A stretch of 60,042 nt of DNA, filler included, from Circinaria calcarea (lineage: Eukaryota), in NCBI GenBank assembly GCA_051942165.1. It is 10 parts of 10 records of this genome, joined end to end, with 100 filler letters (N's around TTAATTAATTAA, not from the genome) between each part and the next. Parts side by side here need not be neighbours in the genome. Positions count along the whole stretch, not along the records: positions 1 to 5,927 come from JAVECS010001740.1; 9 more parts are not named here. One strand, written 5' to 3'. Made by a program: the position numbers and the translations under genes. Under the pieces are notes generated by a model, which worked only from the letters and a program-made list of their open reading frames with translations, had not been told where the DNA came from and did not search any database. This document shows, in pieces, positions 1 to 60,042 of this stretch. Each line of letters begins with the position of its first letter. The stretch's first letter is position 1.

Positions 1-529
1 GCATCCTCACCTTTGACCTGTGACTTGCCCGTAATCCGACTCCACATGATGGGCTGGATGGTGAAAGAGCTGGGCTGAAGGAATAATGAAACCAGCGATA
101 ACTGAAAAAGTCTGGGGGCTGGTGGAGAGTCAGTCGAGCTAGGGGTACCATTGGGATGTCAGCTTGGTTGCTGGAAGCTGTGGCGTAACTCGAAGCAACT
201 GAAGCTGCGGCGGTTCCTGGGTATGGGGTTCGTGAAGTCGAGGAGAAGCTTGAGGAGGTTGGATTGAAGCCACGGTCACGGTCGTCACCCCGTGGTGGTT
301 TTCGGGCAGAAGTAGAGGATACCATGGATTCAGATCGATGCCGTCCAGAGCGCCGCTCCTCTTCTTTGCGCCGAGATGTCTGGGAGCGCGCATCCTCACT
401 TTTGACCTGTGACTTGCCCGTAATCCGACTCCACATGATGGGCTGGATGGTGAAAGAGCTGGGCTGAAGGAATGATGAAACCAGCGTTAACTGGAAAAGT
501 CTGGGGCTGGTGGAGAGTCAGTCGAGCTA
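1..529. repeat. Direct repeat, 389-bp period (copies 1-141 and 390-529)
   Basis: GCATCCTCAC...CAGTCGAGCTA occurs at 1-141 and 390-529. I count 4 substitutions and 1 indel. The first copy is cut by the contig start. Confidence 0.95.
142..436 (-). pseudogene. Duplicated 5' fragment (~98 codons) of a probable Woronin-body tether (Leashin/Lah-like) gene; a second ATG copy at 47 runs off the contig
   Basis: Manual translation from ATG 436: MWSRITGKSQVKSEDARSQTSRRKEEERRSGRHRSESMVSSTSARKPPRGDDRDRGFNPTSSSFSSTSRTPYPGTAAASVASSYATASS. The RKxxRGDDRDRG and SVASSYATA motifs match my recollection of Aspergillus Lah N-termini (not verified). Confidence 0.5.
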
Positions 530-1829
530 ATATCACCAGGTAATTCTGAATTACCTATCAGTATGATTATCGCCAACGCATAAACTCGAAGGGTATCTTG
601 AAGTAAATTCGTAAGGTCGTCAAGGTCTCAAAGCAACGGTTCAGTTATGTAGATGTGCTTGCTCCACTTCACCGCATACTCGGGGGGTTGGTGAAGGGAA
701 ATCCAACTTCAGCTCTACTGTAGACTTTTAGGGTGCGGCATGGGTGCATCTCTAGCGTAATTCCGAAATACACCTATATGACAGAGGGAGTCTACAGGCG
801 ACAGACATATCCTATCTTCGACCGGACATTACCATGTTCAACAATTCGTGCACGCAATCGGCTCTAACCTCACTGTTCACATAGCGTCTATTATGACAAT
901 GTGGATCTGTGAAGCCCCCGAGAGGTGATTGCGCCGTGAGAACAGGAGCTCCATATACTCTATCACAGGCAGATCTAAGGGCAGATCAAAGCACACCGAT
1001 GGCGATTTGCAAATCAAGACTATTGTGCACGGCCACACAGAAAATGTAGTGCGACCCATAACTGTGACGAAACTTCATTTGATTGGGTCCACGTATCAAA
1101 AACTAACCAAACAATAGAGGAGAAATTGATAGCAGAAGAGTAAGATAGAGCCTGTAGGCCTTTCAAAACGCCGAGATGAGATACCCTCTGATGGCCTCCT
1201 GCAACTTCCAACGCTACATTTAGTTCAACTCATACCCTTACCATTTCCATTCCCCACACCATTGGGCGTGCTATTCAATTTTCTTCGGGGACCACTTCCC
1301 GTCCTCATTGTTGCGGAGGCATCTGCGCCAGCCAGCTCGGTGGTGTCATTCCGGTCTAGTCCTGTACTGTCGACCGCAGTGGTAGTAAGCTTTGAAACAA
1401 GTTACGAGTTAATGCTGAGTAGTCGCTGGCGGTCCCGGCGCCTGTATCCCGTACGGAAATTTTTGGGTTGAAGGCCATTGACAGCTCGGCGTTGGCGTTT
1501 GCAAGTTTCTAAGAGGATTAAACAATTACAGTGACATTGCGATAAATAGAAAATACTTAATTAGAATATCAGCACGTTTTGGAATTTACGGGAGAAAAAT
1601 ACTATGGCCATACTCGCCAAGTAGCATGATCAAGAATGTATTAATATGTAATCACGTATCAAGTTGAGCTATGGTGGAAAAGCTTTTAGAGAACCATTTG
1701 AGCAATATGACTGTGCGGGCACTACTGTGGAAGAGAAAACTATCTCATTTTCATAATCATTCTACAGCTCAGTAAAACCTTGTTCGAAAGGCCTTCCCTG
1801 GTAGTTATTTGAATATCGCACAGAGAAGG

Positions 1830-2440
1830 TCCCGTGGTATTATTGCATGAAGTAGGTACAAAGTCAGGCAAGCAACGCCTGATTCACCCTAAGCCTTGAG
1901 ATGCGATTTCTCAACAGCTTTCCCACGGCAACCTGCACCGTCAGAACAAAAGGGTTGATTAAGAACATGCCCTGGTGTGTTGAGATATCCTGTTCATTCT
2001 CACCAGTAAGACGCTTTCACACCTTGTCGAATTAATCCGACCCGAGAAATTCCCAGTGTCATGGCCAAGAAGGCAGGTTGATTCCCCGTGAGGGTTTCGC
2101 CATCCATTCTGCCTGCTGCAATGGCTCTTCTGGCCTGACTCATCCTCGCGGGATCTGCCATCTGATAATAGGCTCGAGCCATGGCTTGCATGTCTTGGGA
2201 AAATGAATGTGGAAACATTTCCATCCGTGGGATTAGCCCAAGGCAAATGTCTTGCTCCCCCAAGTCCGCTACCTCAGCAATCTGCGCGTTCGTCATATGG
2301 CCAAATTCTACCTAGTTGGCACCAAGCGTAGTAAGATTCCCTTCCATCTCATCCACGCCGTCTTGCAACAGAGTTCCGCAAGTCGTCGCTGTTAGATTAG
2401 TCGTATCAATTCCATAACCTCTTAGATACGCGGTTAAGTA
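1830..2440 (-). pseudogene. Degenerate ORF of unknown function
   Basis: The 3' part of ORF 2312-2599 and ORF 2000-2296 are in one frame separated by a single TAG (...TTLGAN*VEFGHMTNAQ...). The frame continues past two more stops (YW*E*TGYLNTPGHVLNQPFCSDGAGCRG). Confidence 0.35.
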
Positions 2441-3033
2441 ATATACAATTAGTAAAGTGTGCGGAAAATAGCAACGGGAATAGTCTCGTACCTTTCTAAC
2501 TTCCCTTCCCTTCCCTTGAACTTCTAGAGGTCGCTCCGTGCTGAAGAGGGGGTTTCCAAAGCAGAAAATACACCTGTTTCGGAAACAATCAGTTTTCACA
2601 GTGTACCTTGCCGTGCGAGCCGCCTGCTTGTTATGGAAGTCCCCCGGACCTTCCTTATAGAAGGTACTCTGTATATAAGTAGTAAAAAGATAGTAGAAAC
2701 GAAGGAAATTTCACCTCCACCACATAACACTGTTCGACATGGTAGTTGTATGCAGTCCTTCGGTTTTCTTCCCGCATATTTCCGCATCATGGTATTTGAC
2801 TCATATATCGGGTAGAAATGATCCTTTAATATCGATAGGTAAAGATAGGTCCAATGCACAAATACAACGTAGGTAGGGCTCAAGCAAATAGTAGGGTTTT
2901 CCATCTCGAAAGAGCTTTCCTCCGATTCACAGCTGCCGCTCCATAGGCCCAGTAGGGATCGCGAACCCCTCTCTATATCTCAACACAAGCAAAGCACAGC
3001 CATGCCACTTGCAAGATATTAATTATAACACAT

Positions 3034-5031
3034 TTAATCTCTCCCACTACTCCCTGGCGCACACTCCTCATCGTATTTTACCTCTTTACCCTCTCCCTTC
3101 TCCTTCTCGATAACCACCCTTGGCCTCTTAGCCGATTGCTTTTTCTCCTTCGGATTGAGCACATCCGCTTGGTTTCCGGGAACTTGCCTTGCTCGCATCT
3201 TCCAGTGCTTAGCCGCGATAGCAGACTCGCTATGGCCATGGAACTGGGAGGTAAACTCTTGAATTAAATCGTTACCGAATCGAGGATGTTTCCGGAGGAC
3301 GTCCGACTCTGCCTCGGACCACGGTACCCTGGTTTCCCGGGTTCTGGGTTGTCCCTCTGGTACTTTGCGCCGGTTAAAGAGGCCCTTTATCTTCGTGACT
3401 ATTCGATCGTACCCGAAACGCTCACGAAACGGCCCCAATGGCGTCTTGTCATCTAGAAACTCATCAGCAGACTTATTTCGTCCTTAGATCAAGGGCTTCT
3501 CGGCTCGTTGTGATGAGGTTCATGCGAGCCCCCGCGCTTGTCATATCCCAAGTTATTGAACATTGCCCTAACTGCCAAATCTGTGCGCCCTCCATGGAAG
3601 CGATTCTCGAGTGGCAGTATGGCATCCTCCCATTTTACCACGACTTTCAAAACCGCGAGTTCCTCTAGTGTCCATTTCAGCCTCTACATGCTAGTCTCCA
3701 GGTCCATGCTCTTAGCGAAATAGGTTTTGTTAAACATGTTCCGTACGCTCATTGGTGACCTTCCTAGGCCACAGCTACTTAAAGCCTTTGCCGCGGAACT
3801 AGCTGTGACACTACTTTTGACGATTTCGATCTCTTCCGTGCTCCATTCTGTTTCTCTATCTTTCGAATCTCTTACGCCTTTTGATTTCAATTGGAGATAG
3901 CGTCTATGAATGACAGCCGCTTTGAATCTTTCGAAGCCCGCGGTAGCGAGCACTGCTTGCGCGACCTCGTCTGATTTCTTACCACTAATAATAGCAATTT
4001 CCTCTTTAGTCTAAGGCCTGTTTACATGGGGGTCTTCAAGCAAACCTAATGTCCTTCGTTACCCTTGGACATAACGCTTGGATCGGGTAAACCCCGCGGC
4101 CGTATACTTTTTATATATATCCCTGGGTTCTGCTGTTTGGTTCTACTCCAGTATTCCTAATTCTTCCATTGTCCACCGTGGCGGTTTTTCTGTTTTGGTC
4201 GGTTTCTCTTTGATCAGCTCTTTATCCAATCCTTCTTCAGTTGCCACCGCCCTGAGTTTGTGCACCGTTTTCATGGGCCCATGTTGACCTAGATTCAGTT
4301 GGTTCCTTTGCCACAGGCAAGCTGCGTAACTGCGATGGAAGCCCGTGACTTCCAGCTTTGAAACAGCCGATCTAGTGTCCGCGGCCTCAGACACTATTTT
4401 GATCTCCTCGCGGGTCCATTTGAGCTCGTTTCCAAACACAGAGAATCTTGATGATGACTGACGATTAAGTCCTTCCCATGGCCTAATCCAACATCCCTGC
4501 GGGCGAACCAATCTTGCAAATTCGAGTGCCATAGGACTTGTGGAGATCCACTCTCGATTTGGTGAGTCTCCAGGAGAACCATTAAAGCAGTTTCTAATGT
4601 CGCTGTTACGCCTCGAAGTTGAAGTTCTTCCCGGTCCGTGGTAGGTTGAGTGAACCTTGCCAAAGCCCGTATGTGCGCTTCTCTCCCAGGCACCATGAAG
4701 AACTTGTAAACGGCCTGGACTGAACAATCTGGAAGGGTTCCGTTCATTGCACTGGCTATTTTACGGTCATGATGTCCTAGCCTTCCGCGGAAAACGAGCT
4801 CTGCCATGGTCTGACCCATGTAGGCCTCCAAGATATCCACACCAGTTCCGAATATGCCATACACTCCCCAGTCCCTTCCGCGGTGATCGCTGAGGTCTTC
4901 AAGTTGCTGGGAGGTCCATTGGACCCCACCAAAAGGTTCTTCACCTCCACGGGTATACTTCTCAGAACCGTACCAATCAGTGGAGTGGGATTGTACGAGA
5001 CACGGAATGGCAAAGCCGTAGTGATAAACAT
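3034..5031 (-). pseudogene. Decayed GIY-YIG-like endonuclease fused to seven Myb/SANT-like repeats
   Basis: Motifs WGVYGIFG...EAYMGQT...FRGRLGHH, LETALMVLL and WEGLNR. These are followed by repeats KWTREEI, RWTMEEL, RP*TKEEI, EWSTEEI, KWTLEEL, SP*SKDEI and PWSEAES. There are five in-frame stops and about three frameshifts. Confidence 0.65.
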
Positions 5032-5102
5032 AAAAATTGGAAGTTAACGAAAGTCATATATACACGGTGGCATTGGGTTACGAACAGAGAGTACTTTAAT
5101 GT

Positions 5103-5157
5103 AATATTCTTACTACCCGTTGATGAATATTCTTACCACCCGTTGATGAATATTCTT
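5103..5157. repeat. 23-bp tandem repeat (~2.4 copies)
   Basis: AATATTCTTAC(T/C)ACCCGTTGATG twice, plus AATATTCTT. Confidence 0.9.
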
Positions 5158-5542
5158 GTTCTTCCCGAAATCATAAATTCACTCTAACTAATTTTCTAGA
5201 CTCCCTTGAAGAGCTCAACTGTAGATAACAACAACACTTCTCAATTACCAGTTCCATCGCTCTCATAAAATGTTTGAGTCCCACATATTAAAAGGCGAGA
5301 GATGAGGAGCGCAACAATTAATGATCGTGAGGGTGCCCTCCAGTGCCTATTCCAGTTTTGGTATGAATTTTCAAGTGTGGTTTGGCCCTCGATACATATA
5401 TATCCTGGTAGGCATAGCCTATTTTATTTACGCAGTAATGCTCGTAAGCCCTAAGATACCCCGCTTGCTCGCAGGCTGGTAAAGTAACTTATCCCAAAAA
5501 CAGCTTCGTCGTCTTGCGCTTCGCATCCCAAGGATTATATAT

Positions 5543-5927
5543 TCAGGCATCACCAGTATCTACTACGAAATAACGAAATAATGCCTCCCAACGGCCGGTG
5601 GCTCCCCCGCGAGGGTTGGTATACCTCGAGTTACCCTTCGAGGGCTGACGGTTGAAAACGGAAAAGGCTTCTCCCTCGACGTCCTGCAGAGTGTCGTCGA
5701 AAAGACGGCGCTGAACCCGGCGCTGAGTCTGCCTCTCTTCCTCCTCTCGCGCTACACCCGCAAAGGGCAATCCATTACCTCCGGCTATGAGAAAGCCCTG
5801 CAATCCCTCAAAGTGCTCGTGTGCCTCGGGCTGGCGCGATGGATCAACGGCGTCTTGAACAGAGGGGTACTGGCCAACTGGAAGAGTGACAAGTGGGACT
5901 GGAGTAAGGATTTTGTCGTCATCACGG
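5543..5927 (-). CDS. 3' end of hypothetical protein (truncated by contig end)
   Basis: The frame is open from the contig end (RDDDKILTPVPLVTLPVGQYPSVQDAVDP...) to the stop at 5543. No family recognised. Confidence 0.4.
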
Positions 5928-6027
5928 NNNNNNNNNNNNNNNNNNNNNNNNNNNNNNNNNNNNNNNNNNNNTTAATTAATTAANNNNNNNNNNNNNNNNN
6001 NNNNNNNNNNNNNNNNNNNNNNNNNNN
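5928..6027. other. Artificial contig spacer N44-TTAATTAATTAA-N44
   Basis: Fixed 100-bp linker with stops in all six frames. Confidence 0.98.
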
Positions 6028-6538
6028 GGATCGAACACTTTTGAAGAAAGGGGAGGTGGAAAGGGGGTGGGGGAAAGGAACCAGGCAGAGCGCGACCTGT
6101 TTCTGGATTGCTTGTTTGGAGGTGGGGAATGTGCTGGTTTGGAGGTGTTAGCGGTTGTTGTTGAGAGCGTTGTGCATGGTGAGGGGTTCGATAGGATGGA
6201 TGGGAGCTAGGAAAGGAGGGTCTTGTTGAATGGGATGGAGGATTTATGGGGGTATTGTCAATCTCGTTTGGGCGCGGGGATCCGGTGGAGTTGCCGGGAT
6301 GAGAGAATATGGAGGTGTATAGGTAGTTGATGGGATAAAATAGAGTGTCCCGTGTGGTTATTATTAAGGGGGAATAGTATTGACCGGTTATAGCGTATTG
6401 AATGGCTCAGTTGTAAAGGTACGGTATAGTACTCGGGCCACGAAATTTTCTATTTGTCAAGAAAAATATAGCCAGGCAAGAGCCACCACCCTTCAGCAAT
6501 GCAATGACATACCCCACATCTCCCTTGGATATACCTTG

Positions 6539-7310
6539 TCACTTTGGCTCCTTCCATCCAATCGGAATCAGGGCAGCGGCAATGCTGCTGACGCCCCTTT
6601 CCGTAGCCAGAAGATTGAATTGCGCGGCTGCGTTCCTGGTGTCTTGTATATCGACTCTGATCCCTAGCGAGTTGATGTACTTTCTCGTCTCCGGCGAGAT
6701 GGGGTATACTGATGGTCCGAGGCCTAGGATGAGCATATCTGTTCGGCTAGCAGTCTTAGAGCTCCTTGTCCTACACTGGTCGTAAATTCTTGGACAGGTA
6801 GAGATAGAACATACCCGGCTTCGGCCACACCAGATCCAGCACGCCCCAGGCCTCACGTTCAACATCCCACTGGCCCTTTTTATTGATCATCCGCCCCTTC
6901 GCCGTCCCACTTCCCCGGAGCCCTGCTTCCCACGGCCTCCAGCTGAAAGCCTCGCCCGCGACCAGAAGACACCCCGAACCTCCCCCGATCTTCAATCCGT
7001 TGTCCAGATGGAAGCCGTCGGAGAGGCAGGCATCAATGGCGGTCGTTGGGGGAGGGGTATTGCCAAGGACGTCCATGGAACCGAAGTCGGTTTGGGTGTC
7101 TTCTTTGGAGGGGGGACCGCGGTCGGAAGATTTGGAGACGGGGCGGGATAAGGGTCCGCTTGCGGTGGAGAAGGCGGGTGATGGGTTTCGGAAAGGGTGG
7201 ATGGTGGATACTAGGGTGCTGCATGTTAGGATACGAGAGGTTCTGGTGGTGGACCGGATGAAATCGGTGGCTCTAAGGGCGCGCAGCAGTTGTGAACTTG
7301 GGCAGAACAT
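6539..7310 (-). CDS. NDUFAF3: NADH dehydrogenase 1 alpha subcomplex assembly factor 3 (Mth938-like/DUF498 domain)
   Basis: Mitochondrial presequence-like N-terminus. Intron 6739-6814 (GTATGT...AACAG) joins PKP|DMLILGLG. C-terminus DTRNAAAQFNLLATERG...AAALIP is typical of the family. Confidence 0.85.
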
Positions 7311-7436
7311 TCTTGCTTAATAGCTTCGAGTAGGGGAGTATAGAGGACTCTAGTGGAAAAGGTGACTGCCTCTATTTACCATATAAACTGCAGTCCGTCG
7401 GACTAGATTGACTGCTCGGTAAAGCAGTAGCCACCA

Positions 7437-7444
7437 TGACGTCA
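7437..7444. promoter_or_regulatory. Possible CRE (ATF/CREB) site in the divergent NDUFAF3/SDR promoter
   Basis: Perfect TGACGTCA palindrome 127 bp upstream of the NDUFAF3 ATG. Motif match only. Confidence 0.3.
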
Positions 7445-8029
7445 ATGAGATGTGGCTGAGCATGAGGCCGGGATTCGGCGACACCTCCGATGATCGACGT
7501 TTTGTGGGGAAGAGCTAGCTAGTGAAGTCATTGGACGGGACGTCAACACCGTTAGATAGTTGTACTGGTATGATGCCATCCCACAGCTCATCTACGTAGG
7601 ATTGACGAAGTGTACCTACTGTGCACCTCAGTAATCGAGGGCAAAAGATGATGGCTTTGTCTGTCGTCAATGGCCCTTCGGCACGGTCTCAACATCTTTC
7701 GAGAAGCAGTCAATTGGACTCGAGCTGTACCGTAAATAGGAAACACTTCATCTTATTCTACAGCTACGTTTGTACGTCAACTGCATTCGACCAGCATGCT
7801 CCTTCAGGCAGAGCGTCAGTCCTTACGGGCGGCCCGAAAGCTGCAGGGCGTAGCTAATTCCAGAACTCAATGGACTGTGACATCACTGCCCTATGTGAGA
7901 GGGGAAACGAAGTATGTATTCTCCACCAAACCTACTTCTTCTTTCATGACCGGTAAACCTTTCGTCTCTCCACAAACAACTCGTCTACAGCAATTTCGAA
8001 AACACTTTTCCACCACATCATCTACCAGA

Positions 8030-9028
8030 ATGCCTGAAAACAACAACGACCAGTTCGAAATTGCTAACCTCTTCGATGTCAAGGGCAAGGTGAGTTTTCA
8101 ACATTTACGTTCACTTCTAGATTGCAGCTGAGTTCCTTGAATGTAGGTTGCTCTTGTCACCGGTGGAGGTAGTGGTATAGGTCTCATGTGCACTCAAGCA
8201 CTTGCCGTCAACGGAGCCAAGGTCTACATCGTTGGACGCACAGACGATAAGCTTGAGACTGTTGCCGAGACGTACGGCAAGGACATCTCCGGTCAAATCA
8301 TCCCCCTCGTCGCCGACATCACCAAGAAAGACGACATCAAGAAGTTGGTCAAGGAAGTCGAGTCCCGTGAGAAGTGTCTCTGCATCCTCATCAACAATGC
8401 TGGCATCAGCAGCGCCACGCTTACGACCGAGACCAAGACCGCAGAGGAAATGTCCAAGAACCTTTTCGAAGATGAGAAGTCAACCTTTGAAGATTGGGAC
8501 GCTACTCACCGTACCAATGTTGCTTCGATCTTCTTCATGACCACGGCCTTCCTACCCCTACTCCAAAAAGCTACTGAACACCAGCGTGGGTACTCTGGCA
8601 CAGTCATCAACATCACCTCCATTTCCGGCTTGGTTAAGACAGCCCAACACCACTTTGCCTGTAGGTGTCTGAAATGATGCTTACTGTACAGCGGATTTCT
8701 TACTAACATTGTTTAAGATAATGCGTCTAAGGGGGCAGCGATCCATCTCACTAAATTACTCGCGTCTGAGGTGGCCGGTAATGGTTTGAAGGTTCGAATT
8801 AACTCCATTGCACCAGGTGTGTACCCAAGTGAAATGACAGCGGGCGAGAGTGGAGACAACCAGAAGAGTGAGCTCCCAAAGGAGCAGTTTGAAGGGAAGG
8901 TCCCTGCCCGCCGTCCCGGCCACGATAGGGACATGGCAAATGCTATCCTCTTCGCTTCCACTAACACCTATCTCAACGGCCAGACTGTGGTGGTTGATGG
9001 CGGATACTTGTTGGCGGCTGGAACATAA
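8030..9028 (+). CDS. Short-chain dehydrogenase/reductase (classical SDR), 3 exons
   Basis: LFDVKGK|VALVTGGGSGIG (intron 8090-8146), INNAG, spliced YNASK catalytic motif, RINSIAPG, GQTVVVDGG. In-frame upstream ATGs (7796, ~7947) are possible alternative starts. Confidence 0.9.
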
Positions 9029-10651
9029 GCTTGGCAGGGACTTATACAACTCCTTATGTGCCGCTGGTAAGTATTAGTCATAAATTGCATAAAGTCAACA
9101 CTTGAGCACCTCATAGTCCCATTTAGTTACTCGGCCTGACTTTGAGGTGAAAATGGATCAGTTGACCATGGAAATAAATCATTTCCAGCACTCTGCCTTG
9201 CTGTGACCACTTGAGCCTGTCCACAACCTATTTTGATCAACTGTCTACGTGCACCTATTCGGCTTTGCACCTCTTCCCCTATCGGTCTCCTCCGTCCTCC
9301 ATTACCCTAGAGGCTCTCGCCTTGTCGCGTTTCAGTCCGTTGCATAGTATTACCTCCATCTCTTCCTAACCTCAAATTGGCATGGTCGAGATGGTAAGAT
9401 GTACGTTTTGAGGTTGAAAGCTGTAGGGAAGAAGATTTTATGTGGGGAGATATTCGAGAGGACAAATTACCGACCATGTTTAGTTTCTCAAATACATATT
9501 AGTTCTCATCATCTGTGCCCGCGCTGGTGGATGGAGTTCACGTGATTAAAACAGCTTTAAAGGGATTAGCTCGCTATGGTAGGGTAACATTTACACAGTA
9601 AGGATCTACCATAGCTTCAACTGTACCTCTACCCGGAATAAATTTTGAGCGAGGCTTAACTTATGGAGTACGCCGCCCAGATATCCGGATCTCGCTAGGG
9701 AACATTTTAGAACTGCACAATGTCTACACTGTAGAAGCATCCCTTACTCGAGCTTGAGCCCTTCATGGCATATCATCCCACTCTCTACATTCAAGCCGGT
9801 GGGTTACCACCTTTACCAATCCTGACAGCTAGGGCGGTGGCGGTAAGCTCGTTGATGAATCACTTAGCTGAGGTGAGCTGAGTCGCACAATGTCTCTCAA
9901 CCATGCTGAAGTCGAGGGCAACTATTTTAAGCACTACACACGCCTGTTGTTCGAGCTGATCATGAAACTGTGCCCTTTACCTGTATGAATTCGGTGAGAA
10001 CCGCGTCGTATGGCGACCTCTGTCGGCCTTAACCCACGTTATCCGGGCGGCCTGTGTTCAGGTCTGGGTCACGTTGGTGGCGGATCGGATGTGGGAACAC
10101 TATGAACGGATTACAAAGTCCGATGAGGAGGGGGAAGAGGGGAGAGATTGAGGTGACATCTCGTTAACACGGGTCGTGTCTCTGGAAATAATATCCAGCT
10201 GGTCCTGAGGAACTATGCCCAGAGCAGAAGCTGAACGACAATCGTGTGCCGGCAGACGCACGGCGATAAGATTTGTTGCTGTCACAGAGTTTACACTCTT
10301 CGCAGTCTAGACGAACCGACCCTTCGAGCCTCATTCTGAACACAAAGTGGCTTGTCCGTACGCAGCTTGCCCCCATCGCGGTGTAACTTCCACAGCCATC
10401 CTCTTGTCAGACGAATATCAAAACGACGGTCATTGGCAGCCGTTAGACGAGTGGCTGAGAGGTGAAGCTTCAATACGAGGATCTGGACAATGTGAGTGAT
10501 CAGAGCTCGCTGAGTGTATGCATTACGATATGCTCGACTTACAGCATCCTTTCTTATAAATACCGTGTGTTTCTTCCTTTCCAAGTAAATAGTATCTAGT
10601 AGGTCACATCTATCTCAATTCGGAGATTTCTATTCGAATCTTCCAATCGAC

Positions 10652-11952
10652 ATGTTTTTACTATCCCTCCTTGTCTTTCAAGCCATTGGCTTGACCTTTA
10701 CTTCTCCTATTCACCCACGAGAATTGGCCACAACTCTATGGGATGTCATCGTCGTCGGTTCAGGTCCCGCAGGCGTCATCGTTGCCAGTCGGCTTAGTGA
10801 GAATGCAACAAAGAACGTACTTCTCCTGGAAGGAGGTGGGCCATCGTATGGTATCACCGGAGGCACCGAGCGGCCCCAATGGCTAGCCGGCACCGGTCTG
10901 AGCCGTGTTGACGTTCCTGGACTCTATACCTCTATCTTTTCTGCCCCTACCAATATGACCTGCAGCAGCAGAGATCTACGAGCTTTCGGTGGTTGCACCA
11001 TCGGTGGCAACAGTGCGATCAATGCTGGGCTTTTCTTTGAGCCACCATCCTCGGACTTTGATACCTACTTCCCTGCAGGATGGAAGCACGCTGATCTCCG
11101 GCCTTCGATTACCAGGCTCTATCAGACACAGGTATCAAGCGACAACCCTTCCCCGGATCAGATACGATATTTGCAATCAGGATATACTGCAGCGAAGGAT
11201 TGGCTTGTTACTGGAGCTGGTTATGCTGAAACTGATATCAACGCAAACGCTGCTAGCAAAACCAAGGTGTTTGGTCGCCCCGTCTACAACTACAATAACG
11301 GCCAGCGTAGTGGACCCGTGATCAGTTACATGCAAACGGCCCTGCAACGCCCAAACTTCCACCTGCAGAGCGGTGCCTGGGTTCAGCGCGTCATTCGGAC
11401 AGAGAATGTAGCTACAGGCGTCGTTGCCAACGTTGGTGGTGTTATGACCACATTTTCTCTGTCGACCAAGGGAAGGGTCATCCTTAGTGGTGGCGCCTTG
11501 AAGTCTCCCGAGCTACTGATGAAATCCGCCATCGGTGATCCCGCTGTTCTCACACGCCTCCAGCAAGCTAACAAGCTCGGCGGCGTTCCTCCCTCGGCCT
11601 GGATCAACAACACCGCGGTCGGGGCCGGTCTTTTCGACAACCCGAATACGTTCATCGAGCTTTCCAGCCCCGCCGTTCAAGCGTACTTCTACTCCTACGA
11701 GAACCCATCTGCTTCTGACAGGACACTCTACTTGCAAAGCCGATCGGGCCCATACTCGTTGGCCTCACAGATAAGCGTATTCTGGGATACCATCAAGCAC
11801 GCAGACGGTACCGTGGCAGGAATGCAAGGTACAATTGGTTCAGCTGGCTTCCAAGACTTTACTGACAACATGACCATCACACTAAACATCTACGGCACCT
11901 CGGGCCTCAAGTCATCCGGTAGGGTGGAGCTGGATTCCAACTTTGTCCCGGG
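10652..11952 (+). CDS. Secreted GMC oxidoreductase, cellobiose dehydrogenase flavin-domain-like (AA3_1), 3' truncated
   Basis: Signal peptide, DVIVVGSGPAG FAD-binding motif, VLLLEGGGPS, LSRVDVPGL, GCTIGGNSAINAGLFF, GRVILSGGA. Confidence 0.85.
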
Positions 11953-12052
11953 NNNNNNNNNNNNNNNNNNNNNNNNNNNNNNNNNNNNNNNNNNNNTTAA
12001 TTAATTAANNNNNNNNNNNNNNNNNNNNNNNNNNNNNNNNNNNNNNNNNNNN
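11953..12052. other. Artificial contig spacer
   Basis: N44-TTAATTAATTAA-N44. Confidence 0.98.
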
Positions 12053-13885
12053 CAACAACATCTTGCGAGCGGCAGGAAGGACTCGCAATACCTTACCGTA
12101 CCCCATAATACCGGAGCATCTGCGTAGCATATGATGAAACAAACGACCATCATCTCGATAGACAAAGTTTGCTCCGGCTTTTACTAAAGTCCAAATGCCC
12201 GTCCTCAAATACACTTTTCGATTTTGCGTAACATTGGCCAGAAGGCTTTCCCGATAATGGTTCATCGATTCCGTCCCTTAAGGGTGCAGCCAGCCAGATC
12301 GTCTTCGAAACAATGTTTGAGGTCTTCTTCAACTCCAGATCCCTGGACTACGAGACCCCAGTGATGGATTGCATTGATCAACTGAACGAGGTTCCCGTAA
12401 CGCAACCACCTTCTGTCAACATTCCCGAGTGCATCTCAGCCATATTGAAGCCGATCGATTGAATACCGGCTACTATCTTGTTCCGAGGAAGTCGAAAGGT
12501 AGTAGGAGATGTGGTCTGCGGTTGGAGTCGTTGCGGATTTCTACGGGGTTCGGCATTGACCTTGGCCTGAAAGCAATAGAGTTGAAACTAGACACCATTC
12601 AAAATCACCTCGTCATTTCTGAGCTGATGGCCTTTTTGGCCGGTCCTGAGGATGCAATGGATTTGTAAACTTTTCTGCTTGTGTAGAAACCTATCGTACA
12701 ATGAAATACCAAAGACTACAGCCAGGTTATCTCATGCGGATTTTAGTGAGTCGTTTTGTCCACTCCTTAAAATACCCGTAATAAAAACTGGAAAATAAAG
12801 ACTGCGATTCTTATAATTAATGAGTTTTCGAAAGTCTAGATATAGGAGTTAATACTTACACTTTCAATAATCTTGCCTGACGTTACAGCCTCCTAGATAT
12901 GATTTAAACCATCTATAGAACAAGGCGCCGGCGCATGTTAACGAGTAGATTATATGCGAGATTCAAGACTGAGGCGTGCACCGTATTGACGACTGGCCAC
13001 TTAATTCCCCTGATCAAAATCCCATAGAACAAGCATGGAAGCGGGAGTATCGTTTTTTTTTATTAAAAAAATGAATTATACAATGCGCATAATATGGATA
13101 AAACTGAAGCTTATCATCCATAATGAGATAGGGTGGAAATACAAAAGGGGCGTGTGCCAATTTTCGTACTGCTAAAACGTCGCCATATACTATTATAAAA
13201 AGACAATCAGCAGGCGCTATCGGTCTAGGCGCAATATGATGTCGGGGTACTAACTATTAACATCTTTCTATAAACGTCTCTAAGGGGTCCAAATCTTAAC
13301 TGCCCCTTTACTCTCCCAGAAAAAGGCGCTAGGGTTCTTTTCTTTTACGTTCCCACTTGCGATTGGTACCATGTAATCCAGACTTGAAGCGAAACTTCCT
13401 TCCATTCGCTTAGCCCAAGGTGATTTGGGGGTTCGGAAGTACGAAAAGATCTGAATGGTTGGATATGCCGATGTTGCCGCGCGTCTGTTTTTGCGATCTT
13501 TAGTAGCTAATAGATTTCTAAAAGACTCTGCGGGTGAAACATCCTTTCTATTAGGAACCAGCAACTCTGAATTGAACGTGGCCTGGTTAGATGAAGCCGG
13601 AATTGAAGGCACATCTAAGGAGGTGGTCTAATTGCGATACGCTGTCCTTTAAAGCTGCGCCACTCAACTCAATAAATTGAGCATATGTCTTTGCTTTTTG
13701 CAAAGGTAAATAACAAGGGGAGAGATAACTTTCATGGATGATTATGTATCTAAGTCATGTATAAAAACGTATGGTGCGTTGATATTCGTGTAGACATTCC
13801 GTGTTGCAAAACCACACAAGTAGTATGTGCACGCTCGGAGAATACAAATCACGAAGTAGCGAGGGCTAGATGAAGCTGCAAAGCG

Positions 13886-14602
13886 ATGGAGATTATCGCC
13901 GGAGATAAGAATTCACTGCCAACTATATCCTTCAACGCGAAAGGCCTTGTCGAGCATGGCTACGACCAGGTAGCCCCCGCATATCTCTCCAAGTTCGCAC
14001 CCCGGTCGATTCCCACCCGCGCCGCCTACATCGAGAAGCTCCTCGCAAAGCTTCCACCAGGCGCCAAGGTGCTCGAATTGGGCTGCGGCCCTGGCGTGCC
14101 CTGTACCCAGACTTTCATTACGCATGGCCTGGAGGTAACAGGCGTGGACATATCTTCTGTTCAGATCGAGCTAGCCCGTCAACATGTCCCGCAGGCGACA
14201 TTGATCCATGCCGATATGATGGCACTTTCCTTTCCCCCCGCCAGCTTCGACGCGGTGGTCGCGTTCTATTCGATCTTTCATCTGCCAAAGGAAGAGCAAG
14301 GGATGATGATTGGACGGGTCGCCGGATGGTTGAAGGAAGGAGGATGGTTCCTATGCAACTTACATGCGGATGAAGGGGACCTGGTGTTGGACGACTGGCT
14401 GAGCCCCGGAGTTAGGATGTTTTCGAGCGGACTGGGAGTGCAAGGGAATAGGGATATGCTGCGGGAAGATGGAAACGGCTTGACGATTGTGGATGACGAG
14501 ATTGCGGTGGAAAAGGTAGGTCGAGTGGAGGCGAGGTTTCACTGGATTTTTGCCATGCATAGGGGTAAGGGGAGATGTATTGGGAAAAGACAAATCGAAT
14601 GA
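13886..14602 (+). CDS. Class I SAM-dependent methyltransferase
   Basis: VLELGCGPG (motif I), VTGVDIS, FDAVVAFYSIFHLP, WLKEGG. Intronless 238 aa. Confidence 0.88.
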   Translation: MEIIAGDKNSLPTISFNAKGLVEHGYDQVAPAYLSKFAPRSIPTRAAYIEKLLAKLPPGAKVLELGCGPGVPCTQTFITHGLEVTGVDISSVQIELARQHVPQATLIHADMMALSFPPASFDAVVAFYSIFHLPKEEQGMMIGRVAGWLKEGGWFLCNLHADEGDLVLDDWLSPGVRMFSSGLGVQGNRDMLREDGNGLTIVDDEIAVEKVGRVEARFHWIFAMHRGKGRCIGKRQIE

Positions 14603-14818
14603 AGGCAATATTATACTCGGGTTTTGTTATGCGCGAGGATAAGGGGGGGTTAAGGCGTTGAACACCGAGTTGAATACGTCCTCTCATTTGGACTAGAGAG
14701 AAAAGTTCAGCATATCATATTGCTTTAGAACTTTTGTCACTATCGCAAAAGGCCCCCGAGCTGGTGATTTTCTCTTCCTTAAACCTTCTGCGAGACGATG
14801 CCTTCCCTGATATTTGCA

Positions 14819-15589
14819 TCATCTGTAGCCCAGTTCGCTTAAGCGACGATCAATTTTGCTTTGACGAACCGCTTCCTCCTCCTTTGGTGCTTCGTCCCAG
14901 TGATACTTTTGAAGAAATGCTTTGTCCGCCAGCATGAAATCAAGACCCATACACAATGGACAAGCCAGCCCGACACCACAGCCCATAAATGCGTCATATC
15001 TCTGCGCAACTCCACGGGTACAGCCGGGACAGATATCTCGTTGCTCACAACAAACAATGCAACGGCCTCCTTCGAGGTGGGCAATAACATCAGGAACAGC
15101 CACTTCGGAGAAAAGGCACGCTGGTAGAAGCTTTGAATTGTCAACGGAGCAATCTAGTAGAATTGAAAAGGCGGCCGTAGCTGCATCAGTCTGATTGACC
15201 TTGAGATTGGGAAATGAATCGGAGGACGCGGAATCTGGGCTGGCTAGGAAATGCTCAAAAGCTCGCACTTGAGCAGTGTCATCTAGGGAGAAGCAGTCCG
15301 GCCCATCAACCAAATTGCTCAAACCACAGAAGAGCACTCTGCCAAGTGAACAATCCTTTATTGAAATTGCTCTAACATAGCAAAAGTCTTGCTCCCTGTC
15401 CCTTCTTACAGATCCCAATATCTTAAGCCATAGTTCCAGAGGGAGAGCAAGGCCGCATTTGCTACCGACACTTTTGGTGGTAATGGCATATCCGAGATAG
15501 CGAATGCCGAACAGACCCTTGTCCAGAAGCAACAGAGGCCTATCCTCCCAGAACTTGGCAGTGAGAGTGTCTGGTGTGACTGGTCGCAT
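14819..15589 (-). CDS. Hypothetical protein with F-box-like segment and Cys-rich C-terminus
   Basis: LALPLELWLKIL motif. C-terminal CIVC...CPGC...GCG...CPLC. First ATG at 15589. Confidence 0.6.
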   Translation of the reverse strand: MRPVTPDTLTAKFWEDRPLLLLDKGLFGIRYLGYAITTKSVGSKCGLALPLELWLKILGSVRRDREQDFCYVRAISIKDCSLGRVLFCGLSNLVDGPDCFSLDDTAQVRAFEHFLASPDSASSDSFPNLKVNQTDAATAAFSILLDCSVDNSKLLPACLFSEVAVPDVIAHLEGGRCIVCCEQRDICPGCTRGVAQRYDAFMGCGVGLACPLCMGLDFMLADKAFLQKYHWDEAPKEEEAVRQSKIDRRLSELGYR

Positions 15590-16023
15590 GATTGACCGAG
15601 CGCTTGTCAGGACCACACTGAAATAATTGAAGTGTAAGTGTTTCGTGGATGCTCTGTTCTCGCTTTAGGGGTATCTCGGGGTGAAAAACACCAAAAGAGA
15701 AGGTGGAAGAGAGTTGTTGTCTCTCTGAAGATTAATCGCTATAGATCGTTCGAGCTGGAGGGGTAACTATCGGAGTCATTAAAGGTTCGAAGAGTGATGG
15801 CTCTTCACGGCCTTTGGAGGTGACAAGATGGTACAGACTATCACAAGCCCGAAAAATGCTGAACGCACAGACGGTTGCCTTCATGTGATTTCTGAACTAT
15901 GAATAACGAAATGGTTTCAAAAGATTGTTGCACTTACTCCAATGTCATCCATCTGCAATTCTTCCACATTGCCACACAGGTACCAAAGGCATAGGAACTC
16001 TACTCAATTATAGATCATCCACA

Positions 16024-16698
16024 ATGCCAGATCCGAAGACGCTACTCATCCGGAAACCCGTAAACAACTCTCAACGCTTCTACCGAAGAATGAAGCAAGT
16101 CTGGACTACAGTTGTCGCCCGACTCAAGGTGAAGAGCAAATTAGCCAAGAAGGAAGCTGAGGACAAGACCCGAGCCGAGGCCAGAGACAAGGCGAGGACG
16201 GCGGCTTTGAATGTCAAACAAACATCGCCTCTTCTCGCCTTGCCATTCGAGATCCAGGAAATGATTCTTAACGAATTGGCATCTGAGGATCAACAAGGTC
16301 GCCCACGTTGGGAGGAAGGTAGAGTGTCTGGCGCATTATGGGAACGTTCACTCCAGATGACTTGTCGACACTTCCGAGACAACGCGAGGTCCAAGATAGC
16401 TGACCAGGGCCTCCAAGGACCTCAATACGGACTCTCTTGCTTCAGATACGCCTTTGTTGAGCTTTTGGCCGACTCCCCATATCTACGAAAAGCACCAAAG
16501 CCACGAGGAAACACCATCGGAAGATATCTGCGAAGAACACGGAGACTGAACAGGGACGACGCGTATCTCCGTTGTTGGAATTATCCAGGAGTTAGCTGCG
16601 AGGGACAGTGTGGTGCGACTTGGGAATATCGAGTTCTCCTCGCTCTCCTTCCTGACGACGTGGAATGGAGTCGTGGCCAGCCTACCCCCCTATGTTAG
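16024..16698 (+). CDS. Hypothetical protein with F-box-like motif
   Basis: SPLLALPFEIQEMILNEL...SLQMTCRHFR. First ATG at 16024. Confidence 0.55.
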   Translation: MPDPKTLLIRKPVNNSQRFYRRMKQVWTTVVARLKVKSKLAKKEAEDKTRAEARDKARTAALNVKQTSPLLALPFEIQEMILNELASEDQQGRPRWEEGRVSGALWERSLQMTCRHFRDNARSKIADQGLQGPQYGLSCFRYAFVELLADSPYLRKAPKPRGNTIGRYLRRTRRLNRDDAYLRCWNYPGVSCEGQCGATWEYRVLLALLPDDVEWSRGQPTPLC

Positions 16699-17050
16699 GT
16701 AGGAATAGGATTGAGCGAGAGACTTGGACAGGAGTAGATCATCCGTGCGCTCGCCACATGGGGAAGACTTCTTGCTACACAAAACTGACAAACGACGATG
16801 TCGGTTAGAAAGGATCGGCGGTGAACATGTATGTCAACCTGTCATTGACGATGCCGCTACCACAGTCCCTGGATGTCCGTGGTTTTCCCCGCATTGCATT
16901 GCTTCATGCTTGACCAGGTAGTTCAAGCAGCTTATAAATTCATATTGCGACATATGACCATCTGCAGCCTGCTGTCAATTGATAAGATGTCGAGGATGGA
17001 CTGTTCACTCTGGTTTGGCAGCCGCCATTTTCGGACCTCATCCTCTCATT

Positions 17051-17975
17051 ATGCTGCCTGTGCTCCTTTCCACCGTCCTGCTGGGCGCTCTCGGCCATTC
17101 CTCTCCTTTGCACAAACGGGCAAACGCCAGCGATCCATGGTTTCTCGAGAGGTTCTCCAGCTTGGTCGCTTTTGGCGATAGCTACACGGATGAAAACCGA
17201 CTCGGTTACTTTGTATCCCACAACGGTTCAGCGCCTCCTGTAGGGACGGTGCTACCGGAGGTATTACCCGAGTATCATACTTCTGCAGTCGTGGAGCTGA
17301 CAGATCGCAGTCCTTCTATACACCAAGTGGCGGCCGAACTTGGCCACGCTACGTGGTCCAATACACAGGCAGCGAGACGAATGGCCAATTCGTCCCTCAA
17401 ATCAATTTGTACGACTATGCCGTCAGCGGAGCCGTCTGTTCCAACGAGATAACCCCTCGGATCTTCCCTCCCATCCAAGCGGATTTTCCCTCGCTCGTCG
17501 AATACGAGATTCCGGCTTTCATCAACGACACTACAGCTTTGAACAGCGCGACGGGCAAGCCGACCTTTACTCCAGCGCTGACTAGTAGTAATGCCGTGTA
17601 CGCGGTCTGGATCGGGACGAACGACCTGGGCGCCGGGGCTTTCATCACCGATAGTCAAGTAGCGGGCAAGACGCTAACAGACTACACAAACTGCATGTTC
17701 AGCGCATTCGACTCCCTGTACGCTAGCGGAGGTCGATACTTCGTACTCAATAATGTCATCCCTTTAAACCTTGTCCCCCTATACACCAATAGCACATATG
17801 GGGGAATTGATACCAGCTTCTACTTCGCAGACAAGTTGGACAATAATACCGCAATCGCCGAGCGAATGAACCAGCAAGTCACGACGGTCAACAATGTGTT
17901 CAGGTACCAGCTGCCATACGAAGTTGCCATAGCCAACCGTTATCCCGGCGCGAACTTCGCTCTGTTCGACGTGTA
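17051..17975 (+). CDS. Secreted GDSL/SGNH esterase (CE16 acetylesterase-like), 3' truncated
   Basis: Signal peptide, LVAFGDSYTD (block I), intron ~17261-17310, SGGRTWPRY, YDYAVSGAVCS, VWIGTNDLG (block III). Confidence 0.87.
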
Positions 17976-18075
17976 NNNNNNNNNNNNNNNNNNNNNNNNN
18001 NNNNNNNNNNNNNNNNNNNTTAATTAATTAANNNNNNNNNNNNNNNNNNNNNNNNNNNNNNNNNNNNNNNNNNNN
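17976..18075. other. Artificial contig spacer
   Basis: N44-TTAATTAATTAA-N44. Confidence 0.98.
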
Positions 18076-18454
18076 GGGTTGGGGTGGGCATGTTATGAGA
18101 TGCATGGTACCTAGTATCAGGTGTAGTTTATATGAGTGGGGTTATCTGGAGTTGTTTGTGGTTTGGTTGATGGTTCGGTGTGCAAGGTCCCTTGATAACT
18201 TTAAATTTGTAGGTCTCGAGATGGAATTCAATGTGTAAGTCTCTCGGTGGGTACGTTCTTGCCGTTTTTCGATCGGTTTCATTGTGCGAGTTCTCCTGAT
18301 TGCTCCTACTGTCCAGCACTGTAGCTACACACGGGAACATGCCTCGGACGGTCAAAACCAGAGAGCACGCAACGGGGGCAAATTCGTACATATCCACGTA
18401 ACCCCCCCCCCTTTTTCCTCTCTTCCACTTTCTCCATCGCCCAAATCGGCACGT

Positions 18455-19265
18455 CTAATACTCTGCCCCTCCACCCATCGGGAACTCAAACCCCACACCC
18501 CTCCCCGTCAACCGCCGGTACACCTCCGCGTAGGTATCCAGTCTGAAATCCACGCCGCCCCTCTCCTTCTCATCCAGTACCACCTTGAGAATCTTACTGC
18601 CGTCTTCTCTCGTGCGGGTGCGTTTGCCGACGATCTCAACCGGGTAGACGAGGTCGGTGAGGATGGCGTCGTGCACGGCGGTGAGGGTGCGGGAACGCGG
18701 ACGCTTTTGGGTCTGCGAGGTACGGGAGCGGTTGGACCGTTTGGGACGGGGGAGGATGCGGCGGGAGGCAAGGATAAGGACGTGGCGGTCGGAGAATTTC
18801 TTTTCGAGTTCGCGCGTTAGGCTGGGAGAAGTGGTATGATTAGTTTGTGGAGGTTTGGTGGGAAGGTTTGGGGTGGTGTATAGGGTAGATTTCGACTCAG
18901 CCGTGAAGTGAATGGGGTGGGCGAGGTAGATTTGGGGAAATGTTTACCGTTGCTGGACCTTGTGAAAGGCACCGAGGAGGGGAACGGGCACGAAAATGAC
19001 GATTGCTTTCTTGCCATGACCGACTTCGAGCTGAAGGGTACCAGACACGAATCAGTATCTTAATCTGAATACATATTTCCTCTTTTAGAGTCATCACTGA
19101 GATCCTTACCTCACGAGCAGACACAAATTGCAGAGGTCTCAATGCGCTCTTCATATCCGGGATATTGGTCTCGAGATCGTACAGTGCACTCGCGATGCTG
19201 GACTCCAGCTCAGACGGATGCTGTCTGGACGGGCTGTTCGCCGCAATCTTGTTGAGGTGAGCCAT
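18455..19265 (-). CDS. RPS7: 40S ribosomal protein S7 (eS7), 3 exons
   Basis: [11 protein letters not shown] | [23 protein letters not shown] | [51 protein letters not shown]. Confidence 0.97.
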
Positions 19266-19361
19266 GATTGCGGTATGCTCTTGCGCGGTTGAGATTGATG
19301 AGTGGGATTGGAGTTCTTGGTTTGATGTTTGAATCGTAAATTGTAAGCTCCGATCTTGTGG

Positions 19362-19370
19362 GTAGGGCTG
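19362..19370 (-). promoter_or_regulatory. GCCCTA (Homol-E/IFHL-like) ribosomal-protein promoter motif
   Basis: CAGCCCTAC about 100 bp upstream of the RPS7 ATG. The same 9-mer occurs twice upstream of BCD1. Confidence 0.45.
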
Positions 19371-19775
19371 ACTATCTCGCTAAGGAGCCCTTAGTGCTAG
19401 CGTACGAAGTATGAGGATATTTAACCACTATTTTATAAACGCCTAGTGATTGATGAATACTTGCATTACAGCCGTCTTCCCTTGTTGTAGAATCCTCCTG
19501 ACATCTACAACTTAGAAAACTTATAATGATTGTCGCAGTGCAGTGACAGGTCCACTTGGTAACGGCTACAACGTCTGATCGACAAGACCTTATTGGGGTC
19601 TCCAAAAACTATTGTGCGTGGACAAATTACCAAACCATATATCAATCTCTACACTCATTCCTTTCAGTTCTCAATTTACTACCTATAAAGGTAGTCTCCA
19701 CCTTGACCCAATATACCAGTGAACCTAGCACAGTCATCTGCTGGAGCTTCCTGGTATACCCAATAACACAGCACC

Positions 19776-22700
19776 TCAGTCAATACAAAATGACGGCAAA
19801 GGAGACTCGAATTTAAGCAGATCCCATCCGGGTTTTTCATAGCTTATCTCTAAGCACCTTAGGCAAACCTTTTCCGTTCCGAAGATACCGACGCTGTGTG
19901 CCTGACCTTTCTGCGAGATGATACTTACAGCAGCGAGACGCGCCGCCCAGTTCCGGTGAGCCCTGAATATTCCGACGCTTTCCGGACCGTCCAGAACCTC
20001 CTCCCAGCTGTCTAGACTTGTGTAATCGTATTTAGAACTGCTGTTATGAGGAGTAGGACACTGACAATCGATTTTGAATCGGTTCAAACCTTCGAAGTCC
20101 ACAGCGAGAATATCCAAATCAGCCACCCATTCTCCACAATCCAAGGCTGATATAACGCACTCGACAAAGTGGACATCTTGATCAATGGTCCGCGTGCCTT
20201 CCGTTTCCAAAGGTAGGGTCCAATCGGTGAAAGAAAGATGAAGTGTAGTAGCTTTGAAATTATTCTCTCTCTTCGAGTCATACATCGCATGAGTCACGAC
20301 GTTGTATTTGTCACTCAGTGATCGGATCTGAGGATCCTGAGGCGCAACCAACATACAGATGCCCGAGTGTCCAATACTCCCAACTATCCGCTTGACGTCA
20401 TATCCAGGGACGATGTCAAAAGGGTCGGACAGGACTGCGCCAGCAACGTAGATTGAATTCCCCGAGCACAACGCCAAGGTACTTTCCAAATCCTCCGGAT
20501 CCAGGTGCAAAGTACCGGATTCAAACATCGCAATACATGCAAACGTTCCTAAGCGATCAAGTTCCACAACTGCCATAGCCTGAAGGACCGGGCATTCTAA
20601 TTTGGCGCTTTGCTCTTCTGGCTTTGAAGCAATAAAGGAGGCCGTAGGGCTAGAAGGTATCCATAGAGCAGTGTGCAGTGAGTCGGATACCACTTTTAAC
20701 GATATAGTGGCGCCGTCAAGATCTTCATATACCTGAGATGCTAGAGTCATTGCGTGTAAAGACCGGATGCAAAGCGGTGGGAAAGTATGCGAGTCGGCCA
20801 TTAAATACATCCCAGGGGCCCTTTTATGCTGCTCATCACTCTCCTCATCACTAGTGCTTGTTAAGCACCTTATGTAGTCTGCGAGTCGTCCCTTGCATGT
20901 TGATGGGTCCGTCAGCTCCTTCAGACTAAGTGGTGGACTTATTAAATCGTTTCTAGCAGCTTTTGCCCTTTGAGAGTATTTTGATGGGCAGTCATCTTCA
21001 ATTGGGCAATGGCCATGTACCTCCTTTCGGGCGTATAGGCCCAAAGGCCACATGACGTGCAGAGGGCAGAACTGAACCATGGTCTGTCCGTCCAAATCAG
21101 AGCTAACTTGGCCGCCCTCACACTTTGAAGGACATTTCGGTCCTGAAGAGATTGGCTGGTCAGGCGTGAAACAGCCACATGAATGTTTAGAATCCAAAAC
21201 CGACGGACAGATATTTGAAGTCGTAGGCTCGTCCAAAGAATTAGCTGAAGACGGAAACAGGCGATATAGGGGAGGGGGGTTAACCCAGTGAAGATGTCTC
21301 TTGATAATCTTTGGACCGTTCTGTGTATATATCCCGTTCTCATGTTGTGCCGACAACTCGCCAATGCGAAGCTGGCTGTATTTCTGGGTAAACTCGTTAT
21401 TTATTCTTGATTCATACTCTGCTGAACCAGGATCTCCAATCTCACTGATACAATGAAGCCATCTCACATGAACTTTTTCGTTAATAGCATCGCCGTTGGC
21501 ATCTCGCTTTCTAGAAGTCTTTTCGTGAGGAACTGCGGTTGCGAATTCGATAAAGTAGCAGGATTTTTCGTGCGGTTTATGTTCATATGCTATGATTGCT
21601 TCGTTGCTTTTCATTCCACATCTTTTCGCGAGATCACGCAGGTAACGAAAACCACATTCGATATCAAGCTTATTACTAAGCCCAACAAGAATAGAGGGGT
21701 TACAGAGACCAAAAAAAGGAGATAACTTATATAAATCCTGGCATAGAAAGGTTTTTGCTCTGCGTTGGCCATATCTTAAAAGAAAAAGATTTTCTGAATG
21801 CTTTTTCTTTTCTGGAGACAATAGGGCCTCTGCAGCCTGTGCAAGGTTATATAGCCAACGCAAGTCCGAGGTTGATTGAGGATTTTTTATCTCTAGGTTC
21901 ACTTGCGTTAAAGCCCCCCAGAGCCCTGCGAACCATTGAGCAGCAGCTGTAAAATCAACCGATCGAACTTTCCAAGCGCCGAACATGCTTCCTAACGTTA
22001 TTAGATGGAGTTGGTGAATTGTAACCCGTGTAAACTCTGTGTTGCTCCTAACATGGACAGGGCCGCCATAGTAACGGAGATGTGAGAGAGTTAAGGACCA
22101 CTGCGTACCAGTATTTGAAGCTCTGGATTGTACGCCTATAGTACCAATCCCAGTGCGAGGGACAAGGGGGTCTTTAAACTTGACGTTCGCTGTTTCCGTG
22201 CCGAGAACAATGAGGTCTGGGAACAGATGCCAGGCTGATAATGCCAGAAGAACCGAAGCACTGCAAATTGATTGTGGCTTACCACAGAGAAGACTCTCCA
22301 CTCCGTTCATGGCTTGTTGCCATGCTTCAATAACTTTGGCATACGTCGAAGGGCCGCCATTGAAAGGAATGTTGATGTTCTTCAAGATGAGCATTAGTTG
22401 ATTTTGCTCCCAGACTTTGGCTTGGTCAGCGCTACGGAGCCAGGCACGTGTGCTGGCATCCCAGAGAGCGAGGTCCTGCCTGGTGATATCTTGACGTGCA
22501 CTAAGAAGACTTGATTCGGAGATGAGGTGGTTTTCCTTGAAAGCCTTTTCAATCTCACTTCTCCGTCCCGCAACTAATTCGACCCAAATCGATATTGACT
22601 CCTTGGCATCCCAGGCTCTGGCCAGTAAGCAAGCCAGCAGGTATATACCTAGAGCGGAGATTCCAGATGTTGCGGCAGCCCAGATGGCAGTGCCGTCCGC

Positions 22701-23042
22701 TCCAACGAATGACTCGAACGGTCCATGACTTGCTGAACCACGAGGATTGATACCCGGTGTTTGGATGATCTCGGTGATTCTTAACCCGTACGCTGTTATT
22801 AGCTTTGGCGTAGATGGTATTAGCTGCTCGAAGAGCGCGCCAAGCCTTCGAGCAGTCTTGTGCGGTAGACCTTCTTCCGCAGCATTTCGTATCCTGCTTG
22901 AAAGTGCTGAGCCGAGAGCAGTGAATTCTACCGGCGCCTCCACTTTCAAGAGAGAAAAATCAAATTTCAAGTTAGCAAGCGACAAAGAGTTCTCGTTGGC
23001 TGCCGACAAAATGGAATTGGTGATTCTCCCAAGTGACCCCAT
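19776..23042 (-). CDS. 1088-aa intronless hypothetical protein
   Basis: Uninterrupted 3.27-kb ORF. N-terminus LANLKFDFSLLKVEAP..LG.ALS..AEEG..H.TARRLGALF resembles uncharacterised filamentous-ascomycete proteins (recollection). No catalytic motif recognised. Confidence 0.85.
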   Translation of the reverse strand: MGSLGRITNSILSAANENSLSLANLKFDFSLLKVEAPVEFTALGSALSSRIRNAAEEGLPHKTARRLGALFEQLIPSTPKLITAYGLRITEIIQTPGINPRGSASHGPFESFVGADGTAIWAAATSGISALGIYLLACLLARAWDAKESISIWVELVAGRRSEIEKAFKENHLISESSLLSARQDITRQDLALWDASTRAWLRSADQAKVWEQNQLMLILKNINIPFNGGPSTYAKVIEAWQQAMNGVESLLCGKPQSICSASVLLALSAWHLFPDLIVLGTETANVKFKDPLVPRTGIGTIGVQSRASNTGTQWSLTLSHLRYYGGPVHVRSNTEFTRVTIHQLHLITLGSMFGAWKVRSVDFTAAAQWFAGLWGALTQVNLEIKNPQSTSDLRWLYNLAQAAEALLSPEKKKHSENLFLLRYGQRRAKTFLCQDLYKLSPFFGLCNPSILVGLSNKLDIECGFRYLRDLAKRCGMKSNEAIIAYEHKPHEKSCYFIEFATAVPHEKTSRKRDANGDAINEKVHVRWLHCISEIGDPGSAEYESRINNEFTQKYSQLRIGELSAQHENGIYTQNGPKIIKRHLHWVNPPPLYRLFPSSANSLDEPTTSNICPSVLDSKHSCGCFTPDQPISSGPKCPSKCEGGQVSSDLDGQTMVQFCPLHVMWPLGLYARKEVHGHCPIEDDCPSKYSQRAKAARNDLISPPLSLKELTDPSTCKGRLADYIRCLTSTSDEESDEQHKRAPGMYLMADSHTFPPLCIRSLHAMTLASQVYEDLDGATISLKVVSDSLHTALWIPSSPTASFIASKPEEQSAKLECPVLQAMAVVELDRLGTFACIAMFESGTLHLDPEDLESTLALCSGNSIYVAGAVLSDPFDIVPGYDVKRIVGSIGHSGICMLVAPQDPQIRSLSDKYNVVTHAMYDSKRENNFKATTLHLSFTDWTLPLETEGTRTIDQDVHFVECVISALDCGEWVADLDILAVDFEGLNRFKIDCQCPTPHNSSSKYDYTSLDSWEEVLDGPESVGIFRAHRNWAARLAAVSIISQKGQAHSVGIFGTEKVCLRCLEISYEKPGWDLLKFESPLPSFCID

Positions 23043-23994
23043 GGTGGTTTAGGATGGAAGGGATATGAGATATCCATCGATGAACGAACTCGGAGCTTTT
23101 CAAAGAAAGCAACAGCACCAGTCTTAGGTACCCGTTAACCAAGGGGAATAAATAGCGCATCGTCGATTGCCTGCATAAATTGTAACCAGTAGTAATTGCA
23201 GACGAAGTAGCCCCGTTCAACCATTCTGCAGAAACCCGCATAATTTGCACCGACAAACCAGCTCCTGACACTACCACTTGTGAATAGACTCTAGATCTCG
23301 AACCCATCTACCAGCTGACTTCATAGCAGTTCCTCCGCATGAGGTTCCCCTCACTAACCCCATATTAATCGCTGATGGATTCAATCTCCCCAAATATCCG
23401 CCCTTAACCAACGCCATGATATTGTCAGTAGCTCCAACGCAGGACGGGGCGCCATAGGCCAGGCTAGAAAAAGTGATCACTGATTCTAGTAACAAAGATT
23501 GAGGTTCAAACCGCCCTGGATTGATTCTATGGGAGCTATTCTTACTATGTAGGGAATGAGATGCACGTATCCGCGTTTGTTATGCGCTGTTCCCCACTAC
23601 CATAGGCTGACCGAACCATGGGGCTAATCGGGCCCTCCAAGCACAACGAGCGGTTTTTGTCACCTCATACAGATGATAGTTGTATGGATATATTCCAACT
23701 TATCGCTCGAGTCCAGATTCGATGGAAGCAGAGCGCGCTACCATAGGGAGAGTCCGCAAGGCGCTGATATAGCTTCCTAAAATCATCGGTTCAGAAAATT
23801 TATGATGTAAATTTATGTCTGGAGGCTCCATCTAGTAAGTTTTACCGTAGAATACCCCCTCAACGCGGAAACCGCCTCGTATATTTTCCAAAGATATGAG
23901 TTGCTAATCTATATGGCTCCACCTCAATTAAAAAAACTCTCCCCTCCCTTTCACCAACGGAACCCCCATCCCCCCCCTCCGCTCCCTCCTATAA

Positions 23995-24094
23995 NNNNNN
24001 NNNNNNNNNNNNNNNNNNNNNNNNNNNNNNNNNNNNNNTTAATTAATTAANNNNNNNNNNNNNNNNNNNNNNNNNNNNNNNNNNNNNNNNNNNN
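23995..24094. other. Artificial contig spacer
   Basis: N44-TTAATTAATTAA-N44. Confidence 0.98.
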
Positions 24095-24494
24095 GAGTTA
24101 CTACATTCATACTTAGGTGGGACGGGTTGGTTCTGGGTTTAGAAGCTTTAGGAACGATCTTGAGTTGGGGTTTAGAGAGAGAAAGAGAGAGGCCTCAGGG
24201 AGAGGGGGATATTCGTTGGGGGAAAAGAGGCGGGAAAGGGGTATGGAGAGAGGGATAGGGAATCCGGAACCATTGTCACTGACACCGGATGCGTTACTTG
24301 TGTTTTTGGTGCCTTGAAAAATCCCCATAGCAGCCAGATTTGATTCGACAGATAAATAACCAGGTTGCAATTGTGTGGCTTATCTAGTATCTAATGTGCC
24401 CCAGTCGTCGTGCAACGTGAGGAATTAGCTAGCTGTGTCTGAGACTATGAGACTTGCTTTGCCGTTGTAGGAGGAAGGGGAGGTTTTCGCATAT

Positions 24495-25422
24495 TCATTC
24501 TTCATCTTCGTCTTCGGATTCTTCAATTGTAGTTTGTGCAATCCCTATACGATTAAACAATCAGCCAACTTGTCAATTGTGCAACAAGCCCCCTTTATCT
24601 CCACGGATCTGCAAATCAATACCTGGTATTTTCAGTCCATCAAGAATGTAGAGTTTCCACTTACGATCCAAATCCCTCCTTCCACTTTGCGTAATCCTCC
24701 GGCCCCCTTTGTCCTCATCCTGTTCCAGTACACCAATCTTCTCCAACGCTTGCATCACCTTCCTATCTACACTGCCGCTCGCGTCAACGTGGTGGCTGGG
24801 CCTGGAACCGCGGTTCTTGGTGGAGCCATGGACTTTTCTAAGACGGCCAACCCCAACGGTTTTGCGGAGGTAAATGTGTCGGGCTACAGAGGCGGCGCGG
24901 GTGTAGAACCTGGTGGAGAAAGTGTGTTAGTATGAATTGAGGAGTGAAATGACATGTCAAAGACTTGAAAGCGCGAAGGATATGGATCATAGGTGGAGAG
25001 ACATACCAGTCGATGGATTGTGGGGGAAGTTCATTCGAGTGAGAGGTTTTGACTGTATCGACCCAACCTGTGCTCGCAAACGAGTTATAAATCTGTAACC
25101 GTTTCGAATCTGTTCCGTGGCGACATATCCCTTCCGTCTTGTGTACAAGGAGCGTGGCTTAGACGAACCTGGAATTGGTAGCTTTCCTTGTCTCTTCAGG
25201 AAAGCCGAGTATGCGTTAATGAATTTTTGCGCCTAAAGAAATGGGGCATATCAGTCGCTGTTCGACTGTCATAGTTCACATTGCAAAACCTCCACTGCCT
25301 CGTCTCGTTATGGGCATGGTGTTCTGTAATGGCTGCTCTAATTCTGGTTTTGCTGTCGCCGTCCATCTTGAGTCTGGAGGAAAACTCACATCCACGTCAC
25401 GAACACTGACACCTCCAGGCAT
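24495..25422 (-). CDS. RPS19: 40S ribosomal protein S19 (eS19), 5 exons
   Basis: MPGGVSVRDVD | AQKFINAYSAFLKRQGKLPIP | WVDTVKTSHSNELPPQSIDW | FYTRAASVARHIYLRKTVGVG..GGRRITQSGRRDLDR | IAQTTIEESEDEDEE*. Confidence 0.97.
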
Positions 25423-25644
25423 AATTACGGTTTCTGTTGGGTCGCGATCAACTGGTGGGTACGGTGTCTCTGCTTGAAGTTATTTCTCTCGAGTCACAAA
25501 CTTTGAAATTCAAGGGTTGGTCTGTGGGTGAAGCACTCGCTTACTGTAATAGCGGAAAGTCTGGAGCAATACCCAAATTTACCGAAATTTTTTAATCATG
25601 CCCACCAAATTCCGGCCTAGGGGGTCAAATCGCAGAAACTTAAA

Positions 25645-25704
25645 TATATAAAATTGAATATTATTATTACTTATATAAAATTGAATATTATTATTACTTA
25701 TATA
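25645..25704. repeat. AT-rich 27-bp tandem repeat
   Basis: TATATAAAATTGAATATTATTATTACT twice, plus a partial copy. Confidence 0.85.
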
Positions 25705-26981
25705 ATATTGTAAGATCATAGACTACTTTAGTTGAAAAGTATCTAAGCTAAAGTATGTGGTGATATGAGGCACGAATAACACGATGGCTATACGCAGTAT
25801 ATGCAAGAACTAATCATTACAGGAGTGTACCAAAGGGTGCTAGGATAGGCTAGACTTGTATAAGGGATAGAGTCACTCCATGGTGCACGATTACCTGGGA
25901 CGTAATGGGTATCGATTATTGTCCCAGTTGTTGGTGCCTATGAGCATGCTATCCTAAAGAGCGGGAATAGCCTGCCTATATAGTCACCTTGCTCGCTCCA
26001 CGTTTACGGTGGCCTCGATAAGCATCGGGCTCTCTTGGTTTGGACGATGATTGCAGCTTGCTTCACGACCTAGAGCCTTCCAAAAGCAGCCGCACTTTCT
26101 TTCGCGGATCGGGCGCTCGGTCGACCAACTGCAAAAGCTCTCCCTTGAGCTCCCTACATACCTCACGCTGTTTGGCTAATTCATCTTTCTTTATCGATGT
26201 GATCGAATGAAGAGTAGCAAGGACAGTAGAGGAGGCCAATTTGACGAGGGCTAGTGGTGTTGAACTAAGGGAGCTCAAAATTCACAGTGAAAACCTAAAC
26301 GAGGAAGAGAAAGAGGATGGCAGTCCCAAGGGGTTTTTATGTTGTAGGTTGATAGTGACACATAGAACATCAACACTAACTGTGTTGATACAATTTAGCA
26401 ACAGGGAACAAAAGAACACTAGGAATCTTTGAATGAATATGATTTGATGTCCCGTATTCTTTACCCGATTGGAATCCACCCGGACGACAGAATGCGGAAG
26501 GCCATTGTTGGGAGGATACCTTCAGTGATACTTTGCTCCCCGATTCGACAACTCTTACCTTACACTTCTAAGCTTGCCGCTACTTACCCGGGGCAAGCCT
26601 AGAGGGGTAAGTATAATCGTGTAGGTACTACTTTGGAACGCAGTAACTGCTTTATCGAGCAGCTCCAGGCTGACCTCAATCTGGAGAACCCCATTGCAAT
26701 TGGCTAGACTAAGTCATGAAGTAACGAGGCACACTTTGGTCTTTGGTAGATGGATGATAGAGTACTTGCAAAGTCATACCAGAAAGTGGGTGTTTGGCCT
26801 AACTCGATTTGATTAGCTCTTTTACGGAAGCTCTTTTCTACATGAATGGCAAGTTTCTGGAATATTCGGGCCACCGCAATAATTATTCCATCCCTCATCT
26901 TGCCTTTTCCTTCTTACAGAAACTGACCATTTAGTTCTCATCTCGACTCTACCCTGGACTGATTAAACCATCACCAGCATC

Positions 26982-28181
26982 ATGTCGTGTGCGATCCGTC
27001 GGCCCTTTGCTATAGCATCAGCACTCAGGCAAATCCCAAAATCTACATCGATAGTCAACCGCGCATTCCACCAGGCCTCGCCCTTCAAACCCGCCAACGC
27101 CATTTTCACTTCAAAACCCACTTCACCCATCACCGCCATCGCAAAGTCCAGGAATGCCTTTCAACGTACCTACATGCAGCCTGCTGCTCCTATAAGCGGC
27201 CCCAACACCGGTAACTTGAAGCAGCGCCTCATCTACGGCGCTGGCATCTTCGGCGGTACTGTTTTGGCCATCAACCTTGTTTTCAACCGCGAAACCCGAG
27301 AAGATGGCGGCATGCCTCCATTTGAGCGGGAATTCTTAAATAGTGTTTTTATGCATACGGGTTTAGGTGTGGGCATCATCGGCGTGGCTGCTAGTGCCTT
27401 GCATCGAAGCGGATGGAGCTACAGGTTGATGTCAATGAACCCATGGCTGGTCATTGGCGGGAGTTTGGCCCTCAGCATCGGAGCTATGTATGGCACGTTT
27501 AACACTAACCCAGACAAGTGAGTACTCGTTTGAGCCACCCACCAGATGGGTTTGTTAGATTACCTTGCTGACAACCAACCTATAGTTATGTGCAGAAATA
27601 CGCACTCTGGGCAGGGTTCAATGTAGTACAAGCTGGAGTACTCTCGCCTCTTATGTTTATGTCACCCGCCATCCTCGCACGTGCCGGTCTATACACAGTT
27701 GCTATGATGGGTAGTATCGCCTTTGTTGGAGCTACAGCCAAGCAGGAGAAGGTGAGCTGATCTGCCTATCCGTGGCCATTATTGGCTTAATTAACCGTTT
27801 TCTTTTTAGTATCTATACCTGGGTGGACCATTACTCGCGGGAGTTGCTCTGGTCGCTGTCTCCGGTCTTGCTCCCCTGGTCCTTCCTGCCACCGCCGCAA
27901 AAACACTAATATGGACGGAGAATATCTGGCTTTGGGGAGGCCTTGCCGTCTTCGGTGGCTTCACCCTTTATGACGTCCAGAAAATTCTACATCATGCGCG
28001 ACTGGCAGAGCGAGGATTGATAAAGAAGGACGTCGTAAATGAATCTATCTCACTGGAGCTTGATTTCCTCAACATATTCATTCGGTAAGTGATAAACTCA
28101 TTCTGTGGGGTATTTCATTGCTAACGTCCCCTTTCTAGGATGGTCCAGATATTGGGAATGTCGCAAAGGAGGAATAAGTAG
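26982..28181 (+). CDS. Bax inhibitor-1 family mitochondrial protein (GHITM/MICS1-like), 4 exons
   Basis: Presequence-like N-terminus, FNRETREDGG, ARAGLYT..MGSIAFVGATA, LYLGGPLLAG, GGLAVFGGFTLYDVQKI, SISLELDFLNIFIRMV. Confidence 0.88.
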
Positions 28182-28299
28182 GAGAGAATCCCACTCTCGG
28201 TTTATGAAATTTGGTATTGGAGGTGGGATATGAGATCGATTTGCATTGCGCCAGGCGTCGGTATTGGGTTAGGCAACTTTAACATTAAATAGTCACATC

Positions 28300-30013
28300 C
28301 AAGCAGTTCTCGCCTCTCCTCTCAAGACCCGAAAATAGGTTTGGCGCTATGTACGCCCCTTTTTCCTGCCATTTTTGGCGCTGCAATCCGTTTGTTACGG
28401 ACCACGCCACTTCCCATTCACATTCCTGGTTCATCTGTACCGAGGGAATCAGTGACTTCCTTGAAGCGTCCGTTCTACCTAAATCTCCCGGACAAGGTTC
28501 GTGCGCTCGAAAGTGTAGTCCATCACCAGTGCATATGCTTTCTTCTTGTTCTCCTTACAGACATCTCACATCCAGCACGCGGGAAACGACCAAACCGGTG
28601 AATTCTCAACTCCGGTTTTCATGTCCGAGGGGCGCCTGACCTTCCCCACGCTTATGATTAGCTGTTTGTCGAAACGGCTACACAGCCCGAACAACTCGCA
28701 CGTCTCGCACTGAGCTTTGGTTGGGGGGTTGATGCCCTGCCCTGGAACATGCATATTCGCAAGATTAGTATCTGAGAGAAAACGACCGTTGATAAAGTTA
28801 ATTTCTTGTGCCTCATTTCCCCTCCTCCTGCCGCTGAGATATCCCCTTGCGTGGATGGATTCTAATTGAAAACGAACGTCTCCTGGAAAGAATCAGCTTC
28901 AGGCACCAATTGACTATATGGTAAAGTGGATCGAGGATAACGAGGCATTTCTTGCTTGCCGCAACACCCCATATCCTGGACTAGCCCACCAAGTGTTACA
29001 AAGTGTGGGAGCTTCCCGAAGCTTTAACACCAAGCTTCTCGCAACAAGCCCTTCACGGTTATTGAAACGTCTTGGCCGCTCGGGGAAATCTGCTTTCCAC
29101 AACCACCTTAGATCCCGAGTGTAAGGCTTTTGCTTCCTACTCGTGAATTCCCTTTTCCGCACTTGTATTATCCCCCTCAGATTATGTCCGATGTGTGTGG
29201 CATCGAGTAGGAGGGTCTCTGTAATCGGCGAGTTGATCTTGCCGATTAGTACATCGGTGAATTTTATCCTTGGCAATATAAAACAGGATTCCGATCACAG
29301 CTTCATAGTACTCCTCTAACTCTGCCTGGAAAGAACTGAAAGCAGGGATAGCTCGAATGGTTTCTGTTCTGCTTTACTGCGGAATTCTCACACAGTTATG
29401 GAATGTTTAATTTACGAAACGGGCCAGCGTTTTAACGTTACTCGTGCAGACTCGAAAATCGAAGATGTTTTTATCATCTTGTTATATATACCCTTAACAT
29501 TAATCCGCGATTTACCGAACTGGCCTTATGCTCCTCTCCTCGTCATATTATTGGAAAGCAAATCCGAAAATCGCCTGGAAAACTCAAAGCGGATTCAAGG
29601 GCTTAGAGGAATTTTTAGGCTAGGAATCCCCTTTTCCAAGTTATCAGCTAACCTTCTGGTTTGTATCCGATATCTGATTTGATGCGTGATCCATGCCCAA
29701 CGCAAGTTCTTGGTAGTCTGGCGTGTGCGCGGTAACCAGATGATTCAATAGAGCAACAGCATATTCGCAAAATCGGAAAAGGTTGTAGGGGTCGGTGGAA
29801 AGCCCGTTCGGCAGCGGCATCATGTCAAGATTGGTGAGGTAGAGGTCCACCGGAGGGGGTTTGCGTGGGAAGCCTCCTTGGATTCGGTAATACAGCATCT
29901 CCTCGCCGGCGACGATCTCTTCCCCCTAGAAGACACGATTAAGCCCCGAAAGGTACTTTGGTATTAAGCCGATAATAAAAACACACCCCAACTCTCGCGT
30001 CATCGCCGCCGCC
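28300..30013 (-). pseudogene. Possible degenerate gene of unknown family
   Basis: Three co-oriented ORF pieces (29644-29898, 28914-29276, 28566-28754). Protein-like text continues through stops (FPACWM*DVCKENKKKAYALVMDYTFERTNLVREI*). Boundaries are approximate. Confidence 0.25.
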
Positions 30014-30113
30014 NNNNNNNNNNNNNNNNNNNNNNNNNNNNNNNNNNNNNNNNNNNNTTAATTAATTAANNNNNNNNNNNNNNNNNNNNNNNNNNNNNNN
30101 NNNNNNNNNNNNN
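30014..30113. other. Artificial contig spacer
   Basis: N44-TTAATTAATTAA-N44. Confidence 0.98.
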
Positions 30114-30739
30114 GGGGGGGAAAATGGGGGGGGGGGATGCTATCAGAATAGGCGTACTGTTCTGAAAAGTACGCGCCTTCGATGCGTGGCCGCCACACTC
30201 CCGTTTCGGCTTAGATGTGCGATCGTGATCTCGAGTTATCCATTCATTATCGCATTTCGAGTCTGCAAAAAAGCTCTCCACTCATCCTGCCTCAAAGACG
30301 TAAACAATGTCGACTTCATTGGTAACAGCGCAGGGTGAGGCGCGCTTCTTATTCGAGAGGGAGGACTGCGCCCTGTCATCTGAAACGGTTATCCCGTACC
30401 CCTCCCACCCTGCTGCCTGGGCGGATAGAGCAAGGCTTGCAAGGTACGAAGACCACACCATAGCCTTCTGTTCAACGTGAATACATTGAACTCGATATCT
30501 TCTCTATCCTTGCCTAGTATCCTGCGAATTGAATCACTTCTGCCGGTTCTCTCCCCTACCCGTGCCAAAGCCGATCTTTCATAACACTTCTCTTACCGAG
30601 GAATTGGGACAAACGTTGCGGAGGCAATTACCCTTGAATGGATTTCTTCAAAGCTTGCCACGCTAGTATTGTCGGAGTGTTGAAAGGTGAGGCTAATATG
30701 GCATCGGCCGCCATATCTTCTACATCCTAGTGGCCTTTT

Positions 30740-30910
30740 CCTGATAACCTCTTCCTGCCTCCCTCTTCTTGGCAATCTCTTCCTTGCAACCACTTGCTTT
30801 AAACATCCTGCTAGCAACCTCTTCCGGCAATCTCTTCTTTGCAACCACTTCCTGTAAGCCTCTTGCTGGCAACCTGTTTCGGCAACCTCTTCTGGCAACC
30901 TCTTCCAGGT
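30740..30910. repeat. Degenerate minisatellite with GCAACCTCTTC core
   Basis: About 8-10 variants of (G/T)GCAA(C/T)C(T/A)CTTC, with a higher-order 55-bp period (30771 vs 30826). Confidence 0.75.
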
Positions 30911-30976
30911 AGACCCCTTCGTCAACAATTTACTACCTTTCCAACCACCAAATTACAACCAATTTGCATCCACATC

Positions 30977-32654
30977 ATGACTGAAACCTCAACGCCCCAA
31001 TTCTTAGTTCGCAGCGCCCATGAATTAGGGCTATCTTCCTTGTATCATTCTCCTAGAGATACCAAACTCATATGCCTTCAACGCTTCATCCGGCTTTTTG
31101 GTTGCAGTGCCTGTTCCCTCATCCTTGCACTCTACCTAACCGAACTTGGCTTATCCGATGTCAAGATTGGGCTGTTCATGAGCCTGACTATGTTCGGTAA
31201 TGTGGTCATCGCCTTTGCCTTGACGCTTGTCTCGGACAAGCTGGGAAGAAGGAATGTGTTGTCAGCGGGTGCTGCGTTGATGGCGATCAGCGGAGTGTTG
31301 TTTGGTGTGACAAGTAACTATTGGGTGTTACTAGTGGCTGCAATACTCGGAATCCCGAGGTAAGTAACCTTTCTCGTGGTTGAAATGACATACCCAATGG
31401 ACAAAGACCCTCAACTGACGATCCCATGTAGTGGCAAGGAAATTGGCCCCTCCATGGCTATAGAAGATTCAGTCCTTGCTCAGCTTACGCCTTTCGAGGT
31501 CCGAAGCGACGTGTTCGCATGGTGCGGTCTGATCAGTTCCCTCGGTTAGCTAATCGTCTCTCTTTCTTTACGCAGAGACTTCTAACTCGGTTTTAGGTCA
31601 AGCGTTCGGTAACATATGCTGTGGTTGGATGGTGGAGCGTCTGCGATCAGCACATGGTTGGGACGCATTCCATCCTATCGCTTCGTTATTTTTGCATACA
31701 TAGGACTTGGGCTGATAAAGCTCCTGTCAACATTCTTCTTAAGCACAGATTGCGAAGTTGAGAAGAACAAGCAAGATGAAGAGACCTTGGATCATCCTTC
31801 GGAGACATCGCCATTGTTAACAACAAGCCGAAACATCCGGTCGCAAAAAACAGAGAGCTCGCTGATACCGCGATTGAGTAAGAAATCCTCGATCATACTC
31901 ATAAAGCTGTGCATCCTCTTCATGATAGACTCAATGGCGTCAGGACTGGTCCCTCAGTATGTGTTCCTGGTTTAGTTTGAATACAAGTATGAAGTATTGG
32001 CTAACTGGAGCTGTGTAATAGACCTTGGATTACTTACTTCTTCCATCAAAAATTCCACCTTACGGAGGGAATCTTGGGAACACTCTTCTTCTCAACGAGT
32101 ATCTTCTCGGCGTTTTCTAACTTGGTTGGCTCTGCTGTATCCAAACGGATCGGGCTTGTCAAGGTATTTATTCCCTCCTCCCGTGTAGTAAATGACGTCA
32201 AAAATTGTTTATAAACTTACCTTATCAACAGGCAATGGTCTTCACCAATCTTCCGTCGGCGGTACTGCTTACTCTAATCCCAGTCCCCAGTTCGCCGGTC
32301 CTCGCCGTCATCTTCCTTATCCTCAGACACTGCATGGACAACATGGACAATGGACCTCGCTCGGCGTTTATTGCTTCGGCTATCCTGCCTTCTGAAAGGA
32401 CAGTAGCTATGGGGATTGTGATTGTCGTCAAAGCTTCAAGTCGAAGCCTGGGCCCAGTAATGACTGGGCTTTTGGCGGGTGCCCGTCTTTTTTGGGTTGC
32501 ATTTGTGGTTGCCGGGTGCATGAAGATCCTCTACGATTTGGGATTGTTGGTGGTATTTGTAAACCATAGGACGCGAGAGGAGTTACATGAAGAGCCACGT
32601 AGACAGGGTGACGATGAAGTCAATGTGGGAAATCATGAAAGGAGGGATGATTAG
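30977..32654 (+). CDS. MFS transporter (5 exons) with an apparent frameshift at ~31665
   Basis: DTKLICLQRFIRLF, SDKLGRRNVL (MFS motif A), GKEIGP..IE.SVLAQLT, SKRIGLVK|AMVFTNLPS, MDNGPRSAFIA..LPSERT..MG. Confidence 0.85.
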
Positions 32655-33062
32655 GCTTTGAGCCTTGTCTGGGGGATATTGTTTCATATGAATAGATAGG
32701 ACATCAAAAACATGACTTGCCATGAAAAGTAATCAGTAGTCAAATACCCGTAACCAAAGGAGGAAACGTAAGCTATCAAAGTGCCAAATTTTAGAGTTGA
32801 TAGAATGAAAACCTACCTAAGTAAATTGCTTGATTTAGATCTTGATTGACTATCCTTGAGAGTCGAGGGATGATAAAAATGGATGTTCGGGTCTGTGGAC
32901 TCCTACATGGCTGATATAATGGAGGTACTATATGCGTGTTGTTGAGTACTCTGCGTAGAATGTTTACAGGTGCTGCTCCCAGCCTGTTATACTATATTAA
33001 GCAAGTAACCGGGTAATCAAGAGAATGTCCATGTAATTTTTCTAAAATACGTCACTTGTGTG

Positions 33063-33101
33063 TTTCAGCCCTACATCGCTTATGGTAGCTTTCAGCCCTA
33101 C
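33063..33101 (+). promoter_or_regulatory. Duplicated TTTCAGCCCTAC motif upstream of BCD1
   Basis: Exact 12-mer twice, 27 bp apart, 90-125 bp before the ATG. Confidence 0.45.
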
Positions 33102-33189
33102 TTTCCATCTGGCGAATTTAACCCTATCTATTCCATATCGCATGTAAATCCTCCAAATTCTTTCCACGACCAGTTTCATCTACCTCGTC

Positions 33190-34353
33190 ATGGCAACAGA
33201 ATCCCTCCTCCTCGCAGACCTGTGTAAGATCTGGTCAGTCCATTCCCAACAGCCCTCAACTCTAGCTAACTCACTCCCAACCCTAGTCACACCAATCCCC
33301 CCAAGTACCGCTGCCCTCGCTGCTCCACCCGCACCTGTTCCCTCACCTGCATCAAACGACACAAGCTATGGGCGTTATGCAACGGCATACGCGATCCAGC
33401 CGCTTACAAAACGAGAGACCAGTTAGCAACGCCTACCAGCATCGATCAAGACTACAACTTCATTGCCGGTATTGAGCGGGGCCTGGAAGGCGCGGAGAGA
33501 GATTCTAGAGCAAGAGGCGTGCCGTTAAAAGAGAAAGCCGTGACGAGGGATGGACCGGTAAAAGGCGAGGTGAATTTACGACAGGCGCTTGAGAGATCGG
33601 GGGTTAGAATTGAGAAGGCGCCCGTTGGGATGAGTAGGAGTAGGCAGAATAAGACGAGCTGGAGTAAGAAGTGTGTCCTTACCATTTTGTTGTCCAATGG
33701 AAAAGTGTTGATTGAATCTCTAAAGCCAGCGCTGTATATCCTGGACTATTGAATGGGTCCTCGACGACAGCCGCAGAGCGCTGGGTAATTGTCTGGATAA
33801 CCAAGCGATATCCGAAGCGTACGCTAAAGAATTTCAACCATCGCAAGCACAAAAGCAGCCACCGAAGAAGAAACGCAAACTCCAAGTCGCAGCGCCTCCG
33901 GATCCCGATGAAGCTCCTTCAACCAATCCTGCCACCGATGCACTTCATCCATTTCTGCCAGAATCTCTCCACCCACCTCCTCCGGCCCCTTCAGAACCAC
34001 CAACACCCTTATCACCCAGCCCAGCCCTCCACTTTTACCTCCACATCCCACGCACTTCCGTTCCCACCAAGAAGACAGCTCTCGTCCCTCTGTCCCGAAC
34101 CTCCACCCTCGCCGGCGTCCTTCGCAGTCGCATCGTTCTCGAGTTCCCAACCATTTACGCTCTGAAACAGCCACCTGAGAGCTTACCGGAAGACTTTATG
34201 CTACTTGAGGAGAGGGGCGGAGGAGGAGGGAAGGTGGAGGATATGTTGACAATGCTTGGAAATGAGTTAGATCATGATGCGTCGGGTGAGGGTATAAAAG
34301 TGAAAATTGAAGAGGAGGAAGGAAGGGCTACAGGGACAGGAGCAGGGGTATAG
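33190..34353 (+). CDS. BCD1: Box C/D snoRNA protein 1 (zf-HIT), 3 exons
   Basis: Spliced LCKIC|HTNPPKYRCPRCSTRTCSLTCIKRHKLWALCNGIRDP, DQDYNFIAGIER, APVGMSRSRQNKT, ISWTIEW, VLRSRIVLEFPTIY. Stop TAG at 34351-34353. Confidence 0.9.
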
Positions 34354-34784
34354 AATGGAGGGTAGGGAGGGAGGTGTTACGACAGAAGGTGAGAATGCGG
34401 TAGCAGGGGTTAAAGTGGAGAAGGTATTAAAGCTATCGTTATTGATATCACGGTCTAGATCTGGGGATTGTGCTAGCAGTATTATTTGCGGAGGCAACCA
34501 TCTCACGAAGCGGTATCATGGGTACGAAGTGGCATGCTCCCACAATTCAAAGACAATAACAACAGACCTGTCTTTCCGCAACCGCCACAATCGCTATTCC
34601 GCCACACCAGTCTTCATCCAGACGAGAAGTCCGGTGTCTGGGTAGTACCGGAGTACAATACAAATCTAGCCGTATTCAACCGAATATACTATCCCCTCTT
34701 TGCCTCGATGGCGCTCCCACGCCCTTTCACGGTGCCTTAACAGCTCGGGTCGACCCTGTCGAGCATTGATACCCCGGAATGGAT

Positions 34785-35002
34785 GCTAAGAACCTTGGTC
34801 GAGTCGGAAGTCAATTTCTGAACTTACCGGATGTGGAGTTTATCCAATAGGTACTTCCGAAGTACTCGGTAGCGATTTTAAATAGTGTCACGAGTATATA
34901 AGAAGTACTTCCAAGACTTTAACCTCGGTAGAGTGCTAAGAAACTTGGGAAGATCTCGACGAATCGGAGTGATTTCGGCCCGACTCGACCGAGGTTTTTA
35001 GC
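34785..35002. repeat. 23-bp inverted repeats enclosing ~170 bp (MITE-like candidate)
   Basis: GCTAAGAACCTTGGTCGAGTCGG (34785-34807) vs the reverse complement of 34980-35002, GCTAAAAACCTCGGTCGAGTCGG: 21/23 identical. No TSD seen. Confidence 0.6.
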
Positions 35003-35059
35003 CCTCATGCCGAGCGTCGGCGCCCCCTACCATCTTTCCTCCTCCACACTGCTGCGGAA

Positions 35060-36027
35060 ATGACTGTCTTCGACGAAATAGCCGAGACCGACGGTGATGA
35101 TGAATGTAGGGCTTGGTTGGAAAAGGTCTTCGACTCCAGGGATGAAATCGTCACTTTCGTTGCTGCTCGCCGGGAAGAAGGTGGAGCCGGAAAGTTTCTT
35201 CATTACCTGAACGGCTCCTTCAACCTCTGCATTTGCATCGAGTTCAGCAATGGAGGACCGAAGAGCATTATTCGCTTCCCGAAAGCGGGACACACGGCTA
35301 CAGCTCTGAGGGACGAAAAGGTCGCGAACGAAGTCCAGTTCATGAAATACCTCAGCCAAAACACCACCATTCCTCTCCCTCGTGTTATCAGCTGGGGTTC
35401 GACTGAGGAGAGCCCCCAACTGCTAGGGCCATTCATTATCATGGACTATATCGATGGAACGCGCTTATCGACTCTCTTGAAGCAAGAGACTGAAAATGAT
35501 GAAGACGAGGTGATTTTAAATCCAGGCATCAACGATACAACACTAGACATTGTCTACGATCAAATTGCCGATTATATGCTTCAACTTTCCCAACTGGATT
35601 TTACTGGCATTGGAGCCGTCTCAGAGGATCCTGCTTCGAACACATGGTCCGTGACTGGAAGGCCCCTAACATACAACATGAACGAGCTGGCGAGTGTCTC
35701 AGGCTACCCTGTCGATGAATTTCCTACGGCGCAATTTGCATCGGTGAACGAATACTTCCAAAATCTCGCCAACGAGCACCTGATCCACCTTCGGACACAG
35801 CGCAATTTGGCCGATGACCCGGAAGATGCTCAGAAGCGGTACATCGCCCGGCATCGGTTCCAGCAGCTCATCCCACAGTACTGCATCGAGGACGCCGGTC
35901 CGTTCAAACCCTTCTGTGACGACTGGAGGCCTTCGAACATGCTTGCGGACCCGACCACCTTCCAGATCACCGCCGTCTTGGATTTCGAGTTTACCAACGC
36001 TATGCCCGCCCAGTTCGCATACGACCC
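35060..36027 (+). CDS. Aminoglycoside phosphotransferase (APH)-family kinase-like protein, 3' truncated
   Basis: GSFNLC, IIRFPK, EKVANEVQFMKYL..TTIPLPRV, GPFIIMDYIDG, CDDWRPSNML, ITAVLDFEFT. Confidence 0.88.
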
Positions 36028-36127
36028 NNNNNNNNNNNNNNNNNNNNNNNNNNNNNNNNNNNNNNNNNNNNTTAATTAATTAANNNNNNNNNNNNNNNNN
36101 NNNNNNNNNNNNNNNNNNNNNNNNNNN
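36028..36127. other. Artificial contig spacer
   Basis: N44-TTAATTAATTAA-N44. Confidence 0.98.
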
Positions 36128-39100
36128 AGACAGGGGAAGTAGTGAGCGGGCATTTTCGGGATCCAATTATAATAGGCGATCGATCGGGTATAATAAGTTT
36201 TTGTTTTATTGGGTTGGTTCCAGATCTAGGTATTTATGCTTTATGATAGTAATAAGAGGGGGGGGTTAAGATTCGGGAACCACCGGAAAGGGGGGGTGAA
36301 CTAAGGACTAAGGAAAGTAACAAGTTAGGGGGCTTGGGGAGGGGGATGGGATGGTATGGATAACAATTAACAAAACAGATATGAACGGGAAACGTTTTCC
36401 TTTTCCCCACCAAAAGGTGTCTTTTGAGAAATGGGTGCACAGGACTCTAGCTTCAGTGGTGGTAGTTCTTGGAGCTGATTATACAACTGCACAACCCTCA
36501 CCCGGGGAAAAAGTTTAAGCGAGTTCGATTCCTTTTGATCCCTTTTAATTCCCGAAACCCACCCTCACCCGGAAGTTCCACGGAAACGTTCATCGACTCT
36601 GCAAATCCACCACACGAAAAAAAGGAACTGGAGCTTCAGGTAGTTGGTCCATCTTAAACCTAGGCAGTTGCGGAGAAAAAGTCGGATTAGAGGACTGATG
36701 CCCATAAGTGGAGAATTCGAAAAAGAAAGGGAGAGGGTAAAAGGAGGAACCAGAGGGAGGGGGATAAAATGGTTGTTTTGGGAGAGTACGGGCGGGAGGT
36801 GAAGTGGGCCTTTTGGGCCGGGGTTCAATTGAATGGCTATAGAGGATAGAAAGGCATCAGGGTATCGGAGTCGAGCGTAAGAGGGGTATGCAAAATTCAA
36901 CGGAAAGTACCGTTGCATGATTTCTCTTGGGTGTCTTTCGTGGGGTTAGGTGCGGTGGTATGGAAATCGTAGGATGCGCCTCGGGGGTGTTTGGGTCAGT
37001 CAAGAACTTTGTTGGAGACATGATTTGGGCTTTTTCTGTGGGGTAGGGAACCAGGGCAGTGTGGAAATCCCTGAAGGTCTTCCGCTGAGCTTCCCTCCCC
37101 GTTCTTTGAACAAACGTCTGTTCAGGGTCTAGAGATCTGACTTGGCGTTCAAAAAGTAAGACGTGAAGTCAAATCTTCTTGCCACGTGGTTCATCACTGC
37201 ACGCGCAAGAGCGATCCGACCACGGGTACATCGCTTGTTTTGTCTGGAATTGAGAGTCTTGATACTATACTGTGGTAGCTCATCAAGTCCAATTAAGCTT
37301 CCTCCCAGTGGTACCGAAATACCGAGGCACATTGCCCGGTCGACTGTAGGAATAGTATACAGTAGTTAAGCGCAGATAGCGGTTCGGCCAAATCTAGGGT
37401 CTGCCATCGAAGTCCGTTCTACGTATATAAGGTAGCCAAGTCGGTAAACGGCCGGGCTAGCTTCGGACATTTGCAGTGGGTGCCAAAAAGCCATTTCAGA
37501 ACCCAGCCGCTATTGTTTGGCAAGCTCATATGAACAGACCCTTTCCATGGCCTAACATCGGACTAGGAATCAAAACGGGCCAGCGCACGGCCATATCTCA
37601 CCGAATCGAAATAGACTGCCATCATAGCGGTAGAGTACCAAAGATGCGAATGCCCAGGAGATAAGCTATTCTCCCACCCCTGGGGTGAGTCAATCGGGTT
37701 GCAAAGTGGGAGAGCAAGGAATGGAGCGATTTGAGCAGATTAGAAAGTTGAGTAGGCCTTGGCCAAGTGGAGAAATCATCATCATCTGTGCCCACTTAGC
37801 ACCCTGCAGGATGATGATGCTTCAGCATACTATTGATATTGTAGAGTAGGGGCGTGTCTACACATTGGTCGTGGTGGTGGCTCGCCGAATCAATGTCAGT
37901 AGACTAACCGGGAAGAAAACTGCCTGAATACGAGCAAACCGATAGCAAAGTGCTTTAGGGCTTACTCCAAGAGAAGGGGCCTTCTTAAGGGTCGCGATTG
38001 AAAATGGTAGGTGCGCGACGTCACCAACGCTAAGACTTGGGGCGAGATCCTAATCTCTAAATCTCCCCCCAAAAGTGGTGGGCCGAAAGGCCAGGGAAGA
38101 TTCGAGTGACGAGCCCAAGGAAGTTGAAGGGAACATTTCCGATACTCGGCCTCGAATCTCGCCGCAGGAGGCTACCCTACCTACCGCCGAGCACGGACAA
38201 AGCAAGAAAGCATGTCAGGGGCGTACTTCGTGGTAGCCGAGCTGGGCACAACGCCCCCCTGGGCCTAAGGAGATATGGCGGCCGGGATGTACTTGTCGAG
38301 TGCAAAGCGTAATGAAAAAAGCGACAACTCAGCCTTCCGCCGGCGGCACCATGATTCGAAGCTACTGTACCATGCCCGTGATAGTGGGGCCCAGTATCGG
38401 TCCAGCAGAAGAAATTCTAGAGACGAGGTAATCTAAGCGAGGCAATGGTTTGTCTTCAGAATGTTTTCCATCTTTGGTTAAAAGAACAGCCGGACAGTTG
38501 GTGGTCGGCAACTAACGGAGGCAACAATGTGCGAAAGTACCCTATTGCTTGACGCGCTCCACCCAAGCTTACAGTAGCTTTACGCAGCGCCGGATTGGAC
38601 TCCGAATCCGAGGGGCTTTGATGGATCATGTGACAGTACCCGACCACCACACGCAGAGTGCCTCGTTCAGCTTAAAAGAAGAGAATGGAGGCGGTTGTTC
38701 TTGTGCGGTCACGAATCATCATTGCCCTGCCTGCCCGTCCGAAGTACTCCCGTGATCGCGGCAGTTGGCTCGAGGCACTTTCATTGTTCGTCGTCCTGAG
38801 GAATGCTGCCTATTAGTGCTTACCAGAGCATCTATCGGATTCTGCATGCCCCGCTTCCCCCCCCGAACCTCTGACCAGTGACCAAGCTTGCAACTGGGAT
38901 TGGCACGTCCCGATTGGGGATGGGACCTTTGGGAAGCTGATGAGGAATTTCTCTACGACGCGTGGACACTTTTGGATTTCCACAGCATCTACCGGACTCC
39001 TGAAGCTGTCACGATTCCGTACGACCGAGTTGGTGGAACTAGAGCCTAGTATCTCTGCTACCGCCGTATTGTGAGATGGAAGGACTCACCGCATCAATGA

Positions 39101-41479
39101 CTCGTGTACTCCGTACAAGACAGTCAGGTGCGCGATGGCATATCACGTGGAGAATGGTTACTAGCGGAGGCGGAGGCGATGGTTGCTTTCGAAGGAAGGT
39201 TTCCTCACAAGACGCCAGAAGAAAGGAAAGGCATTGGTGTGTCCCTGTTGATGGTTGAATTGCCACGGTTCTAACCGTACGGAGTAGGATTACGCACTAA
39301 AGGGGGTGGAAGCTGGTTTTGCCGCGCACCCACTTCGCGTATCGCTTTGTGCATGCATCAATCACACTTTGCGCCCCGCTGATATTATGCTTTTCATTAT
39401 TCTTGAATGGATCACTCGTAACGTTGCATTTATGCCTGCCGCCTCAACCTAGCTGGCGATCGCCCTGAGAAATCTCCGAGACAGTGCTATCAATGTATTG
39501 TCGCCCTCGCCCTCGCCCTCGCCCCATTTTGGCGCTCCCATGGGAGGAGGGTTGCCAAACCAGCCATTCAAATCGCCAGCTGGGCTCTGGGCAAACGGCA
39601 GACGCTAATGGAGTACTGTGTACTCTGTACGCAGTCTGCATGCGGTAGGGTTGATTGTCCGCAAACGAGGCGCGGTTTTCCTCGCAATGCGAATTGCCTC
39701 TTTCTGACACCCAACCCATGCAAACGCCGGCCGACAGTATGCACGGTCAATTAAGTGAAGCGGCCAACCGCAGGCGTCGATGGGGCAGTCCGGGATTGCC
39801 AGAAGGAATGGAAGGAAGATTAGGAGGGTTGGATTCCTGTGTGTGGAACAGGCTGGTCAAGCCGCATCCTAGGCCGTGTGCAGTGTGTGGATGCGATGGA
39901 CTGACTCTTCGATAGGTCTACGCCCGTGGTTCCCAGCCTCGCTCGCACCAATCAACGTCAGCGCATTCCTAGCCACGAAGGACAAATAAATGTACGGTCG
40001 GCAATCATGGTCGCACCCAGATGATTGACTTTTACCCTTTTCTGATTTGACTGACCCCGCCACCTAATTCCCAATACCCAAATCCTTTGTACTAATCTAG
40101 TCCTGCACGAGCCGCGGGTGACTAAAATCGTAAGCGTTCGAGGCGATCATTGCTTCATCGCTGATCGGAATTCTCCTTGGGACCACGTCGTCGTCGTTGG
40201 CTGCATGACCAATTGAATGGAAGGAAGCATTCTCAGCTCGGATCGACCTTGGCAAAACTACTGAACCCTACTGTCGAGTCACCAAAAAGTCCCGGTTGCG
40301 CGGGAGTAGTTGCTGTTGGAGGCGTTGGCAGCAAATTCCTGGCAACGACACTCGATCCAAATCATCTGCTGTTACTGCTGTCAGCCTGAAATGTATCATC
40401 CCATGTACAGTATGCCATCCCATCCCCTGCCCAGCCCGCGCCGCCTTTTGCCCGGTCGTGATTGGTGCTTGGTAATTGGTGCTTGGTGCTTGGAGAGTGT
40501 TGCCATTCCTACTCTGACGGGGAATAGTCTCACTCGTTCTGTGACTTGGGTTGACTCTTGGCGTTGCTGCTTCCTCCACCATCCCGGCATGTCCTATCTT
40601 CTCGGTCGTACTCTGTACCGTCGGACTTATCGAAGGTACTGTATCTACTACCTACTACTGCGTACTATCCGAGCATCCCACACCCACATTGACACACGCA
40701 GCCAACGCTCGGCACGATTCCGCGCGCGCTTTCATCGCAGCCAATCATACATGACTCTCCGTCAGCTGGCTGCTGTACTGTTGTCAGAGCTTGTCTTGTC
40801 TCGCCCGCCAACCAACCCTGCCATTCTTCCGTTGCCACCTGGCCTCTCTGGGTCAGCCTTGGCTCTCCGTTTTCCCCCCCCCCACATCCATGCTCTTTTC
40901 GGCGTTGCTCATCCCCTTGCCCCCTGCAAGCGTGTGATTTCACAAGAGAGCACATCGTATCAGGATGAAGGAGGCTAAGGAGGGGCCTGCAGCACGGCTA
41001 TGCTCATACCCTCGCAACCTTTGCCTTACTGTACATCATATCGATCATCTCCCACCTTTGATCTCGCCCATTTTCCCCCTCCAACCAGCAATTGCCAATG
41101 CGAGAGTCGCCCTGTTCTTCCTCCTATTCCTAGTTCTTCCTAGTTCCCTTCCTAACCATAATATTGATATCGACCCCACCCGTTATCATCACCGCCTTAG
41201 CCTTCATCCAGTCAACCCGAACGCTTCATCTTCTATATCAACACCTCGCCACATCCGCTTTAGCATTGATCACACCTTACGCCCTGATCGATGTCCTCGT
41301 CTTCGTGACATTTTTTCTTTCTTTCGGTTAGGGCGTGGGCCGTTGTCCTGATCAGCCTCTTGGTGGGAAGCCTCTCATCTAACGGTGTCTGGAAACGAAG
41401 AGAGCATATATCCAAAGGCCCAGCAGGTTTCTTTATCCAAGTGGTAAGAATCTCACACGGCCGCTTGCTCGACTTGATC

Positions 41480-42040
41480 ATGAACAACACCTTCTTACCA
41501 ACACCGCCGCCATCCCCGCCAATTGGTCTCTGCGCTCCAGAGGACCGGTTGGGACTACTTTTAGCCGACTGGCTGGAGCTGACTGGTATACTGGGGGTCG
41601 GGGCCTATGGAGTGGTTTATACAGCCATTGACATCCGGACCAATGTTCCCTACGCGGTCAAGGCCTTGAATAAGGTCGGTTTGGATCCGAGGCAACGACG
41701 ATTTCAGCAAAGGGAGATCCAACTCCACCATGAGGCAAGCCATCACCCGAACGTGGTTTCTTTGGTCAAGATCATGGACTCGGTGGACTGCACCTATGTA
41801 GTCCTCGAGTATTGCCCGGAAGGTGACCTTTTCTCGAGTATCACCGAAGGCGGGTTTTATATTGGTAATGATCTTCTCGTCAAGCAAGCCTTCCTGCAGA
41901 TATTGGATGCCGTGGACTTTTGCCATTCAATCGGAATCTACCACCGCGACTTGAAGCCCGAAAATATCTTGGTGACAAACCGTGGCCGGTCGATTAAGCT
42001 TGCAGATTTTGGCCTAGCTACCCGGGATGAGATTACCTCC
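41480..42040 (+). CDS. Ran1/Pat1-like (Sks1/Vhs1 family) Ser/Thr protein kinase, 3' truncated
   Basis: LPTPPPSP, LGVGAYGVVY, YAVKAL, FQQREIQLH, YCPEGDLFSSI, IYHRDLKPENIL, KLADFGLAT. Confidence 0.9.
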
Positions 42041-42140
42041 NNNNNNNNNNNNNNNNNNNNNNNNNNNNNNNNNNNNNNNNNNNNTTAATTAATTAANNNN
42101 NNNNNNNNNNNNNNNNNNNNNNNNNNNNNNNNNNNNNNNN
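42041..42140. other. Artificial contig spacer
   Basis: N44-TTAATTAATTAA-N44. Confidence 0.98.
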
Positions 42141-42819
42141 AGCAGAAGAAGCCCCCATTCGCATACCCGTCGGCCCCGAATCAGGACGCGCCCGCCAAAA
42201 CCAAGCCCGATTCCTCGAGCGCCTCATGGCCGCCAAATCCGCCAAAGGCGACACCGACACCATCCCCCTCCACCCACGCAAGAAAGTGACCGGGTCCGGC
42301 TGGCGTAGCTGGCAGCAACCTGAGGACGATGACGGCGACGCAGACGCCGCGGTCGAATACCAAGAGTCAGGTGCAACCAACGACGAAGACGACAGCGAAG
42401 GCGAATCCCAATACGGGCAAGGCAGTACCGAACGAAGCACCGGCGCTACGCCGCAGCAGAGCCAGAGTCCGAGGGGAGTCCGAGCCGGCAGCAGAGGGGT
42501 TGGCCGACCTCGAGGCGGCAGGAGGAGAACCCAGACCAAAGCGAGGGCGATAGGGGGCTTGTTCCGGGACTACCGGCCCAGCATTGGAGACGAGAATGGA
42601 GCAGATATCAGGGCCAGCATCCCGGATATCACGCCAAGGACTTGGGGGGAGCTGGGGGTGCCTGCCGCTGCTGTTGGAGCTGCGACGATGCAGACGACGA
42701 GTGGTATGGCAGGGGCAGAGGCAGAGACAGGGGATGGGAATTGGAATGGGAATGAGAACGGGGAAATGGGGGCAGAAGTAAGACCAATGCAGGTGGATAC
42801 AACAATGGGGGATACCTAA
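42141..42819 (+). CDS. C-terminal part of hypothetical protein (5' truncated)
   Basis: Open from the contig start (AEEAPIRIPVGPESGRARQNQARFLERLMAAK...) to the stop at 42819. Acidic and basic low-complexity tracts, with an AT-hook-like GRPR. Confidence 0.65.
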
Positions 42820-43382
42820 TCGAATCCCAACACCTTGACGTCAACCCCCAGACCAAAGCAAGGGGACCCAGAGCATAAACAATGCTTTGGTAATCAACTG
42901 AGTCACACGGCTAAAGTACAGTAAGCAATGTCGATCAGCTACCAACCCAGGTATGTCTACCTACCTTACAGTACCTACCTACCTATTCTGATCTGGTTTC
43001 AGCCGTTCGGGAAACCTTCCAAAGAAAAAATAGGGGGGGCGGAAGGGGGAAGAGGGGGGTTGGCCAAAACAAGGGTGGCGAGATTCCATCATGACTGACC
43101 AGACAGGTACGTAAGCAATTAGCAGCGTTTCACATTGAGTCGTGATTATGATCAAGGGGAAGGTTTCTTCCTTTTGGAAAGGCAAAGCGAGTGTGCCTGG
43201 AGAGGAGAAGAGCCGTGTTTTTCTGCCGTGCATGTACATTACCCCCGGCCATGAAACGGATTACCAAGATTTTTCTAGTTACGCGGCTACCTTGGCCAAC
43301 TTTCCTTCGCAAGACGTGTTTTTGTTCTAGAACAGCTGAAGGACCCATGTCTTTGCATGGAATTCCAAAGGTGAAAAGAGAT

Positions 43383-46133
43383 CTACACAAACCCGTGGGC
43401 AATTTTGCCGACGAATCCTTCCAATCCTACGCTAGCCCGCTCTGTCCTGTCCGCGCAGCCGGGAGAAGTACCTCCCGGCATCACCAGCACCTGCGTCCCC
43501 ACTTCGATCCATTCGCGATAGGTGAGGAACTGGAAGGCGACCTCGTCGGGTCCCCGAGCTGACGGTCTAGCATTGGTGGTCGGTAACTCGACCCCCCCAC
43601 CACCATCGCTACCATTACCGCTGCCGCTGTCATCGAGACCAAACCCATCTTCAACGCTGCGAGCCTCGGCTTGCGATTCTCGCTGCTGCGGTGGCGATGC
43701 GCTGACGCCAACGACCCTTGCTGATGTCCTGATGCTGGCGATGTAGACAACGACCAAGGCCCCTGGTACCAATTCGAGTACGGCGTCATCGTGGAACAGG
43801 GCCCGGAACCCGCTGTAGGATGGTAGGGTGCCGTTGACAGTTCCCACTGGCGGCTTGGCTAAGACCATCCCTTTTCGTATCTTCTGGCTCGAGGAGTGAG
43901 GTATAGGTAACTTGGCATTAATGGGCATAATGCCGATCGTCCCCACCTGGTCAGGTAACAACTTTCGGACGGGGAGACGCAGGTTCCGAATGCTGACGAT
44001 GCGCACTCGGTGCCATCGTGCACCTAGGAGCGAGCTGTCCCGAAGAATATGGGCTTTTGAATCAGTAGACCATCTAGGAGACGCTCGGAGTTGGGTGTTT
44101 GCAAGTGCCGGACTGTTGCTTAGCTGCCTGGGAAAAGAGCTGGCATGGTACGTTTCCACCTGTCTCACATCGTCTCCGAGGGCTTCCGGAGTGAAGGGGC
44201 CAATATCAATTTCGTCGCCGAGCAATATTTCCCCATATTGCAGATACCCACTGAGAACATAACTCGACTCAATATAGAGCTCATCCCCATTCGATTGGGC
44301 AAGTGAGCTCCCCTCAGCCTTAGTGAACACTTCGTCGATGTTGAATATAGAAGCAGGAGTGATCCCCTCTTGAGCAACAAACGAGTCCTTCAAAACCTGA
44401 GGTGGAAGAGGTAACGGAAGATGACGCAGTAAAGCGTGCAACGTCCCGATCCCACGGCCAGTCACAGCACTTGTAAGGACGATGGGCACCAGCATAGGAA
44501 TATCGTTGTCCGAGTATCGTGCGAGGAGTTTTCGGACATCAGATTCAGACTCAGCTGAGATCAATCGATGGCTTGGGTCCGCCAACTTATCATCTGTCAA
44601 TATAACAGGCTGACGTCCCGCAGATTTGATCGCAGACAATACTTTTGCAAGTGTCTGCCTCAATCCTGGTTTTAATGCCAGATCAAGCTTAGTGACGACC
44701 ACTACCAGAGACAATCCGAGCTTCAAGCAAAAGTCGAGATGAGCTCCAGACACGTCAATGCCAGCACCAGCTAGACCAAGTACTTCCTGGGCAGAGGCAG
44801 TAGCACCAGCTTGACTAGGTGCGTCCTCAGTATCATCCGCTGCGACGCAGCATATAGTCCAATGGGGAGCCCACGAGACCAGTCCACGCACGGTAGTTCG
44901 CCTATATCTAGGGTGTCCAGCAGAATCTGTCAATAGCACAAGTCTGCCACCTTCAGCAGCATTGTGTATATCAATCCACGAAGATATGTTGCCCAAGCCG
45001 TAATTAACAATCTGTGTAACCTCTCGGGCTCCGGTGAGGTTCGGTTCTATGCTTTGATATCCGATGACCTCAGGCGCAACCGAGCTTGTGATACCGGAGG
45101 CAATCTCATGTCGATGTTTTAGCAAACTAAGCCTACTTTTCCCTCGCCCGTTGTCCGAAGTCGAAGTCGATAACACTCCTAGCAGCGAGGACTTTCCCGA
45201 AGTAGTGATTCCAGTCAGCGACACCCGTAGTTGTGCGGTAGGCGGTCTTGAACTTTCCATACGAGCTTCTCGTCTCCTTGATTCATGTGTACTTCCATTT
45301 CCGTGATTCGAGATAGTGGAAGCTGCCGAACGAGATTGATACGTATTCGGAGCGACAAGAGCTTCCGCAACATAGAGCTTCTCCGAATACACTTTGGGAA
45401 GCTTTCCCTGTCCAGCCTCAGTCTCTTGCAGCCACTCGCAATCCCCAACAATCACAATCCGAAGCACCTGTACCTTACAGCCTAGACTAGCAGCCATTGA
45501 ACGCAAATTTGTCAAACTTTCTTCCAACTCATCTTTAGTAAGACCGATGAATGTTCCATCGTCGGAAACACCAATCTCATAAAGTGCACCTCGACTTTCC
45601 TCTAGCCCTGGTAGGAGCTTTCCGGGGTCCAATGACGAACCTGACCCGATGTAAGCTTCTGGAAGATTGGGTAAGACATGGTCCACATTCGATGATGAGT
45701 GATGTGGAGACGATTGCTGAAGTCGCCAGAGTAGTTGAGTGGTCAAGTTCTGCAGCCTATTTTGCCGTGATTGTAGGCTAGGAGTGGGCGTTGGTGACAC
45801 TCGTCCAGGCTTAGGGATTAACCCAAACAGCGATCGAGGTGTTCCGGGTCTCGACTGGTGTGATCCAGGAATATACTGCCCGGTTGATAAGGCGGAGAAG
45901 GTCCGTCGCGGTCTGAGTAGTAAATGTAATTTATATTCAGTGGGACCTTCCTGCGGCTCGGCCTCTAGCCTTGTGATTCCACAGTCAGCTAGCAGAACTG
46001 GCTGAGGGACTCCCATATTTCCAATTGTCCCTTCTCGGTCCACTAGATTATTCTGGACGTTCGACCCGTGCGAGCTCAACCACGGCGAGGCGATCCTCGG
46101 AGGGTCAGGATCATACGTAAAGACAGATGCCAT
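43383..46133 (-). CDS. GTP-binding protein 1/2-like translational GTPase
   Basis: EGPTEYKL, LLWRL..GALYEIGVSDDG, G1 GITTSGKSSL, DNGRGKSRL..HRHEIASGITSS, DSAGH..Y.RTT, TKLD, TSAVTG. Confidence 0.9.
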   Translation of the reverse strand: MASVFTYDPDPPRIASPWLSSHGSNVQNNLVDREGTIGNMGVPQPVLLADCGITRLEAEPQEGPTEYKLHLLLRPRRTFSALSTGQYIPGSHQSRPGTPRSLFGLIPKPGRVSPTPTPSLQSRQNRLQNLTTQLLWRLQQSSPHHSSSNVDHVLPNLPEAYIGSGSSLDPGKLLPGLEESRGALYEIGVSDDGTFIGLTKDELEESLTNLRSMAASLGCKVQVLRIVIVGDCEWLQETEAGQGKLPKVYSEKLYVAEALVAPNTYQSRSAASTISNHGNGSTHESRRREARMESSRPPTAQLRVSLTGITTSGKSSLLGVLSTSTSDNGRGKSRLSLLKHRHEIASGITSSVAPEVIGYQSIEPNLTGAREVTQIVNYGLGNISSWIDIHNAAEGGRLVLLTDSAGHPRYRRTTVRGLVSWAPHWTICCVAADDTEDAPSQAGATASAQEVLGLAGAGIDVSGAHLDFCLKLGLSLVVVVTKLDLALKPGLRQTLAKVLSAIKSAGRQPVILTDDKLADPSHRLISAESESDVRKLLARYSDNDIPMLVPIVLTSAVTGRGIGTLHALLRHLPLPLPPQVLKDSFVAQEGITPASIFNIDEVFTKAEGSSLAQSNGDELYIESSYVLSGYLQYGEILLGDEIDIGPFTPEALGDDVRQVETYHASSFPRQLSNSPALANTQLRASPRWSTDSKAHILRDSSLLGARWHRVRIVSIRNLRLPVRKLLPDQVGTIGIMPINAKLPIPHSSSQKIRKGMVLAKPPVGTVNGTLPSYSGFRALFHDDAVLELVPGALVVVYIASIRTSARVVGVSASPPQQRESQAEARSVEDGFGLDDSGSGNGSDGGGGVELPTTNARPSARGPDEVAFQFLTYREWIEVGTQVLVMPGGTSPGCADRTERASVGLEGFVGKIAHGFV

Positions 46134-46928
46134 TGTCGACGCTTGGGGAGTAGAAGTTCTATTCGCCTGAGTCAGGGTAAAGGAATTTTACATATATTAT
46201 TCCGCCGGTGTATTGATAACGAGTATAAGCCTGATATCGACCTCGAATTCGTATGAGAGTGGTGGATCCGGAACAGCTGGGCCAGGAGAGGAAGCATCGT
46301 GAAGGTGCTTGACGGATTGCTGAACGTGCTAAGGATTAGGGAGAGCTTTTGCCTTGGAGATCGAGAGAGAGCTCTTCGAAGTACTACGACTTCAGCAGAG
46401 GAAGGTCCATCTTTGATCTGAAGATAGGTCGTTGTGTATGTATGCTGTTGTTGAAAGGCAAGGTTGGAGCGTATGAGGAATGGAAGCTGTGACTCCCGCA
46501 GTATTGCGCACGGGTAGAAAAGGTACCCATGCGGAGAGTTCAATATAGCGCCTAATTGTTATTTTTGTACATGGGGCTAGAAGCTTTGAGTTTGAACTTC
46601 CTGCCTCCCTTGTGACACTGTGACCATTTCTCATGAAGACCAAATCTCATGCACCCACCTGCATATCTACAAACACCGCAGTCATCAGCACCGAACACGA
46701 GTGACTCTCAGCCTCTGACGCTTTACTAGAAAAGAGCTACAAAGGCAATCACAGACGATCTGTCTACCGCGAAAACTCATGACTGCTTGCGTTACCACCA
46801 CCCATGATTGTCATATTCGAGCATCCGCGCTCTCACTCAGTCAATAGAATTGACGCTCTACTATCGTCTATGGAAGAGCCTCTTGGGCTATAGTCTTACA
46901 GCGTTTGAAAACTCTTTCAACCGCGACA

Positions 46929-48045
46929 ATGAGCTTAAACCCAAAGGTTTCTGCGCCAGTCACAGGTGCTAATGGCAACCAAGTACCGGTCCCGCTATCG
47001 CGACTGATACTTCTACGGCGAACGATTTCTCAGCCAGTCTTCGCTGCTTTTCTAGCTGGAGGGGTGGCCGGTGCTGTTTCACGGACAGTGGTATCCCCCT
47101 TGGAGCGACTGAAGATTCTTTTCCAAATTCAGAGCGTCGGGCGGGAAGAATACAAATTGTCTGTAGGACAGGGTCTCAAGAAGATGTGGAGAGACGAGGG
47201 TTGGAGAGGATATATGAGGGGCAATGGAACGAATTGCATACGGATAGTTCCCTATTCGGCTGTCCAGTTTGGGAGTTATAACTTCTACAAGAGAGTATAT
47301 TGCCACCTCATACTCTCATTTTCCTAAGCTACTCCGGTCGACATGTTACTGACACAACCACGAATCTAGTTTGTAGAGTCTACGCCGGGCGCAGATCTGA
47401 CGCCTCTGAGACGACTCGTGTGCGGAGGTGCAGCTGGCATAACTTCTGTCACATTTACATACCCTCTTGACATTGTTCGGACACGGCTCTCAATCCAATC
47501 GGCATCATTTGCTGCGTTGGGTGAAGCATCCAGAAAGCAGCTTCCTGGAATGTGGGCTACAATGCTGACCATGTACAAGCACGAAGGCGGAATTACAGCA
47601 TTGTACAGAGGCATAATACCTACTGTGACCGGAGTCGCCCCATATGTGAGTTCTTTATTGGGATCGGTTGTAGGGTACCGAACTAATCCTAAGTGTGAAG
47701 GTGGGTCTAAACTTTATGACCTATGAGTCTGTTAGGAAGTACTTCACGCCAGAAGGAGAGAAGAACCCTTCTGCCTTGAGGAAATTAGCTGCCGGTGCTG
47801 TTTCAGGTGCTGTTGCGCAGACTTGCACATATCCATTGTACGAAATTGCCGAGTCTCACGCCAATCAGAAATGCTAATTAGTTGTATAGTGATGTCCTCC
47901 GGCGAAGATTTCAGATCAACACCATGTCCGGATTGGGATACCGGTACAAGTCAATATGGGACGCCATTACCATTATTATCTCGCAAGAAGGCTTTCGCGG
48001 GCTGTACAAGGGAATTGTGCCTAATCTTCTCAAGGTCGCGCCCAG
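46929..48045 (+). CDS. Mitochondrial carrier (SLC25; YPR011C-like), >=4 exons, 3' truncated
   Basis: Three carrier repeats: PLERLKILFQ, PLDIVRTRL and spliced P(F)DVLRRRFQ. Also EGWRGYMRGNGTNCIRIVPYSAVQF. Start is uncertain. Confidence 0.9.
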
Positions 48046-48145
48046 NNNNNNNNNNNNNNNNNNNNNNNNNNNNNNNNNNNNNNNNNNNNTTAATTAATTA
48101 ANNNNNNNNNNNNNNNNNNNNNNNNNNNNNNNNNNNNNNNNNNNN
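48046..48145. other. Artificial contig spacer
   Basis: N44-TTAATTAATTAA-N44. Confidence 0.98.
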
Positions 48146-49660
48146 GATGGGAGATCCCGGATTCGCCGAGCTGCAACATCATATTGTGCAAAAGAATCCA
48201 TCAATCGCTTTCGGATCTTTGAAGCATCCGCAAGCTGTGCCGATGTTGGCGCTTTATCTGGGTCTCTGTGATAACCCTAAGCTAATCTTCAAACAACATG
48301 GTAAGAGTGGTACCACCTACTGTAGTGTGCCTAGAAGTCGCTGAAATTTCGGCAATAGCAGCCGAATGCCTCTTTCAAATTGGACAAGATTCTCATAAGC
48401 TCGTAAATCTGGAGGCTTATGGGTAATCTCGGCTGCAAATTCAGCCTTGCTGAATATAGTATGTTTGCAATCTTTGCACATCCTGACATCGACGCCGATT
48501 TCTTCGGCCGTCTTCTCGGTAGCGTTATTAGAGGCTGGAAAGGTTAGCCACCTTATAGTATAGAGGGCAATATCTTACGTACCCCTTGCAACAGTCAAAG
48601 CGACTTCGCTCGAACAACTCGTTTGAGGATCACCGCATACAACCCGTCCACAAAGTCGGCAATGATGCCTGCGGAAAGTGTAATTCGAGAATTCTTGATA
48701 ACAAAAAGGACATCGTAAAACGCTAGCATCGTCCTCCCAAGTGACGACAGACTGTTCTAGTTGCTTCCTTGGATTCCGGATTGGAGAAAGAGGCCAAAGT
48801 AATCCGCTACCCGCTCCACTCTGCTCAGGGGGTGGATTCGCCAGTAACTGTGTTAATTTGGTAAGGCGCTTCTCTAATCTGGATACTTCTAGGAACGTCT
48901 TGTTGACAGTCTCAATTCGGAGATCGCTAAAGTATTTGGTATGATTGCGCTCAAAGCCTGGCAACGGTTAGCTTTATTTCCAGGGTGTGAGAGGTCTTCA
49001 ATCCACAGATGCACCATTATGATCGTTATAGCCTTCCCTTGACTTGTAGCACGTTTCACATACTCTACACCAAATGCCCCTGACTGGCTCATGTTGCGCC
49101 GACCTGGAGAGCTTCATTTGGTACATGGTATGCTCCTCGCAGAACAGCTTTCCACATTTCCTGCAATTGACGTTCCCGTTTGTAGACGTAATTCTTTTGC
49201 CGCAACTGGGCTCAGAACATATATCGTTTTGTCCATGTCTTTGCCAATGCGCTCGGATAACTTCCTCATCTGTGTCTGGTTTCCGGGGCTCAGGTACCCG
49301 GGAGAGGTTTGCGGAGGGAGTGGGAGGGAGCCCGGGAGACGGAGGGGCGTCGTTCGACTCGAAAACATCCAAGCCTTTTAGTTTCTGGTTGAGTACGGCT
49401 AGAGGTTGAAACTTTTTGGCTTTGATCATTTGCATCTTGAACCAGTCCTTGACCTCATCCTGCTTGACATCTTCAAGGTTTTTATGATTATCATCGAGGT
49501 GTCTGTCCCTGAATGAGTATAATTGATTCGCGGCATAGTGTCTAGGCATACCGGTTCAACTGCAATAATGTAACCTTTTCATTGCGATTAGCTGGCGTAA
49601 AGGAGAGTGGATTCGAACCTACCATCTCCTCGTTGCATATTGGGCAGACAAGCTTCGAGC

Positions 49661-49691
<31 letters not shown>

Positions 49692-49904
49692 CCCGGCTCC
49701 ATCAATCTGGTCGAGAGAAACCCGCGAACTGATGTCCTGGGTATCTGTGGATAGTGGGGATGCAGAAGAGGCTGAGTTAAGGGACACCAAGCTCGGGGTA
49801 GGGGACAAAAGATTGGAATTCTTCTGGGGAAGAGGAGCTACAGCGGGTGAAAGCGATCTCCCACTTCCAAGCACTCTGCCCCCTCCAAGCTTCCTCGCCG
49901 ACAT
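48146..49904 (-). CDS. PEP7: Vacuolar segregation protein Pep7/Vac1 (rabenosyn-like; C2H2 plus two FYVE domains), 3' truncated
   Basis: CPICNEEM|VTLLQLNR|HLDDNH (C2H2), NCRKCGKLFCEEHT..CRVCETCY, LEKRLTKL, WEDD..CPFC..FRRHHCRLCGRVVC. Poly-Ala from (GCT)9 at 49663-49689. Confidence 0.93.
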
Positions 49905-49968
49905 TCTCGTAGACCACTAAGGGTCTGAAACGATGTCGGCGACCATCATGTTTGATATGCTTACAGTG

Positions 49969-52900
49969 CCGCGGGGGACTTGGGTATGATTTGTGCGCTA
50001 AGATAAGATATGCAAACTATGCTCGTTCACAATACCTTAATCTTGGCAGTACGGAGGAGTCTGGACTCTCTCAAGGATAGGGAGTGGCACGTTGTAGACT
50101 CCGTACAGAGTACGGTAGGAGAATATAATTGCGCGTATCATCACGATCCAATTAAGTAGAATGACTTAATGAAATAGATAAGAGCGGATGAAATCGTTTC
50201 ACCAAATCAGCAGTCAGCATTCTACCCATCATGTCCTCCAATACTAATGCGTTCGTATCACACAATCAGCATTTTCATACTCCGCGCCTCGCCCCTATCT
50301 TCGGCGCAGCAAAGTATGCAAAGACCCTCGGTGAAGCCTATGGTGCATCCAGATTTTCAGCCAGATAGCAGTAGAGTAAGCATTGGCGTGTGTACTTCAA
50401 GGGGTATATACTTTAAAGCGAAGTGCGACACTTGATTATCCTGAAATACTTTCATGGTCAAACCCCTTTTTACACAGCTAATTCTCTGTTTCACATTGGC
50501 AATCCACAGCAAGGCACTCAGTTTTAAATCTCTAGGCACAGTAGGCAAAGCAGGCACAGCAGGTACAGCAATACTGATTTAATGCCAAGGTAGTAGGCGA
50601 AGCATGAAGCAGCCACGTAAAAGCAGAGGATTGACAAGGCGCTCGAGAATCCTATACAAAACCTTATTTACTATAATACTGGCCTGCAGTTACAATCGAG
50701 CAAACCTGCGGCAAAGTATTTCTATTCTGCCTACCCTCGTATTTATTCTATCGACAGTGATATACCGCGTTTCGATAATAAATTGACTTCTTTCCCAGTC
50801 CTTTTAGTTTTATTCTCATTCTGTAATACTTTGCTCATCCAAAACTACCGGTCAATATGTTTATTCTGCATTTATATTTCCCTACCATGCTTTGTTTAAG
50901 CCTTCAGATACCAAATGTCCACCAAGGTCTGTATGAATTCAACGCGAACCCTTATTTAGACGTTTTTTATATATTAACAAAATCTTTGCAGCGCTTGCTT
51001 CTAGTCCCACAAACTCCGTTTCGAACAGCAGCTTCTTTACCGCCAGCTCAAATTCCACTGTACTCATTTCTAATGAGACTTCAATAACGTCTACCTATCG
51101 TTTATCTTCTCATATCACTGAGATCACAGAGACTTTCACGTTGGTCACTGCTGGAATTCTCGTTCTGCCCGAGGGACCTGATCCGCGAGCTGCTCTTCAA
51201 TCATCTATTGTGTATCCGCTTCAATCATCTGTGTTGACTCTGACTGGGCCTACAACTGTTACTGCTGCTTGGGTTGACGATAAGCACCGCCGTCCGACGA
51301 CACATCCTCCCTACTATCTTTACGAAAGTACCTTCACACTCGACGAAGGGACTATACAATTCGATGTCGGTGAAGGGAAAACGTACTCGTTAGTTACTCT
51401 CGTTGGGCCAACTACAGCTACTATAACAGCAAGCGAAGCTGGGGACGTCTACTATGATGCGTTCAGTGCCTATGATAATACTGCGGATACAGCTTGTCAT
51501 GGGAACAGTTTCATGGGGGGTTCGTTATACTCGTCTTTTCTTGCAGATCATACATTCGCTGTAAGATCGCCAATAGCCACACTCACTTCAGGCCAGATCA
51601 TCACTACGAAACTTACCGAAGACAATCAAATGGGGGTTAGATCTTTTATTAACAGAACCTTTTCGGGACCGGCAACGATTTATAGCACGGTGCATAGTCG
51701 ATTGCTAGCCCCGCAATTTCATGGTGGTCCGCTATATAATCCACCGAAACCACCTGGGCTAAGGTGCGGCGGATGGTGCGGTACTTGTATGGTATTTTTT
51801 CCGGTTGTTTATGTGCATTATTGGCCAGTTGAAAAGCCGAATACCGCATGCTTAAACAAAAGCCAAATAATTACTGCCGCGACAGCTGCAGGCAACTTAT
51901 CTGATCCTGGATTAACCGTCCGACCGCGTGGTCTGAGTAAGCTGACTACAGACGCGACTACGCTAGTATCAGATAATTTCACATTGTAAGCATATAAAGT
52001 CAGCTTCTGCAAGATATGCTAATTTATAAGCCAGTACATCCCCATCAGTGTATATAGTGTTTCCGAGTATTAATGCCGCAGACGAATGTGGATATCTTGG
52101 CTCAGTACACACGTCAGTCACACTTGCATTTGACCCCAGTGAGTTGTCCACGGCGATTATCTTGAACGAGGCAAGAACCGAATTTTTTCCGTTCGATTTC
52201 ACCGATGCTCAGTGCCCTCCTTCGTCTCTCAGCTTAATCGACGCATGGACCCCATTGGGCTTAGACGGTATATATAACCCTGTTGTTTCGGCACCACCCG
52301 GTCTCACATTACTTGACCCAAATTGGAATCAAGACTGCGTGCTCGCGCCATTTCAAGGGAATGACCCCCCTTATGCCCTGGTGCCTGCAACAAATATAGT
52401 AGCCGGCCCAACTGAGGTCAGCCCTGCGATTACTGCAACCCCCGCAAGTCCGAATTCAGGTATCCCATTAGTACCTATACAGACCACAAGCTTAGACCCG
52501 GCATTATCGACCCAGGCAGAAACAAACCAGCCACATGACTCTGACCCGTTGATTGGGTCTGGTGGCCCCGTGTCTGAAACTCATACCTCCAAGAACCCCA
52601 ACCCTACGGTCGATCCAAATTATTCAGAGAGTTCAACGCTTCAGCATGCATATATATCAAATGATCCTGGAGAATATGTGTCACAGAGCGCCGGCGATCC
52701 TTTGACAGTGGAGTTTACCGTTGCCGGCGATATATATACTGCAGATTCCGCCTCAATATTCGTTATCAACGGCCAGACGCTAACTCCCGGCGGAATAATC
52801 ACCGTATCTGGTACTCCCATTTCCCTAGCTATCTCGCCTTCGCAGACCGATATCGTGATCGGAACTAGCACGCAACCGCTAGGTGATATCATTATGGGGG

Positions 52901-53478
52901 GGTTTAATAGTTTTGGCAATGATGGAGGTAGTAGCACTATCACGCCGTTTGAAGGAAAAGCGATGAGAATCGGAGTGAGCGGGGGGTTGGGTGGAGGTGG
53001 GATGGTGTTGATAGGAGTTGGAGTGATTGGACTGTATTGGTTTGTTTTCTATATCTATTGATAGTGTTGCCATAAGAGAACTGGGTTTTGGGCTTTTAAG
53101 AATAAAAGAAACTCTTATTATTAAGTACTCCGCTATTTTTAGGCTTCCTCGCCGACATTTTTATAAATCATCAAAGGTATGAAACGATAATATTATTTAT
53201 TAAATTCGATACCTAGTTGAATACGGTGTATTCCTCCTTATTAGCAAGTTGCTATAAGCAATACTTAATAAGGAATAACGTAGTAGTGGACGAGTATATA
53301 TCTCGCCTACACTACGTAGCTAGTCAGATAACCTTTTTTGCAATAGTGGTTCTACTAATAGGTCGTGTAGCAGCACTCACCGTACTACTTTCAACTTACC
53401 TTACGCTTATAATATTATCCGCGGGGTTTGGGTACCTGATCTAATGCGCTAAGATAAGATACAGTACTTGTTCACAAT
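49969..53478 (+). repeat. Degenerate direct-repeat pair (49969-50033 and 53419-53478)
   Basis: The blocks CCGCGGGG / TTGGGTA / TGAT / TGCGCTAAGATAAGATA (17 bp exact at 49994 and 53445) / GTTCACAAT occur in the same order at both sites. Confidence 0.8.
50857..53061 (+). CDS. Secreted Ser/Thr-rich, C-terminally anchored hypothetical protein, 3 exons
   Basis: Predicted exon 1 from ATG 50857 (hydrophobic), acceptor TTGCAG at ~50991. Core CGGWCGTCMVFFPVVYVHYWP and TSPSVYIVFPSINAADECG, S/T/P-rich region, hydrophobic C-terminus. Confidence 0.75.
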
Positions 53479-53517
53479 CTTGGACTTTCGTTATCTCATC
53501 ATCTTAAGCATTACACT

Positions 53518-54045
53518 ATGACGAAGGATTTCCCAGAGATTGAGGGCGGTGGCTCGTTGATTCTTGCATGGCAGATACGAAATAAGAGGGTACTTGTTGT
53601 TGGCGGTGGGGAGGTCAGTCACTTACGCGCATCTGCGCCACCATGCAACTTCATTGGCAAACTGACTGAAACTCAGGTGGCAGCAGGACGAATACTAAAT
53701 GTTCTCAACGCCGATGCTAAAGTCACGGTTGTGTCGCCTCGAGATGGATTGAACGATGAAGTAGCATACCGGGTTGAGATGGGACAAGTCGACTTCGTCG
53801 ACCGCAAATTCCAACCCTCCGATCTCGATGGTGCGGATATGGTCCTGACAGCCGTGGATGACCCAGAAGCATCGACCCAGATATGGAAATTATGCAAAGA
53901 CAGGAAGATTGCTGCCAACATTGCTGATGTTCCGCCTGAGTGCGACTTCTACTTTGGCAGTGTCCATCGGGACGGTCCCCTCCAGATCATGGTCAGTACA
54001 AATGGCAATGGTCCCAAGCTTGCCAGTATCGTAAGGAAACAGATT
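53518..54045 (+). CDS. MET8: Siroheme biosynthesis precorrin-2 dehydrogenase/ferrochelatase, 3' truncated
   Basis: SLILAWQIRNKRVLVVGGGE|VAAGRI, MVLTAVDDP, ANIADVPPECDFYFGS, LQIMVSTNGNGPKLA. Confidence 0.9.
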
Positions 54046-54145
54046 NNNNNNNNNNNNNNNNNNNNNNNNNNNNNNNNNNNNNNNNNNNNTTAATTAATTA
54101 ANNNNNNNNNNNNNNNNNNNNNNNNNNNNNNNNNNNNNNNNNNNN
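54046..54145. other. Artificial contig spacer
   Basis: N44-TTAATTAATTAA-N44. Confidence 0.98.
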
Positions 54146-57100
54146 GGTGTAAAGAGCCGAGTGGTTTTATTTGGTGGACAGGGATCTTCTAGCCTCTTTT
54201 CCTCGTCAGCGCTGTCGGCTGCTAAAGAAGATGTGCTAGCCTCATCAACAGGATTGATATTAGCTTCTCGATGTCATACTGCACTGATGGAGGAATACCA
54301 GAGTCTCGATCAACGCACAAAAGATAGACTTCACATTGATATATCGAAGTTCGGTGGACCGCAAGACCTTCTGGCTCCAGACCCTTCGCTCCGAGCTCAT
54401 GGTCTCATTCAGTTGGTTTTCATCACTCTATTGCAACTACTTCGATATGCTAGGGAAGCCGATGGGTATAGACGAGGTTTCAACTCTTGGGCAGAGGAGG
54501 TAATGGAGACAACTGGCTTTTGCTCCGGATTAATAAGCGCATCCGTTGTTGCAAGCTCACTTACTCCGATAGAATTTACAGATTTTGGCGTTGAAGCCTT
54601 CCGGCTTGCATTCTGGATTGGCTGCAGAACTTTCTTGAAAAGCCAAGAATCGAATCCAGTTCACCAGCAAAGGGTATCCTGGTCTCTGGTTATTATTGGT
54701 CTCAGTCTTCCAAGGGTACAGGAAGAACTTCAAAATTACCAGATAAAGACCAAAAGTCAATTTCTTCGAATCTCCGCTATCTCAAGCGCCACGGTGATCT
54801 CGCTGGCAGGACCAGGGTCACAGCTTGAAGAGTTCAGGCAAGGACTGGAATCTGCACCGATAACGAAGTTTGCAGATGTTAATGCATGGTACCATGGCGG
54901 TGAACACCTCGAAAGCACGTTGAATGAAATCATGGAAGATGTTGAAAGACGAAATATAAGATTCCCCGAGTTCAAAGACTTGAGAGTACCTGTTCGGTCC
55001 TCAAGTAACGGGATGATTATCAGTACCGAGAGCTTAGGTTCATCTACCTATGCGTCGTTGGTGATCCGTCATTTGTTGATCCACCCGGTAGACTGGGTCA
55101 AAACCTCTCAGGGCATTTCCTTGGCTGTTCAAAAGACCCTGGAAGAAACAAGAGGCTACCCACTAGAGATTGCCTCTTTTGGGCCGAGTTCCAACTCAAT
55201 TCTGGCTGAGCTGATAACTCTGAACAAAGGCGCAGCCGTGATGTTCACGGACCGATCAGCGTTCAAACCAGGTGAAGCTACCACTTTTCAAGGAGAAGAC
55301 ATTGCTATAACTGGTATGGGGGTAAACTTCCCCGAGGGTAAAGGCCCAGATCAGTTATGGGAAACCTTGTCAACGGGATTGAACGCGGTGTCGGAGGTTC
55401 GTATAGTCCAGACCTCTATTGCTTATCCTTGAACTAACATTGTCCACCTTAAATATAGATTCCCGAAACTCGATTTGATATTTCAAGGTATCATGATCCA
55501 ACCGGTATTGGCAAGCCTCGCACAATGGCTGTGAACACAGGTGCTTTCCTCGATGATCCTTGGGGGTTTGACTCTGCATTCTTCAACGTCTCTCCACGAG
55601 AAGCACGATCGATGGACCCCCAACAGCGAGTTATTCTCAGTACAACCCAGGCCGCTCTCGAAGACGCTGGATATATGCCGGATGCTACGCCTTCGTTCCA
55701 AAGAAGTTCGATTGGTTGTTATGTGGGTATTGCCACGGGCGACTATGTTGATAATCTGAGGGATAACATCGATGTCTACTACAGCCCAGGTGAGTCAACC
55801 GGAGCTCTCGTCGTACCTCACAACGCTTCCGGCTGACTGCCACCAAGGCACATTACGAGCATTCCATAGCGGCAAGGTCTCTTACATGTATAAGCTTAGT
55901 GGGCCTTCTATGACGATTGACACCGCTTGTTCGTCATCTACGGTTGCCATCTACCAAGCCTGTCGAGCAATTCAAGCCGGCGATTGCACGGCAGCCATAG
56001 CTGGTGGTGCTAACATTATAAGCGGTCCTGATGTAAGTCGCCGTTACATGAGGGACTATTTTTTTCTAACACTTTGTAGATGTATCTGGGCCTCGACCGG
56101 GGACATTTCCTTAGCCACACTGACGGCTGTAAGCCGTTTGACAAGGACGCAGACGGCTACGGTCGTGCTGAAGGATGTGGAATATTTGTCCTTAAGCGAC
56201 TCTCAGATGCGATTGCAGAGAACGACAGGATACATGGCGTAATAAGAGGAATCGAATTAAACCAAAGCGGCAATTCCTCCTCAATCACGCATCCCCACAG
56301 TGAAACACAGACACAATTGATTCGTCACCTTTTCAGAAAGAGCAACATTGACCCAGCATCTATAGGCGTGGTTGAGGCTCATGGAACAGGGACACAGGTG
56401 AGCCGCAAGTGCTAGTTATGTGAGTTGAGATGCTGCTAACATAAAACCTTACAGGCAGGAGATACTCGTGAAATTAGCACTTTACGTGCTGTCTTTGGAA
56501 AAGCACGTTCTGCAGCTAATCCGCTCATCATTAGCTCAGTCAAAGGAAGCATTGGCCATTGCGAGGCAGCTTCTGGTTCCGCTGGGCTGGCAAAGCTATT
56601 ACTTATGCTGAAAAAGAACGAGATCCCTATGCAAGCGAATTTGAAAACGCTGAACCCACAACTGGGTGACCTCGAAAACGGTAGCATCATCGTTCCAAGG
56701 AGGTCGATACCATGGAAGTCTAGATCATCACTCCCAAGGAGAGCTTTGCTGAACAATTTTGGGGCAGCGGGCTCAAACGCAGCGTTGGTCCTTGAAGAGA
56801 GAATTGGACCTAGTATCACAGATACTGGGATTGATGATCGCGCTACATATCTGTTCAATCTTTCAGCAAAAACTAAAGAGGCTTTGAACGCTTCCATTCT
56901 CCAGCATCTACAATTCTTGGAAAATACCCCTTCCGAAACTCCACTGAAAGATATTTGCTATACAGCAACTGCGCGCCGGCAAGTTTATGATCATCGTGTA
57001 TCAGTCGCGTGCACGTCAGTGAAGGACTTGCAGGCAAAGCTGGCGAAGGCTGATCTCACCGACTCTAAAGTCTTCGGCCAAAGCCACCTCGTTGGATTTG

Positions 57101-60042
57101 TCTTTTCTGGCCAAGGCAGCTTGTACTATGGAATGGGAAGAGATTTGATGAAATCGTCCTCTTCATTTAGGGCATCGATCACACAATGCAATACCATAAT
57201 AACAGAATTAGGGTTTGATAGCATTCTCGAGTATATTTCTGGAGACACGCTGCCTCGACCAGATCCTCAAGTCAACGACATTATCATCTCGCAATGTGCT
57301 TGCGTTGCACTGGAGTATTCCGTAGCACAGCTCCTTATGTCGATGAATATCAAGCCGAATTATGTGGCAGGACACAGGTGCGCGCCCCAAACACTTTATA
57401 GAGAATAAAGGCTGATTATGTTCAAGTTTGGGTGAGTATGCCGCGCTTATCGTTTCAGGTGCTATAACCTTAGAGGACGCCTTGTTTATTGTTGCCAATC
57501 GAGCTCGAGTCATGACGGAGCAATGCGCACCTGGTTCATCCGGCATGGCCGCATGCCAGTTATCTCCTTCAAAAGCCGACGCTTTGATTGCCGGCAATGC
57601 TAGCATGTCGCGTTTGAGCGTTGCATGTAGGAACAGCGAGGACGCTTGTGTTATTTCTGGTCCATTGACTCAGCTCGACGTTTTTCAGATGATGTCCTCA
57701 AAGCAAGGAATCAAAAGCAAGAGATTGGCCGTGCCCTATGGATTTCACTCCGAGGCCATGGATCCAATCGTCATGGCCTTGCGTGAGCTTGGAAAATCTG
57801 TACTATGGCGTACACCTGCGATCCCCGTTGCATCTAATGTTTCGGGCCGTTTGTTGAATCCAGAGGATTTTGGGCCAGACTATTTTGCAATCCACGCGCG
57901 GCAACCGGTTCGCTTCTCGGACATTGCCCAATGTTTGCAGAGGATAGGAGCCCTTGACGAGGCTGTCTGGATTGAGGTAGGCCCTCATCCAACAACTCTT
58001 CCAATGATGCAACGTTCGGCCAACACGACATGTCAACTATTTCCGTCAATGCAGAAAGACAAGGATTCGTGGACTTTGCTGTACAATATCCTCGGCTATT
58101 TCTATAGGAGTAGAGATGATATCAACTGGCGCAGTGTCTTCGAACCTAATATGAGGATGCTTGACCTCCCAGGACATCCGCTGGTCAGCACGCCTTTCTC
58201 AGTGCCTTATAAAGAATCCAGTCCGGTTGCATTAAGCTCCGAGCAAGACGTGGCCCTCTCCACACATACCGGTTTCATTCTTCTGCCAAGGCGGCTGACA
58301 TGTGACTCTACACCCGAGAACACAAGCTCTGTCTTCGAGACTACAATGGGAGTCCTTGGTCAACATATCGCCGGCCATAATGTTGGAGGGACTGCAATCT
58401 GCCCCGCCTCGGTCTTTTTTGAACTTGCACTGGAGGCTGCTCGAGCTACTGTCACGCTCGATTCTGATTGCCTGTTAATAGGTCAAGAGATAAGCTTCGC
58501 GAATCCACTAATTTACGACTCCAACAACAGCAGCCAGCCAATCCGTGTACACCTGGTCCAACCAAAGACTCAGTCTGGGAGTGCATCGGACATCAGAGTT
58601 ACCATTAGCACGATCCAATCTGACAAAGAAATCCACTGTTGCAGTACCACTCTCTCTATTAAAGGCTACTCCGAAGTGAGGCGGAGCCTAGTCAAGGATG
58701 GTGCACTTGCCAACCGACAGAGACAGCACTTTTCGCATGGCAATACCGTCCACAGTACTTTTCACAAAAAGCTCCTCTATGAGACTATCTTTACTCGTGT
58801 GGTGACTTATTCGGCCGAGTATCAAAGCTTGGTAACATTCAGCATCTCGAGTTCTAGTGATGAGGGCTTTGGTTCGTTTAAATTGCCATCAACCTCTCAT
58901 AAGGACAGATGCTTGATACCTCCTGTCTTCACTGATACGCTGCTGCATGCTGCCGGATTTGCTGCGAATTTGAGTGTTTCCTCTGGCGAGATATGTATTT
59001 GCAGCCACATCGGATCTGTGGAGATTCTCGATGACACCAACTTCGACAATGACTTTACAATATATTGCAGTCTTTTTGATAACGCGAATGGTAGCATCCT
59101 AGCGGATGCGATCGTCTCGGACTTTACTAGAGCAGCGTGCGCTACTATTCGGGGCATCGAGTTCAAGAAACTCCGTCTAACTTCTTTCCAGAGGCTTCTT
59201 CAGAACGCGGCTATACGCCCAACCAAAACGATATCACATCCAGAACTAGCACCACGTCCATCCTTAATAAGGGATCAGGACCCAGCCACAGCTTTGACTG
59301 GTCCTCAACCCCTAGCGGTGGACACTCGGGCTAGAGTTCGGGACACTGTGAGTAACATTCTTGAGGAGGTTTATGGCTCGAACGAAATTAATCCGACGCT
59401 TTCACTGGAATCACTCGGCATTGACTCCTTGATGCAAATCGAGATTGCCTCAAAACTGAGAGACTCCTTTCCAGAGACCAACATGAGTCCAAATGATCTA
59501 ATGCAATGCGAGTCGCTCGACGCACTGGAAAACTATCTTATTTCGGCAATTTCAACTCCCGCTTTGACACTCTCAGGCAACGTGACGCCTGAGTTAAGCT
59601 CTTCAGAGTCAAATGACGGTGCCTGCGCTCAAGTGCGAGATCCCCCGATTGGGCTGATTGGTCAGGTCTACGGTTCCCAAGAGCTTGACTATTCGAAGTC
59701 GCCGGATTCGCTAGGGACTGATCCCCTAACGCAGTTCGGGAATGCCACGAGTTTGGAAACTCCTGCCACTAACTTTGCCCATCACAATCTACTACAGCAA
59801 GATATCCTCCAAGTCGTCGAGGACACTCTGGAACGTAACGTCCAGCCAAAACAAAATCATAACAACAACGCACAGCATTTCGCATCTGAAAGAGTATCAT
59901 CCACTACTAATGGCGAGGTTACACAAACAAGCGTTTCCAAGAACGTCGTTGGATCCCTAAAGAAAAACCCTTTGCTCTTGCATGCTTCCGAAAGTCCGAA
60001 CCTACCTATATATCTGTTTCATGATGGCAGTGGGCAGGTTGG
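54146..60042 (+). CDS. Non-reducing iterative type I polyketide synthase (SAT-KS-AT-PT-ACP-[vestigial ACP]-TE), both ends truncated, 5 introns seen
   Basis: SAT LFGGQG and [36 protein letters not shown], spliced [27 protein letters not shown] and [21 protein letters not shown] start [11 protein letters not shown]. Confidence 0.95.

Follow-up and report, generated by a model that had tools for sequence, protein, structure and literature searches.

A decayed gene in Circinaria calcarea with seven Myb/SANT-like repeats behind GIY-YIG-like N-terminal motifs

Introduction

I-TevI, I-BmoI and the phage Seg proteins have a small catalytic N-terminal domain, in which motifs follow one another in the order GIY...YIG...R...H...E...N, and behind it a chain of DNA-binding modules. 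GIY and YIG lie on two strands, and the classical spacer between them is 10-11 residues long; a conserved Arg stands ~8-11 residues beyond YIG with a His or Tyr four positions further on, the catalytic Glu sits in a helix with an Asn downstream of it, and helices flank a sheet of three strands. The DNA-binding domain of I-TevI reads a long site and tethers a nuclease with a single active site, and genes for modular GIY-YIG homing endonucleases tend to decay into pseudogenes. On these enzymes see also PMC3664794 and PMC1564403.

Tandem three-helix modules with W-x-x-E-E in helix 1 and G-R-T/S in helix 3 are found in c-Myb (R1-R3), SNAPC4, Cdc5, Reb1 and TRF1/Tbf1. Eukaryotic Myb/SANT repeats of this kind have a period of ~52 aa and three regularly spaced tryptophans. 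A similar module of ~46 aa, W[TS]xEE...G-x-R-[ST], is shared by a metagenomic ResIII/Helicase_C helicase (P0003) and a group of phage LAGLIDADG endonucleases, comprising an ORF at 2989-3942 of L001, eight IMG/VR relatives (L069-L076) and the PHROGs families phrog_4645 and phrog_323.

We describe a locus in a stretch of 60,042 nucleotides from Circinaria calcarea, the whole of which is called the window here. It resembles the I-TevI-type enzymes in the order of its motifs and parts, has tandem modules with a predicted three-helix fold like those of the Myb proteins, and shares the W[TS]xEE module of the phage group and the helicase. Unlike I-TevI-type genes, it is nuclear and fungal rather than phage-borne or organellar, carries seven Myb-like modules rather than one helix-turn-helix, and shows no intron or homing-site context. 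No fungal protein joining GIY-YIG to a Myb array was found in the titles and abstracts searched, and the word 'Myb' occurs 0 times in the passages covered of the 2006 GIY-YIG survey (PMC1564403).

Results

A coding relic spread over several frames of one strand

The coding relic runs on the minus strand from a candidate start ATG at 5031 to a stop at 3034 (1998 nt, 666 codons) and is spread over three or four frames. The interval 5053-3034 is tiled by five stop-to-stop ORFs of 219, 205, 108, 64 and 149 aa, all on this strand and within 2 kb. The original prediction, about 660 joined minus-strand codons hidden as five ORF fragments, agrees closely with this count. The coding strand is purine-rich (plus-strand AT skew values of -0.20 and -0.16) and the G+C content of the locus is 0.495. 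The flanking ORFs on the same contig matched 0 Pfam families. The features are as follows.

4868..5031, minus strand: possible 5' end; ATG 5031-5029 opens a third frame (MFITTALPF...)
4502..4867, minus strand: N-terminal domain, frame A, carrying ordered GIY-YIG-like motifs
4461..4478, minus strand: WEGLNR, candidate GIY-YIG Asn motif, frame B; its link to frame A needs a frameshift in 4760-4394
4179..4421, minus strand: repeat R1 and a linker of ~25 aa, KWTREEIKIV...FHRSYAACLWQRNQL; leave-one-out score 13.4 bits
4014..4178, minus strand: repeat R2, RWTMEELGILE(stop)...FTRSKRYVQG(stop), the in-frame stops being TAG 4145-4143 and TAA 4061-4059; leave-one-out score 1.7 bits
3846..4013, minus strand: repeat R3, TAG 4013-4011 at the Trp position, then TKEEIAIIS...FERFKAAVIHRRYL; leave-one-out score 0.4 bits
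3675..3845, minus strand: repeat R4, WSTEEIEIV...LGRSPMSVRNMFNK, then in-frame TAG 3686-3684; leave-one-out score 3.5 bits
3492..3674, minus strand: repeat R5, WTLEELAVL...GGRTDLAVRAMFNNL; leave-one-out score 7.9 bits
3328..3491, minus strand: repeat R6, broken; TGA 3491-3489 at the Trp position, SKDEISLLMSF in frame B, a shift in 3483-3456, then LDDKTPLGPFRERFGYDRIVTKIKGLF in frame C
3169..3321, minus strand: repeat R7, frame C, WSEAESDVL...HGHSESAIAAKHWKM
3034..3168, minus strand: C-terminal tail; basic stretch KEKKQSAKRPR at 3150-3118, stop codon TAA at 3036-3034

The basic stretch of the tail has the composition of a putative nuclear localization signal. At the other end, frame A holds no Met upstream of the GVY motif, which implies either a frameshift within 4868-5031 or the loss of the start codon.

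Seven tandem repeats with a conserved first tryptophan

The Trp-position codons predicted at 4418, 4175, 4013 (now TAG), 3845, 3674, 3491 (now TGA) and 3321 all proved exact, and the spacing from one to the next is 81, 54, 56, 57, 61 and ~57 codons. In the six-frame translation of the window, the pattern W[TS]x[EDA]E occurred six times, five of them at the locus, as compared to 1.5 expected per shuffled set. Leave-one-out profiles recovered five of the seven repeats (R1-R5), and nothing outside the region scored above 0.1 bits. R6 and R7 were not recovered in this way; R6 is thus recognized only by its pattern and spacing. The tandem repeats at the locus are real.

Kinship with phage and metagenomic modules

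With frame B as the repeat-part query, a full phmmer scan against 1.84 billion representatives gave three weak matches at E<=0.001. One was P0003 (E 2.4e-5), which has six such repeats; the other two, P0002 and P0004, are long repetitive bacterial proteins and were taken as spurious. An alignment made from the window repeats alone (A1) matched six of the six P0003 repeats at 10.7-23.6 bits each (91 bits in total), and also the first module of the phage LAGLIDADG endonucleases at 10-17 bits, with 17.0 bits for L070/L071; shuffled sequences reached at most 4.0 bits.

The matches were also found in the opposite direction. On the window, a profile built independently from the P0003 repeats had R1, R3 and R4 as its top three matches (E 1.9e-4 for the frame), R1 at 5.5 bits and both R1 and R3 in register. 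A phage-only profile had R4 (3.5 bits, its best match), R1 and R7 as its top three (E 0.0031 for the frame), although the in-register alignment of R7 had a non-significant score of -4.5 bits. In PHROGs, phrog_323 was matched by frame B at E 2.6e-4 and by the LAGLIDADG endonuclease N-terminus at E 6.9e-9. The PHROGs label of this nearest phage family is transcriptional regulator. The window repeats and the phage and metagenomic W[TS]xEE modules therefore find each other in register by reciprocal profile matches, and the window and phage sets align nearly gap-free. P0003 gave no pattern match in viral contigs, and tblastn with both parts of the relic against 50,697 phage records gave no match at E<=1.

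Judged by their sequences, the window repeats belong to the module family carried by the metagenomic helicase and the phage LAGLIDADG endonucleases, and the parallel originally drawn with modular homing endonucleases gains from the presence of this family on the phage enzymes. In both known settings the module is joined to a nucleic-acid enzyme, as is presumed for the locus. The partner differs, however, being LAGLIDADG_1 in the phage group (Pfam E 2.2e-8) and ResIII/Helicase_C in P0003, and so does the number of modules: two, N-terminal, in the phage endonucleases, six in P0003 and seven at the locus. The known carriers are bacterial or phage proteins whereas the locus is fungal, and the likeness is remote. 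The nearest sequence relatives found for the repeats are these phage and metagenomic proteins, not fungal Myb factors.

Myb/SANT-like nature of the modules

An AlphaFold2 (AF2) model of R1, built with A1, was a three-helix bundle (helices at residues 4-12, 16-26 and 32-41) with a pLDDT of 82.9 overall and above 92 across the first 40 residues; a bundle of this kind, of ~50 aa, is what a Myb/SANT-like helix-turn-helix would show. The model superposed on CPC, WER, Reb1, TRF1 and c-Myb at 1.4-2.1 A over 39-41 residues, with Z scores of only 3.7-4.3, and the best Z overall, 4.8, was shared with other helix-turn-helix folds. Foldseek with the R1 model against PDB and BFVD gave 0 matches at E<=0.001.

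At the profile level, the best PDB match of A1 was GT-1, at an E of only 0.81. A joint profile of window and phage modules (A2), in which 10 of the 16 rows are phage modules, matched c-Myb at E 1.4e-5 and the DNAJC2 SANT domain at E 0.0015; 15 of its 17 PDB matches were Myb/SANT chains, and the other two were GcrA. In contrast to the eukaryotic Myb/SANT proteins, the locus has a period of 54-61 aa and conserves a single one of the three spaced tryptophans, the first, with other residues at positions 2 and 3, and PF00249 was unmatched by the window pieces.

The fold of the R1 model, the kinship with the phage and metagenomic modules and the match of A2 to c-Myb together support the reading of the seven repeats as Myb/SANT-like helix-turn-helix modules. 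The Myb/SANT-like array that had been proposed is thus supported.

GIY-YIG-like motifs in the N-terminal domain

Frame A contains GVY (4867-4859), YMGQT (4822-4808), R-G-R-L-G-H-H (4789-4769) and LETALM (4597-4580), and frame B contains WEGLNR; every motif string quoted in the original prediction exists. GVY and YMG are separated by 12 residues, one or two more than in the classical enzymes, and in YMGQTMAELVFRGRLGHH Arg number two and His number two stand in R-x3-H spacing. The candidate catalytic Glu of LETALM and the candidate Asn of WEGLNR lie in different frames, without alignment support. The pattern G[IVL]Y-x8-15-Y[IVLM]G-x5-15-RxxxH, which was defined post hoc, occurred once in the window, at the locus, with 0.005 occurrences expected per shuffle.

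The domain also drew GIY-YIG neighbours in a language-model Atlas. In the open search, 6 of the 30 neighbours belonged to the GIY-YIG clan and no other Pfam family appeared; among named clusters the clan made up 15 of 30, the remaining 15 having no common family, although ten concordant named matches were also obtained by a third of shuffled proteins. The Atlas signal may simply echo this short motif.

Profile methods gave nothing significant. Pfam reported 0 families at E<=10 on every window piece, PF01541 and PF00249 included, and no NUMOD, IENR or zinc-finger modules, so that the locus differs from I-TevI-type genes in these modules as well as in the nuclease match itself. PADLOC gave 0 matches and NCBIfam nothing relevant. 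Of our own GIY-YIG profiles, built from 35 and 30 domains, all from Bacillota, two did not report the domain at all, and the other two scored it at -0.6 bits (equalled by 109 of 2000 shuffles) and 0.4 bits (41 of 2000). The probability from hhalign against GIY-YIG was below 1%, and a PDB sequence search with frame A had no match lower than E 1.4. A single-sequence AF2 model of the domain had a pLDDT of 40.3, too low to bear on the GIY-YIG fold either way. In short, the ordered motifs and the Atlas neighbours speak for that assignment, while Pfam, PADLOC, our profiles and hhalign do not; the domain resembles a GIY-YIG nuclease at the motif level, and its identity as a nuclease is not confirmed.

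In a possible alternative, the same dead gene encoded no nuclease and its ancestor was a Myb-array DNA-binding protein, for example a factor acting in transcription or on chromatin, or a regulator of viral type such as the phrog_323 proteins. GVY...YMGQT...RxxxH would then be a chance likeness, perhaps within a decayed eighth module beginning with WTSQQLEDL (4918-4892), a frame A string similar to the first helix of a module; YMGQTMAELVFRGRL can likewise be read as a G-R/Q-T recognition-helix segment. The silence of every profile method on GIY-YIG fits this account, as does the regulator annotation of the nearest phage family, and a motif with a chance of ~0.005 per window is expected somewhere among very many windows. 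However, the A1, A2 and phage-only module profiles gave no match on the N-terminal region, and module profiles detected no module in 4868-5031, where WTSQQLEDL lies; we kept an eighth module covering the GIY-YIG-like motifs only as part of this alternative. The order of the motifs and the additional E and N motifs agree with GIY-YIG, and the clan stands alone as a shared family among the named Atlas neighbours. We regard a non-nuclease ancestor as possible, though less likely than not.

A single copy in the window with no sign of mobility

Three word-filtered protein searches with the N-terminal part, covering lengths of 72-230, 120-384 and 385-2000 aa, found no relative, two of them being empty even at E<=10; searches of this kind found no relative of the repeat part. 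Scans of metagenome contigs with both parts gave 88 and 480 pattern matches, none of which was confirmed. Neither tblastn nor blastn found a second copy in the window, and HMMER with the repeat part found no paralogue in a collection that includes gene calls of the same assembly. No terminal inverted or direct repeats flank the locus, and no sign of homing, target sites or mobility was found there.

The locus might instead be a degenerate member of a selfish element present in many copies, for example a transposon or a homing gene family that RIP or drift has inactivated, since RIP often leaves pseudogenes with TAG and TAA stops and degeneration is common in homing-type genes. However, the RIP indices are ordinary (TpA/ApT 0.80; (CpA+TpG)/(ApC+GpT) 1.13) and like those of the other nine contigs, the G+C content is 0.495, and the locus is single in 60 kb, without flanking terminal repeats or an HMMER paralogue. 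We rejected a RIP-inactivated repeat element for its ordinary indices and single copy in the window, and the multicopy account as a whole is quite improbable. The selfish-element part of the original prediction gained no support: the window holds one copy, RIP has left no signature, terminal repeats are absent and homologues were not found.

The present copy is dead

Frame B is a single frame of 424 codons (4760-3489) with five in-frame stops: TAG 4145-4143, TAA 4061-4059, TAG 4013-4011, TAG 3686-3684 and TGA 3491-3489. Two of these, TAG 4013-4011 and TGA 3491-3489, replace the repeat Trp itself. The relic has at least two frameshifts. Of those originally placed near 4920, 4550 and 3460, the last holds, the B-to-C shift being confined to 3483-3456. 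The A-to-B shift could lie anywhere in 4760-4394, with ~4490-4505 a better guess than 4550, and the shift near 4920 is conditional, because it is needed only if ATG 5031 is taken as the start.

A search between the frames found no plausible intron. Between B and C, and between the N-terminal frame and A, there is no bridging GT...AG interval that carries fungal-like signals. For A to B there are two candidates, but their donor sites are poor and splicing would remove WEGLNR; an intron origin of the frame changes was thus rejected. A fungal mitochondrial code (TGA = Trp) or a mitochondrial insert was rejected as well, in view of the G+C content of 0.495 and because it accounts for neither the TAG stops, one of which takes a Trp position, nor the TAA stop. 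The idea of an intact, working gene, broken in appearance by errors of assembly, by introns or by an unusual mode of decoding, draws on the common direction of all three frame changes, as with one missing base each, and on a highly fragmented assembly (contigs of ~5.9 kb), but it is barely credible against five in-frame stops of three kinds, two at conserved repeat Trp positions, the lack of credible introns, and the joint presence of TAA, TAG and TGA beyond any single recoding.

The gene is dead: it has five in-frame stops and no fewer than two frameshifts, and plausible introns are lacking. Since this copy is a pseudogene, it is no working form of the long-target endonuclease that had been proposed; the present copy does nothing.

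Discussion

Our preferred reading, to which we give a probability of roughly 0.55, takes the locus for a unitary pseudogene, lying on a 5.9-kb contig in a genome of ascomycete type, whose intact form encoded a nuclear protein of ~665 aa with the build of a modular homing-type endonuclease. The ancestor would have had an N-terminal domain of ~130 aa, in which the GIY-YIG motif order is probable but unproven, followed by seven diverged three-helix Myb/SANT-like DNA-binding modules of ~55 aa each and a basic, NLS-like tail. By analogy with the DNA-binding domain of I-TevI, the array may have recognized a long DNA site one module at a time while tethering a nuclease with a single active site. The gene would have decayed afterwards, as homing-type genes tend to when no empty sites are left.

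A bolder version of this endonuclease reading, which we consider a long shot, is that the locus is what remains of a lineage of free-standing GIY-YIG enzymes of homing type in eukaryotic nuclei, which would have recognized a long target through seven Myb-like modules, one short sub-site each, the gene having been put together from, or gained along with, the module family of phage LAGLIDADG and HNH endonucleases. Such a lineage would imply intact, possibly mobile relatives in fungi outside today's protein collections.

What is solid is that this copy is dead and without detectable relatives, and that a compact Myb-like module family, unmatched by Pfam at its own threshold, links the fungal relic, the phage LAGLIDADG endonucleases and a metagenomic helicase. 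If the GIY-YIG assignment is true, the locus would be a nuclear fungal case of the phage-style arrangement in which a small nuclease is joined to a string of modules that read DNA, and its array of seven Myb-like modules would be unusually long. Such arrays bear on how selfish nucleases choose long targets and on the design of modular DNA-binding scaffolds.

A minus-strand pseudogene near one end of a small contig

The window (60,042 bases) consists of ten pieces of 5,897-5,927 bases each, arranged in descending order of length. One window ORF is recorded in the public protein collection on a contig of 5,905 bases, the very length of its piece, so the pieces are individual small contigs from a single fragmented assembly. 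The spacers between pieces have the form N44-TTAATTAATTAA-N44, the first at 5928-6027 and the others every ~6 kb thereafter, and no feature may be read across them. Because the locus is confined to the first contig (1-5927), just ~3 kb of flanking sequence is available to one side of it and 0.9 kb to the other.

The original prediction described a gene hidden as five ORF fragments, and five minus-strand ORFs (219, 205, 108, 64 and 149 codons) were indeed found to tile 5053-3034; all of the peptide strings that it quoted were also present. The middle three ORFs share one frame, 4760-3489 (frame B), which lies between frame A, carrying the N-terminal part, and frame C at the 3' end. The plus strand over 3001-5000 is rich in T and C, which is what a coding minus strand would produce. 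Joining the ORFs requires at least two frame changes, from A to B anywhere in 4760-4394 and from B to C inside 3483-3456, and a third if the ATG at 5031 is the start. Frame B contains the following stop codons:

4145-4143, minus strand: in-frame stop TAG
4061-4059, minus strand: in-frame stop TAA
4013-4011, minus strand: in-frame stop TAG, at the Trp-position codon of a repeat
3686-3684, minus strand: in-frame stop TAG
3491-3489, minus strand: stop TGA that ends frame B, at the Trp-position codon of a repeat

With five stops and at least two frame changes, the locus is a pseudogene. Assembly error may explain single-base frame changes, and is an unlikely source of five substitutions to stop codons. 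We searched for introns as GT...AG intervals of a suitable length class whose donor and branch signals look fungal; two of the three frame junctions had no such interval, and the two candidates at the remaining junction were rejected, having poor donor sites and both deleting the WEGLNR motif. Recoding was dismissed, since no single change of code accounts for TAA, TAG and TGA together. As far as can be seen, the locus is also not a repeat killed by RIP: the indices of its contig are ordinary and the same as in the other contigs (TpA/ApT = 0.80, (CpA+TpG)/(ApC+GpT) = 1.13; G+C = 0.495), tblastn and blastn revealed no second copy in the window, and no terminal repeats flank the pseudogene.

Several other features were observed in the window. 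A 117-nt repeat (97% identity) occurs at 1-117 and 390-506, 389 nt apart, followed by a 27-nt exact repeat (within 1-529); these lie in a minus-strand ORF, rich in Ser, Pro and Arg, that is cut off by the contig end, and represent either a tandem duplication or a contig-end assembly artefact. A 23-nt tandem duplication (96% identity) at 5103-5148 is located ~60-70 nt upstream of the possible start of the pseudogene. An uninterrupted ORF of 1,088 codons at 19776-23042 (minus strand) matched no Pfam family at E<=1e-5, and its exact sequence was absent from the protein collection. The tenth contig carries a gene that marks the organism as fungal in type and whose three ORFs are presumably separated by introns:

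54098-60040, plus strand: non-reducing polyketide synthase (SAT, KS N- and C-terminal parts, AT, PKS_DH_N, ACP) in three ORFs, running off the contig end

Seven repeat units, five of them recovered by profiles

Translating the whole window in six frames gave six matches to the pattern W[TS]x[EDA]E, against 1.5 expected, and five of the six fell at the locus, on one strand and within 1.1 kb. All seven predicted Trp-position codons were located, two of them being stops now (TAG 4013 and TGA 3491). Alignment of the seven units (R1-R7) gave W-[TS]-x-E-E-[IL]-x-[IV]-[IL], a middle helix, and then G-x-R-[ST] with a third helix. Leave-one-out profiles recovered R1 (13.4 bits), R5 (7.9), R4 (3.5), R2 (1.7) and R3 (0.4) in register, and gave no score above 0.1 bits outside 3034-5053. 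R6, which is cut by a frameshift, and R7 were missed by these profiles and are recognized by pattern and spacing.

An AlphaFold2 model of R1, made with this alignment, contained three helices, its first 40 residues scoring above 92 in pLDDT. Foldseek found nothing significant for it in the PDB or BFVD, and an all-against-all structural search gave a best Z of just 4.8. Even so, Myb/SANT domains (CPC, WER, Reb1, TRF1 and c-Myb) made up many of the close superpositions, at 1.4-2.1 A for 39-41 residues; equally close were GcrA and the Tc3 transposase HTH.

The modules have relatives in a metagenomic helicase and phage-type endonucleases

When frame B was run by HMMER against the full set of 1.84 billion representative proteins, just three matches reached E<=0.001, two of which, both long repetitive bacterial proteins, we take as noise. 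The third (E 2.4e-5), P0003, is a metagenomic ResIII/Helicase_C helicase of 711 aa ending in six tandem copies of a 49-residue unit (WTKEEDDI...GYNRS); it scored 23.5 bits against Pfam Myb_DNA-binding, slightly below the 24.4 cut-off. Its cluster comprises 14 members, all metagenomic and named by no source, whose contigs reach 244 kb. With the window profile, each of the six P0003 repeats scored 10.7-23.6 bits in register, 91 in total, against a maximum of 4.0 bits in 400 shuffles. Conversely, the three best matches in the six-frame window of a profile from the P0003 repeats alone were R1, R3 and R4.

A search of prokaryote genomes with P0003 as query pointed to a MAG contig (L001), where ORF 2989-3942 (plus strand) encodes a phage-type endonuclease: two modules come first, then a LAGLIDADG_1 domain (Pfam E 2.2e-8). 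A NAMPT-like gene lies on one side of this ORF and a weak phosphoribosyltransferase match on the other. Pfam did not match its N-terminal modules. Eight relatives (L069-L076) were found on IMG/VR viral contigs of up to 217 kb, and the window profile scored up to 17.0 bits against their first module. One PHROGs family, phrog_323, was matched both by frame B (E 2.6e-4) and by the LAGLIDADG endonuclease N-terminus (E 6.9e-9), which also matched an HNH-endonuclease family there.

Six window repeats and ten phage modules aligned nearly without gaps. In the PDB, the joint profile matched c-Myb (E 1.4e-5), c-Myb R3 (0.0014) and the DNAJC2 SANT domain (0.0015); 15 of its 17 matches were Myb/SANT chains and two were GcrA. 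The window alignment alone did not reach Myb (GT-1 at E 0.81), and window pieces had no direct Myb match in Pfam. The bridge family and the modelled fold thus support the predicted Myb/SANT-like nature of the repeats.

Is the N-terminal domain a GIY-YIG nuclease?

The N-terminal part follows the GIY-YIG order, with GVY, 12 residues, YMGQT and R-G-R-L-G-H-H; LETALM comes further on, and the next frame supplies WEGLNR. The N-terminal half of this composite motif occurred once in the window versus 0.005 expected per shuffle, for a pattern written after the sequence was seen and of a kind that scanning many windows will match by chance. In the language-model Atlas, GIY-YIG families made up 6 of 30 neighbours in an open search and 15 of 30 when neighbours were restricted to named clusters (scores 0.92-0.94), with no other Pfam family in either, where one-third of shuffled proteins likewise receive concordant named matches.

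Pfam gave nothing for this domain at E<=10, nor did PADLOC or a PDB sequence search. Our own GIY-YIG profiles (35 PF01541 matches and 30 homing-type domains, all from Bacillota genomes) were used unfiltered: two of the four did not report the domain, and the others gave -0.6 and 0.4 bits, scores that 109 and 41 of 2000 shuffles equalled. Results were no better when the query was extended to WEGLNR with an X marking the break, and hhalign probabilities were below 1%. Single-sequence AlphaFold2 yielded an unusable model (pLDDT 40.3). Word-indexed protein searches, metagenome scans and phage tblastn found no homologues. The predicted GIY-YIG assignment therefore drew support from motif order and Atlas neighbours, and none from Pfam, PADLOC, the Bacillota profiles or hhalign; we place its probability at roughly 0.55-0.65. 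The main rival, a Myb-array DNA-binding protein that had no nuclease activity, is distinctly less probable, at odds that still make it a serious contender.

Just upstream of GVY, frame A contains WTSQQLEDL (4892-4918, minus strand), which looks like the first helix of a module and may be the stump of an eighth. A degenerate eighth module beginning there and engulfing the GIY-YIG motifs found no support in the module profiles, which detect none. Separately, of two GIY-YIG matches in one MAG (G001), one contains four in-frame TAG codons and the other a single one; these could be broken genes, or could come from phage DNA in which TAG encodes a residue.

A putative modular nuclease with Myb-like reading heads

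As it stands, this copy is inert. In the most likely picture, its ancestor would have been a nuclear protein with a KEKKQSAKRPR tail that appears NLS-like; its seven Myb-like modules would have bound along an extended DNA site and brought a small N-terminal nuclease into position, in the style of a modular homing endonuclease. Phage LAGLIDADG endonucleases carry the same module family, which makes such an array-plus-nuclease design plausible, although they have two N-terminal modules rather than seven. The likeness to modular homing endonucleases lies in a putative small nuclease on a chain of modules, whereas the reading heads here are Myb-like. Our literature search found no title or abstract on a fungal protein combining GIY-YIG with a Myb array, and the available portion of a 2006 survey of GIY-YIG fusions (PMC1564403) does not mention Myb. 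We classify the locus as a dead copy of a modular, nuclease-type design in which Myb-like modules serve as reading heads and the nuclease is putative. Finding intact relatives would sharply raise its significance.
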